From NCBI GenBank assembly GCA_036399775.1, contig DASWMJ010000096.1, positions 69,665 through 133,664 on the forward strand: DNA of 64,000 bases, given 5' to 3'. Numbering within the stretch: the first letter of the stretch is position 1; the number at the start of each line of letters is the position of its first letter. Origin of the DNA: Chloroflexia bacterium. Lineage in GTDB: Bacteria > Chloroflexota > Chloroflexia > QHBQ01 > JADMIH01. Positions 1 through 64,000 of the stretch are shown piece after piece. A program made the translations under genes and the position numbers. Below the pieces are notes generated by a model. That model ran no database searches, was not told the DNA's origin, and saw nothing but the letters and a program-made list of their open reading frames with translations.

Positions 1-358
1 GGAAGCCCACCGCCAACTCTACATCATGGCCGGGCGTGCGCATGGCGACTGCCACGTCCTCGCCTGCCAGGCGTATTTGCAAAGGTTCTTCTACCGCAAG
101 GTTGTCGTAGGTCCACTGGTGGGCGTCGCCGGAGTAGCGAAGCACAGGCTCGGTGGCGCTCATAAGCGCTATCGATTGGCCGGTACCGCTCCACCCAGGC
201 TCGCCGGGGATATGCAAAGTAATTTGTTCGCTCTCCATAATCCATTGTATTGCGTGCTGCGGGGCTAGTCAACTTGTATTCTTGACAGACCTGGCTGGCA
301 TAGGAAATGCAATTCTACGTGCTATGGTCCGCCATCTTATTTCGCTAACCCAACAATT

Positions 359-1099
359 ATGATATGGATCGGCACATCAGGGTGGGTCTACAAACACTGG
401 ATAGGCCGCTTCTACCCGCCTGAACTGAAACAGAAGGACTGGCTCGCCTTCTACGCGGCGCGTTTCCCCACTGTGGAGATAAACCGCAGCTTCTACCGCC
501 TGCCCTCGTATGAGAACTTCCAGGCGTGGGCGTGGCAGGCCGGTTTTCATCATGGCTTCCTCTTCGCGGTCAAGGCGAGCCGCTACCTCACGCACATGAA
601 GCGGCTCTACGGGCCGGAGGAGCCTATCGGCAGGCTCATGGGCGCGGCATCGGGTCTGGGGCCTCATCTTGGGCCGTTCCTCTACCAGTTGCCGCCCCGG
701 TGGTCAGCCGACCCTACTCGCCTGTCTTACTTCATCTCCCGCCTGCCCAGGGAGCACCGCGCCGCCTTCGAGTTCCGCGACCACTCGTGGTACCAGCCCG
801 ACATCTACCGCATCCTGGACGAAGCAGGCTACCCCATAGTGCGCGCTATCGGCGGCTACCACACCCCGATGGACGTGCCGGACGTAGGCTCGTTCCGCTA
901 CCTGCGCGTTCATGGCGGCCAGTACGGCATCGGCCTGACCGACGGCGAGCTTGGCTACTGGGCCGACCGCCTGGCCGGATACGCCTCGCAAGGCATAGAC
1001 GCCTTCATCTACTTCAACAACGACCCCGACGGCCACGCCATCTACGACGCCTACCGCCTGCGCGACATGCTTCAGCATACGGGGGCGGTGTACGCGTAA
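359..1099 (+). CDS. DUF72 (UPF0759/YecE-like) family protein
   Basis: N-terminal IGTSGW-Y-W--FYP motif and overall DUF72 length (246 aa). The overlapping Arg/Pro-rich alternate-frame ORFs are GC artefacts. Confidence 0.8.
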   Translation: MIWIGTSGWVYKHWIGRFYPPELKQKDWLAFYAARFPTVEINRSFYRLPSYENFQAWAWQAGFHHGFLFAVKASRYLTHMKRLYGPEEPIGRLMGAASGLGPHLGPFLYQLPPRWSADPTRLSYFISRLPREHRAAFEFRDHSWYQPDIYRILDEAGYPIVRAIGGYHTPMDVPDVGSFRYLRVHGGQYGIGLTDGELGYWADRLAGYASQGIDAFIYFNNDPDGHAIYDAYRLRDMLQHTGAVYA

Positions 1100-1197
1100 A
1101 ACGTGAAACGTAATTATTGAACCACAAAGGCACGAAGAGCACAAAGTTCGCTAAGGTTTTTGTGTGGGCTTGCGATTTACGTTTCACGTTTCACGTT

Positions 1198-1569
1198 TCA
1201 CGTTTTACGTCTTACTTCCTCATCTTCGGCTCGCCAGGCGGGGTCTACTATGCAGAGGAACTTGAGGTCTGTCGCGCCGGTGTTTTGGATGTGCTGGGTG
1301 GCTTGGGGTGGGACGTAGATGGCGCAGCCCGCGCGGATGTCCGCTGTTTCTCCGTTGACGTGCATGACCCCTACGCCTTCCAGGATGTAATAGGCTTCGG
1401 AACCGGCAAGCCTATGTGGGAGGGAGCTTTCGCCGGGTCTGACGTAGGCGTGGGCCAGGCTGTAACGCATCTCTACGCTGTCGTTGGCGGGGTGCAACAC
1501 TTCTCGGAGGTTCGTGCCGTCTCCGGCTACGAATTCTTCGCACTCGTCCAGGGCTTTGGTTATCATCAT
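1198..1569 (-). CDS. cupin domain protein
   Basis: 123 aa with conserved cupin beta-barrel motifs (G-x5-HxH...E...G, YYILEG). Its stop abuts the aminotransferase gene. Confidence 0.55.
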   Translation of the reverse strand: MMITKALDECEEFVAGDGTNLREVLHPANDSVEMRYSLAHAYVRPGESSLPHRLAGSEAYYILEGVGVMHVNGETADIRAGCAIYVPPQATQHIQNTGATDLKFLCIVDPAWRAEDEEVRRKT

Positions 1570-1570
1570 T

Positions 1571-2764
1571 TCAAGCCTGATATATCTCCATCGCCCCGGC
1601 CAGGCCAGCGCCAGCCTCGATGCTATGACCTTGCGCCTTGAGGATTTGCTCTAGCGCGGCGAGTAGTTGCAGCACGAACTCCTGCTGCGAGCCGTAGCCC
1701 ATCAGCCCCACGCGCAGGAGTTTGCCCTTTAGCGGGCCGAGTCCGCCGCCTACCTCTATACCGTGCTCATTCAGCAAGGCTGTTCTTATGGCGGCTTCGT
1801 CAAGGCTGCCGGGCAATTTGACGGCGTTGAGCGGCCACAGGCTGATTTCCTCGTCCGGTAGAAAGTCCAGACCCAGGCCCTCTATGCCTGCCCGGAAGGC
1901 GCGATGGTTGAGATGGTGTCTATGCCATCTCTCCTCCAAACCTTCTTCGTGGAGCAGGCGCAGGGCGGTGTGCAGGGAGTAGATGAGCGGCGCTGAGATG
2001 GTGTGATGGTACTGGCGCTCATCCCAGTACTTCGACAGCAAGACGGCATCGAGGTAGAAGGTTTGCAGAGGGGTATTCCGGCGGCTCGCTTTCTCTAATG
2101 CCCGGTCGTTCATTGTGAATGGCGCGAGGCCGGAGGGCGCGCCCAGGCACTTCTGGCTGCCACTATAGCAAACGTCTATGCCCCACTCGTCCACGCGCAA
2201 GGGATGGCCCCCAAGCGAGGTAACGGCATCTACCAACATGAGAGCGTCCACCTCATGCGCCGCCCGGACGATCTCCGTCAGGTCCTGGCACACCCCCGTA
2301 GAGGTCTCGGCATGCACAGCGCACACCACGCGCGGGCGCGCATGCCTTATCGCGTCGCGCATTTGCTGTGGGTCAAGCGCGGTGCCCCACTCGGCGTCAA
2401 CTCGCGTCAGCCTCCCTCCCAGGCGCTGCACTATCTGGCACATGCGGTCGCCGAAATAGCCCGCGACCCCAACAACCACGCCATCCCCCGCCTCGATGCT
2501 GTTCGCAAGGGCGGCTTCCATACCCGAAGTGCCCGTGCCGGAGAGCGCCAGCGTAAGCCTATTCTTCGTCTGAAACACGCCCCGCAACATATCCTGTAGC
2601 TCCCCCATCATCGCCAGCAACGCGGGGTCAAGATGTCCCAACGGCGGCAGCGCCAGCGAAGCAAGCACCTCCGGGTCAACCTCGCTAGGCCCCGGCCCCA
2701 GCAGGAGCCGCTTCGGAGGTCGCGTCGGGGCGACGGCACTAGCAGACGTATTCTCAATTGCCAT
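1571..2764 (-). CDS. class V aminotransferase, alanine-glyoxylate/serine-pyruvate aminotransferase type
   Basis: 397 aa, LLGPGPS N-terminus and SGSQKCLGAPSG PLP-lysine region typical of AGXT/SPT. Sits immediately downstream of glcF. Confidence 0.8.
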   Translation of the reverse strand: MAIENTSASAVAPTRPPKRLLLGPGPSEVDPEVLASLALPPLGHLDPALLAMMGELQDMLRGVFQTKNRLTLALSGTGTSGMEAALANSIEAGDGVVVGVAGYFGDRMCQIVQRLGGRLTRVDAEWGTALDPQQMRDAIRHARPRVVCAVHAETSTGVCQDLTEIVRAAHEVDALMLVDAVTSLGGHPLRVDEWGIDVCYSGSQKCLGAPSGLAPFTMNDRALEKASRRNTPLQTFYLDAVLLSKYWDERQYHHTISAPLIYSLHTALRLLHEEGLEERWHRHHLNHRAFRAGIEGLGLDFLPDEEISLWPLNAVKLPGSLDEAAIRTALLNEHGIEVGGGLGPLKGKLLRVGLMGYGSQQEFVLQLLAALEQILKAQGHSIEAGAGLAGAMEIYQA

Positions 2765-2779
2765 GCGTTACCTCCTTAC

Positions 2780-2903
2780 GAGGGATCAGGGGTCAGGGAT
2801 CAGGGATCAGGGGTCAGGTGATGAGTACTGGGTGTTGGAAGTTGGACGTTGGACATCAAGGCCTATTAAGGCTGATCCCTGACCCCTGACCCCTGATCCC
2901 TCG
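2780..2903. repeat. palindromic heptamer-repeat element (GGGTCAG/GGATCAG)n ... (CTGACCC/CTGATCC)n
   Basis: Five tandem 7-mers, a 55-bp core containing (GTTGGAN)n, then the reverse-complement 7-mers. Intergenic between the aminotransferase and glcF, extending into the glcF 3' end. Confidence 0.7.
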
Positions 2904-4424
2904 TATAGACATATCGAGTATTTCGACGGGGTGCAGCACCTTAAGCGTGTGGCCCAGTCGGCTGGCGGTGCTTTGGATTTGGAGCGTGCAGCCTGGGTTG
3001 GCGCTGGCTACTATCTGCGCGCCTGTGCTCAGGATGTGGCGGGTTTTGCGCTCACCAAGCTCGGAGGCAGGCTTTGGCTCTACGAGGTTGTATATGCCCG
3101 CGCTGCCGCAACATATGTCGCCCTCCGGGATAGGCACCAGTTCAACGCCCGGTATGCTTTCCAGCAGGCGGCGAGGCTGGCGGCGCACACCCTGGGCATG
3201 CGCGAGGTGGCAGGCGTCATGGTATGCGATCTTCGCCTTTAGCGGCTTGCGAGGGGCGACAGGACCTAGCTCGTCCAGTAATTCGGTAACGTCCCTTACT
3301 CGCTCTGAAAACCGGACGGCGCGCTCTGCGAACTGCGGGTCGTCACGTAAAAGGTAGCCGTATTCTTTCATGCTGGAACCGCAGCCCGCCGCGTTGACCG
3401 CTATATAGTCCAGTTTGCATTGCTCGAAAGTGCGGATAAGCTCGCGGGCGTACCTCCTGGCGTCTTCCTCCAGTCCCGCATGTAGAGCGAGTGCCCCGCA
3501 ACACCCCTGTGTAGGTGGATCATACACTTCGCACCCCTCCGCCGCCAACACTCGTATCGTGGCCGCGTTCACTTGCGAGAAAAATACGCGCTGCACGCAG
3601 CCGGTGAGCAGGCCAACCCGCGCCCGCCGCTTGCCTCTCGCGGGCATAAATACAGGTATGCGCCGCCTCAACCCTTTCAGCGTCACCGGCGGCATCAAAG
3701 CGTGGAGGCTCGCCAGCCTGGGCGGCAGCTTCGCTAGCAAACCCGTGCGCGTCACCAGACTTTGCATACCGCTCCTCTGGTAAAGCAGCAGGGGCAGGGC
3801 AAGGAGGCGAAGGCGCGCAGGGTGGGGGAAGAGCGCGAAGAGCATCGCGCGGAAAAGCCGGTCGGAGCGCGTGCGTGGGTAGCGTCGCTCGATCTGCTGG
3901 CGAGTAGACTCTATCAGCTTATTGTACTGCACCCCCGAAGGGCAGGCAGTGATGCAGGCCATACACCCCAGGCATTGGTCGAAGTGGCGCACGTAGGTAT
4001 CGGTCATGGCAACCTTGCCCTCGTTGCCCACCTTCATCAGGTGTATGCGCCCGCGCGGCGAGTCCATCTCCTCTCCCCACAGGACATAGGTGGGGCAGGT
4101 GGGCAGGCAGAAGCCGCAATGCACGCAATCGTCTATCAACGCCGGCGACGGGGGATTGTGTGCGTCGAATGCGGAATGCGGAGTGCGGAATGTGGAGTGT
4201 TGGGAGTTGGAGGCTAAGCGGAGTAGAAGATTGTCCTCGGAGCTGTGTATGGCTTCGGCGGCTGAGGTTTCTGTTGCTGCCCCTATATCCTGGGGGCCGC
4301 TCAGCACGCTCGTTTCGCCCGCAGCTTCAGCGGCTGCGTGCATGTGTGCGGGCAGGCCACCCATCTCTCGCTCATAAGTGGGGGAGGCTTCCTGTTGCTG
4401 CTCTTTGTCTCGCGCTTGCTCCAT
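2856..4424 (-). CDS. glcF: glycolate oxidase iron-sulfur subunit GlcF, with an unusually long low-complexity N-terminal extension
   Basis: Two CxxCxxCxxxCP ferredoxin motifs (CVHCGFCLPTCPTY, CLGCMACITACPSG) plus C-terminal CCG domains. Lies 10 bp downstream of the glcE stop. About 95 residues precede the first Cys motif, versus about 25 in E. coli GlcF. Part of that extension is encoded by (GAATGCG)n heptamer repeats, and the C-terminal residues RGIRGQGSGISLNRP are encoded by (GGGTCAG/GGATCAG)n repeats. Confidence 0.8.
   Translation of the reverse strand: MEQARDKEQQQEASPTYEREMGGLPAHMHAAAEAAGETSVLSGPQDIGAATETSAAEAIHSSEDNLLLRLASNSQHSTFRTPHSAFDAHNPPSPALIDDCVHCGFCLPTCPTYVLWGEEMDSPRGRIHLMKVGNEGKVAMTDTYVRHFDQCLGCMACITACPSGVQYNKLIESTRQQIERRYPRTRSDRLFRAMLFALFPHPARLRLLALPLLLYQRSGMQSLVTRTGLLAKLPPRLASLHALMPPVTLKGLRRRIPVFMPARGKRRARVGLLTGCVQRVFFSQVNAATIRVLAAEGCEVYDPPTQGCCGALALHAGLEEDARRYARELIRTFEQCKLDYIAVNAAGCGSSMKEYGYLLRDDPQFAERAVRFSERVRDVTELLDELGPVAPRKPLKAKIAYHDACHLAHAQGVRRQPRRLLESIPGVELVPIPEGDICCGSAGIYNLVEPKPASELGERKTRHILSTGAQIVASANPGCTLQIQSTASRLGHTLKVLHPVEILDMSIRGIRGQGSGISLNRP
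4167..4212. repeat. (GAATGCG)n-derived heptamer array inside the glcF coding sequence
   Basis: Six to seven degenerate 7-mers (GAATGCG GAATGCG GAGTGCG GAATGTG GAGTGTT GGGAGTT) lying in-frame in the N-terminal extension of GlcF. Confidence 0.65.
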
Positions 4425-4433
4425 CTGGCCTGC

Positions 4434-5708
4434 CTATATCCCTCCAACAAACCTTCCGGGGTTGAGCGTGCCGTTCGGGTCGAACTGCGCCTTTATCCTG
4501 CGCATCAAGCCCACGCCCTCGCCCGCATCACCCCATGCATCAATCTGCGAGTGCACCTCTGCCGGAGCGCGCCACACTACAAGATTGGAGCCGCACAGTT
4601 CAGCTTGCCGTCTCAAGTCTCGCAACAGCCTCACTGCCTCACCTGTGGACGGGTCGTGCCAGCGTAGGAGCGCATGGCCGTGTCCCACGTGGGCGCGTAC
4701 CGAGATCTGCGTGTTGGTCTCTCTTGTCGCCTTCTGTGCATTTTCCACCAATTTTGGCAATTCTGTCACCGGCGCGATGAGGCGGGCAAGCACGGTGCCC
4801 TCTGTAGTATGCGCTATAGTGTCAAATTGCCGCCAGAGCGCCTCTTCCTCCCCGCCAGCCAGGGTTTGCGATTTACTACCCAGCAGTTCCGCGACACGAT
4901 CTGCCTGGGCCTCAACCGAGCCGGGCGAGCCTTCAAAGCGCACGGCCAATACAGATTGCGCGCTATCGCCCTCACTAAAATAATCAATACTGGTGGGCAC
5001 AAGTGTGGAGTCGAGGATAACTGCAACCGCTTTGCCCACATCCATTACCGGCATCTCTCGACTTACAACTGTAGCCGACGCCGAGGGCAATGGATAGAGC
5101 CGAAACGTTGCCTCCACAAGCACGCCCAACGTGCCGAGCGAACCTGTGAGCAACTTGGGGAGATCGTAGCCTGCGACGTTCTTCACCACCTTGCCGCCCC
5201 CCTTAGCCACAACGCCGTCGGCCCGCACGAACGTAACCCCCAGGATGAGGTCTCGCACGCCCCCATAACGGATGCGCCTGGGGCCGCTGTCGCTGGTGGC
5301 TACCAGCCCGCCTACCGTGCCCGGCACCGGAGGGTCAATCGCCAGGAACTGTCCCGCGCCCCCCAGCGCCCCCTGTAAGTCGCTCAATCGCACGCCCGCC
5401 TGCGCGGTGACGGTCATATCGCCCGCCGCGTGCTCTACTATTTTCGACAGGTTGCCCAATTGGAGCAGGATGTCGCAACCTGTAGGCGCGTTGCCCCTAT
5501 CCAGCTTTGTGCGCGTACCGCAGGGCACCACCTTCAGCCCCCGTCTATTCGCCCACGCAAGCAGCCGCGACACCTCCTCAATATTACCGGGCATTACGGC
5601 CACCGAAGGCACGACACCCATTACAGCCTCAGCCTCGATTGCCTGGCGCACATCTTTTATACCAGATTGCCCGGCAACTTCCTCCGCGTCAATCCTGCGT
5701 GTCGTCAC
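4434..5708 (-). CDS. glcE: glycolate oxidase FAD-binding subunit GlcE
   Basis: FAD_binding_4 type N-terminus (KVVPCGTRTKLDRGN). Positioned between glcD and glcF. Confidence 0.75.
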   Translation of the reverse strand: MTTRRIDAEEVAGQSGIKDVRQAIEAEAVMGVVPSVAVMPGNIEEVSRLLAWANRRGLKVVPCGTRTKLDRGNAPTGCDILLQLGNLSKIVEHAAGDMTVTAQAGVRLSDLQGALGGAGQFLAIDPPVPGTVGGLVATSDSGPRRIRYGGVRDLILGVTFVRADGVVAKGGGKVVKNVAGYDLPKLLTGSLGTLGVLVEATFRLYPLPSASATVVSREMPVMDVGKAVAVILDSTLVPTSIDYFSEGDSAQSVLAVRFEGSPGSVEAQADRVAELLGSKSQTLAGGEEEALWRQFDTIAHTTEGTVLARLIAPVTELPKLVENAQKATRETNTQISVRAHVGHGHALLRWHDPSTGEAVRLLRDLRRQAELCGSNLVVWRAPAEVHSQIDAWGDAGEGVGLMRRIKAQFDPNGTLNPGRFVGGI

Positions 5709-5801
5709 TTCCCCTCCAGGGCAGGCGTATGCAATCCAGGTGCGCGATGGTCTTTGCTCGATCTGCCTGTATGAGCCTTTTGACTGATAGCGGGCTTATT
5801 T

Positions 5802-6383
5802 CTATTGGTTGGTACGCACCTCATCGCCTGCGAACCAGTATGGTCCTGGGCACGCATCAGGCAAAGGCTCACGTAATTGCTTGGACATGGCCGCGCCAGA
5901 TGAGGCCGGTATCTCACCTCCATCAATGAACACTGAGTCCCCGACCTGTGCGACTACCTGGCCGGCCTTGTTATAGATTTGGATCTTGTTATCTTCTGTG
6001 CTCAATGTAACGTCAGGCGGCCATAATATCAAGTAAGCGGCGCTGGAATTATCCGCAATCACCCGGAGGCAACCGTTGACCTCGGCCAACTTACCCGTGA
6101 GATATGATGCAGGCACGGCGCGGTCCTCTTGTGCCGGTACTTGTTGAGGGAAAAAGATCCCTGAATTGGGTGTTGACGTAGCCATCTTAGCTTCTGGTAC
6201 TGAAGTAGCCACCTCAGATTCGGGTACTGAAGCCGTATTCGGTGTGCTGTCGCATGCGGAAATAAGAATCAAAGCAGTTATGAGCGCCAGGCCCACCAAT
6301 CCAGTAGACAATGATCGCGCTGGACTTGCCCCTGGTTGCCCCTCCAGACGTTGAGCAAGCTTTCGCAGTTTACCATATCCCAT
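5802..6383 (-). CDS. hypothetical lipoprotein embedded in the glc operon
   Basis: Hydrophobic leader with lipobox LISAC and a Ser/Thr/Pro-rich linker. No recognisable domain. Confidence 0.4.
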   Translation of the reverse strand: MGYGKLRKLAQRLEGQPGASPARSLSTGLVGLALITALILISACDSTPNTASVPESEVATSVPEAKMATSTPNSGIFFPQQVPAQEDRAVPASYLTGKLAEVNGCLRVIADNSSAAYLILWPPDVTLSTEDNKIQIYNKAGQVVAQVGDSVFIDGGEIPASSGAAMSKQLREPLPDACPGPYWFAGDEVRTNQ

Positions 6384-6489
6384 CTCTATCTCCTTACTGC
6401 TACTTCACAGCGCACCCTAAGAAACCCTTGAGGGAAATGGGGTTGACTGGCTGTGATACTGACTATCCTGGGAAACTTTAGCCGTAAAT

Positions 6490-7944
6490 CTAAAATAAGT
6501 CCGCTATTCCGGCCTGTTGAAGCGGGTGTGGCCTGTATGGGCCTGGGCGCTCACCGCACAACCTTGGGGTTGGAAAGACCTTATCGGGGTTGTATATGCG
6601 CTTCGGGTCTACCGCGCAACGCAGCATCTGCATCGTATCAAGGTCATCGGGGCCGAACATCGCGGGCATATACCGCTTCTTGTCCGCGCCCACCCCGTGC
6701 TCGCCCGTGATGCTGCCGCCCGCGTTGACGCAAGCCCGCAATATATCGCCCGCCAATTGCTCGGCGTGGTGCGCCTGCCCCTCTATCGAGCCGTCGAATA
6801 GCACTAACGGGTGCAGGTTGCCGTCGCCCGCGTGGAAGACGTTGGCGACGCGCAAGCCGTACTGCTCGCTCAAATCGTTGATCTCGCGTAGCACCTGGGA
6901 GAGCGCGGTGCGCGGGATTACCCCATCTTGCACGTAATAGTCGGGGCTGATGCGGCCCATCGCGGCGAAAGCCGATTTGCGCCCCTTCCACATAAGCACC
7001 CGTTCGTCATCGTCCTGGGCGATGCGTAGGGAGGACGCGCCACCGGCCCGGCATATCTCCTCCACCATCGCCATCTGCTCTTTTATCTCGATGGCCGGCC
7101 CGTCCAGTTCGACCAACAGGATAGCCCCCGCGTCGAGGGGATAATTGGCGTGTACCGCCGCTTCGGCGGCCTGGATGCTGAGATTGTCCATCATCTCTAT
7201 GGCTGCGGGCACTATCCCCGCCCCGATGATGCCGGTGACGGCCCCCCCCGCCGCGTCCGTGCTCTCGAAAGCCGCCTGCAAAGTCGCCACCCCTTCCGGC
7301 TTGCGTACCAATCGCAGCGTGACCTCGGTGACTATCCCAAGCGTGCCCTCCGACCCGACGAACACGCCCACAAGGTCGTAGCCCGGCTTCTCCACAGCTT
7401 TGCCGCCCAGCCGGACCACCTCGCCGTCCGATAGGACCACCGTGAGGCCCAGGACATGGTTCACCGTGAAGCCGTACTTGAGGCAATGCGCGCCTCCTGA
7501 GTTCTCGGCCACGTTGCCGCCTATAGAGCAGACCTGCTGGCTTGAGGGGTCGGGCGCGTAGTAATAGCCGTGTGGCGCTACTCGCTGCGTGACCCACAGG
7601 TTTAGCACGCCCGGCTGCACGACGGCCCGCGCATTCGCAAGGTCTACCTCCAATATCTCCCGCATACGGCTGAGGCCAAGCACTATGCCGTCAGCAACCG
7701 GCAAAGCCCCGGCAGAGAGGCCCGTCCCCGACCCGCGGGGCACGATAGGGATGCCCTGTTCGTAGCATAACCTCACCACCGCCTGCACCTGCTCCGTGCT
7801 CGTGGGGAGCACCACCAGCATAGGCACGACGCGGTAGTTACGCAGCCCGTCCGACTCGTAGGTAAGTAGCTGTTCAGGCTCGCTGATGACCCCTTGCGGT
7901 CCAACGATGGCAGTCAGCTTATGTATGAGTGTGTTGCGTTCCAT
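6490..7944 (-). CDS. glcD: glycolate oxidase subunit GlcD (FAD-linked oxidase)
   Basis: 484 aa with FAD-linked oxidase N- and C-domains (PRGSGTGLSAGALP). First gene of the glcD-glcE-glcF array. Confidence 0.85.
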   Translation of the reverse strand: MERNTLIHKLTAIVGPQGVISEPEQLLTYESDGLRNYRVVPMLVVLPTSTEQVQAVVRLCYEQGIPIVPRGSGTGLSAGALPVADGIVLGLSRMREILEVDLANARAVVQPGVLNLWVTQRVAPHGYYYAPDPSSQQVCSIGGNVAENSGGAHCLKYGFTVNHVLGLTVVLSDGEVVRLGGKAVEKPGYDLVGVFVGSEGTLGIVTEVTLRLVRKPEGVATLQAAFESTDAAGGAVTGIIGAGIVPAAIEMMDNLSIQAAEAAVHANYPLDAGAILLVELDGPAIEIKEQMAMVEEICRAGGASSLRIAQDDDERVLMWKGRKSAFAAMGRISPDYYVQDGVIPRTALSQVLREINDLSEQYGLRVANVFHAGDGNLHPLVLFDGSIEGQAHHAEQLAGDILRACVNAGGSITGEHGVGADKKRYMPAMFGPDDLDTMQMLRCAVDPKRIYNPDKVFPTPRLCGERPGPYRPHPLQQAGIADLF

Positions 7945-7949
7945 AGGCT

Positions 7950-8028
7950 CCAGGGGTCAGGGGCTAGGGGTCAGGGGTTAGGGATCAGGGGTTAGGTAAT
8001 TTACTGATCCCTGACCCCTGATCCCTCA
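7950..8028. repeat. palindromic heptamer-repeat element (GGGGTCA/GGGGCTA/GGGATCA)n
   Basis: Tandem 7-mers and inverted partner between glcD and the MBL hydrolase gene. Confidence 0.7.
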
Positions 8029-8875
8029 CGAAGTAATAGAGTTCCCCTGCCTGCAAGAAGTGTACTCGCTGGGTGGGGTGATGGGCTTGCAGGTAATCTA
8101 GCAGGTAGGCGGGGTTGATGCGGTTGGCGGCGAACATGTCGTTGTGGCCGGGGATGAGCACTTTGACGCCTGCCGCTACAGCAAGCTCGGCGGCCTCCCT
8201 GTAGTCCAGGTTGCCTGTCAGGTCATGCTGTTCGCGGAACCAGTCGCGCCCGTTGATGGGGAGGCAGGCTATGTCTATCTCCTGCTCCTTCAGGCGCTCG
8301 ATGAGGCCAGGGTAGATTATAGTGTCGCCACAGTGGTAGAGGGTTACGCCGTTCATGTTGATTATGAAGCCCAGGTACGCGGGGTTGCCGTGCTCGTCCG
8401 GCTCCTGGCGGTAGTGAGCGGAAGGGATGGCCGTCACCGTGAGGCCGTCTCCATGTTCCACAGCCTCTCCGACGGGCGGCACCGATATGCGCCCGGTGTC
8501 GAAATGCTCTTGAGACAGCGTCTCCTTTGCCTTATAAGACGTTACCAGGCATGCGTCCTTAGATGCGCGCATGAGAGGGTGGAGGGTCTGCGGATCGCAA
8601 TGGTCGGCGTGCTGGTGGGTAGCAAGCACGAGCGTAACCGTATCAAGCTCTTCGGGCGGCACCACGATGGGTATCTGCCGGGCGAAGAAGTCCATCTGGT
8701 TAGGCACTATCTCTTCAACGTAGTTGGACAGGTAGGGGTCTATCACCACTATATGCCTGCCACTCTTCAAGATGTACCCCTGCTGCCCCAACGCCCAAAG
8801 TGCCAGGTGCCCATGCGGTACCTCTAGCTCCCGCACCTGCCGCGCCAGTGTAGATTTTCCGTTCGTGTCGGTCAT
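7985..8875 (-). CDS. MBL-fold metallo-hydrolase (UlaG-like)
   Basis: HQHADHCD (HxHxDH) motif and approximately 296 aa length. The C-terminal tail RDQGSGISKLPNP is encoded by heptamer repeats. Confidence 0.7.
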   Translation of the reverse strand: MTDTNGKSTLARQVRELEVPHGHLALWALGQQGYILKSGRHIVVIDPYLSNYVEEIVPNQMDFFARQIPIVVPPEELDTVTLVLATHQHADHCDPQTLHPLMRASKDACLVTSYKAKETLSQEHFDTGRISVPPVGEAVEHGDGLTVTAIPSAHYRQEPDEHGNPAYLGFIINMNGVTLYHCGDTIIYPGLIERLKEQEIDIACLPINGRDWFREQHDLTGNLDYREAAELAVAAGVKVLIPGHNDMFAANRINPAYLLDYLQAHHPTQRVHFLQAGELYYFVRDQGSGISKLPNP

Positions 8876-8891
8876 TCAGTTCTCCGGGAAG

Positions 8892-9033
8892 TGAAACGTA
8901 AAACGTGGTGCGTATTGCGTAGTACGTATTGCGTAAAACTCCAAATAACCTCTGCGTTTCTATTCATATATCTTAGTGTTCTTTGTGTCTCTGTGGTTCA
9001 ATGATTACGCAATACGCAATACGCAATACGTTT
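8892..9033. repeat. (CGTATTG)n-armed MITE-like element, copy 1
   Basis: Inverted (CGTATTG)n / (CAATACG)n arms around the conserved core CTCTGCGGTTCAAT...CTTAGTGTTCTTTGTGTCTTTGTGGTTCAA. Copies also at 30714-30857 and 36452-36616. Confidence 0.65.
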
Positions 9034-10049
9034 CATGCCAGCGCGTTTTCTACATCAATGCGGTTTTGGTCTACCAGGGAGCGAAATGCTTCTATCGTGG
9101 CGCGCACGCCGTCGACCAGGGGGGTTTCGGGCGCATCAGGCAGCAATCCTTTCAGGGTAGCGCTGTCTAGCTCGTCGGGAAAGGGGAGGCGCGTTTCGGG
9201 GAATGTGATGCGTCCCTGCATTTCGGGCGCGACCTCTTCAATCGCGGCCACTACCTCCTGCACGCTCACTTTGCTGCCGCCCAGGTTGATTACCCTCGCG
9301 CCCTCGAACGGCACCGCAGCCAGGGCGATGAGGGTGTTCGCGGCATCATCTCCCCACTGGAAGTTGCACCGCCCGCCGTACGTGATGGCGTAGTCGCGGC
9401 CCAGGGCTGCGGCGAGCATCGCTTTGGTGGGCGACGAAGTGACACCCCTATCGCGTCCCAGCCCGTAGATTACGTAGGGGCGCACGCCGATGCTCGTTAC
9501 ACCATTGTCCTGGGCGTAGATGCGTGCCGTGCCCTCGTTGGCTTGCTTGTAGACGCCGTAGTGGGTGGCGGGTGCGAGCGGCGCATCCTCCGGCACAGGG
9601 CCAGGCTCGTAGAGTTCGGCGGGACCGTACACGGCGGCAGAGCTTGTGTATATGACGCGCTCCACCTGCGCCGGGTGGCGGGCCGCTACCTCAAAGACGT
9701 TCACGGTGCCTGTGACGTTCACCTGCGCGCCCAGGATGGGGTTGGCCTTGCAAAAAGGCACCTGTAGCGCGGCCAGGTGGATGATATGCGTTATACCCTC
9801 GCCTATCACCACGCGCTCGACAGTCTCGTAGTCGGTGATGTCGCCCTGCTCGATAGGCACCTGGGCGATCTCCTCATCGCTCATGAGCAGCTTGAGGCGC
9901 GACGGGTCGGCGCTCAGGTCGAAGGCGACTACCTTCTCACCCTGCCGCAAAAGGTTGTGTATGGTCCATGCACCCAGGCACCCCATCGCGCCTGTTACCA
10001 TGTACGTGTTGCTCATTCTTGCTCCGGGTGTTTGCTCTTCGATTGGCAT
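9033..10049 (-). CDS. NAD-dependent epimerase/dehydratase family protein
   Basis: VTGAMGCLGAW Rossmann motif and YxxxK SDR-type catalytic region. The true start may be the internal Met 11 codons in. Confidence 0.75.
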   Translation of the reverse strand: MPIEEQTPGARMSNTYMVTGAMGCLGAWTIHNLLRQGEKVVAFDLSADPSRLKLLMSDEEIAQVPIEQGDITDYETVERVVIGEGITHIIHLAALQVPFCKANPILGAQVNVTGTVNVFEVAARHPAQVERVIYTSSAAVYGPAELYEPGPVPEDAPLAPATHYGVYKQANEGTARIYAQDNGVTSIGVRPYVIYGLGRDRGVTSSPTKAMLAAALGRDYAITYGGRCNFQWGDDAANTLIALAAVPFEGARVINLGGSKVSVQEVVAAIEEVAPEMQGRITFPETRLPFPDELDSATLKGLLPDAPETPLVDGVRATIEAFRSLVDQNRIDVENALA

Positions 10050-10179
10050 TGCCCAGCGACTGAAGTCGCGGGCAACGATTACAAAGTCGCCCTGCGGCGA
10101 CTACTCTATCCCTCATAGTCCGCGTAGGCGGACTTCGTTTTCGTTGCCCGCGACTTCAGTCGCTGGGCAACATTCGCCC

Positions 10180-11241
10180 TTATGATAGATTCACCTCGAA
10201 TTGTCCTATTGCTTCACCATCAGGCAGCACGCCAAACTCTATACGGTAGTGTATCTCTTCGCCTGGGGCCATGTGCTTCAGGCGGCCCTCTTCGCGCAGG
10301 CGCTTGCGCGGGGTCTCCCACTGGTTGGCGGGTTCCAGGGCGCACACGTAGTCGCCCGCCGACATCTGCTTCCACTGGGCGAGGTAAGGCAGTTCAGCCG
10401 CCCTGTAGCGTATATAGGCCCCGAACTGCAAGTCGCGGTTGACGATGGCAGCCTGCGCGAAGCCGTTGCTGCTCACGCGTGGCTTGTGGAAGAAGACCTG
10501 CTCGGCGTAGTTGGGTACGGGCTGGTCGAACCTCGTATGATTATCAAATCCGCTCCTGGCAGCTTCGTCCCTGGGGTTCACTAGCTCGTCGTCCACAACC
10601 AGCTCCGACGACGGGCTTACGACGGGGAAACCGAAGTTGCAATGGTAGAGGATCATATGCGGCGTCTCGCGGTATCCGTCGTTGCGCACGGTATCCTCTA
10701 TCACGAGGCTGCTCGCGCCCAGCCTGGTAGATATTCTGCGGGTGAGGAGCAAGTTCTCGCCCCCCAGCATCGCCTGCCTCGCCTGGCCTTCTATCTCAAG
10801 CACGTAGTCATCGCCGCGCCATTCCTCCGTCACGCAGACTTTGCCCGCAGGTATGTGGGCGATGCGACCGTGCAGGCCGAGGTGCTCCCCCTGGTCCTCC
10901 TCCGGGTGGCCGAAGAAGGTAAGGCCGCACGTAGTGACAAGCCCCCCGCCGAAGGTGCGCGCCCAGCCATAACCTTGCGGCTCGTACTGGCCCGCCCCGC
11001 CCAGCGCCGGGTGGACCCACGCGAGAGGCTTTCCGGCGTACTCCGCCGCGCCCACGTCCATAGCGCGGTCCAGCAGCACCTGGAAGCGGAACCCACTGCC
11101 GGTGTACACATCCGCCACCCGCAGCCCGCGTGCCTTGCCGTCCGCAAGCTCCGACACGCGGATGCCTGCTATCTGCGCCATCGTGCTCGTCAGCGTGCGC
11201 AATTCTTCTATCGAATAGTCAGTTCCGAATAGCTGTGGCAT
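10180..11241 (-). CDS. aldose-epimerase-like / DUF4432-type protein (tentative)
   Basis: 353 aa beta-rich protein in sugar catabolic context. The family assignment rests on recall only. Confidence 0.4.
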   Translation of the reverse strand: MPQLFGTDYSIEELRTLTSTMAQIAGIRVSELADGKARGLRVADVYTGSGFRFQVLLDRAMDVGAAEYAGKPLAWVHPALGGAGQYEPQGYGWARTFGGGLVTTCGLTFFGHPEEDQGEHLGLHGRIAHIPAGKVCVTEEWRGDDYVLEIEGQARQAMLGGENLLLTRRISTRLGASSLVIEDTVRNDGYRETPHMILYHCNFGFPVVSPSSELVVDDELVNPRDEAARSGFDNHTRFDQPVPNYAEQVFFHKPRVSSNGFAQAAIVNRDLQFGAYIRYRAAELPYLAQWKQMSAGDYVCALEPANQWETPRKRLREEGRLKHMAPGEEIHYRIEFGVLPDGEAIGQFEVNLS

Positions 11242-11265
11242 CTATTTACCCTTTATAGCATGCGC

Positions 11266-11820
11266 TTACAAATCTGCCCTGGCCTTGAATTCTTCAACAG
11301 TCAGCCCAAGAATGAGATCGTCAAAGTACTGGCCTTCGGTGTATATCATCCGGCGCACACGGCCCTCAAGCTGGAAGCCGAGGCTCTCGTGCAGACGCAA
11401 CGAAGTCTCATTGAAGCTGTAGGTATGCACGGTCGCTTTCTGGTAGCGCAACTCCTCAAAATAGTATCGCAAAATGAGGGTGATAGCCTCCGAAGCGTAA
11501 CCTTTACCTCGATGATCCTTGAGTATGCTCACGCCATAACTGAATGTCCCATTCCTGGGATCGCACGCATGCGTGTTGATGGAGCCTACCATCTCGCCCG
11601 CGAGGGTCTCTATTACGAAGAAAAAAGTATCGTCTGCTGCCTCCTGTGTTGACAGCTTCTGCGCCCACTGCTTGACAGCTTCCCGTGATTGTGGAGGCGG
11701 AACACTGTAGAGATTCCTGGCTGTCTCGCTATCAAGATTCCAGTCCCAGAAAGCTTGCCAATCTGACGGCTCTATACCACGAAGCCTGATATGCTCACTT
11801 TCCCAGAGATTACCTTTCAT
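11266..11820 (-). CDS. GNAT family N-acetyltransferase
   Basis: GNAT motifs (GYASEAI, acetyl-CoA binding region). Start placed at the internal Met (MKGNLWESEH) giving a 4-bp ATGA overlap with the upstream GNAT. The longer 268-aa ORF overlaps the neighbour. Confidence 0.65.
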   Translation of the reverse strand: MKGNLWESEHIRLRGIEPSDWQAFWDWNLDSETARNLYSVPPPQSREAVKQWAQKLSTQEAADDTFFFVIETLAGEMVGSINTHACDPRNGTFSYGVSILKDHRGKGYASEAITLILRYYFEELRYQKATVHTYSFNETSLRLHESLGFQLEGRVRRMIYTEGQYFDDLILGLTVEEFKARADL

Positions 11821-12404
11821 TATGGGACATAGCCCAACCTGGCTTCCAGGCTGGCTTTGACCTGGGGCCATTCTTCGTCTGTGATGCTGAACATTACGCT
11901 GTCGCGGAAAGTGCCGTCGGGGAGAATTATTTGCTTCCGCAAAGTGCCCTCGCGTATCGCGCCCAGCTTTTCCATAGCTCTCTGGCTCTGCAAGTTGCGC
12001 CTGTCCGTTTTTAGTTGCACCCTTATTGCTCCCAGCGTCTCGAAGGCGTGGCGCAGCATGAGGTACTTGCACTCCGGGTTCACCTGTGTGCCCTGGTACG
12101 GCCTTGCGATCCAGGTGTAGCCTATTTCAAGGCCGCGATGCTCCGGGCGGATGTCGAAGTAAGATGACGTGCCTATGGGCTGTCCTGTTTCCTTAAGTAT
12201 CATAGTGAATGGGACCCGCCCGGGCATATCCAGGTTACGTTGAACGTACGCCCTGAAGGCTTCAAGGGTCGTATCCTCAAGCACTACGGTCGTATATTTG
12301 AAGATGACCGGCTCCGCCACCCGCCATAGGCCCTCTGCGTGGCTCATGCTCAGCGGCTCAAGACGCAGAGTGCGCCCCTCTATTGTCACAGGTTCTACTC
12401 GCAT
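11820..12404 (-). CDS. GNAT family N-acetyltransferase (RimL-like)
   Basis: 194 aa with typical GNAT fold motifs. Tandem with the previous GNAT. Confidence 0.7.
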   Translation of the reverse strand: MRVEPVTIEGRTLRLEPLSMSHAEGLWRVAEPVIFKYTTVVLEDTTLEAFRAYVQRNLDMPGRVPFTMILKETGQPIGTSSYFDIRPEHRGLEIGYTWIARPYQGTQVNPECKYLMLRHAFETLGAIRVQLKTDRRNLQSQRAMEKLGAIREGTLRKQIILPDGTFRDSVMFSITDEEWPQVKASLEARLGYVP

Positions 12405-12457
12405 AACGTCATATCTATAACAAAGTCGGAATGCTTGGGGTTCAGCAACCCCTGTAC

Positions 12458-12746
12458 CCTTGTCATTCTGAGCGCAGCGAAGAATCTCGTCCCTAGCTCA
12501 TCCTTTTGCCTCAGTCTCTCCCCTTGCGTCCCCAGCATAATACGCGAGGGACGAGATTCTTCGCTTCGCTCAGTACAGCACTAACAAAGAAATGTCTGCG
12601 TAGGGGCGACCCGGTGGGTCGCCCGGGTGGGGATGGCGAACCAACTTTACGCGTGACCCTGGCAGGGCGACCCACCGGGTCGCCCCTACCTTACACATTT
12701 TATTCCTGGACATAACTTTGTTAGTGCTGTACTCAGAATGACAGGG
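12458..12746. mobile_element. triple-nested MITE-like insertion
   Basis: Outer element with 37-bp TIRs (CCTTGTCATTCTGAGCGNAGCGAAGAATCTCGTCCCT). Its right TIR is interrupted after CGCTCAG by an element with TIR TACAGCACTAACAAAG flanked by a 5-bp duplication CTCAG. That element in turn carries an 88-bp GTAGGGGCGACCCGGTGGGTCGCCC...CGCCCCTAC palindromic element (12601-12688). Confidence 0.7.
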
Positions 12747-12796
12747 ATGTTGGCGTGGTTTCCTGTTGTAGTGCCTCTATGCAACAGCCTTGCCAT

Positions 12797-14992
12797 TTAT
12801 GCCGAAACTGTCTCAATAGGCTGAGATGCTTCTACCTTTATCGCCATGCTCATCTGTGCCTGCTGCCTCGCCCAATCTGCAACCTGCCTCGGCACCACCC
12901 CATGCGCCGCGTCGGTATGGTACAGCATACGGTTGGAGGGCGCGATCCTCATGGCGCGTCTCTCAAGATGCTGGCGGCGCTCGGCCCCGACGCCTGCGCG
13001 ATGGGCTGCCAGGTCGCCCTCGTACAGCCTTTTCTCACCGTGCGCGAACGCCTCCCTGTCGAGCAGGTCTATGCGCCCGGCCCGGAAGCGCAGGTGCAGC
13101 AGGTCGCCCGTTTGCAGGTACGCGATGCCGCCGCCGTGTACCGCTTCGGGGGTTACATGCCCCACCGACGCGCCGAAGTTCGTGCCCGAATAGCGCCCGT
13201 CCGTTATAAGCGTCACCAACTGCCGCAGCACCCGGTCGTAGTTGATGCGGAAGGAGGGTACTGCCATCTCCGGCATGCCGTATGCTTCCGGCCCCTGCCC
13301 GCTGATCACTATGGCGATACGAAGGGTATGCGTCGTCACCATCTCATCATAGAGCCTGTCGGGATCAATCTCACTGATGGACTTGTGGAGTAGTGTGCGG
13401 TTGCACTCGTACATCTGCCTCAGCACATCGTAAGTCACACCGGGCGCATCGCGGAACTTCTTCAGCACATCGGGGTCCACCAGGGCTTCGTTGGCGGAGT
13501 CTTCAGTCTCGTAGTAGAGCACGAGCGCCACCTTATCATCGAACTTGTTCAGCAGGTCGTCCGGCATGCCGCTTATCTTGACGATAGCCGACTCGAACCA
13601 GTTCGACCTCAGCACGTCCACGCCCGAAAACGCCCGGCGCGGTGTGGAGAGGATGATCGGGTTGTCCTTGACGCCATCCGCGCTCAGGTTGCGGGTGTCG
13701 GAGAGCCGCCCGTGCCAGGTCTGCCCCGTCACGGTAGGCGCGTCCAGGTCCATCGGCACGCCCAGGCGCGACAACTCGTAGAAGACCGTCTCTATGCCGC
13801 GTATCTGCCCCGCGCAACACTGCTGGGCGAGGGCGAAAACGTCACGCCCCTGTGTGAGGGAGTAGTCGTAGATATCGGGCACCGGCGCGGCACGGTGGAT
13901 GCGCTCTGTATCCCACAGGGAGAAATCGTACCCCGCGTAAATCATGGCGGCTACTATATGCATCACAAGGTTGGTGGAGCCGCCCAGCGCGCTATGCACT
14001 CGTACCACATTGGCGATGTTGCGCGTCACGATCTCCCCCACCGAATAGCCGGGGTCATTCAGCAACCCGAATAGCGCGTCAATAGAGGCGTTGACCTGCG
14101 CCTGCGTGGGCGGCAGCGTCAGCAATTCGACTGACGGGTGTACAAGCCCAAAAGCGGCCACCACGTCCCGCGAAGAGTTACCTGTGCCGTGAAAGGCGCA
14201 GATTCCGCCCTGGCTGTCGCACGTATTGACCGCCAGCCGCTTCTCCAAACTCTTGTGTTCTTGCGCCGTCAGGATGCCTTCCTGCGTAGCCCGCTCGAAC
14301 AGCGCCTGAAATACCTCGTTGGTGGTACATTGGAGGATATATTCGAGATTGTCGTGTATATCTTCCGCCAGATCGTGCAGCCCCGCCCCTTCAGCGCGTA
14401 TCGCCAACTCTCTTATTTCAATCACTACATCCGGCGGTATGCTGCCCCCTTTGAGGACGTGGGCAGGCGCGAACGTACCGTACACGGGTGGCTCGCCGCG
14501 CAATCTCCTCACACGGTCGAGGTGAGCCAGGGCCGAGACAATTGCCATAGGGGTCTTGTCGCAGCCCTGTATGACGAACGCCGCGTGGTACGACTGCCCC
14601 TCCATCTGGTTGACAACCATCTGCGTCACGGCATTGCGCGATTGCAGCGAATAGCACATCCCCACCGTGCTTTGCGCCGTGCCATCGCACACCACCGGGA
14701 TAGAGAAATAGAAAGGCACTCCTCCATCGTGCCAGATGCGTACCGCCGCCCGCAGCATCGTGTCCCAGTCCTTGACGTGCGCCGGGTGGTCGGGCGAGCC
14801 ACCGATAATGGCGATGCGAGGCGCGTTCTGGTCGAGCCTGTCGAATATGGCTTCAAGCGTGCAATCGGTCTTCACCCCATGAAGCTGGTAAGCGCGGTCC
14901 AGCAGCGCCGCCACAGTGATAGGCTCGTTCGCCTTCCCCTGCACGTGGTCGCGATATGGGTTTATAGGGCTATTTATCCTGATCGGCTGCAT
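12797..14992 (-). CDS. IlvD/EDD family dehydratase (long, sugar-acid dehydratase type)
   Basis: CDKTPMA Fe-S cysteine motif and GGSTNLVMH signature of dihydroxy-acid/sugar-acid dehydratases. At 731 aa it is longer than typical IlvD. Confidence 0.8.
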   Translation of the reverse strand: MQPIRINSPINPYRDHVQGKANEPITVAALLDRAYQLHGVKTDCTLEAIFDRLDQNAPRIAIIGGSPDHPAHVKDWDTMLRAAVRIWHDGGVPFYFSIPVVCDGTAQSTVGMCYSLQSRNAVTQMVVNQMEGQSYHAAFVIQGCDKTPMAIVSALAHLDRVRRLRGEPPVYGTFAPAHVLKGGSIPPDVVIEIRELAIRAEGAGLHDLAEDIHDNLEYILQCTTNEVFQALFERATQEGILTAQEHKSLEKRLAVNTCDSQGGICAFHGTGNSSRDVVAAFGLVHPSVELLTLPPTQAQVNASIDALFGLLNDPGYSVGEIVTRNIANVVRVHSALGGSTNLVMHIVAAMIYAGYDFSLWDTERIHRAAPVPDIYDYSLTQGRDVFALAQQCCAGQIRGIETVFYELSRLGVPMDLDAPTVTGQTWHGRLSDTRNLSADGVKDNPIILSTPRRAFSGVDVLRSNWFESAIVKISGMPDDLLNKFDDKVALVLYYETEDSANEALVDPDVLKKFRDAPGVTYDVLRQMYECNRTLLHKSISEIDPDRLYDEMVTTHTLRIAIVISGQGPEAYGMPEMAVPSFRINYDRVLRQLVTLITDGRYSGTNFGASVGHVTPEAVHGGGIAYLQTGDLLHLRFRAGRIDLLDREAFAHGEKRLYEGDLAAHRAGVGAERRQHLERRAMRIAPSNRMLYHTDAAHGVVPRQVADWARQQAQMSMAIKVEASQPIETVSA

Positions 14993-15085
14993 AAATCATC
15001 CTAACCTTACAAATGATTGAACCGCAGAGACGCAGAGGCGCTGAGATGACCTATTTATTTCCACGACAACAAACATTTCCTCGGC

Positions 15086-15131
15086 ACTCAGCACTCGGTA
15101 CTCGGTACTCGGTACTCGGTACTCGGTACTA
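15086..15131. repeat. (GTACTCG)n tandem heptamer array
   Basis: Six perfect copies at the 3' end of the SDR gene. The same 7-mer array recurs at 26591-26632. Confidence 0.7.
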
Positions 15132-15132
15132 G

Positions 15133-15936
15133 CTACGTCCCGATCCGGCCCTCTTTCTCCACGAACTCGAAGCCTGGGGTGGGGCTGTAGCTGGTCCAGC
15201 CGCCATCCACCATAAGCGTGGTGCCGGTGATGAAGCCCGCTTCGTCTGAGGCGTAGAAGAGCACGGCTGCTACAACGTCGCTGGGTTGGCCTACGCGCCT
15301 GATTGGAATCACCCCCGCCCAGTCGGTGTCGTAATTCGGGTCGTCGTGGAGGTTGCGCTCGTTGCTGATAGCGCCTGGGGCTACCGCGTTGATGGTTATA
15401 TTATACGGGGAAAGCTCAAGCACAAGGTTGCGTACCAGCATCTGCAAACCCCCTTTGGTCATGGCATACGCCGAGAGGTACTGCACCGCCTGGTTGCCCG
15501 TCACCGACGACGTAACGATAATCCGCCCACCGCCACCCTGCCTGACCATCTCGCGGGCTGCGGCCTGAGCCGTGAAATACGTCCCTTTCAGGTTGGTATC
15601 CACCACAGCATCGAACGCATCCTCCGTATAATCGAGAAACTTGCCCCAGCTAGTGATACCCGCATGGCAGCACGCGATGTCTATGCGCCCGAACTCCTCA
15701 ACGGTCCGCGCTACTATCCGGCGGCAGTCCTCTACCCTGGCTATGTCGCCCTGTACCACGACGGCCCTGCCGCCACTCGCCACTATCTTACTCACAGCAT
15801 CTTGCGCGCCCGCCTCGTCCCGGTTGAAGTTGGCGACCACAGCCGCGCCCGCCTCCGCGAGGCCGATAGCCAGCTCGTAGCCTATCCCTTTGCTCGCCCC
15901 CGTTACGAGGGCTACTTTGCCTGATAGGTTGGTCAT
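15133..15936 (-). CDS. SDR family oxidoreductase
   Basis: TGASKGIG cofactor motif and YxxxK catalytic region. The 3' end runs into a (GTACTCG)n repeat. Confidence 0.85.
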   Translation of the reverse strand: MTNLSGKVALVTGASKGIGYELAIGLAEAGAAVVANFNRDEAGAQDAVSKIVASGGRAVVVQGDIARVEDCRRIVARTVEEFGRIDIACCHAGITSWGKFLDYTEDAFDAVVDTNLKGTYFTAQAAAREMVRQGGGGRIIVTSSVTGNQAVQYLSAYAMTKGGLQMLVRNLVLELSPYNITINAVAPGAISNERNLHDDPNYDTDWAGVIPIRRVGQPSDVVAAVLFYASDEAGFITGTTLMVDGGWTSYSPTPGFEFVEKEGRIGT

Positions 15937-16004
15937 AGTGTGCGTCTATTCCTGTGAGGTGGATGTTCCCAACTGCTCGGGTGATGATTGTTCATTCCAT
16001 TAAT

Positions 16005-16099
16005 GTAGGGGCGTGATTAATCGCGCCCTGATCGTGGTAGCGAACCAACATAAGGCCGCCCCATGCCCCATGCAAGGGCGCGATAAATCACGCCCCTAC
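16005..16099. repeat. GTAGGGGCG...CGCCCCTAC palindromic MITE-like element (family copy)
   Basis: GTAGGGGCGTGATTAATCGCGCCC...GGGCGCGATAAATCACGCCCCTAC termini. Family members share GTAGGGGCG ends with internally palindromic arms. Confidence 0.55.
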
Positions 16100-16395
16100 G
16101 AACGTTTTCGCTTTAAGGTCTTCCCAGGAGTTCGAGGCTTAATTCCCAAAGTTTCCATCAGTTCCGTAAGGGTAGTATTCCGTAGTTGTGCCAATTCAAT
16201 CAGATACCTTATGCGTTGTGCGCTCAGGTTCTCCATATTGTCTGTTATAGAGATTAGTTCTTTGTGCTCCTCAAGGGTTAGCGTTCCTTTTCGACATTTG
16301 ATCGCGAGCTTATCATAACGCTTATAAACCTCCTCAGGCAGCTCCTCCTTGATCTTCATCAGCAATTCAGACTCATGATGCTGAGCAGTTGTCAT
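16096..16395 (-). CDS. hypothetical small protein in an AT-rich islet
   Basis: 99-aa Lys/Glu-rich ORF in a locally low-GC (about 45%) segment next to a MITE. No recognisable domain. Confidence 0.35.
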   Translation of the reverse strand: MTTAQHHESELLMKIKEELPEEVYKRYDKLAIKCRKGTLTLEEHKELISITDNMENLSAQRIRYLIELAQLRNTTLTELMETLGIKPRTPGKTLKRKRS

Positions 16396-16475
16396 CTCTC
16401 ACCTCCTGCCATGCGTCTCACAACAGAATTATACAACGTGTCGCATCTTCCTCAAGGTAAATTACTTCAGAGGTA

Positions 16476-18053
16476 CTAGCTGATGATTGCGCTGACGCGC
16501 TTGAAATATGGTGCAAGCGTGGGGTATAGGTCGCGATAAATAGAGTAGTAATCCTCATAAATGCTAACGTCCGCGCCCGGCTCCACCCTATCGGTCACGC
16601 GGATAGTGCGCCCACACGCCTCCCGGACATCCTCATACACACCCGCGCCCACCCCCGCCAGTAGAGCCGCCCCAAACGCCGCGCCTTCGGTGACGTTCGT
16701 CAGCACGATCTCCGAATTGAACACGTCGGCTAGAATCTGCCTCCACAGTGGACTCTTCGCCCCTCCACCCGATGCGCGCACCTGCTTGATCTCCACTCCC
16801 ATGTTGCGCATCAACTCAAGGGAGTCGCGCAGGCCGTAGGTAACGCCTTCCAGTACGGCGCGTACCATATGCTCTTTGCCATGTCGCAGGGTCAACCCGA
16901 AATATACGCCCCGCGCATCGGGGTCGGGGTAGGGCGTGCGCTCCCCTGACAGGTATGGCAGGAAGATAAGGCCCTCTGAGCCTGCTGGGGCTGAAGCGGC
17001 TTGTTGACATAACACGTCATAGACATCTATGCCGCGTGCGCCCGCCTTTGCCATCTCTGCCTGTCCCAGCACGTCGCGGTACCATCGCAACGAGCCTGCG
17101 GCGGAGAGCATCACACCCATGAGGTGCCACTGGCCGGGGACCGCGTGGCAGAACGCGTGGAGTCTCCCTTCCGGCTCAAGCAGGAACCTGTCTGTGGCGG
17201 CAAAGACTACCCCCGACGTGCCGAGCGTCACCGAGATAGTGCCTTGCTCTATGATGCCGCTACCTACTGCCTGCGCTGCCTGGTCCCCTCCACCGCCCAC
17301 CACCGGCGTGCTCACTTTGAGGCCCGTCTCACCCGCCGCCTGGGGCGAGATGGCGGCGGTAGGCACGGGCGACTCGTGGCACTCCGGCAGCCAACCCGCA
17401 GGGATGTCTAGCGCGGCAAGCATCTCCTCCGACCATTTACGGCCCTCCACGTTGAGCAGAGCCGTGCCCGATGCATCCGACACCTCGGTAGCAAGCGCGC
17501 CGGTCAGCCTGTAGCGTATGTAGTCTTTAGGCAGGAGCACGTGCGCTATCCTGCCGTAAACGTCCGGTTCGTGCTCACGCACCCACACGATCTTGGGCGC
17601 GGTGAAGCCGGGGAGCACCGGGTTGGCTATCAACTGTAGCAATTTCTTGGAGCCGATCCTCTCGGTGATAGCCTCACATTGCGCGCCGGTACGCTGGTCG
17701 TTCCACATGATGCAGGGGCGCAACACTTCTCCCTTATTATCGAGGAGCACCAGGCCGTGCATCTGCCCCGTGAGGCCCAGGCCCGCCACCTGCTCCGGCC
17801 TTACCCCGGCGGATTGTAGCGCCTTCCTGATCGCAAGCACGGTGGCCGACCACCAATCCTGCGGATTCTGCTCGGCCCACAGCGGGCGCGGCGTGAACAT
17901 AGGGTAGTCGCCGGTGGCTGACGCAAGCACGTTGCCGTCGGGGTCTACCAGCAGTGCCTTGCTGCCCGACGTGCCAATGTCTATCCCCAGTAATACTTTG
18001 TCGGCCATATCCGGGCTAACCCCAAAAGAAATGTCAATGTAGGGGCGAGGCAT
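16476..18053 (-). CDS. xylB: xylulokinase (FGGY family)
   Basis: LGIDIGTSGSKALL N-terminal FGGY motif and 525 aa length. Adjacent to a xylose-isomerase-like gene. Confidence 0.8.
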   Translation of the reverse strand: MPRPYIDISFGVSPDMADKVLLGIDIGTSGSKALLVDPDGNVLASATGDYPMFTPRPLWAEQNPQDWWSATVLAIRKALQSAGVRPEQVAGLGLTGQMHGLVLLDNKGEVLRPCIMWNDQRTGAQCEAITERIGSKKLLQLIANPVLPGFTAPKIVWVREHEPDVYGRIAHVLLPKDYIRYRLTGALATEVSDASGTALLNVEGRKWSEEMLAALDIPAGWLPECHESPVPTAAISPQAAGETGLKVSTPVVGGGGDQAAQAVGSGIIEQGTISVTLGTSGVVFAATDRFLLEPEGRLHAFCHAVPGQWHLMGVMLSAAGSLRWYRDVLGQAEMAKAGARGIDVYDVLCQQAASAPAGSEGLIFLPYLSGERTPYPDPDARGVYFGLTLRHGKEHMVRAVLEGVTYGLRDSLELMRNMGVEIKQVRASGGGAKSPLWRQILADVFNSEIVLTNVTEGAAFGAALLAGVGAGVYEDVREACGRTIRVTDRVEPGADVSIYEDYYSIYRDLYPTLAPYFKRVSAIIS

Positions 18054-18126
18054 GCCTCACCCTGTCTGGGTTCAAGCATAAAGTTGGTACGCCAGCCCAT
18101 GAGGGCGAGGCATGCCTCACCCCTAC
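18039..18126. repeat. GTAGGGGCG...CCCCTAC palindromic MITE-like element (family copy)
   Basis: GTAGGGGCGAGGCATGCCTCACCC ... GAGGGCGAGGCATGCCTCACCCCTAC, located between xylB and the xylose-isomerase-like gene. Confidence 0.55.
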
Positions 18127-18132
18127 AGCGGA

Positions 18133-19284
18133 CTAATCTCGCTCAAGCGGGGGCAGGGTAGAAAGACGCTCAGGGCGTGAGGCGCGGGCGCGTATCAGGT
18201 AGGCTTCGAGCCAGCCGCGCGCCTTATCAGGATGCTCAGTCGCCCATATGATAGATTCGTGGTCCAGGTTGTTGATGCGGTCATTTGCGGCCCGTAACGC
18301 GTCCATCGAGTTCTGCAAGGCAACCTCCACCGGCATGCGCTCAGGGTTGATGTCCAGGCCAAACCACCCCTGGTAGCCGTACATCTTCAGCGCGTATAGT
18401 GTCGCTTCGACCGCTTCAGGCGAGAGCACCCCCACGTTGAGGTCCTGGTCGTAATTTCCCAGGGGCTGGCTGTTCCAATGAGTATGCGCCAACCTGCCAT
18501 ACTCCATGACCATCCCGTACGCATAGGGCATATCTTCATACGCCATCAGCATGTGTCCCACTTCGGGGTTCAGCCCCACGAGGGCGTGCCCCATGTTCAT
18601 CAGCCGCCTGTTCTCCGGGTTCTTCAGCATCGCTTCCACCTTCATGCCGAGGAGTATTCCTTCGGGCGTGGTGCCGTACAGGATGTGGCCGCGCGGCTCG
18701 TAGGGCTTCGGCTCCTCGGCCACCCGCACACCGGGCACCGCGTCCATCGCTTCCGCCAGCCCCTCCGCGAAGCGGTCACGCGCCGCCCGCAGGTCTGAGC
18801 CAAAGGGGTTTTCGTAGCCGTCAATGCCGGGCCACACCACAGCGAACTCGGTGTCAAGCTCTCTGTTGAATTCGAGCGCGCGTATCGTGCGGTCAATCGC
18901 CGCCCGCCGCACTTCCGGTATGGGGTTGGAGAGCGATCCCCACTCGAACTGAGCGTCGTAAAAGAGGAGCGGGATAACCGTCAGTATCTTGATGCCGGTA
19001 TCGCGGGAGAAGGTCCGCCAAAGCTCCAGGTTGTCCTCGTTGATCTCGTTGGGGTAATGGGCCTCCATACCCTTGAGGCCCGCATCAGCGAGTGTGGCGG
19101 CGATTTCCAGGCGCGGCGCTATCTCTATGACCGGGGCGTAACGGTCATGGAATCGGCTGGCCGGTGGCGAGAAGAACCACACTCCCGCCGAGAACTTCAG
19201 GTCCAACTCAAACGATTTCAGGTGCTTTACAAGCTCCTCGGGCGTCCGGCGTTTGGCTTGCGGGCGCAGATCAGGCAGACTCAT
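18133..19284 (-). CDS. divergent xylose isomerase-like TIM-barrel protein
   Basis: Shares the VWPG-DG-E, EPKP-EPRG, NPE-GH and HxDxND..DQDL metal-site motifs with class I XylA. The N-terminus is atypical. Confidence 0.6.
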   Translation of the reverse strand: MSLPDLRPQAKRRTPEELVKHLKSFELDLKFSAGVWFFSPPASRFHDRYAPVIEIAPRLEIAATLADAGLKGMEAHYPNEINEDNLELWRTFSRDTGIKILTVIPLLFYDAQFEWGSLSNPIPEVRRAAIDRTIRALEFNRELDTEFAVVWPGIDGYENPFGSDLRAARDRFAEGLAEAMDAVPGVRVAEEPKPYEPRGHILYGTTPEGILLGMKVEAMLKNPENRRLMNMGHALVGLNPEVGHMLMAYEDMPYAYGMVMEYGRLAHTHWNSQPLGNYDQDLNVGVLSPEAVEATLYALKMYGYQGWFGLDINPERMPVEVALQNSMDALRAANDRINNLDHESIIWATEHPDKARGWLEAYLIRARASRPERLSTLPPLERD

Positions 19285-19338
19285 TATGGCCTCCAGGGCT
19301 AAAGGCTAATTTTTAAGCGTAGGAGCAGGGACCACTCC

Positions 19339-19602
19339 CTACGCGGGGCTGTTACGGTTATCTATAGAGTTTTCAGACGAACTCAAGCCAATGGGCAATT
19401 CTTGGAGTACGTCAGGATTTGCCGACGCGCTCGACGGCTCCGGCAGGTGCGAAACGATGATGAAAGCCAGCGTCGAGAAGAGCAGAAGCAAAAAGCTGTA
19501 CCTGAACAAATCAAACATAAATGGCTGTATCATCCCCACGATCCCCAGCATTATGCCCGCGATACACAAACGCGTGATGGTGCCGATAATCTTTGCAGAC
19601 AA
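19339..19602 (-). CDS. hypothetical small membrane protein
   Basis: 87 aa with two hydrophobic helices. Weak call. Confidence 0.3.
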   Translation of the reverse strand: MSAKIIGTITRLCIAGIMLGIVGMIQPFMFDLFRYSFLLLLFSTLAFIIVSHLPEPSSASANPDVLQELPIGLSSSENSIDNRNSPA

Positions 19603-19616
19603 GCTAAACCTCCGTA

Positions 19617-20049
19617 TTTTAGATTTTAGATTTTAGATTTTAGATTGTTATTGGATTGCCTGGCGCGCAAGGTATTTATGGATGCTACGATCATGGCTAC
19701 TATTTCGTTGGTCTCAGCCATTAGGTCCTTCAGCTTGGCTTCGGGAACTATTCCGGCTTCTACCAGTAGTTCCATCCAATATAAGGACTCGTCTGCTTCC
19801 TCTTCTACGATACGTAGTTTAAGGATGATGTCGGGAACAGACTTAGCTCTACAGGCAGACCGATAATTCGCGCCCACTGATGTAGCCGAGCGGAGTAATT
19901 GCTTCCCAATAACCAGCGCGGCCTGTGATGTAGGCAACGCCTCTACCAACTTGATAGCCCGCAATGCCAGCTTCTTCGTTCTAGCCTTGAACTCCCGTTC
20001 ATCCATCGGTGAACCTCAATCTAAAATCCGAAATCTAAAATCTAAAATT
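19617..20049. repeat. inverted (TTTTAGA)n / (TCTAAAA)n heptamer arrays bracketing the four-helix-bundle gene
   Basis: Left array 19617-19649, right array 20017-20049. They are reverse complements of each other and flank the 381-bp gene. Confidence 0.65.
19626..20006 (-). CDS. four-helix-bundle protein (TIGR02436, 23S rRNA intervening-sequence protein family)
   Basis: 126 aa with characteristic GANYRSA and EADESLYWMEL motifs. Flanked on both sides by inverted (TTTTAGA)n / (TCTAAAA)n heptamer arrays. Confidence 0.8.
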   Translation of the reverse strand: MDEREFKARTKKLALRAIKLVEALPTSQAALVIGKQLLRSATSVGANYRSACRAKSVPDIILKLRIVEEEADESLYWMELLVEAGIVPEAKLKDLMAETNEIVAMIVASINTLRARQSNNNLKSKI

Positions 20050-21232
20050 CTATGTTGACTCTCTTGCCTTCCTGCGAGGATTGTATGATAGCATCGCAGA
20101 TAACCGCGTTCTTGTAGCCGTCCTCGAAGGTGCCGCCGTAAGGGGCTACGTCTTTGTCGTTCACTATGGCATCTAAGAGGTGGGCGATCTCGTGGACGAA
20201 GGCGTGCTCCCAGCCTATTATGTGCCCGTGCGGCCACCAGTTTGACCAGAAGGGGTGGAAAGACTCGGTTACAAGCACGTTGGTGAAGCCCTGCGTCTCT
20301 TTGGGGCCATCCGTCCAGAAGACTTCAAGCTCGTTCAGCCTCTCAAGGTTGAAGCGGATAGAGCCTTTCGAGCCGTTGATCTCGAAGACCTCGTGGTTCT
20401 TGCGTCCCGGTGCGAACCGCGATGCTTCCAGCGTGCCCACCGCGCCATTCTCGAACTCCACCACAGCCTCAAAAGCGTCGTCCACTTCGACCTTGCCCGT
20501 GCCGTTGCCGCCGGGGAGGGGACGCTCGGTGATAAAGGTCTTGGTCATGCCCATGACCGATTTCGGCTCGCCCACCAGGAAGCGCCCCAGGTCTATAATA
20601 TGCGCTCCCAGGTCGCCCAGCGCGCCGCTACCCGCCACTTTCTTATCCAATCGCCAGATAAGCGGAAAGTTAGGGTCGGTAATCCACTCCTGTAGATAGA
20701 CCGCCCGGAAGTGGTATATCTCGCCCAGCGCGCCGCTCTTTACGATCTCGTATGCGTGGCGTATCGCGGGTACGAAGCGGTAGCTGAACGACACCATGTG
20801 CTTCACCCCGGCTTTATTCACCGCGTCCAGCATCCTCTTCGCCTCTTCTGCGGAGCGCGCCATCGGCTTCTCGCATAGGATGTGCTTCCCTGCCTCTGCT
20901 GCCGCTATGCAAGGCTCGGCGTGCATGTCGTTCGGCCCGCCGTTGTCGAAAAGCTGAACGTCTGGGTCTCGCAGCATCTCCCTCCAGTCGGTATAGTATT
21001 TCTCATAGCCATACCGATTCATCGCCTCCTTAACCGCGTCCTCAGTCCGCCCTGCCACCGCCACCAGCCTGGGTATCGCGGGCGGCGGGTACATCATATA
21101 AGGCAGCTTCTTGTAGGCGTTGGTATGCGCCTTCCCCATGAACGCATACCCAAACATGCCAACCCCAATCTCTCGCGCGGCCTCCGTAGCCTTCGCTCCC
21201 GCCATGCTAACAAACCCGACCTCATCGGACAT
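20042..21232 (-). CDS. Gfo/Idh/MocA family oxidoreductase
   Basis: N-terminal Rossmann fold (GMFGYAFMGKAH) and EKP motif, 396 aa. Confidence 0.85.
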   Translation of the reverse strand: MSDEVGFVSMAGAKATEAAREIGVGMFGYAFMGKAHTNAYKKLPYMMYPPPAIPRLVAVAGRTEDAVKEAMNRYGYEKYYTDWREMLRDPDVQLFDNGGPNDMHAEPCIAAAEAGKHILCEKPMARSAEEAKRMLDAVNKAGVKHMVSFSYRFVPAIRHAYEIVKSGALGEIYHFRAVYLQEWITDPNFPLIWRLDKKVAGSGALGDLGAHIIDLGRFLVGEPKSVMGMTKTFITERPLPGGNGTGKVEVDDAFEAVVEFENGAVGTLEASRFAPGRKNHEVFEINGSKGSIRFNLERLNELEVFWTDGPKETQGFTNVLVTESFHPFWSNWWPHGHIIGWEHAFVHEIAHLLDAIVNDKDVAPYGGTFEDGYKNAVICDAIIQSSQEGKRVNIEF

Positions 21233-21296
21233 GGTTGCCTCCTCTCAAATTTGCTTGTTGCATACTCTTCCCCTAAGTGGCGTGCAACCACCAGGC

Positions 21297-21827
21297 TTAG
21301 CCCACTATACCCAAGGCTTGACGCATGCCATGAACAAAATCGGCTCGCCAATTACCGAGTGGAAATCGTAACGGGCCATTCTGAAGTATACTCACCCCTC
21401 CGTCAATCAATCGCGCAGCCGAAAATTTATAAACTACGGAATGACAAATGATAACACCGTGTTCAGGTGCAAGCTTTTGGCATCGCGTGACCAGACCTGG
21501 TATGCCTTCCTTGATTGCCCTGCGGCGTGCTGGTTTCCCTAGATTATTAATAGGGCTTTCTACAGCATCTATCAGCCAGTAACCATCGTCCCGTAGCCGT
21601 TCTAAGACTTTGGTTTTATCGTACTCGTTGATAGTTTCATAGCCATATAGGGCTTTTACAACCCCTCGATAGAGATTATCGAACCGACTCAGTTCTGGCG
21701 CATAGAAGAAACGCCTATTGTTCGCATCTGAGTCAGGTGGCGATTCAGCGATCAGGAGGACTTTGAGATTAGTAGGTCGATACTGTTGACGAAGCTCGTC
21801 ATACCAAGTCAGCATGTCACTGCTCAT
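21297..21827 (-). CDS. hypothetical protein in a low-GC islet
   Basis: 176-aa ORF with no recognisable family, in a segment of about 48% GC between two 60%-GC sugar genes. Confidence 0.4.
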   Translation of the reverse strand: MSSDMLTWYDELRQQYRPTNLKVLLIAESPPDSDANNRRFFYAPELSRFDNLYRGVVKALYGYETINEYDKTKVLERLRDDGYWLIDAVESPINNLGKPARRRAIKEGIPGLVTRCQKLAPEHGVIICHSVVYKFSAARLIDGGVSILQNGPLRFPLGNWRADFVHGMRQALGIVG

Positions 21828-21874
21828 TGATCCTCCCTGTAACTTGAACCTATGTTAAGCTAGCTTCTCTCCTG

Positions 21875-22873
21875 TCACTCCTTTTGGAAGGCGGCGTCGA
21901 AGGCCACGTTGGAGGGGGCGAAGTCGGTGCGGCGGACGAAGGCCAACGCGTCCCTCGCGCCCCATTCGCGGTCCATGCCGGAGTCTTCCCACTCGATAGA
22001 GAGCGGACCCTGGTAGCCTACGCGGGTGAGGGCGCGGAAGACCGACTCGAAGTCTACATCGCCATGTCCGGGCGAAACGAAGTCCCAGCCGCGCTGTGCA
22101 TCGCCGAAGCCGATGTGCGAGCCGAGGATGCTCCTGCGCCCGTTCAAATACCGCTTCGAGTCCTTGACATGCACGTGGTAGATGCGCTCTCCAAACTCCT
22201 CTATGAAGGCTGCCGAGTCGAGGAATTGGTGGGCGAAGTGGCTGGGGTCGAAGTTGATGCCGAAGCCTGGGCGGTTGCCTATCGCGTCCAGCGTTTTGCG
22301 CGCAGTCACGAAGTCGTAGGCTATCTCGGTAGGGTGGACTTCCAACCCAAACTTCACCCCTTCCTGGTCAAACACGTCAATGATGGGGTTCCAACGCTCA
22401 GCGAAGTCCGCGTAGCCCCGCTCAACCTCCGCGAAATCGTTGGGCGGGAAGGAATATATCATGTGCCACACGCTAGACCCCGTGAAGCCGTTGACCTGGG
22501 TCACGCCGAACTTTGCGGCGGCGCGGGCCGTATCCATCACCTTCCGCGCGGCCCGCTGGCGCACCCCCTCCGGGTCGCCGTCGCCCCATACGTCGGGCGG
22601 GAGGATGCCCTTGTGCCGGCTGTCTATGTTGTCGCACACCGCCTGCCCAACAAGATGCGTGCTGATGGCGTAGCACTTGAGGCCATACCTGTTGAGGATG
22701 TCCCACCGCGACTGTGTGTAGTCCGATTCGGAGAGCGCGCGGTCCACCTCAAAATGGTCGCCCCAACAAGCCAACTCAAGGCCGTCAAACCCCCACTCGC
22801 TAACTTTCTTAGCCAAATCTTCCAGCGTCAGATCGGCCCACTGGCCGGTGAAAAGCGTTACGGGTCGTGCCAT
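21875..22873 (-). CDS. sugar phosphate isomerase/epimerase (xylose-isomerase-like TIM barrel)
   Basis: AP-endonuclease-2/TIM-barrel motifs (HVKD, IEWED). Confidence 0.8.
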
Positions 22874-22904
22874 ATTTACCTCCTGATTTGGAATTTCGAA
22901 ATTG

Positions 22905-23312
22905 TCAGGGTAAAGTGTGAAACTCTATCAGATGCTTGTCTGGGTCGTAGCAGAACAGTTGAGTTGCTCCGTCGCCTCTTGGGCGGGGGCCTAGTATTAT
23001 CGGGATGCCGTGCCGGTTTAGCTCGCTCACGACCTGGTCTATATCCTGGACCGCGAACGCGAAGTGCCTTGCCCTGGAATGGTCTTTGTCGCCGTAGACA
23101 TTGAGTTTGGGGTCGCCGGGCGTCTGTGCCGCGTCTACTACGTGGACCATGTGTATCTCCGCGTTACCCTTGCGATACCAGGACGTAGCGTGGGTGAAAG
23201 CTGGCGGAAGTGGTAACGGCTCCATACCGAGAACGTCGCAGTAGAACTTCTCGGCTGCCCTTACGTCTCGCACGATTATCGTTACGTGGTTCAGGTCTGT
23301 GATGTCAATCAT
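22905..23312 (-). CDS. VOC (glyoxalase/bleomycin-resistance) family protein
   Basis: 135 aa with [10 protein letters not shown] and paired beta-alpha-beta-beta-beta modules. Confidence 0.7.
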
Positions 23313-23333
23313 GGCTCTTCCCCTCCAATCTGC

Positions 23334-24200
23334 TCATACCCGCGAAACAAACTCGCGGTCGTGGACCTCCACTTTTACCGTCATAAGTTCTTCTATAGCC
23401 TCTACGAGGTGGTCGGCGTAGCGGCGAAAGGCTTCCTCTCCTTTCTCTGCGGTAGCGCGGAAGGGGTTGCCTATCACGCCCGTGTCGCTGAACTCGTCGT
23501 GGTCCATCGGGAACATGAAATACTGATAGCCCTTGAACTCTATATCGGGCGCGCCATCCCCCTTCTTGAACGCCTCCGGCAGCCACTCCGGCTTGTGCGT
23601 GACCGTATGCACGGCGCGATCCATCCGCACAAGGCTGGCGTTGTGCGCGAGCATCTGCGAAGTCTCAAGCTCGCTGGCGTGCCACCCCGGCGTCTCGTCA
23701 ACCGGATTCTCCATCAGGTCCTTTATCAGCCCCATATACCGCTCGGCGTAAGGCTTGTAGTACGCCACCATCGCGCCCGTCTCGTACTTGATCTTGCGGA
23801 GGAGAGGGTCGATAATCTTGACGTTCGAACCGTGCCCCGCCACGAAGATGATGCGGTTGAAGCCGTGATGTATGAGGCTGCGAGCGATGTCGTATAGCAC
23901 GTTGAGGAAAGTCTCGGCGCGCACGGTGATGGTGCCGAAGCCCTGCCCAGGCTCGCGCATGTGCTGGGGCGAATACCCCATCCAGACGCACGGCGTATAG
24001 AGCACCTTCCCCTTGTTGCCCGCCCGTTGCGCCACCTCTTCCGCCGTTACAGTGTCGGTGGAGAGTGGCAGGTGCGGCCCATGCTGCTCGGTGCTCGCCA
24101 CCGGGATGAGAATGATGTCCTTATGCTTTAGGTATTCCTGTATATCTGGATAAGCCAGGTCTGCTATGTTGTATGATGGCAGCGAGCCGTTCTGGTCCAT
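23334..24200 (-). CDS. creatininase (creatinine amidohydrolase) family protein
   Basis: EQHGPHLPL and AGHGSN metal-binding motifs. Confidence 0.75.
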   Translation of the reverse strand: MDQNGSLPSYNIADLAYPDIQEYLKHKDIILIPVASTEQHGPHLPLSTDTVTAEEVAQRAGNKGKVLYTPCVWMGYSPQHMREPGQGFGTITVRAETFLNVLYDIARSLIHHGFNRIIFVAGHGSNVKIIDPLLRKIKYETGAMVAYYKPYAERYMGLIKDLMENPVDETPGWHASELETSQMLAHNASLVRMDRAVHTVTHKPEWLPEAFKKGDGAPDIEFKGYQYFMFPMDHDEFSDTGVIGNPFRATAEKGEEAFRRYADHLVEAIEELMTVKVEVHDREFVSRV

Positions 24201-24283
24201 GTTGGTTCTCTCCTGTTCGTTCGTGAAACGTGATGCGTATTGCGTAAGTTACCTTAGTTCCTGATTCTGATCCTGACCCCTGA

Positions 24284-25603
24284 TCACCAACCACCAGTCA
24301 CCGACCACTGACCACTCGTCACCAACTTCAGGAATTCATCCGCCACTCGGTCTGAGAAGGCAGGGTCGTTGATGTGGGTTTCTACAGTGATTAGGGGAAT
24401 GTCTTTTCGCAGATTGGATTGGAGCGCGTCAAGAAAAGCGGCGTCGGCTTCGGGGTCCCAGAAAGCGCCGCCTGGGACGTTGGGGATGGAGAGGCCGCTT
24501 GTGGGCACCACTACCGCCAGTGGCCCGCGTGCTTCGTTCAGCTTGCGGGCCATTATCCGGCCTACTTCCACCATCTCTTCTTTCGTCAGGCGAACCAACG
24601 TGAACTCAGGGTTGTGGTAGTAGGCGGGGCGGCCCTTGAGACGATCGGGCACCTCGTCGCGCCGCCCCTGCACGGTGAAGTCAACGCAGCCAGGCACGAC
24701 CACCTGGGGCAGCCCCAACGCGCCCACTCGCTCAAGCCTCCTGTCGCCCGCCGCGTGGAAGCCGCCCACCAGTTGGTCGGATAGCTCGTCGGTGGTGAAG
24801 TCAATCACACCCACAAACATCCCCTGCCCGGCAAGCTCCTCCATCGCGGGCCCACCTACCCCGTTCGAGTGGAATATCACCGCCTCCATACCATGCTCAG
24901 ACAGCCTATCCTTGATATGCATCACAGCCTTAGTCGTGTTACCAAGCATAGTAATCGCCACGTACCTGAGTGTCGGGTGTTGGGTGTTGGGTGTTATTGC
25001 TCCTGATCCTTGCCCTCTAATCACTGACCACTGACCATCGATCACTGACCACTGACCACTCGCCCCATACTTCACCATCCCCACGATGGCAGCCGCCGCG
25101 TTGTCGAATACTGCCACGCTGACCGGGTTGATGCCCAGGATGTCTATGACCGAATGGACGACCATAATGTCTTTGGTGCCGACGAGCGGGCCGAAGTGGC
25201 GCTTGCCGGAGGCAATGGGGGTGATTATCACTTTGGGCACGCCTATGGGCAAGGCTTTCATGGCAGCCGCGCCCAGCACCGCGCCCTCGGCCCCACCCAG
25301 GCATATCACCCCATGTACTTTGCCCTCCTGGTAGAGCCTGAGCGTCGTTTCCCGTACGCCCTCTTTCATCCGCTCGACTGCCAGGCCGCGCGTGCCTGCG
25401 TTCCTTAGCTCATCTATGGTAGAGCCTGCGGCTATGGCTACCTCTGCCCGCGTGATGTCGGGCACGATGTCCATCGGCTCCCCCAGCACGCCTGAGTCGA
25501 GCACGAGCGTAGCCACGCCCAGCGCCCGTATGCGGTCGCGCACGTAGGCTATCTCGCGCCCTTTGGTGTCAAGCGTGCCTATGAGGAGGACAGTCGGGTT
25601 CAT
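24284..25603 (-). CDS. UPF0261 (Tm-1-like) family protein carrying an in-frame heptamer-repeat insertion
   Basis: N-terminal LLIGTLDTKG and overall UPF0261 architecture. The internal segment SGQWSVIDGQWSVIRGQGSGAITPNTQHPT (about nt 24968-25052) and the C-terminal SGQWSVTGGW are translations of (CACTGAC)n/(GTGTTGG)n repeats. Confidence 0.7.
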   Translation of the reverse strand: MNPTVLLIGTLDTKGREIAYVRDRIRALGVATLVLDSGVLGEPMDIVPDITRAEVAIAAGSTIDELRNAGTRGLAVERMKEGVRETTLRLYQEGKVHGVICLGGAEGAVLGAAAMKALPIGVPKVIITPIASGKRHFGPLVGTKDIMVVHSVIDILGINPVSVAVFDNAAAAIVGMVKYGASGQWSVIDGQWSVIRGQGSGAITPNTQHPTLRYVAITMLGNTTKAVMHIKDRLSEHGMEAVIFHSNGVGGPAMEELAGQGMFVGVIDFTTDELSDQLVGGFHAAGDRRLERVGALGLPQVVVPGCVDFTVQGRRDEVPDRLKGRPAYYHNPEFTLVRLTKEEMVEVGRIMARKLNEARGPLAVVVPTSGLSIPNVPGGAFWDPEADAAFLDALQSNLRKDIPLITVETHINDPAFSDRVADEFLKLVTSGQWSVTGGW

Positions 25604-25608
25604 CTATC

Positions 25609-26547
25609 TCACTTGCCCACGCGGAAGTTTGGCTCGTAACGCTCCGGCACCCCTGCCTCTTTCATGGCCTTGCGCAGAGTGTTGGCCGACACTTCCACGA
25701 GCCACGAATAAAACTCGTCCGACAGCACGCCTGAACCGTGATCCTCGATGAACTTGAGCTGCTCTGCGGTTAGCTCGGCCTCTGCCGTGCCGCGCGCGTT
25801 CTTGTAGGGGTTGGCGGGCGTGCGGTCGAGCGGGGCGACGAACTCCACTGTAAGGGCGTTGTCGTAGCCTGCCTGCGCGAGCGTTTTCACCAGTTTCGTC
25901 CAATCGTAGTCGCCCTGCCCACAGGCCATACGGTTGTTGTCGGCTACGTGGAAGGCCACCAGCTTACTACCTGTATTGAGGATCGCCTGGTGCAGATCGG
26001 ACTCCTCGATGTTGATGTGGAAGGCGTCCAGGCACACACCGCAGTTAGGCCCGACCTCCTGGGCCAGAAGCAGCGCCTGGTCATGGCGGTTGAGGAAGTT
26101 CGTCTCGAAGCGGTTGAGCGGCTCAAGGCCGATAACCACGCCTTCCTGCTCCGAGTGCGCATAAACTTCGCGCAACCCCTCGACTGCCCATTTCCACTCC
26201 TGCTCCGGCGTATCCATAGCCTTGACCTTGCCCACCTCCGACGGCACTATGGTCATCTCTCGCCCTTCAAGCTCCTTCACCATAGTGATGCAGTCCTTCA
26301 GGTACTGCACGCTGCTCTCACGCACCGCCGCGTCGGCATGTATAAGGTCGCGCCCCGCGAACATGAGCGACACCGACCCCCAGCACCTGACGCCGTTCTC
26401 CTGCAACAGTTGCCGCAGCGCCTTCGTGTCGCTGTAAAGCTCCGGGTCGCCCGCGATCTCTATGCTCTCATACCCATATTTAGCAAGCCGCCGTATCGTG
26501 ATGTCTATCGGTTCAGCCCTCATCCAGTTATGCATCGACAGAAACAT
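25609..26547 (-). CDS. sugar phosphate isomerase/epimerase (TIM barrel)
   Basis: Xylose-isomerase-like TIM barrel motifs (GLEPLN, FHVAD). Confidence 0.8.
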   Translation of the reverse strand: MFLSMHNWMRAEPIDITIRRLAKYGYESIEIAGDPELYSDTKALRQLLQENGVRCWGSVSLMFAGRDLIHADAAVRESSVQYLKDCITMVKELEGREMTIVPSEVGKVKAMDTPEQEWKWAVEGLREVYAHSEQEGVVIGLEPLNRFETNFLNRHDQALLLAQEVGPNCGVCLDAFHINIEESDLHQAILNTGSKLVAFHVADNNRMACGQGDYDWTKLVKTLAQAGYDNALTVEFVAPLDRTPANPYKNARGTAEAELTAEQLKFIEDHGSGVLSDEFYSWLVEVSANTLRKAMKEAGVPERYEPNFRVGK

Positions 26548-26589
26548 TTATTACCTCCTTGATAAGACTCGTAAAACGTATTGCGTAAG

Positions 26590-27768
26590 TTACTCAGCAC
26601 TCGGAACTCGGTACTCGGTACTCGGTACTCGCTCCGCCACCAACTCGATTAGATTCACCACAGGCATCTCCTCCGCGTACTTTGACAGGTGGGCGGCGCA
26701 ACAGGGATCTTCGGTCAGGAGCATGTTTGCGCCTGCCGCTCGTGCCTCGGCTATTCTTGCTTGCGCCAGGCTCTCCGCTAGCTCTACCTGGGTGAACTCG
26801 AAGCCGCCTATCGCGCCACAGGGGGAGGCGTGTCTCTCCTTCCAGAAAAGCTCGCCTGACTTGTAGCCTGTCAGAGCTTCGACCAGAGTGCGCGTTGGGG
26901 CGGCGGTCTCCAGCAGGCGTGGGGTGTGGCATGGGTCGTGGTAGACCGCGCCGCTCAGGTCGCGCGCTTCGAGCCGCAAGTCGCCCTGCTCCACCATCCC
27001 GGCCAGCCATGCAGCGAACTCCATCACCTGCAACTCTTCCGGGACCGCCACGCCTATTTCCGGGTAGACGTTCTTGAATGCGTGGGCATCTTCCTTTGAG
27101 AGAGTTATTATCTGCGTGACCCCGGCGGCGCTGATTTCATCTAGCGTCTGCTGCGCGAGCTTCCGCGCCATATCCCACAACCCAACCGTATAAGGCAGGT
27201 ACACGCTCGACCGCCCCATGCTGAGTAAGGTATACTCATATCCCATCGCGTTTAGCAGAGTTTGGGCTGCCTCTACGGTCTGCGGACGGCCAAAGCGAGT
27301 GGCAGCCCCTACGAATAGTCCCACGCAGCTAGAAGCATCCTTTCCCCCGTCACTTACCCTTCCCTCTGCATCATCCCCCTCCGATACCTCCCCATAAGGA
27401 TTCCCCCACAGCCGCAACTTCTCTTCCATCTCCACAACACTCTGAGGCATGGCTCCCTCTTTGACCACAGCCGCACGGGCAGCTACTATGGTCGCTGGCA
27501 GTGGCCGGTCTGTAGCGCAGTTCGCCTGGCACAGCCCACAATCGGCGCACTTGTACAGCGTGTCCACAGTCTCCTCATTCCACCCCACAAGCCCCCTATC
27601 AACCGAGGCGATCAACAGCGCCCACCCATGCGGCGAAGTAGCCTCCCGCTTGGTCACGCGCTCGACGGGGCACACATGCCTGCACATCAGGCAATACCTG
27701 TCGCCGTCGTATATGGGCTTGTAGTCTTTTAGCTCCATTTCCTCTCCGGGTCCGGTTGCCTGCCCCAA
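26590..27768 (-). CDS. (Fe-S)-binding protein with CCG domains (GlcF/GlpC/LutA-like)
   Basis: CLMCRHVCPV and CADCGLCQANC cluster motifs plus C-terminal Cys-rich CCG region. The C-terminal VPSTEYRVPSAE is encoded by a (GTACTCG)n repeat. Confidence 0.7.
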   Translation of the reverse strand: MGQATGPGEEMELKDYKPIYDGDRYCLMCRHVCPVERVTKREATSPHGWALLIASVDRGLVGWNEETVDTLYKCADCGLCQANCATDRPLPATIVAARAAVVKEGAMPQSVVEMEEKLRLWGNPYGEVSEGDDAEGRVSDGGKDASSCVGLFVGAATRFGRPQTVEAAQTLLNAMGYEYTLLSMGRSSVYLPYTVGLWDMARKLAQQTLDEISAAGVTQIITLSKEDAHAFKNVYPEIGVAVPEELQVMEFAAWLAGMVEQGDLRLEARDLSGAVYHDPCHTPRLLETAAPTRTLVEALTGYKSGELFWKERHASPCGAIGGFEFTQVELAESLAQARIAEARAAGANMLLTEDPCCAAHLSKYAEEMPVVNLIELVAERVPSTEYRVPSAE

Positions 27769-27809
27769 ATTCCAAAACTCACAATCTAAAATCGAAGATC
27801 TAAAATTTA

Positions 27810-29255
27810 CTAGCCCGTGCTAAACCCCATTTTCCCCGGATTCATAATCCCCCTCGGATCAAGCGTGTGCTTGAGCTTCTCCAACGCAGGCCAGGCGGTG
27901 CCGTACTGTTCAGGCATCAGGCGGCCCAGCTTGAAACCTATCCCGTGATGCTCATTCAGCATCCCCCCATTCGCCAGGGAGGTTCGAGCGGCTACCGTCC
28001 ATATCCTGTTGTGAAGTTGCAGCGCGGCGTGTGGGTCCTGCGGCGGCTCGTCTATAATGAAGCGGTCGTACACCATCACGCCCCATGGGAACCAGTGTGA
28101 GAAATGGGCGATATAGCGCGCCCCCCACTCCTCGAAGCCCTGCTCAATGGCCTCTTTCTTCGCGTAATAAAGCCGCTCGATATTGTCGAAAGTGGTCACG
28201 GTCTCGATAGTGCCGTACATCTTAGGCAGGCTCAGCCCCAGCGGCGGGTAGTAGAAGTCGTAGCGATGCTCCCACCAGTGCTCCGCCGACTCCGGCCCCA
28301 GGTCCCGCCCCCCATACTCCCCGCAAATCCTCATCGCCCTGGCAAGCTGCGCGCTGGCAATCTCCTCGTACCCGTCGAACACCAGCACCATGTACGCGCC
28401 CTCCAAATCGAGGTTGAGCACGCGCTTGATGAGCGAGACTGTAGAAGCCCTGTCGTACAGCCTTATCACCGCAGGCTGCAAGCGCGACAGCATAATCTCG
28501 CGCCCAGCTTCCAGAGCATCGTGCAAATCATCGAACAGCACCGCCCCGAAGACCCTGCTCTCCGGCAACCTCTCTATCTGGAACGTGACCTCGGTAATCA
28601 CGGCCATTGTGCCCTCAGAGCCGATGAGCAGGTTCATCAGCATCGGCCCTGAAGCGTGGCTGGGCACCGGCGGCGTGTTGATAATTGTCCCATCGGGCAA
28701 CACGGCCCCAATCGAAAGCACAAGGTCCTCTGCCTTACCATACTTGGTGGAGATGACCCCCGACCCGCGAGCCGCCACGTACCCGCCCACAGTGGCCGCG
28801 TTAGCCGACGACGGGTAGTGTGGCAGCGTCAGCCCGCGTTCGTTCAGCGCCATCTCCAACACCGACCCTATCACGCCCGCCTGCGCCGTGACGGTAAGTG
28901 AGTTCTCATTGATGTCGAGTATCTTGTCCAGCCGCTTGAGGTCGAGCAGGATACCGCCGTAGATGGGTGCCGCGCCCCCCTGCGTGCCCGACCCCCCGCC
29001 CCACGGCACGACAGGCACCCGGTGCCTACCCGCCACCTTCAATATCGCGGAAATCTCCTCCGCCGACTCCGGGTGTACCACGCAATCCGGGCTGGGCGGC
29101 GTCATAGCCCTATCGAGCCACATCTGTGGCATCCACGACCAATCCGTAGAGTAAACCAGCTTGTCTGACTCGCGCACGGACAGCCGCCCCTCGCCCACAA
29201 TGTCGGCAAGCTCGGTAAGCACCATTTCAAATGCCAGGTCGTCTCGTGTGTTCAT
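27810..29255 (-). CDS. FAD-binding oxidoreductase (FAD-linked oxidase, D-lactate/glycolate oxidase-like)
   Basis: FAD_binding_4 N-domain (VVPWGGGSGTQGG) and C-terminal oxidase domain, 481 aa. Forms a likely two-subunit dehydrogenase with the downstream Fe-S protein. Confidence 0.8.
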   Translation of the reverse strand: MNTRDDLAFEMVLTELADIVGEGRLSVRESDKLVYSTDWSWMPQMWLDRAMTPPSPDCVVHPESAEEISAILKVAGRHRVPVVPWGGGSGTQGGAAPIYGGILLDLKRLDKILDINENSLTVTAQAGVIGSVLEMALNERGLTLPHYPSSANAATVGGYVAARGSGVISTKYGKAEDLVLSIGAVLPDGTIINTPPVPSHASGPMLMNLLIGSEGTMAVITEVTFQIERLPESRVFGAVLFDDLHDALEAGREIMLSRLQPAVIRLYDRASTVSLIKRVLNLDLEGAYMVLVFDGYEEIASAQLARAMRICGEYGGRDLGPESAEHWWEHRYDFYYPPLGLSLPKMYGTIETVTTFDNIERLYYAKKEAIEQGFEEWGARYIAHFSHWFPWGVMVYDRFIIDEPPQDPHAALQLHNRIWTVAARTSLANGGMLNEHHGIGFKLGRLMPEQYGTAWPALEKLKHTLDPRGIMNPGKMGFSTG

Positions 29256-29359
29256 AGAAGTCAGAAATCAGAAGTTAGAAGCTAGAAACCCACTTTCACC
29301 ACTTGTATGCACTACCGTCCTACCGGCAAGATAGCCAGGGGTAGGCCGCTCCCACTCTC

Positions 29360-29487
29360 CTTGTCATTCTGAGCGAAGCGAAGAATCTCGTCCCTCGCTT
29401 ATTAGCTCGGGTAACGTAGAAATGAGAGAATGAAGGCAAGAGGATGCGCGAGGGACGAGATTCTTCGCTTCGCTCAGAATGACAGGG
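29360..29487. mobile_element. intact copy of the CCTTGTCATTCTGAGCG...TIR MITE-like element
   Basis: 128 bp with the same 37-bp terminal inverted repeats as the outer element at 12458-12746, without insertions. Confidence 0.65.
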
Positions 29488-29614
29488 TTTGCTTTTCTTG
29501 CTTGCCCCACGCTATCCTTTCGGTACAGCATTAGCCTCATGGTTCTCCTTACTGAACATTCAGCCTCTAAACTCCCAAACTAACAATCTAAAATCCAAAA
29601 TCGGAAATCCAAAA

Positions 29615-30697
29615 TCAAAGGATAGCCTGGTCGCTCTTCGGGTCGAACAGGTGGATGCGCTGGCGGTTGATACCCATGTAGACACGTTCGCCGGGCTGCA
29701 CCATAAACGTAGGTGGTGTCTTAATGCGTACTATGCTCGTGCCCAGCTTCACCTCATAAATATTGCGGTCACCCAACGGCTCTATCGCGTAGACTTCGCC
29801 CGGCAGATCGCCGTGTTGCTCCTGGACCCTCAAAGCGATGTCCTCTGGCCGCACCCCAAGCACTACATTCCCGATACCCGCCTTCTTGATAGCATCGCGG
29901 GCCGGGCCGGGTATGGTCAGCACCCAGCCTTCTGCTGTGAGGGCCGCATCGTCGCCTGCCAGGTTGCAATCCAGCATGTTCATGGTGGGGCTGCCGATGA
30001 AGCTGGCGACGAAGCGGTTTACCGGGTGGTCGTAGATGTTTTCGGGCGTATCCATCTGCTGCAACACGCCCTTGTTCAGCACCGCTATTCGGTCGGCAAG
30101 CGACAGCGCCTCAAGCTGGTCGTTAGTCACGTAAAAGAACGTCGTATCGAGGTCGGCGTGGAGGTGCTTCAACTCGGTACGCATCTCCACCCGCAGCTTG
30201 AAGTCGAGGTTAGTCAGCGGCTCGTCCATCAGGAAAACGCGAGGCTGGCGCACCATCGCCCGGCAGAGTGCCACGCGTTGCTGCTCGCCGCCCGATAGCT
30301 GCTGAGGCCGCCGTGTCAGCAACCGCTCGATGTGCAGCTTATTGGCTACCTCTCTAACCTTCGCGTCAATCTCGGACTTCGGCACCTTCCGCGCCTGCAA
30401 TGGCGAAGCGATATTCTCATACACAGTCTTGCGCGGGTAAAGCGCATATGACTGGAAAACGAACGCCACGTCGCGCAGAGCAGGGGCTACCGTGTTCATC
30501 AATTCGCCATCAAAATGCACCTGCCCCGCCTCCGGCTTCTCCAACCCCGCCACGCATCGCAGGGTAGTAGTCTTGCCCGCCCCAGACGGCCCAAGCAACA
30601 CAAGAAACTCCCGGTCAGCAATATCGAGGTTGAAATCGCTGACCGCCGTCACAGCCCCAAATCTCTTAGTCAATTCCTTGATAGTCACACGAGCCAC
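29615..30697 (-). CDS. sugar ABC transporter ATP-binding protein (MalK/UgpC type)
   Basis: Walker A GPSGAGKTT, LSGGEQQRVAL signature and C-terminal TOBE domain. Confidence 0.85.
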   Translation of the reverse strand: MARVTIKELTKRFGAVTAVSDFNLDIADREFLVLLGPSGAGKTTTLRCVAGLEKPEAGQVHFDGELMNTVAPALRDVAFVFQSYALYPRKTVYENIASPLQARKVPKSEIDAKVREVANKLHIERLLTRRPQQLSGGEQQRVALCRAMVRQPRVFLMDEPLTNLDFKLRVEMRTELKHLHADLDTTFFYVTNDQLEALSLADRIAVLNKGVLQQMDTPENIYDHPVNRFVASFIGSPTMNMLDCNLAGDDAALTAEGWVLTIPGPARDAIKKAGIGNVVLGVRPEDIALRVQEQHGDLPGEVYAIEPLGDRNIYEVKLGTSIVRIKTPPTFMVQPGERVYMGINRQRIHLFDPKSDQAIL

Positions 30698-30713
30698 AAA
30701 CTCTATCCCCTTT

Positions 30714-30857
30714 TGCGTATTGCGTATTGCGTATTGCGTATTGCGTATTGCGTATTGCGTAAGACCTCTAATAATCTCTGCGGTTCAATCCAATAAATCT
30801 TAGTGTTCTTTGTGTCTTTGTGGTTCCAAAAATACGCAATACGCAATACGCAATACG
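30714..30857. repeat. (CGTATTG)n-armed MITE-like element, copy 2
   Basis: Same core and arms. Exactly fills the gap between the two ABC ATPase genes. Confidence 0.65.
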
Positions 30858-30859
30858 AG

Positions 30860-31945
30860 TCAAAAGATCGCCTGCTCCGTTCGGCTGTCGAAGACGTGGA
30901 CGCGATCGGGGTCGAAGGCTACACCCACGTTTTCGCCCACATTGAGGCGCAGCGTGGGCGGCACTTTGGCCCTGATGATGCGCTCGCCTATCTTCAGGTC
31001 GTATATGATCTCATCCCCTAGAGGCTCGCGCACGTATATCTCAGCTTTTAGATCGTTGGCGGTAGGTTGGGTGACTATACGCACATCCTCGGAGCGCGCG
31101 CCGAACGTCAATTGACCTTCCCGCGCCTGTGGGCTGATCCTGCTGACCTGCCCAGGCGTCAACTTATACGTGAACGGCCCCTCCGGGTCGTTGAGAGTGT
31201 CGCCCGCGAGCGTGCAGGGCACGAAGTTCATGGGTGGCGTGCCGATGAAACCCGCCACGAATAGCGTCGCCGGGTGGTTGTACACGTCCAGGGGTGTGCC
31301 TACCTGCTGCAACACACCCTGGTGCATGATGGCGATGCGCTGCGACATAGAGAGGGCTTCCGTCTGGTCGTGCGTCACGTAGACCATCGTGGTGCGCAGC
31401 TCCTTTTGCAGCCTCTTCAACTCCACGCGCATATCCCCGCGCAGCTTCGCGTCCAGGTTGGTCAGCGGCTCGTCCATCAAAAAGACCTGCGGCTGGCGCA
31501 CCATCGCCCTGCCCAACGCCACGCGCTGCTGCTCGCCCGCGCCCAGCTTGCTCGGCTGACGCTTCAGCAGGTGCTCTATACGCAGCACCCTGGCGGCCTG
31601 CTGCACGCGCTTCTCTATCTCCTGGGTAGGCACTTTCTGCGCTCGCAATGGAAACGCCACGTTGTCATACGCCGACAGGTGGGGGTAGAGCGCGTAGAAC
31701 TGAAAGACCATCGCTATATCACGGTCCCCTGGCCGCAGGTCGTTCACCACCCTCTCACCGATGCGTATATCCCCCGAAGTCTGCCGCTCAAGCCCCGCCA
31801 CGCACCGCAAAGTGGTAGTCTTGCCGCAGCCCGACGGCCCAAGCAGCGTCAAGAACTCCCCATCCCTGATAATCAGGTCCAGGTCCTTGACTGCGTAGAA
31901 GTCGCCAAACTTCTTTATCAAATTTTCAATGCGTACTTCAGCCAT
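30860..31945 (-). CDS. sugar ABC transporter ATP-binding protein (MalK/UgpC type), second copy
   Basis: Walker A GPSGCGKTT and signature LGAGEQQRVALGRA. Separated from the first ATPase by a MITE. Confidence 0.85.
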   Translation of the reverse strand: MAEVRIENLIKKFGDFYAVKDLDLIIRDGEFLTLLGPSGCGKTTTLRCVAGLERQTSGDIRIGERVVNDLRPGDRDIAMVFQFYALYPHLSAYDNVAFPLRAQKVPTQEIEKRVQQAARVLRIEHLLKRQPSKLGAGEQQRVALGRAMVRQPQVFLMDEPLTNLDAKLRGDMRVELKRLQKELRTTMVYVTHDQTEALSMSQRIAIMHQGVLQQVGTPLDVYNHPATLFVAGFIGTPPMNFVPCTLAGDTLNDPEGPFTYKLTPGQVSRISPQAREGQLTFGARSEDVRIVTQPTANDLKAEIYVREPLGDEIIYDLKIGERIIRAKVPPTLRLNVGENVGVAFDPDRVHVFDSRTEQAIF

Positions 31946-31981
31946 AACTCTCTCGTATTTGGAGATGGTTTCAAAGTCCAG

Positions 31982-32827
31982 TTACCTGGCTTCCGGCATG
32001 GGCGCGTCCAGAAACGGCGGGATGATTCGCATAAGCAAATCGGCGCGGGACGCGATGGATACGTGCGTCGTGCCTGGGAGCACGGCGAGCTGTGAGTTCG
32101 GCAGTCCGGCTAAATCACCGAAAACACCGCCGCCGAGCAATCGAAACATTTCTACCGCGTGCTCGGGCCGGACGAGATCGCTATCCCCGATGACGATCAA
32201 GGTAGGTGCCTTGATCGCCGCGATGGCCTCTGCCGGTACATCCTTTGTGTTCCGGTCCATTTGGGTCTTCTTGTCGAAGAACGTGGCAAAATGGTCAGGA
32301 TCGGGCGCGATTCGCATATATTCATCGTGCCACTGAGATCCATGCATCATCTCAGGCGTCATCTCCCCCAATCCATCCATTAGACCGGGGTGAACGCCGC
32401 CCATGTTGAAGGTTGCCGACATGAACACGAGCTTGCGCACTAACTCCGGGTGCCTGAGGACGACATGCAGGGCGACGGCGGCACCCATGCTGTAGCCGAA
32501 GATATCGGCCTGTTCGATGCCGAGGTGGTGGAGTGCGGCGGCGGTGTCGTCAGCCATCTGCTCGATGGACAAAGGGCGGTCTATGTCGGCGGTGCGCCCG
32601 TGCGCCTGCAACTCAAGGCCAATGACCTGCCGTGACCTGGCGAGTCCCGGCAGAAGCGCTCCGAAGGAGGTGCCGATTGCCGAAAAAGCGCCATGAAGGA
32701 GGACCAACGGCTGCCCGGTCCCGTGGATCTCGTAATACATCTGGAGACCGTTTACCGGAGCGTAGCCGCTAGTGAACTCCCCCGTTGTTTCGCTCGATCC
32801 ATCCGTCGTACTATTGGTCATGTTCAA
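31982..32827 (-). CDS. alpha/beta hydrolase
   Basis: HGAF oxyanion region and GYSMGA nucleophile elbow. Embedded in the ABC operon. Confidence 0.7.
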   Translation of the reverse strand: MNMTNSTTDGSSETTGEFTSGYAPVNGLQMYYEIHGTGQPLVLLHGAFSAIGTSFGALLPGLARSRQVIGLELQAHGRTADIDRPLSIEQMADDTAAALHHLGIEQADIFGYSMGAAVALHVVLRHPELVRKLVFMSATFNMGGVHPGLMDGLGEMTPEMMHGSQWHDEYMRIAPDPDHFATFFDKKTQMDRNTKDVPAEAIAAIKAPTLIVIGDSDLVRPEHAVEMFRLLGGGVFGDLAGLPNSQLAVLPGTTHVSIASRADLLMRIIPPFLDAPMPEAR

Positions 32828-32855
32828 TTTCTCCTCGACAAACCTTTCTAAAATC

Positions 32856-33881
32856 CTACCGTCTTACTGCTCCAAACGTCACCCCGCGCAGCAGGTGATT
32901 ACGCACCAGGAAGGTGAACAGCACCACCGGCACCAGGAATATCACCGAGGTAGCAGCCATGCGCCCCCACTCTATCGTGCCTACGCCAATGATAGAGTAG
33001 AGGAAGGGTGGCACGGTGGTCGCCTTGCTGGGGTTGAGGATTTGCACGAACACAAACTCGTTCCAGGCGGTGATGAGCACGAACACCGCCGTCGCCAGCA
33101 TCGCGGGCAGCGCCTCCGGCAGCACGTACTTCCACAGGGCTTCTATGCGCGAGTAGCCGTCGAGCATGGCGGCCTCCTCATACTCCTTCGGTATCTCATC
33201 GAAGAAACCCTTCATCATCCACACGACGAAGGGGAGGCCGAACGTAGTATAGAGCAAAGTGATGCCTATGTAGCTCTCGCGCAGGTTCACCTGGCTCAAC
33301 CCAACCAGGAAGTCCTTGAACCCGCCCGCCTCCATGCCCGCCGCTATCGGGGCGACGAACCCAAAGGGGTTTACGAACATGAGGAATATCGGTATCAGCA
33401 CGACGATTGGCGGGAGCATGCGCGTGCTCAAGATGAAGAAGAGCATGTCGCTCTCCCCCTTGACGCGGAAGCGCGAAAAGACGTAAGCCGCCATCGTGCC
33501 CAGTATAACCGCCAAAACGGTGGCCGTGCCCGCTATAGCCACGCTGTTGAACTGCCGGATGAGGAACCCGGTAGCTTCCCACCCCTGCGCGAATACCGCT
33601 TCATAATTGGCAAGAGTCGGTTGGAAGTCCACGAACGGCAAGAAGCTCGGCGGCAGGGGCGTTATGTCGGCCCGTGCCTTGATAGAGGTAATCAATATCC
33701 AGAAGAGTGGAAAGAGGAAGAATATGAACGCCGCACTCAGGGCGACCCAGAACAGGACGTTGCCTATCCCGCCCGTCTGCCTCCTCTTACGCGCCACCAC
33801 GATTGATTCGGGCCGCACATCCTCTCGCGTACCGCCTTGCGCGACTGCGTCTGATTTTGCCTGTGGAGTGGTAGTTGCCAT
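32856..33881 (-). CDS. carbohydrate ABC transporter permease (MalG/UgpE type)
   Basis: Six TM helices and EAA loop (EEAAMLDGYSR). Confidence 0.85.
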   Translation of the reverse strand: MATTTPQAKSDAVAQGGTREDVRPESIVVARKRRQTGGIGNVLFWVALSAAFIFFLFPLFWILITSIKARADITPLPPSFLPFVDFQPTLANYEAVFAQGWEATGFLIRQFNSVAIAGTATVLAVILGTMAAYVFSRFRVKGESDMLFFILSTRMLPPIVVLIPIFLMFVNPFGFVAPIAAGMEAGGFKDFLVGLSQVNLRESYIGITLLYTTFGLPFVVWMMKGFFDEIPKEYEEAAMLDGYSRIEALWKYVLPEALPAMLATAVFVLITAWNEFVFVQILNPSKATTVPPFLYSIIGVGTIEWGRMAATSVIFLVPVVLFTFLVRNHLLRGVTFGAVRR

Positions 33882-33885
33882 GTTT

Positions 33886-34806
33886 CTATGCTCCTCCCGC
33901 TTTGATACCGTTGAGCACCCGTATGAGGAGGTTTGCCAGCGCGATAATAACTATCAGCATGATATAACCGAGGGCAGAGCCTTTGCCCGTGTTGAAGTCC
34001 TCGAAAGCCATTTTGAAAAGGGTTATGGAGAGCACGTTGGTCTCCGCACCCCCACCCGTTAGCGCATACGCCTGGTCAAACATCTTATATGAGTCCATCG
34101 TGCGGAAGAGCACGGCTATCAACAATAGAGGCGTAACCAGCGGCAGCGTGATATGCCGGAAGCGGAACCACCCCGAAGCCCTGTCTACTTCGGCTGCTTC
34201 GTAAAGGTACTTGGGCACGGCTGACAGGCCGGCCAGCGAAATCAGCATTATGAACGGAGTCCACTGCCACACGTCCACCAGCACCAGGGACCACATGGCC
34301 GTGCCTGGGTCGTTGAGCCAGTCGGGCGCTCCCAGGTGGGTAACGTCGCGCACGAAGAAGTTCACCACGCCCCGGTCGGTCTGGAGCATGTACTTCCAGA
34401 AGAGCGCGACGATCAGGGGCGAGAGCATCATCGGGATTAGCATTGTGGTGACTATGAAGCCCCGCCCCTTGAAGTTGCGGTTCAGCAAGAATGCCAACCC
34501 GAAGCCCAGCAGCAGCTCGATAACGACGGCGGGTATCACGAACCGGGCGGTGTCGGAGAAGCGCGCCCATATCTCAGGGTCGTTCAGCAGCCGTTCGTAG
34601 TTCTTGAACCCTATCCAAACCGGCTCCGCCCTCCGGTTGACGTTGTACTGCGTGAAGCTAAGATAGAGGGACCATATCAGCGGGAAGATAGCTATCGCCA
34701 ACAGCAACACCATAGTGGGCGTCAGAAACAACCTCGCCAATACGCGGTCGCTCAGCCACCCAAAGCGCGGCCTGACCCTCGGTACCCCTCTATCCTGTGC
34801 TGCCAC
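33886..34806 (-). CDS. carbohydrate ABC transporter permease (MalF/UgpA type)
   Basis: TM profile and EAA-like loop (YEAAEVDRASGW). Confidence 0.85.
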   Translation of the reverse strand: MAAQDRGVPRVRPRFGWLSDRVLARLFLTPTMVLLLAIAIFPLIWSLYLSFTQYNVNRRAEPVWIGFKNYERLLNDPEIWARFSDTARFVIPAVVIELLLGFGLAFLLNRNFKGRGFIVTTMLIPMMLSPLIVALFWKYMLQTDRGVVNFFVRDVTHLGAPDWLNDPGTAMWSLVLVDVWQWTPFIMLISLAGLSAVPKYLYEAAEVDRASGWFRFRHITLPLVTPLLLIAVLFRTMDSYKMFDQAYALTGGGAETNVLSITLFKMAFEDFNTGKGSALGYIMLIVIIALANLLIRVLNGIKAGGA

Positions 34807-34828
34807 TCTCTACCCCCTTCCTCTGCGG

Positions 34829-34938
34829 GAATTTTGAATTTTGAGTTTTGAATTTTGAATTACGAATTTCGGGAAGGCAACAAGCACAGTCCCAACCATC
34901 ACTAATTCAAAATTCAAAACTCAAAATTCAAAATTCGT
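34829..34938. repeat. palindromic heptamer element (AATTTTG)n ... (CAAAATT)n
   Basis: Arrays of 4-5 units on each side of a 50-bp core, between the permease and binding-protein genes. Confidence 0.7.
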
Positions 34939-34940
34939 AC

Positions 34941-36434
34941 TTATTTCGGCGGTCCGTTGGGATATGCTTCGTCCAGGATGGATTGCTGCTTCTGGGCGAT
35001 CTCGTCCAGGGCCGCTTTTGGCTCTGCCTGGCCGCTTACCGCCTTGTTCAGCAGTTCCATCTGGGGAACCAGCATCTGGCTGTACTCAGGTATATTCCAG
35101 AAGTCCTTGACCAGCAGGTACGACTCCGCGAAGGCCGGGTTGTAGGGCCTGGCGTTCTTGAACTCGTCGCTGGCGAGCACCGACTTGCGGGCCGAGAAGC
35201 CGCCCAGCTTCGCCCATTCCAACTGTGTTTCCTTCGACTCGAACCACTTGACGTAGCTGAGCGCGAGGTCCTTGTTCTTGGTGTAGGTGCTGACGCTCAA
35301 GCCCATGCCGCCGAGGCTCAGGAAGTGCTCTTTCTCCCCCGGCACTACCGCGAAGCCGAGGTTGTCCGAGTTCTTGCACCCTGCCTTGTCAACGAAGCCC
35401 GCGCCGAAGCCGAACCACACAGTTTCCATTGCCGTCGTGCCGTCACACAGGGCGCTATTGGCCGCGCTGAAGTCGAAGTTGGCCTGGCCTTCGGGTCCCG
35501 TCTTGAAGAGCTCGCGGTCCAGGGTAAGGGCCTGCACCGCCGCGTCGGTGTTCAGCACGCCCTCTACCTTGTAGGTAGTGGGGTCCCAAAGCTCGCCGCC
35601 GAAGGACCAGAGTATCTGGTTCCAGTGGGTAGCCATCTGGTCGTAGCAGGCCGGGGTGCCGCACCAGTGGGTCGTGTAGCCGTTCTGCACGCCATACTTG
35701 CCGCCGCTCTCCTTGAAGAACTTGGCGATCTCAAGCAGTTCGGTCCACGTCTTGGGGAGCGCCAGGTCCTTGCCCGCCTTCGCCTTGAAGTCGGCCTTCA
35801 CGTCGTCCTTAGCGAAGAGGTCCTTGCGGTAGACGAGCATCTGCGTGTCGCCCTCGGCTGCTATGCCGTAGAACTTGCCACTGCCCGACGGGTACTCGCC
35901 GTAAGCGGTGAGGGCCGCAGGCACATAGTCTGCCGTCTCGATGTTGGTCTTCATCCAGTCGGTCAGGTCCATGACGTGGCCGCCCACTACCGCCTCACCG
36001 ATGAACTGGCTGTCGAGTATAACGATGTCCGCGCCCGCCTTGGCGACAAAGTCGGTGAATATCTGCCCACGCCACTGGTCAATAGGCACGCAGCGCACTT
36101 CAACGTCCGCTTCGGGGAACGTCTTAGACAGGGTGCCCAGGTCTGTGCAGGGCGGCCACGCGAACCAGATTATCTGGAGCTTGCCCTTCGTGCCAGTCGA
36201 AGTGCCCGCAGTATCAGTGGGCTTCGCCATTGCCTCGGCGGTGTCTGTCGGCTCAGCGGGGGCTGCGTCCGTAGGCTCAGTCACAACTTCCGTAGTGGCC
36301 GTAGCTGCCGGGGCCGGGGGGGTCGGGGTAGCAGTGTCGCCCCCGCAAGCCACCAGCAAGGGCACAGCCACCAACATCATCGCCAACAACGTCATTATCC
36401 GTTTGTACATTACTCTCCTCCTTAGAAGGCTCAT
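34941..36434 (-). CDS. ABC transporter substrate-binding lipoprotein (family 1, sugar)
   Basis: Signal peptide with lipobox LVACGG, Thr/Pro/Ala-rich linker and SBP_bac_1-like body. Confidence 0.8.
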   Translation of the reverse strand: MSLLRRRVMYKRIMTLLAMMLVAVPLLVACGGDTATPTPPAPAATATTEVVTEPTDAAPAEPTDTAEAMAKPTDTAGTSTGTKGKLQIIWFAWPPCTDLGTLSKTFPEADVEVRCVPIDQWRGQIFTDFVAKAGADIVILDSQFIGEAVVGGHVMDLTDWMKTNIETADYVPAALTAYGEYPSGSGKFYGIAAEGDTQMLVYRKDLFAKDDVKADFKAKAGKDLALPKTWTELLEIAKFFKESGGKYGVQNGYTTHWCGTPACYDQMATHWNQILWSFGGELWDPTTYKVEGVLNTDAAVQALTLDRELFKTGPEGQANFDFSAANSALCDGTTAMETVWFGFGAGFVDKAGCKNSDNLGFAVVPGEKEHFLSLGGMGLSVSTYTKNKDLALSYVKWFESKETQLEWAKLGGFSARKSVLASDEFKNARPYNPAFAESYLLVKDFWNIPEYSQMLVPQMELLNKAVSGQAEPKAALDEIAQKQQSILDEAYPNGPPK

Positions 36435-36451
36435 AAACAGATGGGGGCCTA

Positions 36452-36616
36452 ACGTAAAACGTATTGCGTATTGCGTAGTACGTATTGCGTAAAACCCTTA
36501 GAAACCTCAGCGTCTCCGCGTCTCTGCGGTTCAATATGTCTTCGTGTTCTTTGTGCCTTTGTGGTTCAACAATTACGCAATACGCAATACGCAGTACGAA
36601 CTACGCATCACGCATT
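36452..36616. repeat. (CGTATTG)n-armed MITE-like element, copy 3
   Basis: Same core and arms, between the binding-protein gene start and the ROK regulator stop. Confidence 0.65.
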
Positions 36617-38005
36617 ATTCGCCATAGCCTCACCTCCTCTTCGAGTGAATACTTGCTCTTTACGATTGCCACCATTGTTAGTGCGGGCTGATTTGAAAGG
36701 CTGGCTCAGTACCTGGTGGTAAACGCTGGCGATGCCGCCCATAGCGCATGCGTCAAGGCCATGCGAGGCGACCAGCACCTGCATCTGCTCCACTGACCAC
36801 TGTAGCGCCCGCTCTGATATGATCCGCTTGATGACCGGCACCAAAAATTCGCTCGCCACACTGAGTATCCCGCCGAAGACCACTATTTCGGGGTTGAGCG
36901 CGTTCACCAGGTTCGCAAGCCCGATGCCCAGGTAAACACCCGTCTCATTGAGCGCATCAAGGGCAACCTGGTCTTTTTCCCCTGCCGCCCGCGCCACCAG
37001 GGGCACCGTCAGGCTATCCAGGTCCCCACCCGTATACTCGGTGAGTTTAGATGTTTTGCCGCCCGCTATAGCCTTGCGGACCCTATCGAATAGAGCGCCC
37101 TGGCTGACCAGCGTCTCCCAGCAGCCCTTGTTGCCGCAGTTACATTGCTGGCCCTGGGGGTCAATGGTCATGTGGCCCACCTCGCCCGTGAAGCCCGCCG
37201 CCCCAGGCAATATCCGCCCATCCAGCACTATCCCCCCGCCCAGGCCCACGCCCGCGCTCACGTACAGCACGCTTCTTGAGCCGCGAGCCACGCCGAAGTA
37301 GCTCTCTGCCAGCGCGGCCATATTAGCCTCATTGTCTACGTAAATGGGGAAATCAAACTCGCGTTCGAGCATCTTGCGCAGTGGTACATCCTGCCAGCGC
37401 AGGTTGGGCGCGAAAAGCAGTTGCCCGGAGGAAACGTCCACCAGGCCGGGCACGCCCAAGCCCAGCCCCAATATCTTGCCGCACTGGTCTTTGGTCTTGC
37501 GTATGCCTTTTCTAATTGTATCGAGCGTGGTCTTTAATATAGAAGCCTGTCCGTCGCGCAGGTTGGTAGACTCATAGTGCCGCCAGATGGTCTCGATGGC
37601 GAAGTTGGTGATGATGACCGACACGAAATCAACGCCGATCTCCGCGCCGATTATACAGCCCGCGCCTGGGTTCAATTCGAGCAGGATGCCGGGGCGGCCC
37701 GTATCTTCGGTCTTGTCTACTCCGACCTGGGAGACAAAACGCGCATCGGTGAGTTGTTGGACGAGGCTTGAGACGGTCGTCTTGTTGAGGCCCGTGACGG
37801 CGGCAAGAGAGGCGCGGGAGATAGGGGAATGGTCGCGGAGGGCATTGAGAATTATCGAGAGGTTAATCTCTCGAACGAGGGCTTGGTCGCCGGTTCTCCC
37901 TGTAAGCATGAGAGCACCCACCTCAATGTAGGTCAGCCGGACGGGGTTAGTTTGTTGTACCAACAAACTAAATCGCATCCTACCATAAGAATCCGGCGGT
38001 GTCAA
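36608..38005 (-). CDS. ROK family transcriptional regulator
   Basis: N-terminal winged-HTH (LNKTTVSSLVQQL), ROK sugar-kinase-like domain with zinc CxCGxxGC motif. True start probably at the internal Met near 37909. Confidence 0.75.
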   Translation of the reverse strand: MTPPDSYGRMRFSLLVQQTNPVRLTYIEVGALMLTGRTGDQALVREINLSIILNALRDHSPISRASLAAVTGLNKTTVSSLVQQLTDARFVSQVGVDKTEDTGRPGILLELNPGAGCIIGAEIGVDFVSVIITNFAIETIWRHYESTNLRDGQASILKTTLDTIRKGIRKTKDQCGKILGLGLGVPGLVDVSSGQLLFAPNLRWQDVPLRKMLEREFDFPIYVDNEANMAALAESYFGVARGSRSVLYVSAGVGLGGGIVLDGRILPGAAGFTGEVGHMTIDPQGQQCNCGNKGCWETLVSQGALFDRVRKAIAGGKTSKLTEYTGGDLDSLTVPLVARAAGEKDQVALDALNETGVYLGIGLANLVNALNPEIVVFGGILSVASEFLVPVIKRIISERALQWSVEQMQVLVASHGLDACAMGGIASVYHQVLSQPFKSARTNNGGNRKEQVFTRRGGEAMANNA

Positions 38006-38073
38006 TAGCTTACAAGAAGTAAATATGCAGCAAGATATTTGCTATGACGTTGTCATGCGTGAAACTGCCTGGC

Positions 38074-38664
38074 TCAAGGCCCGGTGCCAATCTCCAGTAG
38101 CTTCCACTCTCCAGCCTCTTGGACGAGCGTGATGAACTGGAGATTGACCCCAGCCGGAACGACAGGAACCCAGCCCTCTTTCCACTGCATATCTACTTCT
38201 ACAACATATCTCCGCTGATTCAGGTTCCCTACCTGATCAGGAGACGGCGTCGCTCCGCGTTGGGTCAACCATTCCTCCATTGAACGAATCGACACAACCC
38301 TGGCTCCCGCCCATGCGTCCTGGCAACCCTTCACATAGGTGGTCAAGTCTTGAGCGCGGGTAGTCGCAAGAAGTTGATGAGATTGCTCACATTCACCGGC
38401 ATCCAGATGCGCATAATACGCTCTGATAGCTGCCTCCGGTGCATCGGCCTCGTTGTCCGGCACGCTCGTAGTTATCGATTTGTCAGTAGGTAACGGTGAC
38501 GCCTGGAGACTGTTACGCTGCACAGGTCCAACGCTGCCAACCGGGCTTGGAGTGGAAGTGCCGGTTGAAGGGGAAGTTGTACAGGACGCCAGCAGCAGGC
38601 AAGATACAAGCATCACCGGCACTACCAGCCCTACGATAAGCTTACGAGAAGAACCATACCTCAT
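38074..38664 (-). CDS. hypothetical lipoprotein
   Basis: Signal peptide with lipobox LLASC and Ser/Thr/Pro-rich linker, in a lower-GC block. No domain recognised. Confidence 0.4.
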   Translation of the reverse strand: MRYGSSRKLIVGLVVPVMLVSCLLLASCTTSPSTGTSTPSPVGSVGPVQRNSLQASPLPTDKSITTSVPDNEADAPEAAIRAYYAHLDAGECEQSHQLLATTRAQDLTTYVKGCQDAWAGARVVSIRSMEEWLTQRGATPSPDQVGNLNQRRYVVEVDMQWKEGWVPVVPAGVNLQFITLVQEAGEWKLLEIGTGP

Positions 38665-38847
38665 TGGTAATCCCTTCTAAGAAGACAACATGGCCGAGAG
38701 CCAGCCCAGGAAGCCTGCCTCTTGAATAATAGAGGCACAGTTCTATTGGCGACTATCCGGTTAGCATGAAGTCACATGTTCTATACCGACCTGGCAAAAT
38801 ATTGCCAGATTAGAATACCGTGTGATGCTTATGTATCGCGTCGCTGT

Positions 38848-39702
38848 TTACACGTAGTTGCTGAGCGGATAATTATCTCTGGTAGTATGAGTTGCAATAA
38901 GCGCAGGATTAGGTTGCGGTTGCCAATCCAGGCGCAGGAAGGCAATGCCAGTAATAGCACCAACCACCAACCAGCCTGCGAACCAGCCTACACCTTCGCC
39001 CAGCGCTATATTCATGGGATAGTCCAGGCTGGGATAAAAGAGATTGGCTAGAGGCCAACCCACCAGCTTGCTTGCCAAGTAGCCTGCGGCCCAGCCTACG
39101 GTCCATGCTAGCGTCGTAAAAAGTACCCATTGACCTGTGCGACCTCTTGCAGTCGAGCGGCTCAAGTAATGCAGCGCCTGCCATTGGCATATTCCGACCA
39201 GCAAACCAAACAGAGCTATACTTAAGAGCCAACCCACAGGCATACCCACGCTGTCGCCTATGCTTACGTTGAAGCCGAGCGATTGGCTTGCGATAAAGGC
39301 CAGGCCGCGGCCAACTGCTCCACCAACGTAACCGCCTGCACTAAAGGCACCCCCTAGAGCAAAGCCCAGTGCGGTCAGTCCGACCCACCAGAGGCTGGCG
39401 CTAGTAGAGTGGGCCGCTCTACGGCGTATCACCAACCATTGAGCCAGCCCGCATAGCACCCCGGCCAGAGCGCCCCCAAGCGCACCACCCAACAACCCGC
39501 CCAGATACCCACTCCTGGTTGGGTTGGAGAGGTCGTAACTGCCGCCACCTAGCAAGATACCTAGATGACCACCTACGTACCCACCACCACTCATAACTCC
39601 AAGGGCCGCACCCCCTACAACCAGCATAGCTAAGGCAATTCCGGTGGCCAGCATCCACCAGGCAAGCGACCTCCGGTACTGCCTTTCGTATCGCACTGCC
39701 AT
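38848..39702 (-). CDS. hypothetical glycine-rich integral membrane protein
   Basis: 284 aa with repeated GGYVGG / GGxxGG glycine-zipper-like segments in predicted TM helices. No recognisable family. Confidence 0.4.
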   Translation of the reverse strand: MAVRYERQYRRSLAWWMLATGIALAMLVVGGAALGVMSGGGYVGGHLGILLGGGSYDLSNPTRSGYLGGLLGGALGGALAGVLCGLAQWLVIRRRAAHSTSASLWWVGLTALGFALGGAFSAGGYVGGAVGRGLAFIASQSLGFNVSIGDSVGMPVGWLLSIALFGLLVGICQWQALHYLSRSTARGRTGQWVLFTTLAWTVGWAAGYLASKLVGWPLANLFYPSLDYPMNIALGEGVGWFAGWLVVGAITGIAFLRLDWQPQPNPALIATHTTRDNYPLSNYV

Positions 39703-39952
39703 AACTTTATTTCCTCACTTTCTAGAGTTCCTGCTTCCTGTTGTCATTTGTTACTGTTAATAGCTAATAATAGCTAATAGCAGTTTACCATCATTGCTGC
39801 TCCACTTCCAGTCTGCTGCCTCCCCAGGCAACTAAGAGTCGAGGGAGAGAAACATTGTGATTTCTCTCCCTCGGTCGTCCCCTTAGCCTCTCCTACACAG
39901 CCTCTCTTGTCATGCAGATCAGGTGTTAGAGTGTGACTGGCTTGATGGATAA

Positions 39953-40411
39953 TTAGTTTAGTTGCATGTAGCCATAAGCGTGGCGTGGAAAGTACCAGCA
40001 GTGACTCTGGACCTGGTTGGTGAAGTGCGAGCCAGTCGTCCCCGTCAATGGAGATGGGTAAGTACCACTGTAATGGCTGCCGGTAGAAAGTTGGGAGTTG
40101 CTACCGCAGCCTGGGTAATAACCATAGGTTGGGTCGCCTGGGCTAGGCCTGAAGGAGGTAAACTCCAGATAGGTATAGCTGGCACCTTGAGTTGTGAGCC
40201 AGGTTTCGTGACTGCTCACGCCTACCGAATTGCATACGCCCTGATAGTATTGCACATAGTAGGTTGCCTTGTACGCGACCACCGGCGAGGGGCTATCAGG
40301 GAAATTGGAGGCTGTGTAGCTACCTGATGGTGTGCAGGTTGAATTGCAGCTGCACGTAGCGACGATGGCGTCCCGCCTGACATCCTTATACTTTTCAAGG
40401 TCGCGCACCAT
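39953..40411 (-). CDS. possible small Cys/Tyr/Ser-rich protein (very tentative)
   Basis: This is the only non-overlapping portion of a 251-aa ORF whose first 100 codons overlap the PQQ-dehydrogenase gene in another frame. A 13-bp perfect hairpin (39838-39874) lies just downstream on the minus strand. Confidence 0.2.
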   Translation of the reverse strand: MVRDLEKYKDVRRDAIVATCSCNSTCTPSGSYTASNFPDSPSPVVAYKATYYVQYYQGVCNSVGVSSHETWLTTQGASYTYLEFTSFRPSPGDPTYGYYPGCGSNSQLSTGSHYSGTYPSPLTGTTGSHFTNQVQSHCWYFPRHAYGYMQLN

Positions 40412-42140
40412 ACCTGCCCTGGTAAGTTTGCACGCCCAGCAACCCCAGCAGCACCTCGAATTGCGTGCCTTTGTTCTCCGGGTGGTATTCCAGGCGGTTG
40501 CGCTCGAAATACTGCACCAGGTAAGTCTTGCCGTCCGTCGGACTCTTCTCCTGGAACGCCTCCGAGAGTGGGTAGCCAAAGACGGGGATGCCGCCGTTGC
40601 TCTCCCAGTAAGCCTGGAACTCCTTGCCGATAAAGTGGCTCGTGGCATCGAAGTAGACCAGGCCATTACCCTGCCGAGGCGGCACCGGCTTGAAAGGGTC
40701 TTCGCCACCCCGGCCCGCCGCCAGGTCGAAGCCGAGCCGCCCCAATAGCACCTGCGACTCCTTGCCCCGGTTCTCAGGGTGCCACTCGAATCGCGCCCGC
40801 TCCGTGTACTGCACCGTATAGGTCTTGCCGTCGCCCAACCTCTCCGCCAGTTCGCCAGTCACGGGCAGCCCGAACTGCGCCACCCCGCCGTGCTCGAACC
40901 AGTAGTTGAGGAAAGCCCCGCGCAGGCATTTGCCCGTCTCCGGGAAGCAGCGACCGGCCCCCGGCATAATGACGGCAGGCTGTGGGGCAGGCTTGCCAGC
41001 AACTGCGGTACGTGCGGGGCCGGACAGTTCATTGGGAGCCGGGTTGGTGCCTGTGTAGCTGATCTTGTAGATGGTGCCCGTCCTATCCTGCGAAGCGAAG
41101 AGCGCGCCATCGTAAGGGTCAACCGCCAGCCCAAGCCACGAATCGCCCGTTTCGGCAAAGGTCTGCGGCGACCCTGAAGGCTTGCCATCCTTGAAAGGCA
41201 CGAACACGATGGAGCGGAACTGCGCGTATGGCTGCTGGATGCTGTGCAGGGCCACGAAAGCCCCTCCCCAGTACGACGATGGGAAAGACCAGCCCGTATA
41301 GAAGGTCATCCCCAGGGGTGCCGAGTGCGCGGGGAACGTTACCACAGGCGGGATGGTCCCGGCGCAGTCCCGGCTACCCAGCTTGGGGTTGGCCTGCCGG
41401 TTGCCGATGCAGAAGGGGAAACCGTAGTCCCCGCCGTCCACAAGCTGGTTGAACTCCTCAGGCGGCAGGTTGTCACCCAGGTCGTCAGCGCCGTTGTCCG
41501 ATCCCCACATAAGGCCCGTCGTGCGGTCCCAGTCGAAGCCGACTGTGTTCCGCAGGCCCCGCGCAAAGACCCGCCCGCCTGAGCCGTCCGCGTTGTACTG
41601 CATGATGGTAGCGCGCCCCTCCGCTTCCGCGCCATTATCGTTGAACGAGCCTACATTCATGTAAAGCTTGCCGTCCGGCCCGAAGCCTATCGTCCTGGTC
41701 CTGTGCCGCCCATCGGCAGGCAGCTTATCGATGAAAACGGAGCGGGTATCGGCAACGAGGTCCCCATCCTTATCAACCAGCCGCACGACCCTCCCCAACT
41801 CTCCTACGTATACAGCCCCGTTGCGGAAGACCACGTTGTTGGGGGAGTTGAGACCGGTGGCGAACGTAGTCACCGAATCGGGCTTGCCGTCGTGGTTGCG
41901 GTCGGGGAGCGTCTTGATGGTGCCATTGGACCCGAACTCCGCCACGTAGAGGTCGCCCTCCGGCGAGAAAGAGACGAAGCGCGGAGTACGCAGCCCGGTA
42001 GCGTAAACCTCGCTCTTGAAGTTGGGCGGCAAGCTCACCGGGCCGGCAGCCGGGGCCGCCTGGCTCCCATTAGCCGCAAAGCCCACTACGGCTGCAACCA
42101 TTAAGAGTAAAAAAGCCACAAGCCCTATGCCCCTTAGCAT
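40395..42140 (-). CDS. PQQ-dependent sugar dehydrogenase (sorbosone/glucose dehydrogenase-like beta-propeller) with two C-terminal LGFP-like repeats
   Basis: N-terminal TM/signal segment and SGDH-type propeller motifs. Two approximately 55-aa C-terminal repeats (YWFEHGGVAQFGLPVTGE... and YWESNGGIPVFGYPLSEAF...). Confidence 0.7.
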   Translation of the reverse strand: MLRGIGLVAFLLLMVAAVVGFAANGSQAAPAAGPVSLPPNFKSEVYATGLRTPRFVSFSPEGDLYVAEFGSNGTIKTLPDRNHDGKPDSVTTFATGLNSPNNVVFRNGAVYVGELGRVVRLVDKDGDLVADTRSVFIDKLPADGRHRTRTIGFGPDGKLYMNVGSFNDNGAEAEGRATIMQYNADGSGGRVFARGLRNTVGFDWDRTTGLMWGSDNGADDLGDNLPPEEFNQLVDGGDYGFPFCIGNRQANPKLGSRDCAGTIPPVVTFPAHSAPLGMTFYTGWSFPSSYWGGAFVALHSIQQPYAQFRSIVFVPFKDGKPSGSPQTFAETGDSWLGLAVDPYDGALFASQDRTGTIYKISYTGTNPAPNELSGPARTAVAGKPAPQPAVIMPGAGRCFPETGKCLRGAFLNYWFEHGGVAQFGLPVTGELAERLGDGKTYTVQYTERARFEWHPENRGKESQVLLGRLGFDLAAGRGGEDPFKPVPPRQGNGLVYFDATSHFIGKEFQAYWESNGGIPVFGYPLSEAFQEKSPTDGKTYLVQYFERNRLEYHPENKGTQFEVLLGLLGVQTYQGRYGARP

Positions 42141-42256
42141 GATGCCTCCACGTTTACTGTGATACCGCCCCTCAGATGGCCGGACGCGCTGGCTCAGCCG
42201 GAAGAAGTTGTCGAGATCGCCCGTCCATTATACCTGAGGTAAGTATTCAGAACAGG

Positions 42257-42346
42257 GTAGGGGCGACCCGCATGCTCGCCCTGGTGGGGTTAGCGTACCA
42301 TGCTTGGGTGCTACCCGACCACGGCGACCCACCGGGTCGCCCCTAC
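42257..42346. repeat. GTAGGGGCGACCC...GGGTCGCCCCTAC palindromic MITE-like element
   Basis: Same termini as the copies at 12601, 51559 and 63372. Intergenic, upstream of the ROK promoter. Confidence 0.6.
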
Positions 42347-42394
42347 CAGAAATATTCCCTCCTTTAGTCGGAATATTTGATTTGCTTCGACCTA

Positions 42395-42449
42395 TTGACA
42401 AGAGCTTAATTTGGTGCTAAACTTTGTTAGTCCACTGAACTAACAAAGT
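42395..42449 (+). promoter_or_regulatory. sigma70 promoter plus perfect palindrome (candidate ROK operator) upstream of the ROK regulator gene
   Basis: TTGACA (42395-42400), 17-nt spacer, TAAACT (42418-42423). This is followed by ACTTTGTTAGT-n7-ACTAACAAAGT (42421-42449), which overlaps the predicted transcription start. Confidence 0.55.
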
Positions 42450-42451
42450 CT

Positions 42452-43660
42452 ATGCAGGGTTTAGAGATGCCAGGTCTACAAAAGGCTACCCAGCAACAAA
42501 CTAAAACGCACAATAGCCGTCTTGTCCTCGAAGCCATTTATGACCGGAGGCAGATCAGCCGCGCCGACATATCGCGCCTAACCAACCTCACCAGGACTAC
42601 CGTCTCCGACCTGGTCACCGAATTACAGGGCAAGGGCCTCGTAGAGGAGATAGGTTACGGGCAATCGAGAGGCGGGCGCTCCCCTATCTTGTTGAGCGTG
42701 ATTGACGATGCGCGCCACCTGATCGGCATTGACCTCGAAAACGACGAGCTTCGCGGCGCGGTAGTCAACCTACGCAACGAAATAATAAGCACCGCCAGCC
42801 TACCTCTTCACAGCCGCGAAGGGGACGAGGCGCTGATGCTCGTTTATGAATTGGTGGACAGGCTGATCGCGAGTACGGACAAGCCTCTCCTGGGCATCGG
42901 TGTTGGGACCCCCGGCCTAGTTGACGCAAGCAACAAGGTCGTGCTTCGAGCCGTCAACCTCAACTGGCGCGGTACGCCATTGGGCGATCTCCTCCAGGCG
43001 CGCTACGACCTGCCCGTATACGTCGCGAACGACAGCCAGCTTGCCGCCCTGGCCCAGTACATGTTCGGTGCCGACAAGTACGACAGCAATCTCATTGTGG
43101 TGAAGGTGGGGACCGGCATCGGTGCCGGGCTGATACTTGATGGCCGCCTTTTTCATGGAGACGGCTTCGGAGCCGGAGAGATCGGCCACATCAGCGTGGT
43201 GGAGAATGGGCAGCAGTGTCGTTGCGGCAACCTGGGCTGCCTGGAGACGGTTGCCAGTACGCCCGCCATCATCAAGAGTGTACACGCCCTGGCCCAGCCA
43301 CTATCTAACAGCCCTGCGCCGGATGCTGGTGACCTAACCCTCGACGCGGTTCAAGAGTCTTTCGCGGCAGGGCACCCCGCCGCTACCCAGGCCGTGCTTG
43401 AAGCAGGGCGCTATCTCGGTATCGCTGCCGCTAACCTGGTAGGTACTCTCAACGTGCATCGCATAGTCTTTCTGAGCCAGCTTGCCCGGTTTGGAACGCC
43501 GCTTCTAGACGCCATCCGGCAGGAAATGGTCAGGAGGGTGCTACCTACGCTCACCCAAGATACCGAGATCGAATTGATAGACCTCCGGCCCGAAATGGTG
43601 ATCCTGGGAGCATCGGCGCTCTTGATGAGCCACGAATTGGGCCTAAAGCTGGCCCGCTAG
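42452..43660 (+). CDS. ROK family transcriptional regulator (NagC/XylR-like)
   Basis: N-terminal HTH (ISRLTNLTRTTVSDLVTEL), ROK domain, CRCGNLGC zinc motif. Own TTGACA-17-TAAACT promoter. Confidence 0.8.
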   Translation: MQGLEMPGLQKATQQQTKTHNSRLVLEAIYDRRQISRADISRLTNLTRTTVSDLVTELQGKGLVEEIGYGQSRGGRSPILLSVIDDARHLIGIDLENDELRGAVVNLRNEIISTASLPLHSREGDEALMLVYELVDRLIASTDKPLLGIGVGTPGLVDASNKVVLRAVNLNWRGTPLGDLLQARYDLPVYVANDSQLAALAQYMFGADKYDSNLIVVKVGTGIGAGLILDGRLFHGDGFGAGEIGHISVVENGQQCRCGNLGCLETVASTPAIIKSVHALAQPLSNSPAPDAGDLTLDAVQESFAAGHPAATQAVLEAGRYLGIAAANLVGTLNVHRIVFLSQLARFGTPLLDAIRQEMVRRVLPTLTQDTEIELIDLRPEMVILGASALLMSHELGLKLAR

Positions 43661-43767
43661 TGCGCCGGGCTATCGCAAATATCGGAAACCATAGAGGAAA
43701 TCAAGTTGGATTACAGGTCTGCCATTTCTGAATACAGTTTTCTTCATCATATCCTGGTTTAAACCTA

Positions 43768-43894
43768 TTGACAAAGTGAAATTACTGTGATATTATGGGA
43801 GCGCTCCCATAAACTAAGAGCAATGCATTTCTTCCATGCTCAAAACGGTTCCTTGCAGGTGCCTCGGATGGAGCGTTTGATAGGAGCGCTCCCA
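43768..43894 (+). promoter_or_regulatory. sigma70 promoter and two lac-operator-like palindromes upstream of the LacI-family gene
   Basis: TTGACA (43768-43773), 17-nt spacer, TATTAT (43791-43796). A perfect 14-bp palindrome TGGGAGCGCTCCCA (43796-43809) overlaps -10/+1 and a 13/14 copy TAGGAGCGCTCCCA sits at 43881-43894. Both share the GAGCGCTC core of the ideal lac operator. Confidence 0.6.
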
Positions 43895-43921
43895 AAAAGG
43901 CGTAATGGAGTAGTTTACTAT

Positions 43922-44959
43922 ATGCCCTCCACGTTGGAACAAATAGCTGAACAGGCCGGGGTGTCTCGCTCGACCGTTTCTAGGGTGATGAATGATCACC
44001 CCAGCGTAGACGATGACACGAGAGCGCGTGTGCTGTCGGTGGCGGAACGCCTCAACTACCAGCCCAATATGGCGGCGCGGAGCCTGGCAGCCGGGCGCAC
44101 TCGCATCCTGGGGCTTGTCATCCCTATGGGCGTCTCCGCGCTCTTCACGGACCCCTACTTTCCCCTCCTTATACAAGGCATCTCTTCCGCCTGTAGCGCC
44201 AACGACCATTCGGTGATGCTCTGGATTGCCGAGCCTGAGTATGAGCGCCGCACGATTCGCCAGGCGCTGCAAGGTGGCATGATCGACGGTGTCATCCTCG
44301 CCTCCGCGCTCATGGACGACCCGATGCTGGAGGCGTTGCGAAAGCGCGGCCTCCCCTTCATCCTGGTGGGGCGGCACCCAAGCGACGACCATCTGAGCTA
44401 TGTAGACGTGGACAATAAGAGCGCCGCCCGCGACATGGTTTCTTATCTGATACGCCTGGGCTACGAGCGCGTCGCGACCATTACCGGCCCCAAGAATATG
44501 ATCGCGGGCGCGGACCGCTTGCAGGGCTATCTCACCGCCCTGAAGGAGCGAAGAGTAGCCACTAACGCCGATCTGATCGTGGAAGCGGATTTCACCGAGG
44601 AGGGCGGGTATATCGCCATGCAGCATCTTCTTCCTTTCGCGCCCGACGCCGTTTTCGCCGCGAGTGATGCGATGGCGCTGGGTGCATTGCGGGCGCTGCG
44701 CGATGCGGGCAAGCGAGTCCCAGACGACGTTGCGGTTACAGGCTTCGATGACGTGCCGTTTGCCGCCCGCACCGACCCACCACTAACCACAGTCAGGCAG
44801 CCCATTCAGCCTATGGGGGCACTCGCCGCTGAAACTCTGATCAACATGATCAGTCACCCGGATGGCCAGCCGCACCGCGTCCTCTTGCCCACCGAATTGA
44901 TTATTCGCGCATCCTGCGGCTCCAACGTCAGAAGGCAGAAGGTAGTAAGCAATAAGTAG
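43922..44959 (+). CDS. LacI family transcriptional regulator
   Basis: HTH_LacI (LEQIAEQAGVSRSTVSRV) plus periplasmic-binding-fold sugar domain. Start placed at the Met preceding the HTH (ATG 43922); the ORF track starts 45 codons earlier inside the promoter. Confidence 0.85.
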   Translation: MPSTLEQIAEQAGVSRSTVSRVMNDHPSVDDDTRARVLSVAERLNYQPNMAARSLAAGRTRILGLVIPMGVSALFTDPYFPLLIQGISSACSANDHSVMLWIAEPEYERRTIRQALQGGMIDGVILASALMDDPMLEALRKRGLPFILVGRHPSDDHLSYVDVDNKSAARDMVSYLIRLGYERVATITGPKNMIAGADRLQGYLTALKERRVATNADLIVEADFTEEGGYIAMQHLLPFAPDAVFAASDAMALGALRALRDAGKRVPDDVAVTGFDDVPFAARTDPPLTTVRQPIQPMGALAAETLINMISHPDGQPHRVLLPTELIIRASCGSNVRRQKVVSNK

Positions 44960-45187
44960 CAATGTGAAGGGGGACGGCATACACAGACAAACGTCCAACT
45001 TAGATACGCCCCCTGTATGTTTTCTATAACCGTATAGCGCGCATCTGGACAGAGATAATCGCACAGCGCCCCAGTACGCACCAGCATGTTCAGCGTCAAA
45101 GGAGGTGGTCATACTGCCAGGTTAGACCAATGAAACGGTGGGTAATTGTGAACCCCCAAGTGCTCTAACTCGAAGGAGGATACTCAA

Positions 45188-46736
45188 AATGGCAATGTTG
45201 AAACCACGTAAAGCTTATCTGGCTGCCCTGGCGCTCTTTATAATGCCAATGCTGGCAGCCTGTGGAACTACGGCCACCGCGCCGACCGCCGTTGTAGTCC
45301 CGACCGAAACCGCTGCCGTCGTAGTTCCTGACGCTACCGACACCGCTGCCCCTGTGGCGGACGCTACCGATACCGCCGCCCCGGCTGCGGAAACACCTGT
45401 CGCGGCGCTTACCCCGACCGTCCCGCCGACGGTGCTGGCGGGTGGCGAAGGCTGCGCCAGTGGATCCACCAAACTGACCTGGTACGTCGGCCTCGGCGCG
45501 GGTGGTGACGCGAACGTAATCCCCAAGGAAGAGGCCTGGGTCAATAATTTCAACAAATCGCAGACCGAAGCCTGCCTGACCCTACAAGTCGTGCATAACC
45601 CCGAATCGTATGACACCCTCAAGGCCCAGCTCGCCGCCGGAAACGGCCCCGACATCGTTGGCCCCGTCGGCAAGGCTGGACGCGCCAGCTTCCAGGGTAG
45701 CTGGGCAGATGTGAGTGCGCTGGCGGCAGAAGCCAAAGTTGACTTGAGCAAGTATGACCCCGCGCTGCTGGAATTCACCAAGGACGAGGGCGTGCTGGTC
45801 GGTATCCCGTTCGCACTCTTCCCAAGCTTCATCTACTACAACAAAGCCCTCTTCGACGAAGCTAAATTGCCCTACCCACCTCATAAACTTGGCGAGCAGT
45901 ATAATGGTAAGGAGTGGAACCTCGACACAATGGCCGAGCTTGCCAGGCAGCTTACGGTTGACGCGAACGGCAACGACGCGACCTCCGCCGACTTCGATGC
46001 CAAGAACATCAAGCAGTTCGGTTTCTACGAGTCGAATACCGACGCGCGTGGCATAGCAACCCTCTTTGGGGGCGGTCTCCCTTACGACGAGGCCGATACC
46101 AAGACCGCCAAGATACCGGAGCATTGGCGAGCCGCCTGGAAGTGGTACTATGACAGCATGTGGAGCCAACACTACGCGCCCAACTACGACTACCAGCAGA
46201 GCGACCTGCTCGGCAAAGGCAACCCCTTCTCGTCGGGCAACACCGCCATGGCGCACTCTCATAGCTGGTTCACCTGCTGCTTCGACATCCAGAAGCTGAA
46301 CTGGGACATAGCCGTCATGCCCACGATAAACGGCAAAGTCACGGCGAAGCTGCACGGCGATACTTTCGCGATCTTGAAGGCAAGCAAGAACCAGCAGGTC
46401 GCGTTCAATGTCGTGAGCAAGATGGTCGTGGACAAAGAGCTTTACCAGATATACGGCGGCATGCCTGCCAAGCCCGAAGACCGCGCCGAGTTCTTCACCG
46501 CGTTCGATGCTCGCGTAGCGCCGAACAAGGTAGACTGGGCAGTGGCTGAGGAGATGGTCAAGCACCCGGACCTGCCTAATCACGAGTCCTGGCTGCCCAA
46601 CCTGATCAAAGCCAACGACCTCTTCGGCAAGTTCCGCACGCTGATGGACCAGACGCCCGGCTTGGACATGGACAAGGAAATAGACAAGTTCGAGTCCCAG
46701 CTAACCGACGTGTTCAAGTCAGCGCCGGCCCCGTAA
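45188..46736 (+). CDS. ABC transporter substrate-binding lipoprotein (sugar, family 1)
   Basis: GAAGGAGGA RBS 9 bp upstream of ATG 45188. Signal peptide with lipobox LAACG, Thr/Pro/Ala linker, SBP_bac_1 body. Confidence 0.8.
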
Positions 46737-46841
46737 TCGGTAAAAAATTAATGGTTTTCTCTTCTTGCGGCTTCCGAGGAAGCCGCAAGAAGAGAAAAAA
46801 GAATCGCGCCGGGAGCGAAAGCCAGGAAGGAGATATGGCTG

Positions 46842-47810
46842 ATGGCAGCGACAGATTTAGCCTTAGGTCGAAGGTCGGAGTCTCAACCCAAACGCCGGAT
46901 TACCGCACTGGAGCGCGGACGCCTCCGGTGGGGGTTGTTCTTCATGGCCCCCTGGTTCATCGGGTTCCTGGCGTTCCAACTCTTGCCTATCGTATCCACT
47001 ATATTCTTGTCGTTCACCGACTACAGCGCGACCAAAGAATTCGCGCCCGGCAATTTCAACATGGTCGGCCTCAACAACTATGGCCGCCTCTTCACCGACC
47101 CCCAACTCATTCAATCCGTAGGCGTAACCCTGAAATTTGCCGTAATCGCCGTGCCGCTTGGCCTGATAATCCCGCTATCCTTTGCTTTGCTAGTCAACTC
47201 AAAGCACCTGCTGGCCCCTAACATATTCAGGACTCTCTATTTTCTGCCGACGGTTATCCCGCTCGTCGCCGGTGTGATGGTCTTTCAGGGAGTGCTGAAC
47301 GCGCAGTCCGGCTGGATCAATCTGTCGCTCAAGTCTATCGGGATAGAAGGCCCACGCTGGTTGAGCGACCCTAACTGGGCCGTGCCCGCGCTCAACCTGT
47401 TGAGCCTGTGGGCTGTGGGCAACGCCATGATAATCCTGCTCGCGGGCTTGCAAGGCGTCCCTACGGAGATCCTTGAGGCGGCGACGGTAGACGGCGCGAA
47501 TGGTGTGCAGCGCTTCTTCCGTATCACGATCCCGATGATATCGCCCGTCATCTTCTACAATGTCACCCTCGGAGTTATTGGCGCCTTCCAGTATTTCGTC
47601 GCGGCCCTGCTCATCGGCGGGCGCAACGGCGACCCCCAGGGGGCCACGCTCTTCTATAACCTGCACTTCTACCGGCAGGCTTTTGTTTTCAACGATATGG
47701 GCTACGGCTCGGCCCTGGCGCTGATGATGTTTATTACGGTAATGATCCTGACCGGGATCATGTTTTCTGTGGGCCAGAAGGCAGTTTACTACGCAGGCGG
47801 AGATGCCTAA
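46842..47810 (+). CDS. carbohydrate ABC transporter permease (MalF type)
   Basis: AGGAAGGAGA RBS, six TM helices, EAA loop (EAATVDGANGVQRF). Confidence 0.85.
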   Translation: MAATDLALGRRSESQPKRRITALERGRLRWGLFFMAPWFIGFLAFQLLPIVSTIFLSFTDYSATKEFAPGNFNMVGLNNYGRLFTDPQLIQSVGVTLKFAVIAVPLGLIIPLSFALLVNSKHLLAPNIFRTLYFLPTVIPLVAGVMVFQGVLNAQSGWINLSLKSIGIEGPRWLSDPNWAVPALNLLSLWAVGNAMIILLAGLQGVPTEILEAATVDGANGVQRFFRITIPMISPVIFYNVTLGVIGAFQYFVAALLIGGRNGDPQGATLFYNLHFYRQAFVFNDMGYGSALALMMFITVMILTGIMFSVGQKAVYYAGGDA

Positions 47811-47811
47811 A

Positions 47812-47910
47812 CGAATTACGAATTACGAATTACGAATTACGAGTTGAGAGGAACGTGTAAGAATTCGTAATTCGTAATTCGTAATTCGTAATTCGTAATT
47901 GGAAAAGTGA
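47812..47910. repeat. palindromic heptamer element (GAATTAC)n ... (GTAATTC)n
   Basis: Four and five units flanking a 20-bp core, between the two permease genes of the plus-strand operon. Confidence 0.7.
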
Positions 47911-47917
47911 GGGAAAG

Positions 47918-49003
47918 ATGGCAACTTTGGCTCAAGTAGAAAAGTCACGCCCGGTGGCATCCGCACGCCGGACCAAGTGGGGACCGCGCCGTCTTTCCGC
48001 ACAGGTGCTTATCACCTCGCTGGGGCTGGCGGTAATGCTGATATTCCTGATGCCGCTTGGCTACATGGTCATGACCGCGTTCAAGGACGATTCTCAGCTT
48101 TCCGCTCAGCGCGCGCCTCTTTGGCCCGCCAAAGCATCTACTTATACTTATGAAGGCAAGGAGCTGCCGCTTTACAATGTGCCGACAAGCGAAGGGACCA
48201 AACAGTGGGCTTTAGTCAAAGGCTTCCGCGAAGATAGCGACTTCATCGACCCTGCCCATCCTGAGCAAGGTGTGTTCAATTGGAAGGGGAGGTACCGCAC
48301 TCTTGAGCCGGTTTACCACTTCTCGCCCACGCTCGACAACTTTGTCATGGCCTGGAACCAGGTGCAGTTCGGGGTGCTATTCAAGAATACCTTCCTGATC
48401 GCCATCATCAGCACGGTCGGCACGCTGATTTCGTGCATCCTCGTGGCTTACGGGTTCGCGCGCTTTCGCATCCCAGGCAAAAATATCCTTTTCATCATCC
48501 TGATTTCGACGATAGTCCTGCCGCCACAGGCCACTATCATACCGCTCTACATCCTGTTCGCCAAGCTGGGGTGGACGGGGACGTGGCTGCCGCTACTCGT
48601 GCCCGCCTTCTTCGCCAATGCATATGACGTCTTCTTGCTGCGCCAGTATTTCATGAGCATCCCCAAGGAAATGGACGAGGCTGCGATGCTCGATGGCGCT
48701 AACCCATTGCGGACGCTCGTATCGGTCATCATCCCCCAGTCCATCCCGGCGATCACGGCGGTGACCCTCTTCCACTTCTTCTTCACGTGGAACGACTATT
48801 TCGCGCCCCTGGTCTACCTGGTAGGCAAAGAGGACCTCTACCCCATCTCGGTAGGCATAGCCAAGTTCGTAGGGACGTTCAGCATCTATCCTGGGCGAGC
48901 AATGGCAACCGCCGTGATGACCCTCATTCTCCCCGCGCTGATGTTCTTCTTCGCTCAGCGCCAGTTCATGCAGGGCGTGGTAGTCACGGGTGTAGACAAA
49001 TAA
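47918..49003 (+). CDS. carbohydrate ABC transporter permease (MalG type)
   Basis: TM profile and EAA loop (DEAAMLDGANPLRT). Confidence 0.85.
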   Translation: MATLAQVEKSRPVASARRTKWGPRRLSAQVLITSLGLAVMLIFLMPLGYMVMTAFKDDSQLSAQRAPLWPAKASTYTYEGKELPLYNVPTSEGTKQWALVKGFREDSDFIDPAHPEQGVFNWKGRYRTLEPVYHFSPTLDNFVMAWNQVQFGVLFKNTFLIAIISTVGTLISCILVAYGFARFRIPGKNILFIILISTIVLPPQATIIPLYILFAKLGWTGTWLPLLVPAFFANAYDVFLLRQYFMSIPKEMDEAAMLDGANPLRTLVSVIIPQSIPAITAVTLFHFFFTWNDYFAPLVYLVGKEDLYPISVGIAKFVGTFSIYPGRAMATAVMTLILPALMFFFAQRQFMQGVVVTGVDK

Positions 49004-49084
49004 TTTTAGATTTCCGATTTTAGATTTTAGATTGTTTCAGCGTTACCCTATTCAATCTAAAATCTAAAATCGGAAATCTAAAAT
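49004..49084. repeat. palindromic heptamer element (TTTTAGA)n ... (TCTAAAA)n
   Basis: Lies between the permease and GH1 genes. A smaller version sits at 50421-50464. Confidence 0.7.
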
Positions 49085-49102
49085 AAGGAGATTGCAATCA
49101 TA

Positions 49103-50425
49103 ATGACAACCCCGGATACTTTTCCTCCCGACTTTGCCTGGGGCGCTGCCACGGCGGCTTACCAGATCGAGGGCGCGTTCAACGAGGACGGCAGGGGAGA
49201 GTCGATATGGGACCGCTTCAGCCATACGCCGGGTAAGGTGAAGAACGGCGATACCGGCGACGTGGCATGCGACCATTACCACCGCTACCGCGAAGACATA
49301 GCCTTGATGAAGCAGATCGGCCTCAAGGCATATCGCTTTTCGACTTCCTGGCCCAGGGTCCTCCCAAACGGGCGGGGTCCCGCCAATCGCTTAGGGCTGG
49401 ATTTCTATGATAGGCTAGTGGACCAATTGCTGGAGGCGAATATCCAGCCATTCCTGACCCTGTACCACTGGGACCTGCCCCAGGCGCTGCAAGACAAGGG
49501 CGGGTGGGCCAACCGCGACACCTGCGGCTATTTCGCCGATTACGCCACGCTCATGGCCCGGCGTTTCGGCGATCGTGTGAACTACTGGACTACCTTCAAT
49601 GAGCCGTGGGTTGTTGCGTGGGTCGGCAATTACCAGGGTGAGCACGCTCCAGGCTTCACCGATATAAAGCTGGCGATGCACGCAACTCACCATCTGCTGG
49701 TCGCGCACGGGCTGGCAACGCAAGCGATCCGCACGATAGCCCCACAGGTCAACTTTGGTATCGTGCTCGATTTCGCGCCCCCGGAGCCTGCCGAAGAGAC
49801 CGAGGACAACCATGCCGCCGCAGAGTCAATCTGGCAGCGAGGTGGCGCGCTCTTCTTAGACCCACTTTTCCGGGGGCACTATCCGCCCACCGTCCAGCCG
49901 TTTGTCGAAGAATGCGAGGTGCCCGTGCAACCGGGCGACCACGCTCTCATCGCGCAACCTCTCGACTATGTCGGCGTCAACTTCTACCGGCGCATAGTGT
50001 TTGACGAGCAAGGCAACCCGGCCCGCGTTCCGGGCGCTGAGTATACCGAAATGGACTGGGAAGTCCACGCACCCGCTTTCAAGCGCCTGCTGCTTCGCCT
50101 GTCCAGCGAGTACCGCCTACCGCCCATCTACATTACCGAGAACGGGGCTGCGTTCGCGGATGAAGTCGGCAGGGATGGAGAGGTCCATGATGAGCGCCGC
50201 CTGAATTATATCCGGGAGCATCTTGGTGCCGTGCATGAAGCCATGTCGGAAGGCGCGGACGTACGCGGCTATTTTGCCTGGTCGCTGCTCGATAACTTTG
50301 AATGGGCAGAGGGCTATTCCAAGCGCTTCGGCCTCGTCTACGTTGACTACCCGACGCAAAAGCGCATCATCAAGGACAGCGGGAAATGGTACGCGCAGGT
50401 CATCGCGCAAAACCGGCTATTTTAG
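49103..50425 (+). CDS. GH1 beta-glucosidase
   Basis: FAWGAATAAYQIEGA N-terminal signature, TFNEPW acid/base and ITENGAAF nucleophile motifs, 440 aa. Confidence 0.9.
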   Translation: MTTPDTFPPDFAWGAATAAYQIEGAFNEDGRGESIWDRFSHTPGKVKNGDTGDVACDHYHRYREDIALMKQIGLKAYRFSTSWPRVLPNGRGPANRLGLDFYDRLVDQLLEANIQPFLTLYHWDLPQALQDKGGWANRDTCGYFADYATLMARRFGDRVNYWTTFNEPWVVAWVGNYQGEHAPGFTDIKLAMHATHHLLVAHGLATQAIRTIAPQVNFGIVLDFAPPEPAEETEDNHAAAESIWQRGGALFLDPLFRGHYPPTVQPFVEECEVPVQPGDHALIAQPLDYVGVNFYRRIVFDEQGNPARVPGAEYTEMDWEVHAPAFKRLLLRLSSEYRLPPIYITENGAAFADEVGRDGEVHDERRLNYIREHLGAVHEAMSEGADVRGYFAWSLLDNFEWAEGYSKRFGLVYVDYPTQKRIIKDSGKWYAQVIAQNRLF

Positions 50426-50478
50426 ATTGAATAGTTGGCTCCGAAATCTAAAATCTAAAATCACTTTGAGGTAATCTG

Positions 50479-51549
50479 ATGGACAGTCGGGGCCAACGGC
50501 GCGACCTGCTGGTAGGAGTGGACGTAGGCGGGACCAAGGTCGCCGTGCTGGTGGTTGACGGCGGCTACAACGTGCTCAGCCAGATCATGCTACCGACCGT
50601 CCTAGGCAGTTCCCAGGCCACGCTAACCTCCATCACAGGGGCTGTGCAGCAAGGCGTCGAGCAGGCGGGAGCAAGTCTGGATTGCGTAGCGGCGGTGGGC
50701 CTCGGCGTTCCGGGGAGAGTAGACACCGCAACGGGGCTTGTACGCCGCGCCGTGAACCTGGGTTGGGAAGAGCTGCCCTTCGGCCAACTCCTCTCGGCTC
50801 AGCTTGGCGTGCCATGCGTGCTCGAAAACGATGTGACGCTGGCTGCTATAGGCGCACAGCATTATATGGGCATAAGCGAAGCGAGGGGTGCCAGCCGCAA
50901 TATGGCCTATGTAAGCGTGGGCACGGGTATCGCCGCAGGGCTTGTGCTCGATGGCCGCACCTATCGAGGCGCGCACGGTATGGCAGGTGAGATCGGCCAC
51001 ATGATAATCGCCCCCGGTGGGCCTCGCTGCCAGTGTGGCGCGCACGGCTGCCTGGAAGCGGTAGCGGCAGGCCCCGCGATTGCGCGCCTGGGAGAGGAAG
51101 CTGCTTTGTCCCCCGGCGATACGCTGTTGCGCCTGTACAGGCCCGTAACCGCCGAGGCCGTGTACCAGGCAGCGAGAGATGGGGACGCTGCCGCTACTAC
51201 CATCATCCGCAAGGTAAGTGGGCACCTCGCGCTGGCTCTTCAGCAGCTTATCGTAGCCTACGACGTGGAATGCATCGTATTTGGCGGCGGTGTCTCGCGT
51301 GAGGGAGATACGTTCCTTCAGCCCATACTTGCAGAGCTAGCGCACCTGCGTGAGCAATCCGTACTGACCGGCGAGATGCTGCAACCGGACATGATTCGCG
51401 TCTTGCCGTCCGACTACGATGCGGGCGCATGGGGAGCGGTGCTGCTGGCGGCTGAAAGTACAGCACGCATCTCTCCAAAGTATAGACATGTTACCCTCCC
51501 CGACGGGGTTACAGGGGGTGCCCCCGGTAAATTCTCAGAGACGGGGTAA
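50479..51549 (+). CDS. ROK family sugar kinase (no HTH; glucokinase/GlcNAc kinase-like)
   Basis: DVGGTKV ATP motif and CQCGAHGCLE zinc motif. Lacks an N-terminal DNA-binding domain. Confidence 0.75.
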   Translation: MDSRGQRRDLLVGVDVGGTKVAVLVVDGGYNVLSQIMLPTVLGSSQATLTSITGAVQQGVEQAGASLDCVAAVGLGVPGRVDTATGLVRRAVNLGWEELPFGQLLSAQLGVPCVLENDVTLAAIGAQHYMGISEARGASRNMAYVSVGTGIAAGLVLDGRTYRGAHGMAGEIGHMIIAPGGPRCQCGAHGCLEAVAAGPAIARLGEEAALSPGDTLLRLYRPVTAEAVYQAARDGDAAATTIIRKVSGHLALALQQLIVAYDVECIVFGGGVSREGDTFLQPILAELAHLREQSVLTGEMLQPDMIRVLPSDYDAGAWGAVLLAAESTARISPKYRHVTLPDGVTGGAPGKFSETG

Positions 51550-51558
51550 AGCCAACGG

Positions 51559-51648
51559 TAGGGGCGACCCGGTGGGGCGCCCAGGGGGGGGTGGCGGATC
51601 ATGCGTGCCGGCGACCTCAGACAGGGCGACCCACCGGGTCGCCCCTAC
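51559..51648. repeat. GTAGGGGCGACCC...GGGTCGCCCCTAC palindromic MITE-like element
   Basis: Lies between the ROK kinase gene and nagZ. Same 25-bp terminal inverted repeats. Confidence 0.6.
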
Positions 51649-51692
51649 CGGAAACATATTCTTCTTCCTTCAATCTATAAATAGGAGAAATA

Positions 51693-53297
51693 ATGGGTAA
51701 TTCCGCATTCCGCATTCCGCATTCCGCAATTACTCTTGAGCAAGCCGTCGGCCAGAAGTTGCTGGCGGCCTTCCAGGGTTACCATGTACCCGACGGGTTG
51801 GTGGATTTGCTGAAGCATACGCAGATCGGCGGGGTAACTCTGTTCCGCTCGTTGAACGTGCAGAACCCCGCACAAGTACGCGACCTGACTAACGCTTTGC
51901 AAACAGCAGCGGCGACAGCCGGGCAGCCTCCACTTCTGATTTGCGCGGACCAGGAGGGCGGCCAGTTGTTGGCTATGGCAGGCACTACCCCTTTCCCTGG
52001 CAACATGGCGCTGGGGGCTACGCGCTCGCCGGAGCTTGCCCACCGCACCGGATTCGCGATTGGGCGGGAGCTTGCGGCTATGGGAATAAATGTCAATTAT
52101 GCGCCGGTGTGCGATGTGAACGTCAACCCGCAAAACCCGGTAATAGGTACCCGTTCTTTCGGTGAAGACCCTGCCGAGGTGGGGCGGCTTGGCGCGGCAA
52201 TGATCGAGGGGCTGCAAGCGGCGGGCGTGGCAGCAACGGCCAAGCACTTCCCCGGACATGGAGACACGGCCACCGACTCGCACTACGCCACGCCCGTGCT
52301 ACCCTTCGATGAAGAGCGTTTGCGCCGGGTCGAACTACCCCCGTTCAGCAGCGCGATTGAGGCGGGCGTCAAGCTGATGATGACCGCGCATATAGCCCTG
52401 CCGGGCCTCACCGGGGGCCTCGAAGTGCCTGCCACCCTTTCTCCCGCGATCATGAGGAAGCTTTTGCGAGACGATCTTGGCTTTCGTGGGGTAGTGGTTA
52501 GCGACGCGATGGATATGGGTGCCATCGAAAGGGGGCTGGGCCTCGCGATAGACTGTATAGCTGCATCGGCGGCAGGGGTTGACTTGCTGTTGCTCGCCGA
52601 CTGTGGCGAGGGCTTCCAGGCCGTGTACTCTGCCGTGCTACAAGCAGCCAGGAGAGGTCTACTTGAACCCGGCGAAATGATGGCATCGGCCCACAGAGTG
52701 CTAGAGCTGAAGGCATGGCTCAACAAGCACGAACAACCAGGATTAGAAGTAGTAAACTGCGAAGAGCATCGCGCCCTGGCCTACGAGATAGCCGCCCAAT
52801 CGGTTACCCTGCTGCGCGATACGCAGGGGTGCTTACCTTTGAGTCTCCCAGCTGAAGCACGGATAGCCCTGGTCCTGCCTCGCCCATCGGATCTCACGCC
52901 CGCCGACACTTCTTCATACGATAAGCCGGTGTTGGCAGAGATGCTGCGCCGGTACCATCCCGCCGTAGACCAAATAGATGTGCCCACCAACCCCGGTTCG
53001 TCCGATATTGGCGCGGTGTTGCAACAGGTAAAGGACTACGACCTCGTAATAGTGGGTACCATCAACGCCTTCCAGCACGAAGGGCAGGCCGCCCTGGTCA
53101 ATATGCTGCTGGAGGCAGGCAGCAAGTTAATAGCGGTGGCCCTCCGTATGCCTTATGACCTGTCGGCCTATCCGGGCGCGCCCACATATATTTGCACCTA
53201 TAACCTTCAGCCGCCGTCTATGGAAGCCCTGGCCGACGCTTTGTGGGGGCGGATTCCTTTCGTGGGGCGATCACCCGTTATGGTGGCGGGTGCCTGA
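51693..53297 (+). CDS. nagZ: GH3 family beta-N-acetylhexosaminidase (NagZ-like)
   Basis: AGGAG RBS. GH3 N-domain motifs (KHFPGHGDTATDSH, DQEGG). The first residues (NSAFRIPHSA) are encoded by a (CGCATTC)n heptamer repeat. Confidence 0.8.
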   Translation: MGNSAFRIPHSAITLEQAVGQKLLAAFQGYHVPDGLVDLLKHTQIGGVTLFRSLNVQNPAQVRDLTNALQTAAATAGQPPLLICADQEGGQLLAMAGTTPFPGNMALGATRSPELAHRTGFAIGRELAAMGINVNYAPVCDVNVNPQNPVIGTRSFGEDPAEVGRLGAAMIEGLQAAGVAATAKHFPGHGDTATDSHYATPVLPFDEERLRRVELPPFSSAIEAGVKLMMTAHIALPGLTGGLEVPATLSPAIMRKLLRDDLGFRGVVVSDAMDMGAIERGLGLAIDCIAASAAGVDLLLLADCGEGFQAVYSAVLQAARRGLLEPGEMMASAHRVLELKAWLNKHEQPGLEVVNCEEHRALAYEIAAQSVTLLRDTQGCLPLSLPAEARIALVLPRPSDLTPADTSSYDKPVLAEMLRRYHPAVDQIDVPTNPGSSDIGAVLQQVKDYDLVIVGTINAFQHEGQAALVNMLLEAGSKLIAVALRMPYDLSAYPGAPTYICTYNLQPPSMEALADALWGRIPFVGRSPVMVAGA

Positions 53298-53309
53298 GGT
53301 AGAGCACTG

Positions 53310-54467
53310 ATGCTCTATATCGAGCCTGCGGCCATTGTAACACCCGAAGGCTTGCTGGAAGATCGCGCGGTGCTTGTGGATGGCGAGCGCATCGTTGCCG
53401 TTGACTATGCCTCCCGGCTGCCATGTCCGGCGGGGGCGCGCAAACGGGAAGCGGCGGGCCTATCGCTGGCTCCCGGCTTTATCGACCTTCAGATAAATGG
53501 GGCCTTCGGTAGCGATTTCACCAACGAGCCGGGCGCTATCTGGCAAGCAGCCGCCCTACTGCCCAGGTATGGCGTCACGTCATTTCTGCCGACGATTATT
53601 AGCTCGCCGCGTGAGAGGGTGGAGATAGCCCAGGCTGTCATATGTGAGGGCCAGCCTCCAGGCTTCAGGGGTGCAACTCCGCTTGGGCTTCACCTTGAAG
53701 GGCCATTCCTCAACCCGGCAAAGCGCGGCGCGCACAACCCGGCGCACCTACGCCTGCCCGATACGGCGGAGGCTCAAGGCTGGACCCCGGATAGAGGTAT
53801 CCGTTTTGTAACGCTGGCTCCTGAGCTACCCGGCGCACTTGGGATGATCGAAATGCTGGCAGCGCGAGGCATAGTAGTCAGCGAGGGCCATTCCCTGGCT
53901 AATTATGAGGAGGGCATCGCCGGTATCAATGCGGGCATCAGATATGGCACCCACCTGTTCAACGCTATGCCCGTACTGGACCACCGGGAACCGGGGCTGG
54001 TGGGTGCGCTGCTTGGCGATGGCCGGGTAACTGTTGGGCTTATAGCCGACGGCATCCACCTGCACCCCAGCATGGTAGCGCTGGCCTGGAAAGCTAAAGG
54101 CCCCTCTCGGTTAAGCCTGGTGACGGATGCAATGGCGGCACTCGGCATGTCAGATGGCATCTATAAACTGGCGGACCAGGACGTGATTGTAGCGGGTGAG
54201 GCGGCCCGCCTGGCAGACGGCAGGTTGGCGGGAAGCGTGCTGACCCTGGACCAGGCTGTGCGCAACCTGATCAGTTTTGCAGGTTGTAGTCCATGCGATG
54301 CCATCTCCACCGTAACTACCGTACCTGCATCGCTACTTGGAATGGCGGACTCGCGAAGCCAGATCGCCCCAGGCTCCCGCGCCGACATGGTATTGCTGGA
54401 CGGCGGTCTGCGCGTTGTGGAGACGCTGGTCGCCGGAGAGGTCGTTTATTCAACACGGGCCGATTAA
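53310..54467 (+). CDS. nagA: N-acetylglucosamine-6-phosphate deacetylase
   Basis: GFIDLQINGAFG metal-binding motif and amidohydrolase fold signatures, 385 aa. Confidence 0.85.
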   Translation: MLYIEPAAIVTPEGLLEDRAVLVDGERIVAVDYASRLPCPAGARKREAAGLSLAPGFIDLQINGAFGSDFTNEPGAIWQAAALLPRYGVTSFLPTIISSPRERVEIAQAVICEGQPPGFRGATPLGLHLEGPFLNPAKRGAHNPAHLRLPDTAEAQGWTPDRGIRFVTLAPELPGALGMIEMLAARGIVVSEGHSLANYEEGIAGINAGIRYGTHLFNAMPVLDHREPGLVGALLGDGRVTVGLIADGIHLHPSMVALAWKAKGPSRLSLVTDAMAALGMSDGIYKLADQDVIVAGEAARLADGRLAGSVLTLDQAVRNLISFAGCSPCDAISTVTTVPASLLGMADSRSQIAPGSRADMVLLDGGLRVVETLVAGEVVYSTRAD

Positions 54468-54512
54468 GAAGTAGGCAGGCTGAGCAAGGCAGAAACAGGG
54501 AAAGGAGAAGGC

Positions 54513-55553
54513 GTGGCACTCAGAGACGAGATATTAGAGCAGCCGGGTGTCTTGCGTGGCTGGATAGAGACGCAGATGCAAACGGCGTCCGGTATAGCCG
54601 AGGCTATCCTTTCGCGCGACGTGCAATACATCTTCCTGGCGGCGAGGGGTAGCTCAGACCACGCAGGAGTGTACGCGCAGTACCTTTTTAGCGCGCGGAA
54701 TCGCCTGGCGGTAGCCCTGGCAACGCCGTCGCTGTTTACGATGTACCCTCAGTCGCCCCGGCTGCACAACTCGCTCGTGATCGGCATATCGCAGTCCGGC
54801 CAGTCTCCCGATATAGTGAGTGTTATCGCCGAAGGAAGACGACAGGGCGCTATTACCCTGGCTATCACCAACGACTCTGACTCTCCGTTGGCGCGGGCCG
54901 CCGAGCTTACCCTGGGGTTACACACAGGGCCGGAGAAAGCCGTGGCCGCCACCAAGACTTACACCGCACAGCTGTTGGCGCTGGGTGCGCTCTCTGTTGC
55001 CCTGGCGGGAAACAAAGAAGCTGACTTGGCTGACCTGGCCGGGGTGCCTGACGCAGTACAATCGGCGCTGGAACTGGAGCCGGAAGCCGAGCGAATCGCC
55101 GGAAGACACGCTTTAATGGATCACTGTGTGGTGCTGGGGCGCGGTTACAACTATGCCACGGCCCAGGAATGGGCGTTGAAGCTCAAGGAGCTTGCATACG
55201 TATTTACGGATGTTTACTCTACGGCAGATTTCCGGCACGGGCCGATAGCGATAGTCGAGCCGGGTTTCCCGGTGCTGGCCGTAGCTCCGCAAGGGGCGGT
55301 CCTGGCGGACCAGTTAGCCTTATTCTCAAGGCTGCGCGACGACTACAAGGCTAAACTGGTAATCATCTCGGACAGCGACCAGGCGCTGTCCCTGGGGGCT
55401 GAGAAGTTACGCCTGCCACCTGGGCTGTCCGAGTGGCTGACCCCAATCGTTAGCATCGTCCCGGCCCAGTTGTTCTGCTACCATCTCACCCGCGCTAAGG
55501 GTTACGATACCGAGAACCCTCGCATGCTGCACAAGATAACTCTGACCGAATAG
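54513..55553 (+). CDS. SIS-domain sugar isomerase, GlmS-like glucosamine-6-phosphate deaminase (NagB-II/AgaS type)
   Basis: Two SIS domains (GISQSGQSPD, second SIS with SDSD). GTG start after an AAAGGAGA RBS. Position after nagA. Confidence 0.7.
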   Translation: MALRDEILEQPGVLRGWIETQMQTASGIAEAILSRDVQYIFLAARGSSDHAGVYAQYLFSARNRLAVALATPSLFTMYPQSPRLHNSLVIGISQSGQSPDIVSVIAEGRRQGAITLAITNDSDSPLARAAELTLGLHTGPEKAVAATKTYTAQLLALGALSVALAGNKEADLADLAGVPDAVQSALELEPEAERIAGRHALMDHCVVLGRGYNYATAQEWALKLKELAYVFTDVYSTADFRHGPIAIVEPGFPVLAVAPQGAVLADQLALFSRLRDDYKAKLVIISDSDQALSLGAEKLRLPPGLSEWLTPIVSIVPAQLFCYHLTRAKGYDTENPRMLHKITLTE

Positions 55554-55624
55554 CTGCTTCAGCTTCGTTCTGTGCCTGGGTAGCTTGGTCACAACTAACA
55601 GTCGGCAGTTCTTAGCGGGCTGTA

Positions 55625-55653
55625 TTGCAAAAATCATAGACATTTAGTAGAGT
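55625..55653 (+). promoter_or_regulatory. putative sigma70 promoter for the MBL-hydrolase pair
   Basis: TTGCAA (55625-55630), 17-nt spacer, TAGAGT (55648-55653), about 110 bp upstream of the first MBL gene. Confidence 0.4.
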
Positions 55654-55766
55654 GAAACTTGACGCAGAGGCGGCATAAGTGCGAAACTCTACAACGCATT
55701 CAGCAAACAGGAAACCCTTAGCGTCCATTGGCTCGGTCACAATTTGAACACGAGAGGAGGAGTAAT

Positions 55767-57287
55767 ATGCCAGAGTTCGCTTGTATTAACTACGACCTGG
55801 TAGGAATTTATCGTACCCCTGAACGTGAGGGGTATGCTGGAACGCTTGCCTGGGGAGATACGGTCGAGGTACTGGAAAAAACGAATACATACTTGAAGGT
55901 ACCATACTATTTGCGCAACAAGGATGGGAGCCTGCAATCTGAGCCTTCTCCCTGCTACATTATCCCCAGGAAGGTTACGCCTGATGAAATCATCGTTGCT
56001 CCCGAAGAGAATAAGGTCTTGCGTATGGACTTCGTTGATGTGCAACAGGGTGATGGCTCCATCGTCCAGACCCCAAAAGGGAAGACGATAATCATCGACG
56101 GGGGGATGGGCAACCTCTTCGCACGTTATCTTGCCGCCAGATACCGGGGTAGCTCCAAAGACAATCCCCAGCAGTTCGACTGCATCGTTGTGACGCACGG
56201 GGACGCGGATCACTTCGCCGGCCTCACAGCCATCCATGCAACGGAGAAGAATGACTCAAAGAGTAAGCGCCTATTCATGTATCCGAGACGTGTTTATCAC
56301 AATGGCCTTGTCAAGCGCCCTGGCAAAATGAACGGGCAGGACCTTACTCCCAAAGAGATGTTTGGGGCCACCGTACCCATAGGCAATCGAACCATCATCA
56401 CCGATCTAGTGGACGATCTCACGCAGACGCCGGATACGGTGATGAACGAGCCATTTCGCGCCTGGAAAAAGGCGCTCTCCAGTTACCGGCAACGCTATGA
56501 AGGTCCGTTCGGACCTATGGATATTCGGAGGCTGGCCTACGGAGACGATGATGCCTTCAGCTTCCTCTCAGATGAGGGGATAAAGGTGGAGGTCCTTGGC
56601 CCTATACCTTATGAGAAAGATGGCATATATGGGTTACCTTTTTTGGGTGCGCCCTCGCGAAACCCACGCCTCGAAGATGAGTCTTTGGACCTATCGGACG
56701 AAGTCTTCAAGGGTACGGACGATTCGCATACTATCAACGGCCACTCGGTGCTCCTGAGGCTGACGTACGGAAACGTAAGATTACTGTACACGGGTGACAT
56801 GAACAACCAGAGCGAAAGGACCCTGGTCAGGCAGCATAAAGAGAAGCTCAGCGCAGAAGTTATGAAAGTGCCTCACCACGGTTCGCATGATTTCTCTGCT
56901 GCTTTTCTCAGGGCGGTTTCACCGCTGGTATCCGTGGTCTCTTCGGGTGACGAGAATGAAAGAGTCGAATATATACACCCTCGGGCCAATCTGATGGGAG
57001 CGCTTGGTCGATACTCAAGGGTCTCCGAACCGCTGGTGTTCGTAACAGAACTGGTCGCCTTCTTCAAGTATGAGGGCTATGCAAGACCCGTATCCGACGC
57101 TGATGCACAGGAGCGAGGTAGCTTTATTGCATTCAGCAGGTCGGCTTGGGGGATCGTTCGCGTACGGACTGACGGACATCGTCTCTTTGTTTACACGGAC
57201 AGCGGTAAGCGAGGGCAGTTTGAAACCTATGCCTACACAATAGAGGATGGAGCAGTACCCCAGGCGACCAAGGTGCGAGCAACGTGA
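55767..57287 (+). CDS. ComEC-type MBL-fold metallo-hydrolase with an N-terminal SH3-like domain
   Basis: GAGAGGAGGAG RBS. Motifs VVTHGDADHFAGL (HxHxDH) and LxLTYGNVRLLYTGD...KVPHHGSHD, typical of the ComEC/Rec2 beta-lactamase-like nuclease domain. N-terminal approximately 70 aa (CINYDLVGIYRTPEREGYAGTLAWGDTVEVLEKTNTYLKV) resemble bacterial SH3. GC about 50% versus 62% flanking. Confidence 0.7.
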   Translation: MPEFACINYDLVGIYRTPEREGYAGTLAWGDTVEVLEKTNTYLKVPYYLRNKDGSLQSEPSPCYIIPRKVTPDEIIVAPEENKVLRMDFVDVQQGDGSIVQTPKGKTIIIDGGMGNLFARYLAARYRGSSKDNPQQFDCIVVTHGDADHFAGLTAIHATEKNDSKSKRLFMYPRRVYHNGLVKRPGKMNGQDLTPKEMFGATVPIGNRTIITDLVDDLTQTPDTVMNEPFRAWKKALSSYRQRYEGPFGPMDIRRLAYGDDDAFSFLSDEGIKVEVLGPIPYEKDGIYGLPFLGAPSRNPRLEDESLDLSDEVFKGTDDSHTINGHSVLLRLTYGNVRLLYTGDMNNQSERTLVRQHKEKLSAEVMKVPHHGSHDFSAAFLRAVSPLVSVVSSGDENERVEYIHPRANLMGALGRYSRVSEPLVFVTELVAFFKYEGYARPVSDADAQERGSFIAFSRSAWGIVRVRTDGHRLFVYTDSGKRGQFETYAYTIEDGAVPQATKVRAT

Positions 57288-57311
57288 GTTACGGAGCGTA
57301 AGGTGGACACT

Positions 57312-58634
57312 ATGCAACCACAAGCAACGCTAGTGGTCAAGGTCAGGATGTACCGTCAGGGGTTCGGAGACTGCTTCTTGCTCTCATTCCTGAGGGGCGG
57401 CCAAACCTTCAATATGCTCATCGACTGCGGAGTGCTCGAGAATACCGAGAAAAAGGCGGCTATAATGCGGTTGGTAGCCCAAGACATCAAGGTGGTAACT
57501 GCCAATCGTATCGACCTCCTTGTAGCTACGCATCGGCACTGGGACCACGTGTCGGGGTTTCTTCAAGCGCGAAGGGTGTTCGGGAGTATGGAAGTGGGGC
57601 GAATATGGATGCCCTGGACGGAAAATCCGATCGATCAGCAAGCCGCCAGGATGTGGAAACGTAGTCGTGCTAACCTACTGCTAACGCGGAAGTTGATTAC
57701 CAAGAGCGAATCGAAAGAAGCGCAGGTGCCTTCAGTTCATCAGGGTGGGAAGACGGAGAAAATGGAGGACCTACGTGCTGGGATTGACTCTATCCTAAGC
57801 TTCTCCATGGACACTCATCCTGATGCAGGATCTACGCGCGAGGTGGTTCGCAACGACCCGAGGCAAGCACTAGCCTATGTTTCGACGCTCGGGCAAGCGC
57901 CTTTGTGGTATCTTGAGCCAGACGTATCCACAGAGGCTGCGCCGCTCACCCTTCCGGGCCTGGAGGGTGTTCGCATCTACGTGCTTGGACCCCCGAGAGA
58001 TATGATGCTGCTTAGCCACGACTATCCGAACCAGTGGGACGCGGAAGATACTATCTATGGCCTCTCCGATCTAATGAAGGACAGTGAGGATAATAAGCTC
58101 AGACGGGCGTTCAGGCGTGCTCTGTCGCTCGACTCGGTTGTGAACAACACCAGCCTGGCTTTGGCGATTGAGTTAACTGAAAGTGGCAAGGTGCTGCTCT
58201 TCCCAGCGGACGCTCAGATAGGCAATTGGGAGTCCTGGAGCAACCTATCGTGGAGGGTGCGAGCCGCAGATGGCTCTTCATGGGTGGTGCGCATCGAGGA
58301 TCTATTGAGTCGTACTGTGCTCTATAAAGTAAGTCATCATGGTAGTCACAATGGGACGTTGCGCCGACGCGGGCTAGAGCTGATGAACCACACGGATCTG
58401 GTCGCTATGGTCCCTGTAGACTTGGAGACCGCCGCTGAGCGGCTTTGGTGGCGAATACCCGAGGCTCAGCTGATGAATAGTCTGAAAGTACATACACGGG
58501 GGCGTGTTATCCGATCCGACACAGGGTTGCCTGACCGAGATGACCTCAAGAGGCTGTCATCGCAAGAAACAGCAGCATTTATAGCTGCGACTCGACAGCA
58601 AGATATGTGGGTCGAACTTACAATACATGAATAG
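57312..58634 (+). CDS. ComEC-type MBL-fold metallo-hydrolase, second paralogous copy
   Basis: AAGGTGGA RBS. VATHRHWDHVSG (HxHxDH), LALAIELTESGKVLLFPADA and KVSHHGSHNG motifs. Same architecture as the upstream gene but diverged, 441 aa. Confidence 0.7.
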   Translation: MQPQATLVVKVRMYRQGFGDCFLLSFLRGGQTFNMLIDCGVLENTEKKAAIMRLVAQDIKVVTANRIDLLVATHRHWDHVSGFLQARRVFGSMEVGRIWMPWTENPIDQQAARMWKRSRANLLLTRKLITKSESKEAQVPSVHQGGKTEKMEDLRAGIDSILSFSMDTHPDAGSTREVVRNDPRQALAYVSTLGQAPLWYLEPDVSTEAAPLTLPGLEGVRIYVLGPPRDMMLLSHDYPNQWDAEDTIYGLSDLMKDSEDNKLRRAFRRALSLDSVVNNTSLALAIELTESGKVLLFPADAQIGNWESWSNLSWRVRAADGSSWVVRIEDLLSRTVLYKVSHHGSHNGTLRRRGLELMNHTDLVAMVPVDLETAAERLWWRIPEAQLMNSLKVHTRGRVIRSDTGLPDRDDLKRLSSQETAAFIAATRQQDMWVELTIHE

Positions 58635-58663
58635 AAATGTTAATTGTACTGTGGGTTAAAGCC

Positions 58664-58692
58664 TTGACATGCGAGCAAATGTCTGCTACACT
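58664..58692 (+). promoter_or_regulatory. sigma70 promoter of the T-box leader
   Basis: TTGACA (58664-58669), 17-nt spacer, TACACT (58687-58692). Confidence 0.7.
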
Positions 58693-58699
58693 GGGCGAA

Positions 58700-58982
58700 A
58701 TTGAATAGCGGCGACGAGCCGCATGCCCGCGTCGAAGTGGAATAGTAGCTACATCAAGGATTTGCAGCGAATCGGGAGATGGTGCAAGCCCGGTAGACCT
58801 GGCGTAGCGAACCGGCCATGGAGCGGTCCGCCGAAGAAAGCCCAACGGCGAGCAAGTAGGATGGAGTGGTTGGTCACCACGCACAAAATAACCACGAGCG
58901 GTCACAGGCCAAAAATGTGACAATTAGGGTGGTACCGCGGGAGCCATGCTCTCGTCCCTTGCTTTGGGACGGGAGTTTTTTG
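58700..58982 (+). promoter_or_regulatory. T-box riboswitch leader RNA (tRNA-sensing transcription attenuator)
   Basis: Canonical T-box sequence AATTAGGGTGGTACCGCG at 58923-58940. It is immediately followed by an intrinsic terminator (stem CTCTCGTCCC / GGGACGGGAG, 58949-58975, then TTTTTTG), and the T-box 3' half can alternatively pair with the terminator 5' arm to form an antiterminator. Leader of about 283 nt between promoter and ATG 59015. Possible specifier GAA-GAA-A or AAG/AAA near 58833-58839. Confidence 0.75.
58949..58982 (+). terminator. intrinsic terminator of the T-box leader
   Basis: 10-bp stem (one G-U) CTCTCGTCCC / GGGACGGGAG with a 7-nt loop and a TTTTTTG tract. Confidence 0.7.
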
Positions 58983-59014
58983 TTGCCCGGAATCGGCGGG
59001 AGGAGGATCGGGTC

Positions 59015-60088
59015 ATGCAAGTAACGCTGGGCAAGATAGCCTCGGTGACGGCGCGGGTGAGACTGCCCCACCAGGTGGAGATAGGCGATTACGTCTGCGC
59101 AGAGCGCGGCGCGGTGATAGTGGTCGAAGCTCTTGAAGAGAAGTCGGTGTACGGAGAGCTTGAGCTGCTCGGCGGCAGGATGGCTCGCATCATCAAGGGC
59201 GACGTGATGGCGGGCGTGCTGGGCGAGCGCCAGGCCCTCAAAGGTTTCGTGGGCCACATCCCTGAGCGCATAGAGCCGGGTGACACTCTCCACGTCCTGA
59301 ATATGGGTGGGGTCATAGGGCTGTGTAGCTCCGCCAACACCGATTTCGGCCAGGCGTTGCGGGTGCGCGTGCTCGGTTCGGCCATAGTTGACGGCGAACC
59401 TGCCAGCATCGCCCGCGACGCGCTCCCCTGGCGCAACTCCCTCCACAGGAGCGCGCCTATCATCCTCGTCTCCGGCACCTGCATGAACGCGGGCAAGACT
59501 ACAGCGGCGTGCGAGAGCCTACGCGTGCTGTCGAGCAGGGGGTACCGGATCGCAGCCGCCAAGCTCGCGGGCGTTGCCACTCAGCGCGACCTGCTGAATA
59601 TGCAAGATCACGGCGCGATAGCGGCGCTCTCATTCAGCGACGCGGGCCTCCCCTCCACCACCGGCACCGATAGCTGCTTGGTGCCCGCCGCCAAAGGCGT
59701 GCTGGCTGCCCTCAACGCCTCCCAGCCTGACGCCATAATCGTGGAGTTCGGCGACGGTATCATGGGGCACTACGGCGTGGATATACTCCTGCGGGACGCC
59801 GAATTGATGGGCCACGTGCGAGCGCACATCCTCTGCGCCAACGACCTTGTCGCCGCGTGGGGCGGACTGCGCTACCTCGAAGGGATGGGCGTGCGTGTAG
59901 ACTGCATATCAGGCCCGGCCACCGACAACACGGCGGGCGTAGATTACATCAACAAGCATTTCAGCATGCAAGCCGCCAACGGTCGCACGCAACCCACTCT
60001 CCTGGCCGACATGGTGGAAGCCCTGGCCTTCCCAGGCAACTCCCATTCGATGTCTGGCAGAATGATAGAAGATAGGGACGTGGCGTAA
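59015..60088 (+). CDS. P-loop protein, DUF1611-like (possible DgcN-type N-acetyltransferase), first gene of the T-box operon
   Basis: GGGAGGAGG RBS and ATG 59015. The upstream ATG of the ORF track lies inside the terminator hairpin. P-loop-like VSGTCMNAGKTT. Stop overlaps the argC start (ATGA). Family assignment from recall only. Confidence 0.45.
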   Translation: MQVTLGKIASVTARVRLPHQVEIGDYVCAERGAVIVVEALEEKSVYGELELLGGRMARIIKGDVMAGVLGERQALKGFVGHIPERIEPGDTLHVLNMGGVIGLCSSANTDFGQALRVRVLGSAIVDGEPASIARDALPWRNSLHRSAPIILVSGTCMNAGKTTAACESLRVLSSRGYRIAAAKLAGVATQRDLLNMQDHGAIAALSFSDAGLPSTTGTDSCLVPAAKGVLAALNASQPDAIIVEFGDGIMGHYGVDILLRDAELMGHVRAHILCANDLVAAWGGLRYLEGMGVRVDCISGPATDNTAGVDYINKHFSMQAANGRTQPTLLADMVEALAFPGNSHSMSGRMIEDRDVA

Positions 60089-61179
60089 TGGCTATACGGC
60101 AATTCTCCATGTCGCGGCCCGCGCGGGTAGCGGTGGTGGGCGCATCGGGGTATATCGGCGGGGAGGCGTTGCGCCTGCTGCTGGGGCACCCGTGCGTAGA
60201 AGTGGCAGCGGTAACGTCGCAGTCACATGCAGGCAAGCTCGTTGCCGAGGTACACCCACACCTGGCCCATACCACGGAACTCAACTTCGTCGGCGACCTG
60301 CCCCCGGAGGCTGCGAGCGAGTATGACGCAATCTTCCTGGCGCTGCCGCACGGCGCTGCCATGTCCCGCGTGCCGCAGATGCTGGCTCATATGGGAGAGG
60401 GCGGTCCGAGAGGCGACGGCCCGCTCATATTGGACTTGAGCGGCGACTTTCGCATTAAGGAGGAGGCGCAGTTCCAGAGATACTACGGGCTGCAACACAC
60501 GGCCTCCGAGTGGGCCGGGCGTGCGGCTTATGGCTTGACCGAATGGAACCGCGAAGCCATAAGGGAGGCGCGATTGGTGGCGTGCCCTGGCTGCTTCCCG
60601 ACCGGCTCGCTGCTGGCCCTTACGCCGCTCGCTCGCGCCGGACTGCTGACCGGGAACGTAGTGATCGACTCCAAGACAGGCTCGTCGGGTTCCGGCAAAG
60701 AGCCGGGCGAGGGCACCCATCACCCCACGCGGGCGAACGACTTCCGCGCTTATGGCCTGCTCAAGCACCGCCACTTGCCGGAAATCGTCCAGGAACTCGC
60801 TAAGTGGCATCTCCAGGACAGCGCAAGCCTTCGCGTGGTCTTCACGCCCCATTCCGCCCCGATGGTGAGGGGCATATTCACTACGGCCTACGTCTTCCCT
60901 TCGCGCCCGGTCAGCAAGGAGGAGCTACGCGATATATACGAGCAGGCTTACCAGGGCGAGTATTTCGTGCGGTTGGTGGAGTCGCCCCGCGTAGGCGTGG
61001 TAGCCCACTCCAACTTCTGCGACATAGCCGCCGTGACCGATGGCGAGGGCGCTATCATAGTAACCAGCGCCATAGACAATCTCGTAAAAGGCGGCGCGGG
61101 CCAGGGCGTGCAAAACCTCAACGTAGCATTCGACTGGCCCGAAAATCTCGGCCTAACCTTCCCAGGCACGATGCCATAA
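60088..61179 (+). CDS. argC: N-acetyl-gamma-glutamyl-phosphate reductase (ArgC/LysY type)
   Basis: VVGASGYIGGEALRLL NAD motif and catalytic-Cys region LVACPGCFPTG, 363 aa. Confidence 0.85.
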   Translation: MAIRQFSMSRPARVAVVGASGYIGGEALRLLLGHPCVEVAAVTSQSHAGKLVAEVHPHLAHTTELNFVGDLPPEAASEYDAIFLALPHGAAMSRVPQMLAHMGEGGPRGDGPLILDLSGDFRIKEEAQFQRYYGLQHTASEWAGRAAYGLTEWNREAIREARLVACPGCFPTGSLLALTPLARAGLLTGNVVIDSKTGSSGSGKEPGEGTHHPTRANDFRAYGLLKHRHLPEIVQELAKWHLQDSASLRVVFTPHSAPMVRGIFTTAYVFPSRPVSKEELRDIYEQAYQGEYFVRLVESPRVGVVAHSNFCDIAAVTDGEGAIIVTSAIDNLVKGGAGQGVQNLNVAFDWPENLGLTFPGTMP

Positions 61180-61182
61180 TAC

Positions 61183-61257
61183 CCAGAAATTAGAAGTTAG
61201 AAGTTAGAAATCAGAAGCCTAACACCTGAACCCTGACCCCTGATCCCTAACCCCTAA
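61183..61257. repeat. mixed heptamer array (AGAAGTT)n followed by (CCCTGAC/CCCTAAC)n
   Basis: Between argC and argD. An (AGAAGTT)n array also occurs at 29256-29292. Confidence 0.6.
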
Positions 61258-61267
61258 AGGAGCACAC

Positions 61268-62464
61268 ATGGTTGCAACGATAGATACCGCCACCGGCAGG
61301 CAGGCTGTGATTGACGAAGAAAACAGGGCGCAACTGGGCACATATGCCAAGCTGCCTATAGTGGCGGTGCGGGGTAGCGGCATCATGCTGTACGACGCAT
61401 CGGGCCAGGCATACTACGACTTTTACTGCGGGCACGCCGTAACGCTCCTGGGGCATTGCCACCCCAGGGTCGTGCAGGCGATAAAGGAGCAGGCCGAGCG
61501 CCTCATTTTCTACTCGAACATCGTTTACAACGACGTGCGGGCGCAGTACGCCGCCGCGCTGGTGGGGGTTGCGCCGAGGGGTTACGGGCAGGTCTTTTTC
61601 TGCAATTCGGGGGCCGAGGCCAACGAGACCGCGCTCAAGCTGGCGCGCAAATATACCGGAAGGCCGACCATGCTGGCGATGGACGGCAGCTTTCACGGGC
61701 GGACGATGGGCGCGCTCGCCATGACCAGCAACCCGAAGTATAGGCAGGGCTTCGAGCCGCTACTTCCGGGCGTTGAGTTCGTACCGTTCGGCGACCTGGC
61801 TGCCACACAGGCCAGATTGGAGAAAGGCGACATCGCCGCCATCATAATTGAGCCTATACAGAGCATCGCGGGCGTGCGAATGGAGGGGGCTGAATACTAC
61901 AGGGCGTTGCGAGAGCTTTGCGATAGGCATGGCTCGCTGCTCATCTTTGACGAGATACAGACAGGACTTGGCCGCACGGGCAAGCTGTGGGCAGGCGAAC
62001 ACTGGGATGTCGTGCCCGATATTATCACGCTGGCTAAGGGCATAGCGAGCGGCGTGCCGATGGGGGCTACGCTTATCTCCACGCACATCGCTGAGACGGT
62101 TCATCTTGATGAGCACGGCTCGACCTTCGGAGGCTCGCCTATCGCCTGCGCCGCCGCCTCTGCTACGTTGGGCGCTATCCTCGAAGATAACATGGTGGAG
62201 CACGCCGGGGCTATGGGTAGGCTAATGGTAGAGAAACTGGGCGGGTTGCCCCACATCCAGGAGATACGGGGGATGGGCCTCTTGCTAGGCTTATGCCTCG
62301 ACGTGCCCGCGAAGGACGTGCAGTACGCCGCGCTCGAACGCGGCGTCATCCTCGGCACTTCGGGCGATCCGAACGTATTGCGTATCATGCCTCCGATGGT
62401 GGTCACGCCGGAGGATGTGGAGCACCTGGCATCGGTGTTGCGAGACGTGCTGCAAGGTATTTAG
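61268..62464 (+). CDS. argD: acetylornithine aminotransferase (class III; ArgD/LysJ type)
   Basis: Class III aminotransferase motifs (FCNSGAEANE, IFDEIQTGLGRTG PLP-lysine region), 398 aa. Confidence 0.85.
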   Translation: MVATIDTATGRQAVIDEENRAQLGTYAKLPIVAVRGSGIMLYDASGQAYYDFYCGHAVTLLGHCHPRVVQAIKEQAERLIFYSNIVYNDVRAQYAAALVGVAPRGYGQVFFCNSGAEANETALKLARKYTGRPTMLAMDGSFHGRTMGALAMTSNPKYRQGFEPLLPGVEFVPFGDLAATQARLEKGDIAAIIIEPIQSIAGVRMEGAEYYRALRELCDRHGSLLIFDEIQTGLGRTGKLWAGEHWDVVPDIITLAKGIASGVPMGATLISTHIAETVHLDEHGSTFGGSPIACAAASATLGAILEDNMVEHAGAMGRLMVEKLGGLPHIQEIRGMGLLLGLCLDVPAKDVQYAALERGVILGTSGDPNVLRIMPPMVVTPEDVEHLASVLRDVLQGI

Positions 62465-62472
62465 TGGCGTCC

Positions 62473-63348
62473 ATGATGGATGAGACAGGCGCAGATTCAT
62501 ACTTAGGGCAGCACAAAGGCAAGCGTTTCGTCGTCAAACTGGGTGGCGAAGTGATGCTGAACGCCGCCGGACTGCGCGCGCTTTCAGCCGACATAGCTAC
62601 CCTAGCGCGATCCGGCGTGGGGGTGGTCATCGTGCATGGCGGCGGCCCGCAAGCCGACGCGCTAGCCGCTAAGCTGGGGCACCGGGTACGCAAGGTAGCA
62701 GGTCGCCGCGTGACCGACGACGATGCCCTGGAAGTAGCGAAGATGGTGTACGGCGGCAGTATCAACCTGGAATTGCTGGCCGCGTTGAGGGCCGCAGGCG
62801 CGCAGGGGGTGGGCCTTTCAGGGGTCGACGCGACGCTGATAACGGCCACGCGCCGCATGCCTGTCGTGGTACGCGACCAGCATACCGGCACAGATGAGAT
62901 GGTGGACTTCGGGCACGTAGGGGATATTGCCGCCGTAGACGTTTCGCTGGTGGACTTGCTACTGGGAGCGGGCTACGTGCCGGTGGTAGCTTCGCTGGCT
63001 GCCGACGATGAGGGCAACCTGTACAACGTCAACGCGGATACGGTCGCGCAGGCGCTTGCCGTCGCCCTCCATGCGGACAGGCTATACCTGCTGACCAACG
63101 TGCCCGGCATCCTGCTCGACCCAACCGACCCAGGTTCGCTCCTACCCATCTGCACGCGCGAGCAGGCAGAGCGGCTGATTAGGCAGGGAGTGATCTCCGG
63201 TGGGATGCTCCCAAAGGTGCTGAACTGCCTGCAAGCCCTGGCGGATGGCGTGCGGCAGGTCCAGATTCTAGACGGCACCCAGGAGAGGTCGCTGCTGCTT
63301 GAAAGCCTGGCCCCCAATGCTGAGGTGGGAACGCTGCTGGTCGAATAA
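62473..63348 (+). CDS. argB: acetylglutamate kinase (ArgB/LysZ type)
   Basis: VVKLGGEVM nucleotide-binding start and amino-acid kinase fold. Start set at ATG 62473 just after the argD stop; the longer track ORF overlaps argD. Confidence 0.85.
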   Translation: MMDETGADSYLGQHKGKRFVVKLGGEVMLNAAGLRALSADIATLARSGVGVVIVHGGGPQADALAAKLGHRVRKVAGRRVTDDDALEVAKMVYGGSINLELLAALRAAGAQGVGLSGVDATLITATRRMPVVVRDQHTGTDEMVDFGHVGDIAAVDVSLVDLLLGAGYVPVVASLAADDEGNLYNVNADTVAQALAVALHADRLYLLTNVPGILLDPTDPGSLLPICTREQAERLIRQGVISGGMLPKVLNCLQALADGVRQVQILDGTQERSLLLESLAPNAEVGTLLVE

Positions 63349-63371
63349 TATTATCGACTGCCTAAATTAGG

Positions 63372-63462
63372 GTAGGGGCGACCCGGCGGGTCGCCCTGGT
63401 GGGGACGGCGTACCGTGCTTGTCTGGTGCCCTAGACAGGGCGACCCGGCGGGTCGCCCCTAC
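63372..63462. repeat. GTAGGGGCGACCC...GGGTCGCCCCTAC palindromic MITE-like element
   Basis: Downstream of argB. Variant GGCGGG in place of GGTGGG in both arms, a compensatory change that preserves the palindrome. Confidence 0.6.
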
Positions 63463-63502
63463 AGGAAATATTCCCTTACTTCCAGTCTGAACTCTCGTTT
63501 CG

Positions 63503-63961
63503 CTACCTGAAGCCGAGCAGGCGGGAGCGGTACAACCTGAAGCGAAGGAAGAGGAAGCAGCCGAGGCAGAAGCCCGCCAGCGCTACCGCCGCAGCAACGG
63601 CCACCATCAGCGACAGCGCCCACCCGATAACGGGCAGCCCCAGCATGAACGCTACCTGCGCCAGCCCAAGCAGTACGACGGCTATCGAATTGTTGAAGCG
63701 CATGAGGCGGCGGTCTTCACCTTCCCCATCGGCGGCGATGCGCGACGCCAGCAAGCGCTGGCCCACCTGGAAGATGAGGCTGCGACGCTGGCCGTACAGC
63801 ACGGCAGGTAGCAATATCAGGAAAAGTAAAGTCGTTATGAGAGGTTGCTGAAGCAGCAGGCCCGCCACTATGCCCGTCAATAGCGTCCAGCGATTGAGGC
63901 GTACTATAGGCATAGGTATGTCGCTGCACAGTCCCGCCTCTTCTGTCTTATTCTTATCCAT
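63503..63961 (-). CDS. hypothetical small membrane protein
   Basis: 152 aa with 3-4 TM helices. No recognisable family from sequence alone. Confidence 0.35.
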   Translation of the reverse strand: MDKNKTEEAGLCSDIPMPIVRLNRWTLLTGIVAGLLLQQPLITTLLFLILLPAVLYGQRRSLIFQVGQRLLASRIAADGEGEDRRLMRFNNSIAVVLLGLAQVAFMLGLPVIGWALSLMVAVAAAVALAGFCLGCFLFLRFRLYRSRLLGFR

Positions 63962-64000
63962 TTTTGTATCTCCTGTTTGAATATTTTTTGCTAAGCCTGA

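What the first reader, a model, noticed from the sequence alone, without database searches (positions are those of the whole stretch)
59015..60088. P-loop DUF1611-like protein occupying the argJ/argA slot of the operon
The operon reads X-argC-argD-argB with 4-bp ATGA coupling between X and argC. It lacks an ornithine acetyltransferase or N-acetylglutamate synthase gene. X has a GTxxxxGKTT-type P-loop (VSGTCMNAGKTT) and a size and architecture reminiscent of DUF1611, the family of DgcN D-glutamate N-acetyltransferase. A DUF1611 enzyme acetylating L-glutamate or a LysW-type carrier would be a non-orthologous first step of arginine/lysine synthesis.
Basis: inference. Interest (0 to 1): 0.55.

Follow-up and report, generated by a model that had tools for sequence, protein, structure and literature searches.

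The report
Likely missing first arginine-pathway enzyme
An unnamed two-domain P-loop protein heads the ornithine operon of an uncultured Chloroflexia bacterium that has none of the usual starter enzymes. It is most likely the enzyme that N-acylates glutamate to start arginine (and here also proline) synthesis, a role a recent preprint already predicts for what looks like the same family but nobody has tested.

Summary
The gene is real: 59015-60088, 357 aa, good RBS, P-loop VSGTCMNAGKTT. It is the first gene of X-argC-argD-argB, behind a T-box leader. One detail is wrong: the X/argC junction is TAATG (1-nt overlap), not ATGA.

X belongs to no Pfam or NCBIfam family. DUF1611_C scores 16 bits against a cut-off of 25. 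Its C-terminal domain folds like DUF1611/DgcN and dethiobiotin synthetase (Z 15-17). Its all-beta N-terminal domain matches no solved structure (best Z 3.3).

ArgJ, ArgA and LysW were not found in the genome. ArgJ was found in 0 of 41 relatives but in 307 of 401 Chloroflexota. In 79 of 80 loci from about ten phyla the homolog lies next to arginine genes, most often in the order argG-X-argC-argD-argF'-argB, with a further gene before argH (an M20 deacylase in the two loci checked). Only the first step then lacks a gene.

The GapMind 2026 preprint already predicts this role for what appears to be the same family, and this scan has met it many times. It is therefore a new member of a predicted, untested kind.

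Local twists:
- The operon is split and X is duplicated (X-argCDB and argG-X'-argF'-argH).
- The first operon sits behind a proline-reading T-box, and proBAC was not found.
- ArgF' carries Gln at the acetyl/succinyl selector position, so the acyl group is open.

The parts
58723..58985 (+). T-box leader (58723-58962) with its terminator hairpin and U-run. The specifier loop reads GAA-CCG-G, that is a proline codon, and the T-box bulge is UGGU.
   Evidence: RF00230 scores 91.7 bits, E 1e-20. It is conserved before X in 12 relatives. The reading frame is fixed by three things: the Rfam alignment, the invariant purine after the codon, and the Arg CGC reading that the same frame gives on the argG operons. 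The genome has a tRNA-Pro(CGG) with discriminator A.
59015..60088 (+). Gene X, 357 aa: candidate non-GNAT N-acyl-L-glutamate synthase and first gene of the operon.
   Evidence: ORF and RBS. More than 2600 homologs, none with a name or a Pfam family. AF2 model pLDDT 95.6. Single copy in this assembly.
59015..59434 (+). N-terminal all-beta domain of X (about residues 1-140). Conserved polar residues are S10, E50, R55, D63 and R72.
   Evidence: The domain modelled alone gives pLDDT 91.9. Foldseek against the PDB finds nothing at E <= 0.5. VIA-align over 48,161 chains gives a best Z of 3.3.
59435..60034 (+). C-terminal SIMIBI-type P-loop domain of X (about residues 141-340). Its motifs are G154-T-x4-G160-K161-T162, K183, D192, D209, D239, and E244 within VEFGDG.
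   Evidence: VIA-align wide: DUF1611 2g0t_B Z 17.2, 2obn_A 16.5, BioD 1a82_A 15.8, DgcN 7xrj_A 15.6. Foldseek: BioD 1dae at E 2e-6. Invariant residues.
59468..59503 (+). P-loop motif VSGTCMNAGKTT (residues 152-163).
   Evidence: Translation. G160 and K161 are invariant and T162 is kept in at least 90% of 52 homologs.
60088..61179 (+). [quoted passage not shown] Its ATG shares one base with the TAA stop of X. An alternative start lies at 60109.
   Evidence: TIGR01850 379.7 bits against a cut-off of 233.6. Junction sequence.
61268..62464 (+). argD, N-acylornithine aminotransferase.
   Evidence: TIGR00707 414.2 bits against a cut-off of 410; PF00202 373 bits.
62473..63348 (+). argB, N-acylglutamate kinase. 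The likely start is the ATG at 62473, 9 nt after the argD stop. The longer ORF from 62293 overlaps argD.
   Evidence: TIGR00761 226 bits against a cut-off of 151. Sequence. Relatives align only from about residue 71 of the long ORF.

Best explanation
X most likely catalyses the first step of ornithine synthesis. It puts an acyl protecting group on the alpha-amino group of L-glutamate, in place of ArgA/ArgJ, using a two-domain protein with no GNAT fold.

Inferred mechanism, by analogy with the structurally nearest characterised enzyme (the DUF1611 protein DgcN, a D-glutamate N-acetyltransferase): the P-loop domain holds the nucleotide part of an acyl-CoA, and the conserved Arg, Glu and Ser residues of the novel beta domain hold glutamate. 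ArgB, ArgC and ArgD then make N-acyl-ornithine.

In this bacterial order the product feeds two routes:
- Arginine, through an N-acylornithine transcarbamylase ArgF', ArgG and ArgH. These are encoded with a second X copy in a separate operon seen in relatives.
- Proline, through an ornithine cyclodeaminase homolog, since proB, proA and proC were not found. This explains why the X-argCDB operon sits behind a tRNA-Pro-sensing T-box.

Shown here: gene, fold, synteny, absence of alternatives, regulation.
Inferred: the reaction, the acyl donor (acyl-CoA favoured over ATP plus free acid, roughly 2:1), and the acyl group. The acyl group is probably succinyl in most phyla and is unresolved here, because ArgF' has Gln at the selector position.
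For: 1. Synteny. X-argC-argD-argB is conserved in 7 relatives. 79 of 80 homolog loci from about 10 phyla lie next to arg genes, most often in the order argG-X-argC-argD-argF'-argB, then one further gene, then argH. In the two loci checked (L102, L131) that further gene is an M20 deacylase, and L131 also has ArgR upstream of argG. Every step but the first then has a gene.
2. Absence of alternatives. ArgJ, ArgA and LysW were not found in this 94%-complete genome. ArgJ was found in 0 of 41 relatives, 1 of 50 X-bearing genomes of other phyla and 307 of 401 Chloroflexota, including every sampled genome of sister families f2, f3 and f5.
3. Co-occurrence among 41 relatives. All 25 genomes with X have argC. 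The only argC-positive, X-negative genomes are a fragmented MAG and G171. G171 has a LysW-LysX-LysK-LysY-LysZ-LysJ cluster instead.
4. Second copy. The paralog X' sits in argG-X'-argF'-argH(-carA) behind an Arg (CGC) T-box.
5. Fold. DUF1611 and the DgcN acetyltransferase 7xrj are among the top structural matches.
6. Independent prediction. GapMind 2026 Appendix 2 makes the same prediction for a protein of the same description.
7. Proline link. proA was found in 0 of 41 relatives; proB and proC were not found here; an OCD homolog is present. The T-box specifier is CCG/CCC in 11 of 13 leaders.
Against: - No biochemical or genetic test exists for any member of the family.
- A Chloroflexota family of another class (f28) has a 40%-identical homolog in X-argF'-carA... 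and also has ArgJ. X is therefore not always a replacement. Those genomes carry two argC copies.
- X keeps every motif of an ATP-using BioD-type enzyme, including a Lys after strand 2 (K183) that true DUF1611 proteins lack. The DgcN analogy for the acyl donor may therefore be wrong.
- Sequence-level homology to DUF1611 is not significant.
- In this order no deacylase gene lies in either arg operon, so that step is also unassigned. X could in principle serve it.
- The second operon (argG, argF', argH, carA) is missing from this assembly.
- I could not align X directly with the preprint's protein.
Confidence: 0.62

Rival explanations
1. Same pathway step, different chemistry. X would be an ATP-dependent amide ligase of the dethiobiotin-synthetase/CobQ type. 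It would phosphorylate a free carboxylic acid (succinate, acetate or another) and join it to the amino group of glutamate, without any acyl-CoA. The acid released at the later deacylation step would be re-used.
For: - Foldseek's best PDB matches are dethiobiotin synthetases (1dae at E 2e-6). By VIA-align, BioD (Z 15.8) lies within about 1.5 Z units of DUF1611.
- The profile search of PDB sequences finds FtsY and BioD but no DUF1611 entry.
- X has the full set GTxxxxGKT, K183, acidic residues and hhhE-x-GDG. From memory, K183 lies 22 residues after the P-loop Lys, the same spacing as K15/K37 of E. coli BioD.
- True DUF1611 proteins have no Lys there.
Against: - The two best structural matches are DUF1611 proteins, and a member of that fold class (DgcN) is deposited as an N-acetyltransferase.
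- P-loops of this class can also bind CoA nucleotides.
- No ligand modelling or assay was done.
Confidence: 0.2
2. X removes or recycles the acyl group. It would be an N-acyl-citrulline/ornithine deacylase, or an ArgJ-like transacylase that passes the acyl group back to glutamate. This would cover the unassigned deacylation step in this order.
For: - X' sits beside ArgF', whose product needs deacylation, in argG-X'-argF'-argH. In f28 the order is X-argF'-carA....
- No M20 gene lies in either Chloroflexia operon.
- f28 genomes have ArgJ as well as X.
- The preprint notes that Steroidobacter also lacks ArgE.
Against: - In the two other-phylum operons examined, an M20 deacylase gene lies in the same operon as X. 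A gene-sized gap between argB and argH recurs in the other full operons. Deacylation is then covered and only the first step lacks a gene.
- M20 homologs exist elsewhere in this genome and its relatives.
- A P-loop fold has no precedent as an amidohydrolase.
- X is anti-correlated with ArgJ in 49 of 50 and in 41 of 41 genomes. That pattern fits either role, but a pure transacylase would still need a priming synthase.
Confidence: 0.1
3. X is not a pathway enzyme. It would be an accessory NTPase, for example a metallochaperone, an assembly factor or a regulator of the arginine enzymes, as HypB, UreG and MinD-type proteins are for their partners.
For: The fold class (SIMIBI) holds many such proteins. 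HypB, ApbC, Cfd1 and MinD score Z 12-15.
Against: - The first step would then have no gene in more than 100 genomes.
- The P-loop is of the GTxxxxGKT enzyme subtype (BioD, CobQ, DUF1611), not the G3E or deviant Walker A subtype.
- The extra conserved beta domain with invariant Arg and Glu looks like a substrate-binding domain.
Confidence: 0.06
4. X is a LysX-like ligase that ties glutamate to a carrier protein rather than to a small acyl group.
For: It would be an ATP-type fold at the first-step position. The sister family f4 uses LysW/LysX.
Against: - No LysW was found in the genome.
- No small conserved ORF lies in the operons.
- argB and argC score as ArgB and ArgC rather than LysZ and LysY.
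- The partner ArgF' belongs to the family that acts on small N-acyl-ornithines.
Confidence: 0.02

Closest known systems
[quoted passage not shown]
   Same: - A hypothetical protein almost always found inside arginine operons with argB, argC, argD, argF', argG, argH and sometimes argE and argR.
- Carrier genomes lack ArgA.
- Remote Foldseek/structural similarity to DgcN 7XRJ.
All of these are true of X and its homologs.
   Different: - I could not obtain that sequence, so identity of the two families is inferred from matching descriptions, not from an alignment.
- The operon here is split and X is duplicated.
- Regulation is by T-boxes (Pro and Arg), not ArgR.
- ArgF' has Gln at the selector position. 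The preprint saw this in only 2 of 70 cases, so 'succinyl' may not apply here.
- The role is a prediction and has not been tested.
DgcN / DUF1611 (PF07755 + PF17396; PDB 7XRJ, 2G0T, 2OBN), D-glutamate N-acetyltransferase
   Same: - About 340-360 aa in two domains.
- The C-terminal P-loop domain superposes at Z 15.6-17.2, rmsd 2.7-2.9 A over about 180 residues.
- Both have a GxxxxGK(T) loop and a hhhE-G-x-G strand.
- The proposed substrate is also glutamate.
   Different: - Below the Pfam cut-off; hhalign probability 4%.
- The N-terminal domain is all-beta with no solved match, and gives no PF17396 (DUF1611_N) hit.
- X has an invariant Lys after strand 2 that DUF1611 lacks.
- The substrate would be L-Glu, not D-Glu, and the context is biosynthetic, not catabolic.
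Dethiobiotin synthetase BioD (and CobQ/CobB, CTP synthase N-domain)
   Same: Best Foldseek matches, with Z about 15.8. X shares the GTxxxxGKT P-loop, the second Lys and the E-G-x-G strand.
   Different: - Only sub-threshold sequence scores (CbiA 17.9 bits, cobQ 17.9 bits).
- BioD has no N-terminal beta domain.
- BioD closes a ureido ring and is unrelated to arginine synthesis.
ArgA / ArgJ (classical N-acetylglutamate synthase and ornithine acetyltransferase)
   Same: The proposed reaction (N-acylation of L-glutamate) and the operon position.
   Different: No GNAT, amino-acid-kinase or DmpA/OAT fold. None of these were detected in the genome.
Proline-specific T-boxes of Bacillus subtilis proBA and proI
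   Same: A tRNA-Pro-sensing T-box switches on the route that supplies proline.
   Different: Here the controlled genes are arginine-type genes (X-argCDB), because proline appears to be made from ornithine.

Membership tests
GapMind-predicted alternative N-acyl(succinyl)-glutamate synthase family (ACG33_RS14135-like) | Gene embedded in arginine biosynthesis operons | tested here: met
   The window holds X-argC-argD-argB. 79 of 80 homolog loci lie next to arg genes.
GapMind-predicted alternative N-acyl(succinyl)-glutamate synthase family (ACG33_RS14135-like) | Carrier genomes lack ArgA (and ArgJ) | tested here: met
   ArgJ and ArgA were not found in G000. ArgJ was found in 0 of 41 relatives and in 1 of 50 other carriers. 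The exception is family f28, which has both.
GapMind-predicted alternative N-acyl(succinyl)-glutamate synthase family (ACG33_RS14135-like) | Remote structural similarity to DgcN (PDB 7XRJ) | tested here: met
   7xrj_A scores Z 15.6, rmsd 2.9 A, 181 residues aligned.
GapMind-predicted alternative N-acyl(succinyl)-glutamate synthase family (ACG33_RS14135-like) | Partner ArgF' with a small residue (A/P/S/V) at the position of Xanthomonas AOTC Glu92, implying succinyl intermediates | tested here: not met
   All 7 Chloroflexia ArgF' sequences have Gln. Other phyla have A 27, T 4, V 4, S 3 and P 2, with Gln in 4 more. ArgF' itself is not in this assembly.
GapMind-predicted alternative N-acyl(succinyl)-glutamate synthase family (ACG33_RS14135-like) | Significant sequence similarity to ACG33_RS14135 / A0A127FCT3 itself | not testable with these tools
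   The sequence could not be reached.
DUF1611 (Pfam PF07755 C-domain + PF17396 N-domain) | PF07755 score at or above the gathering cut-off | tested here: not met
   16.2 bits against 25, over the P-loop only. Only 11 of 52 homologs give even weak hits. hhalign against 15 true members gives probability 4%.
DUF1611 (Pfam PF07755 C-domain + PF17396 N-domain) | DUF1611_N (PF17396) N-terminal domain | tested here: not met
   No hit. The N-domain model is all-beta, with a best PDB Z of 3.3.
DUF1611 (Pfam PF07755 C-domain + PF17396 N-domain) | Fold of the P-loop domain | tested here: met
   2g0t_B Z 17.2 and 2obn_A Z 16.5 are the top two of 48,161 chains.
Dethiobiotin synthetase / CobQ-type ATP-dependent amidoligases | Family HMM over threshold (CbiA PF01656, AAA_26 PF13500, TIGR00313) | tested here: not met
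   CbiA 17.9 bits against 25.4; cobQ 17.9 bits against 309.9.
Dethiobiotin synthetase / CobQ-type ATP-dependent amidoligases | GTxxxxGKT loop, Lys after strand 2, acidic E-G-x-G strand | tested here: met
   G154-T162, K183 and E244-G246-D247-G248 are invariant or nearly so. The equivalence to BioD residues rests on memory.
ArgA/ArgJ | GNAT/AAK or ArgJ (PF01960) domain | tested here: not met
   No such domain in X.
LysW/LysX carrier system | LysW carrier protein and ATP-grasp LysX in the genome | tested here: not met
   PF21344 gave no match in G000, while the control found it in 5 named genomes. The sister genome G171 does have the system.

The most novel reading that the evidence does not exclude
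X is not a CoA-dependent transferase. It is a BioD-like, ATP-driven amide synthetase with a previously unseen substrate-binding beta domain. In this Chloroflexia lineage it installs a protecting group that is neither acetyl nor succinyl, flagged by the invariant Gln at the ArgF' selector position. One duplicated enzyme would then gate a shared ornithine trunk for both proline and arginine, under separate tRNA-Pro and tRNA-Arg riboswitches.
Probability: 0.12. Interest if true: 0.8.

Novelty: new member of a known kind. Interest (0 to 1): 0.45.

Why it matters
The first enzyme of arginine synthesis is missing from the annotation of many bacterial lineages, which makes them look like auxotrophs in metabolic models. 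If X is that enzyme, N-acylglutamate synthesis has arisen on a P-loop fold unrelated to GNAT or ArgJ. The gap would then close in Chloroflexia, Planctomycetota, Acidobacteriota, Gemmatimonadota, Elusimicrobiota, Myxococcota and others.

This locus adds three testable points:
- Which acyl group the Gln-type ArgF' lineages use.
- Whether the chemistry needs ATP or an acyl-CoA.
- A case where an 'arginine' operon is wired to proline starvation, because proline is made from ornithine.

The family-level idea is already in a preprint and has been met repeatedly in this scan, so the novelty here is incremental.

Tried and rejected
Neighbourhoods were read from the genome search, the fetch from genomes and the search for related loci instead.
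It worked with the 5-sequence A4.
- I could not fetch the Steroidobacter protein. It was not among the best 80 loci. A homolog search with a Pseudomonadota member returned no Steroidobacter-named hit.
- The DgcN paper (Yu et al. 2023) is not in the library. DgcN's activity is taken from the PDB title and from the preprint's citation.
- Rfam at gathering threshold missed the T-box. It scores 91.7 against 93 and was found at the E-value threshold.
- Rejected T-box reading frames: CGG (Arg) and GGC (Gly). They are followed by a pyrimidine, and on the argG operons they would read Ala or an inconsistent mix.
- No T-box was found near the OCD homolog.
- N-domain: Foldseek and VIA-align gave only noise-level matches to LexA/signal-peptidase-like and Tudor/SH3-like barrels, Z no higher than 3.3.
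- I first read the f28 homologs as lying outside arg context. This was corrected: they sit in X-argF'-carA....
- Complex prediction, sequencing-run tools and phage/plasmid searches were not used, as they have no bearing on the question.
Full report
**Observation**

The ORF at 59015-60088 (+) encodes 357 aa and starts at an ATG 8-12 nt behind GGGAGGAGGA. The P-loop VSGTCMNAGKTT is residues 152-163. Three genes follow: argC (TIGR01850, 380 bits), argD (TIGR00707, 414 bits) and argB (TIGR00761, 226 bits; likely start 62473).

The X/argC junction is TAATG, a one-base overlap, not ATGA.

Directly upstream lies a T-box leader (58723-58962, RF00230, 91.7 bits, E 1e-20) with its terminator. The longer frame from 58946 would run through that terminator and is not the gene.

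**What X is as a protein**

- No Pfam or NCBIfam model reaches threshold. CbiA scores 17.9 bits, DUF1611_C 16.2 and cobQ 17.9, all over the P-loop only.
- The family is large. 1366 clusters at 50% identity match at E <= 1e-3 and 137 at E <= 1e-30. Members are about 350 aa and unnamed.
- Across 52 divergent members only weak P-loop families appear.
- G160, K161, K183 and E244 are invariant. S10, E50, R72, T162, D192, D209, D239 and D277 are kept in at least 90%.
- AlphaFold gives a confident two-domain model (pLDDT 95.6).
- C-terminal domain: a full-library structural comparison puts two DUF1611 structures first (2g0t_B Z 17.2, 2obn_A Z 16.5). Dethiobiotin synthetase follows (Z 15.8), then the DgcN acetyltransferase 7xrj (Z 15.6), then other SIMIBI NTPases. 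Foldseek alone favours dethiobiotin synthetase.
- N-terminal domain (about 140 residues): all-beta. Modelled alone (pLDDT 91.9) it has no meaningful match. Foldseek finds nothing at E <= 0.5 and the best Z is 3.3.
- A profile comparison with 15 true DUF1611 proteins from the same phylum gives 4% probability.
- DUF1611 proteins lack the Lys after strand 2 that is invariant in X.

X is therefore a structural cousin of DUF1611_C and BioD with a different N-terminal domain. It is not a DUF1611 member.

**Genomic evidence for the role**

The window's genome (94% complete, 100 contigs) shows no ArgJ, no ArgA beyond ArgB itself and a generic GNAT, and no LysW. The named control genomes gave the expected hits.

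ArgJ distribution:

| Sample | Genomes with ArgJ |
|---|---|
| Relatives of the same order and class | 0 of 41 |
| Chloroflexota sample | 307 of 401 |
| Sister families f2, f3, f5 | 25/25, 7/7, 5/5 |
| X-bearing genomes of other phyla | 1 of 50 |

- X (64-80% identical) is present in 25 of the 41 relatives, and every one of those also has argC.
- The argC-positive, X-negative genomes are one fragmented MAG and G171. G171 carries a LysW-LysX-LysK-LysX-LysY-LysZ-LysJ cluster instead.
- A scan of species-representative genomes found 587 loci. Of the best 80, from Chloroflexia, Planctomycetota, Acidobacteriota, Gemmatimonadota, Elusimicrobiota, Sumerlaeota, Myxococcota, Pseudomonadota, Bdellovibrionota and Wallbacteria, 79 have arg genes beside X.
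- The commonest order is argG-X-argC-argD-argF'-argB, then one further gene, then argH. In the two loci checked (L102, L131) that further gene is an M20 deacylase, and L131 also has an ArgR gene upstream of argG. Every step except glutamate N-acylation then has a gene. This is the main argument that X is that step rather than the deacylase.

**Prior art**

Earlier notes of this scan pointed me to GapMind 2026 (bioRxiv 10.1101/2024.10.14.618325). [quoted passage not shown] The preprint describes this protein as follows:
- It is a hypothetical protein almost always found in arginine operons.
- It is never found together with ArgA homologs.
- It is remotely similar to DgcN 7XRJ.

The preprint's case for succinyl is that the neighbouring ArgF' has A, P, S or V at the position of Xanthomonas AOTC Glu92. 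The description fits X point for point. However, I could not obtain that sequence, so identity of the two families is inferred. The prediction is untested. This scan has reported the same family in at least a dozen other windows.

**What is particular to this lineage**

1. *Split operon and a second X copy.* Relatives carry a second copy, X' (about 72% identical), in argG-X'-argF'-argH(-carA-carB). In a quick ML tree, X and X' of this order form one clade. Copies from the same genome are sisters (SH-aLRT 99 for two pairs). This points to recent duplication or gene conversion, and to the same function. This assembly lacks the second operon altogether: no argG, argH, argF' or carA by tblastn. 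It is probably unassembled.

2. *Regulation.*
   - The leader before X reads CCG in the specifier position in this window and 7 other leaders, CCC in 3, and CGC in 2. One of the CGC leaders is the second of a tandem pair whose first reads CCG.
   - The leaders before argG-X' read CGC, which is Arg.
   - The frame is fixed by the Rfam alignment, by the invariant purine after the codon, and by the sensible Arg reading on the argG operon.
   - The genome has tRNA-Pro(CGG) with discriminator A, matching the UGGU bulge. tRNA-Arg(GCG) has discriminator G, matching UGGC in two of the Arg leaders.

3. *Why proline.* proA is over cut-off in 0 of 41 relatives. proB and proC were not found in this genome. 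An ornithine-cyclodeaminase-family gene is present in 27 of 41 relatives, including this genome at C89:189699-190583. Ornithine is therefore the likely proline precursor, and X-argCDB is also a proline operon.

4. *ArgF' selector residue.* ArgF' of this order belongs to the N-acetylornithine carbamoyltransferase family (NF003384, 396-424 bits). It has Gln at the selector position in all 7 Chloroflexia sequences. Other phyla have A, V, S, P or T in 40 sequences and Gln in 4, and none has Glu. The acyl group here is therefore open.

5. *A counter-example.* Family f28, of another Chloroflexota class, has a 40%-identical homolog in X-argF'(Ile)-carA-... and also has ArgJ and two argC copies. X is thus tied more tightly to ArgF' than to the absence of ArgJ.

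**Mechanism**

Two chemistries fit the evidence.
- *Acyl-CoA-dependent transfer.* This is the reaction of the DUF1611 enzyme DgcN, the nearest characterised fold relative.
- *ATP-dependent ligation of a free acid.* This is BioD/CobQ-type chemistry. X keeps every motif it needs, including the second Lys that DUF1611 lacks.

I favour the first at about 2:1. This rests on the structural ranking and on the precedent of an enzyme that acts on glutamate.

A deacylase or transacylase role remains possible for this order, where no deacylase gene is linked. It is disfavoured by the M20 gene inside the operons checked in other phyla. M20 homologs exist elsewhere in this genome (C49:755-1375) and in relatives.

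**Verdict**

It is unproven for acetyl and is not new.
- I class X as a new member of a predicted, untested kind, with lineage-specific features worth a bench test.

**Unpublished genomes**

The tallies for relatives include G416, G421, G422 and G432. The phylum tallies include G038, G145, G173, G227, G272 and G344. Their loci were left out of the T-box alignment, the synteny tables and the tree.

Noticed in passing
window 58723-58985: The T-box leader before an arginine-type operon has a proline specifier (CCG), not an arginine one. I confirmed it and extended it to 12 relatives (CCG, CCC or CGC).
   Followed up: yes
L039:2637-3316 (G434:C52, upstream of X): Two T-box leaders in tandem precede X-argCDB. 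The first reads CCG (Pro) and the second CGC (Arg). Read-through would need both tRNAs to be uncharged, which is an odd logic for a shared trunk pathway.
   Followed up: partly
G000 whole genome; OCD homolog at C89:189699-190583: proB, proA and proC were not found, while an ornithine-cyclodeaminase/mu-crystallin gene is present. proA was not found in any of 41 relatives. Proline is probably made from ornithine in this order.
   Followed up: partly
G000 whole genome: argG, argH, argF' and carA were not found by tblastn with 70%-type orthologs, although relatives have them in one operon with X'. This is most likely an assembly gap in the MAG, and it would also hide a second X copy.
   Followed up: partly
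L045:7900-8997, L050, L055, L097, L100, L047, L051: All Chloroflexia ArgF' proteins carry Gln at the position of Xanthomonas AOTC Glu92, the acetyl/succinyl selector. Four ArgF' sequences from Pseudomonadota, Myxococcota and Planctomycetota MAGs do too.
   Followed up: partly
L018, L019, L020 (family f28 of another Chloroflexota class): An X homolog (about 40% identical) lies in X-argF'(Ile92)-carA-carB/argH-argG in genomes that also have ArgJ and two argC copies. These genomes may run two parallel acyl routes.
   Followed up: partly
L073:7664-14407 (G171, sister family f4): A complete LysW-type cluster (lysW, two LysX-like ATP-grasp genes, lysK, lysY/argC, a methyltransferase, lysZ, lysJ) in a genome with neither X nor ArgJ.
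   Followed up: partly
window 55728-58634: Two adjacent metallo-beta-lactamase-fold genes (519 and 443 aa) lie in a stretch of lower G+C (0.53-0.55 against 0.60-0.64 around it), just upstream of the T-box.
   Followed up: no
L045:2090-2192: A SAM riboswitch (RF00162, 80.7 bits) lies a few kb from the argG-X'-argF'-argH operon of G412.
   Followed up: no
L118, L130, L164, L165: Record titles name Klebsiella pneumoniae, Enterobacteriaceae or a Woesearchaeota archaeon for MAG contigs carrying this bacterial arg operon. In the tree their X genes sit among sequences from environmental Pseudomonadota and Myxococcota MAGs, or alone on a long branch. Mislabelled or mis-binned records are likely.
   Followed up: no
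L021-L025 (G255, G289, G305, G224): A more distant branch of the family (about 31-34% identical to X) showed no arginine genes in tblastn of the flanking 6-10 kb. Its function may differ.
   Followed up: no
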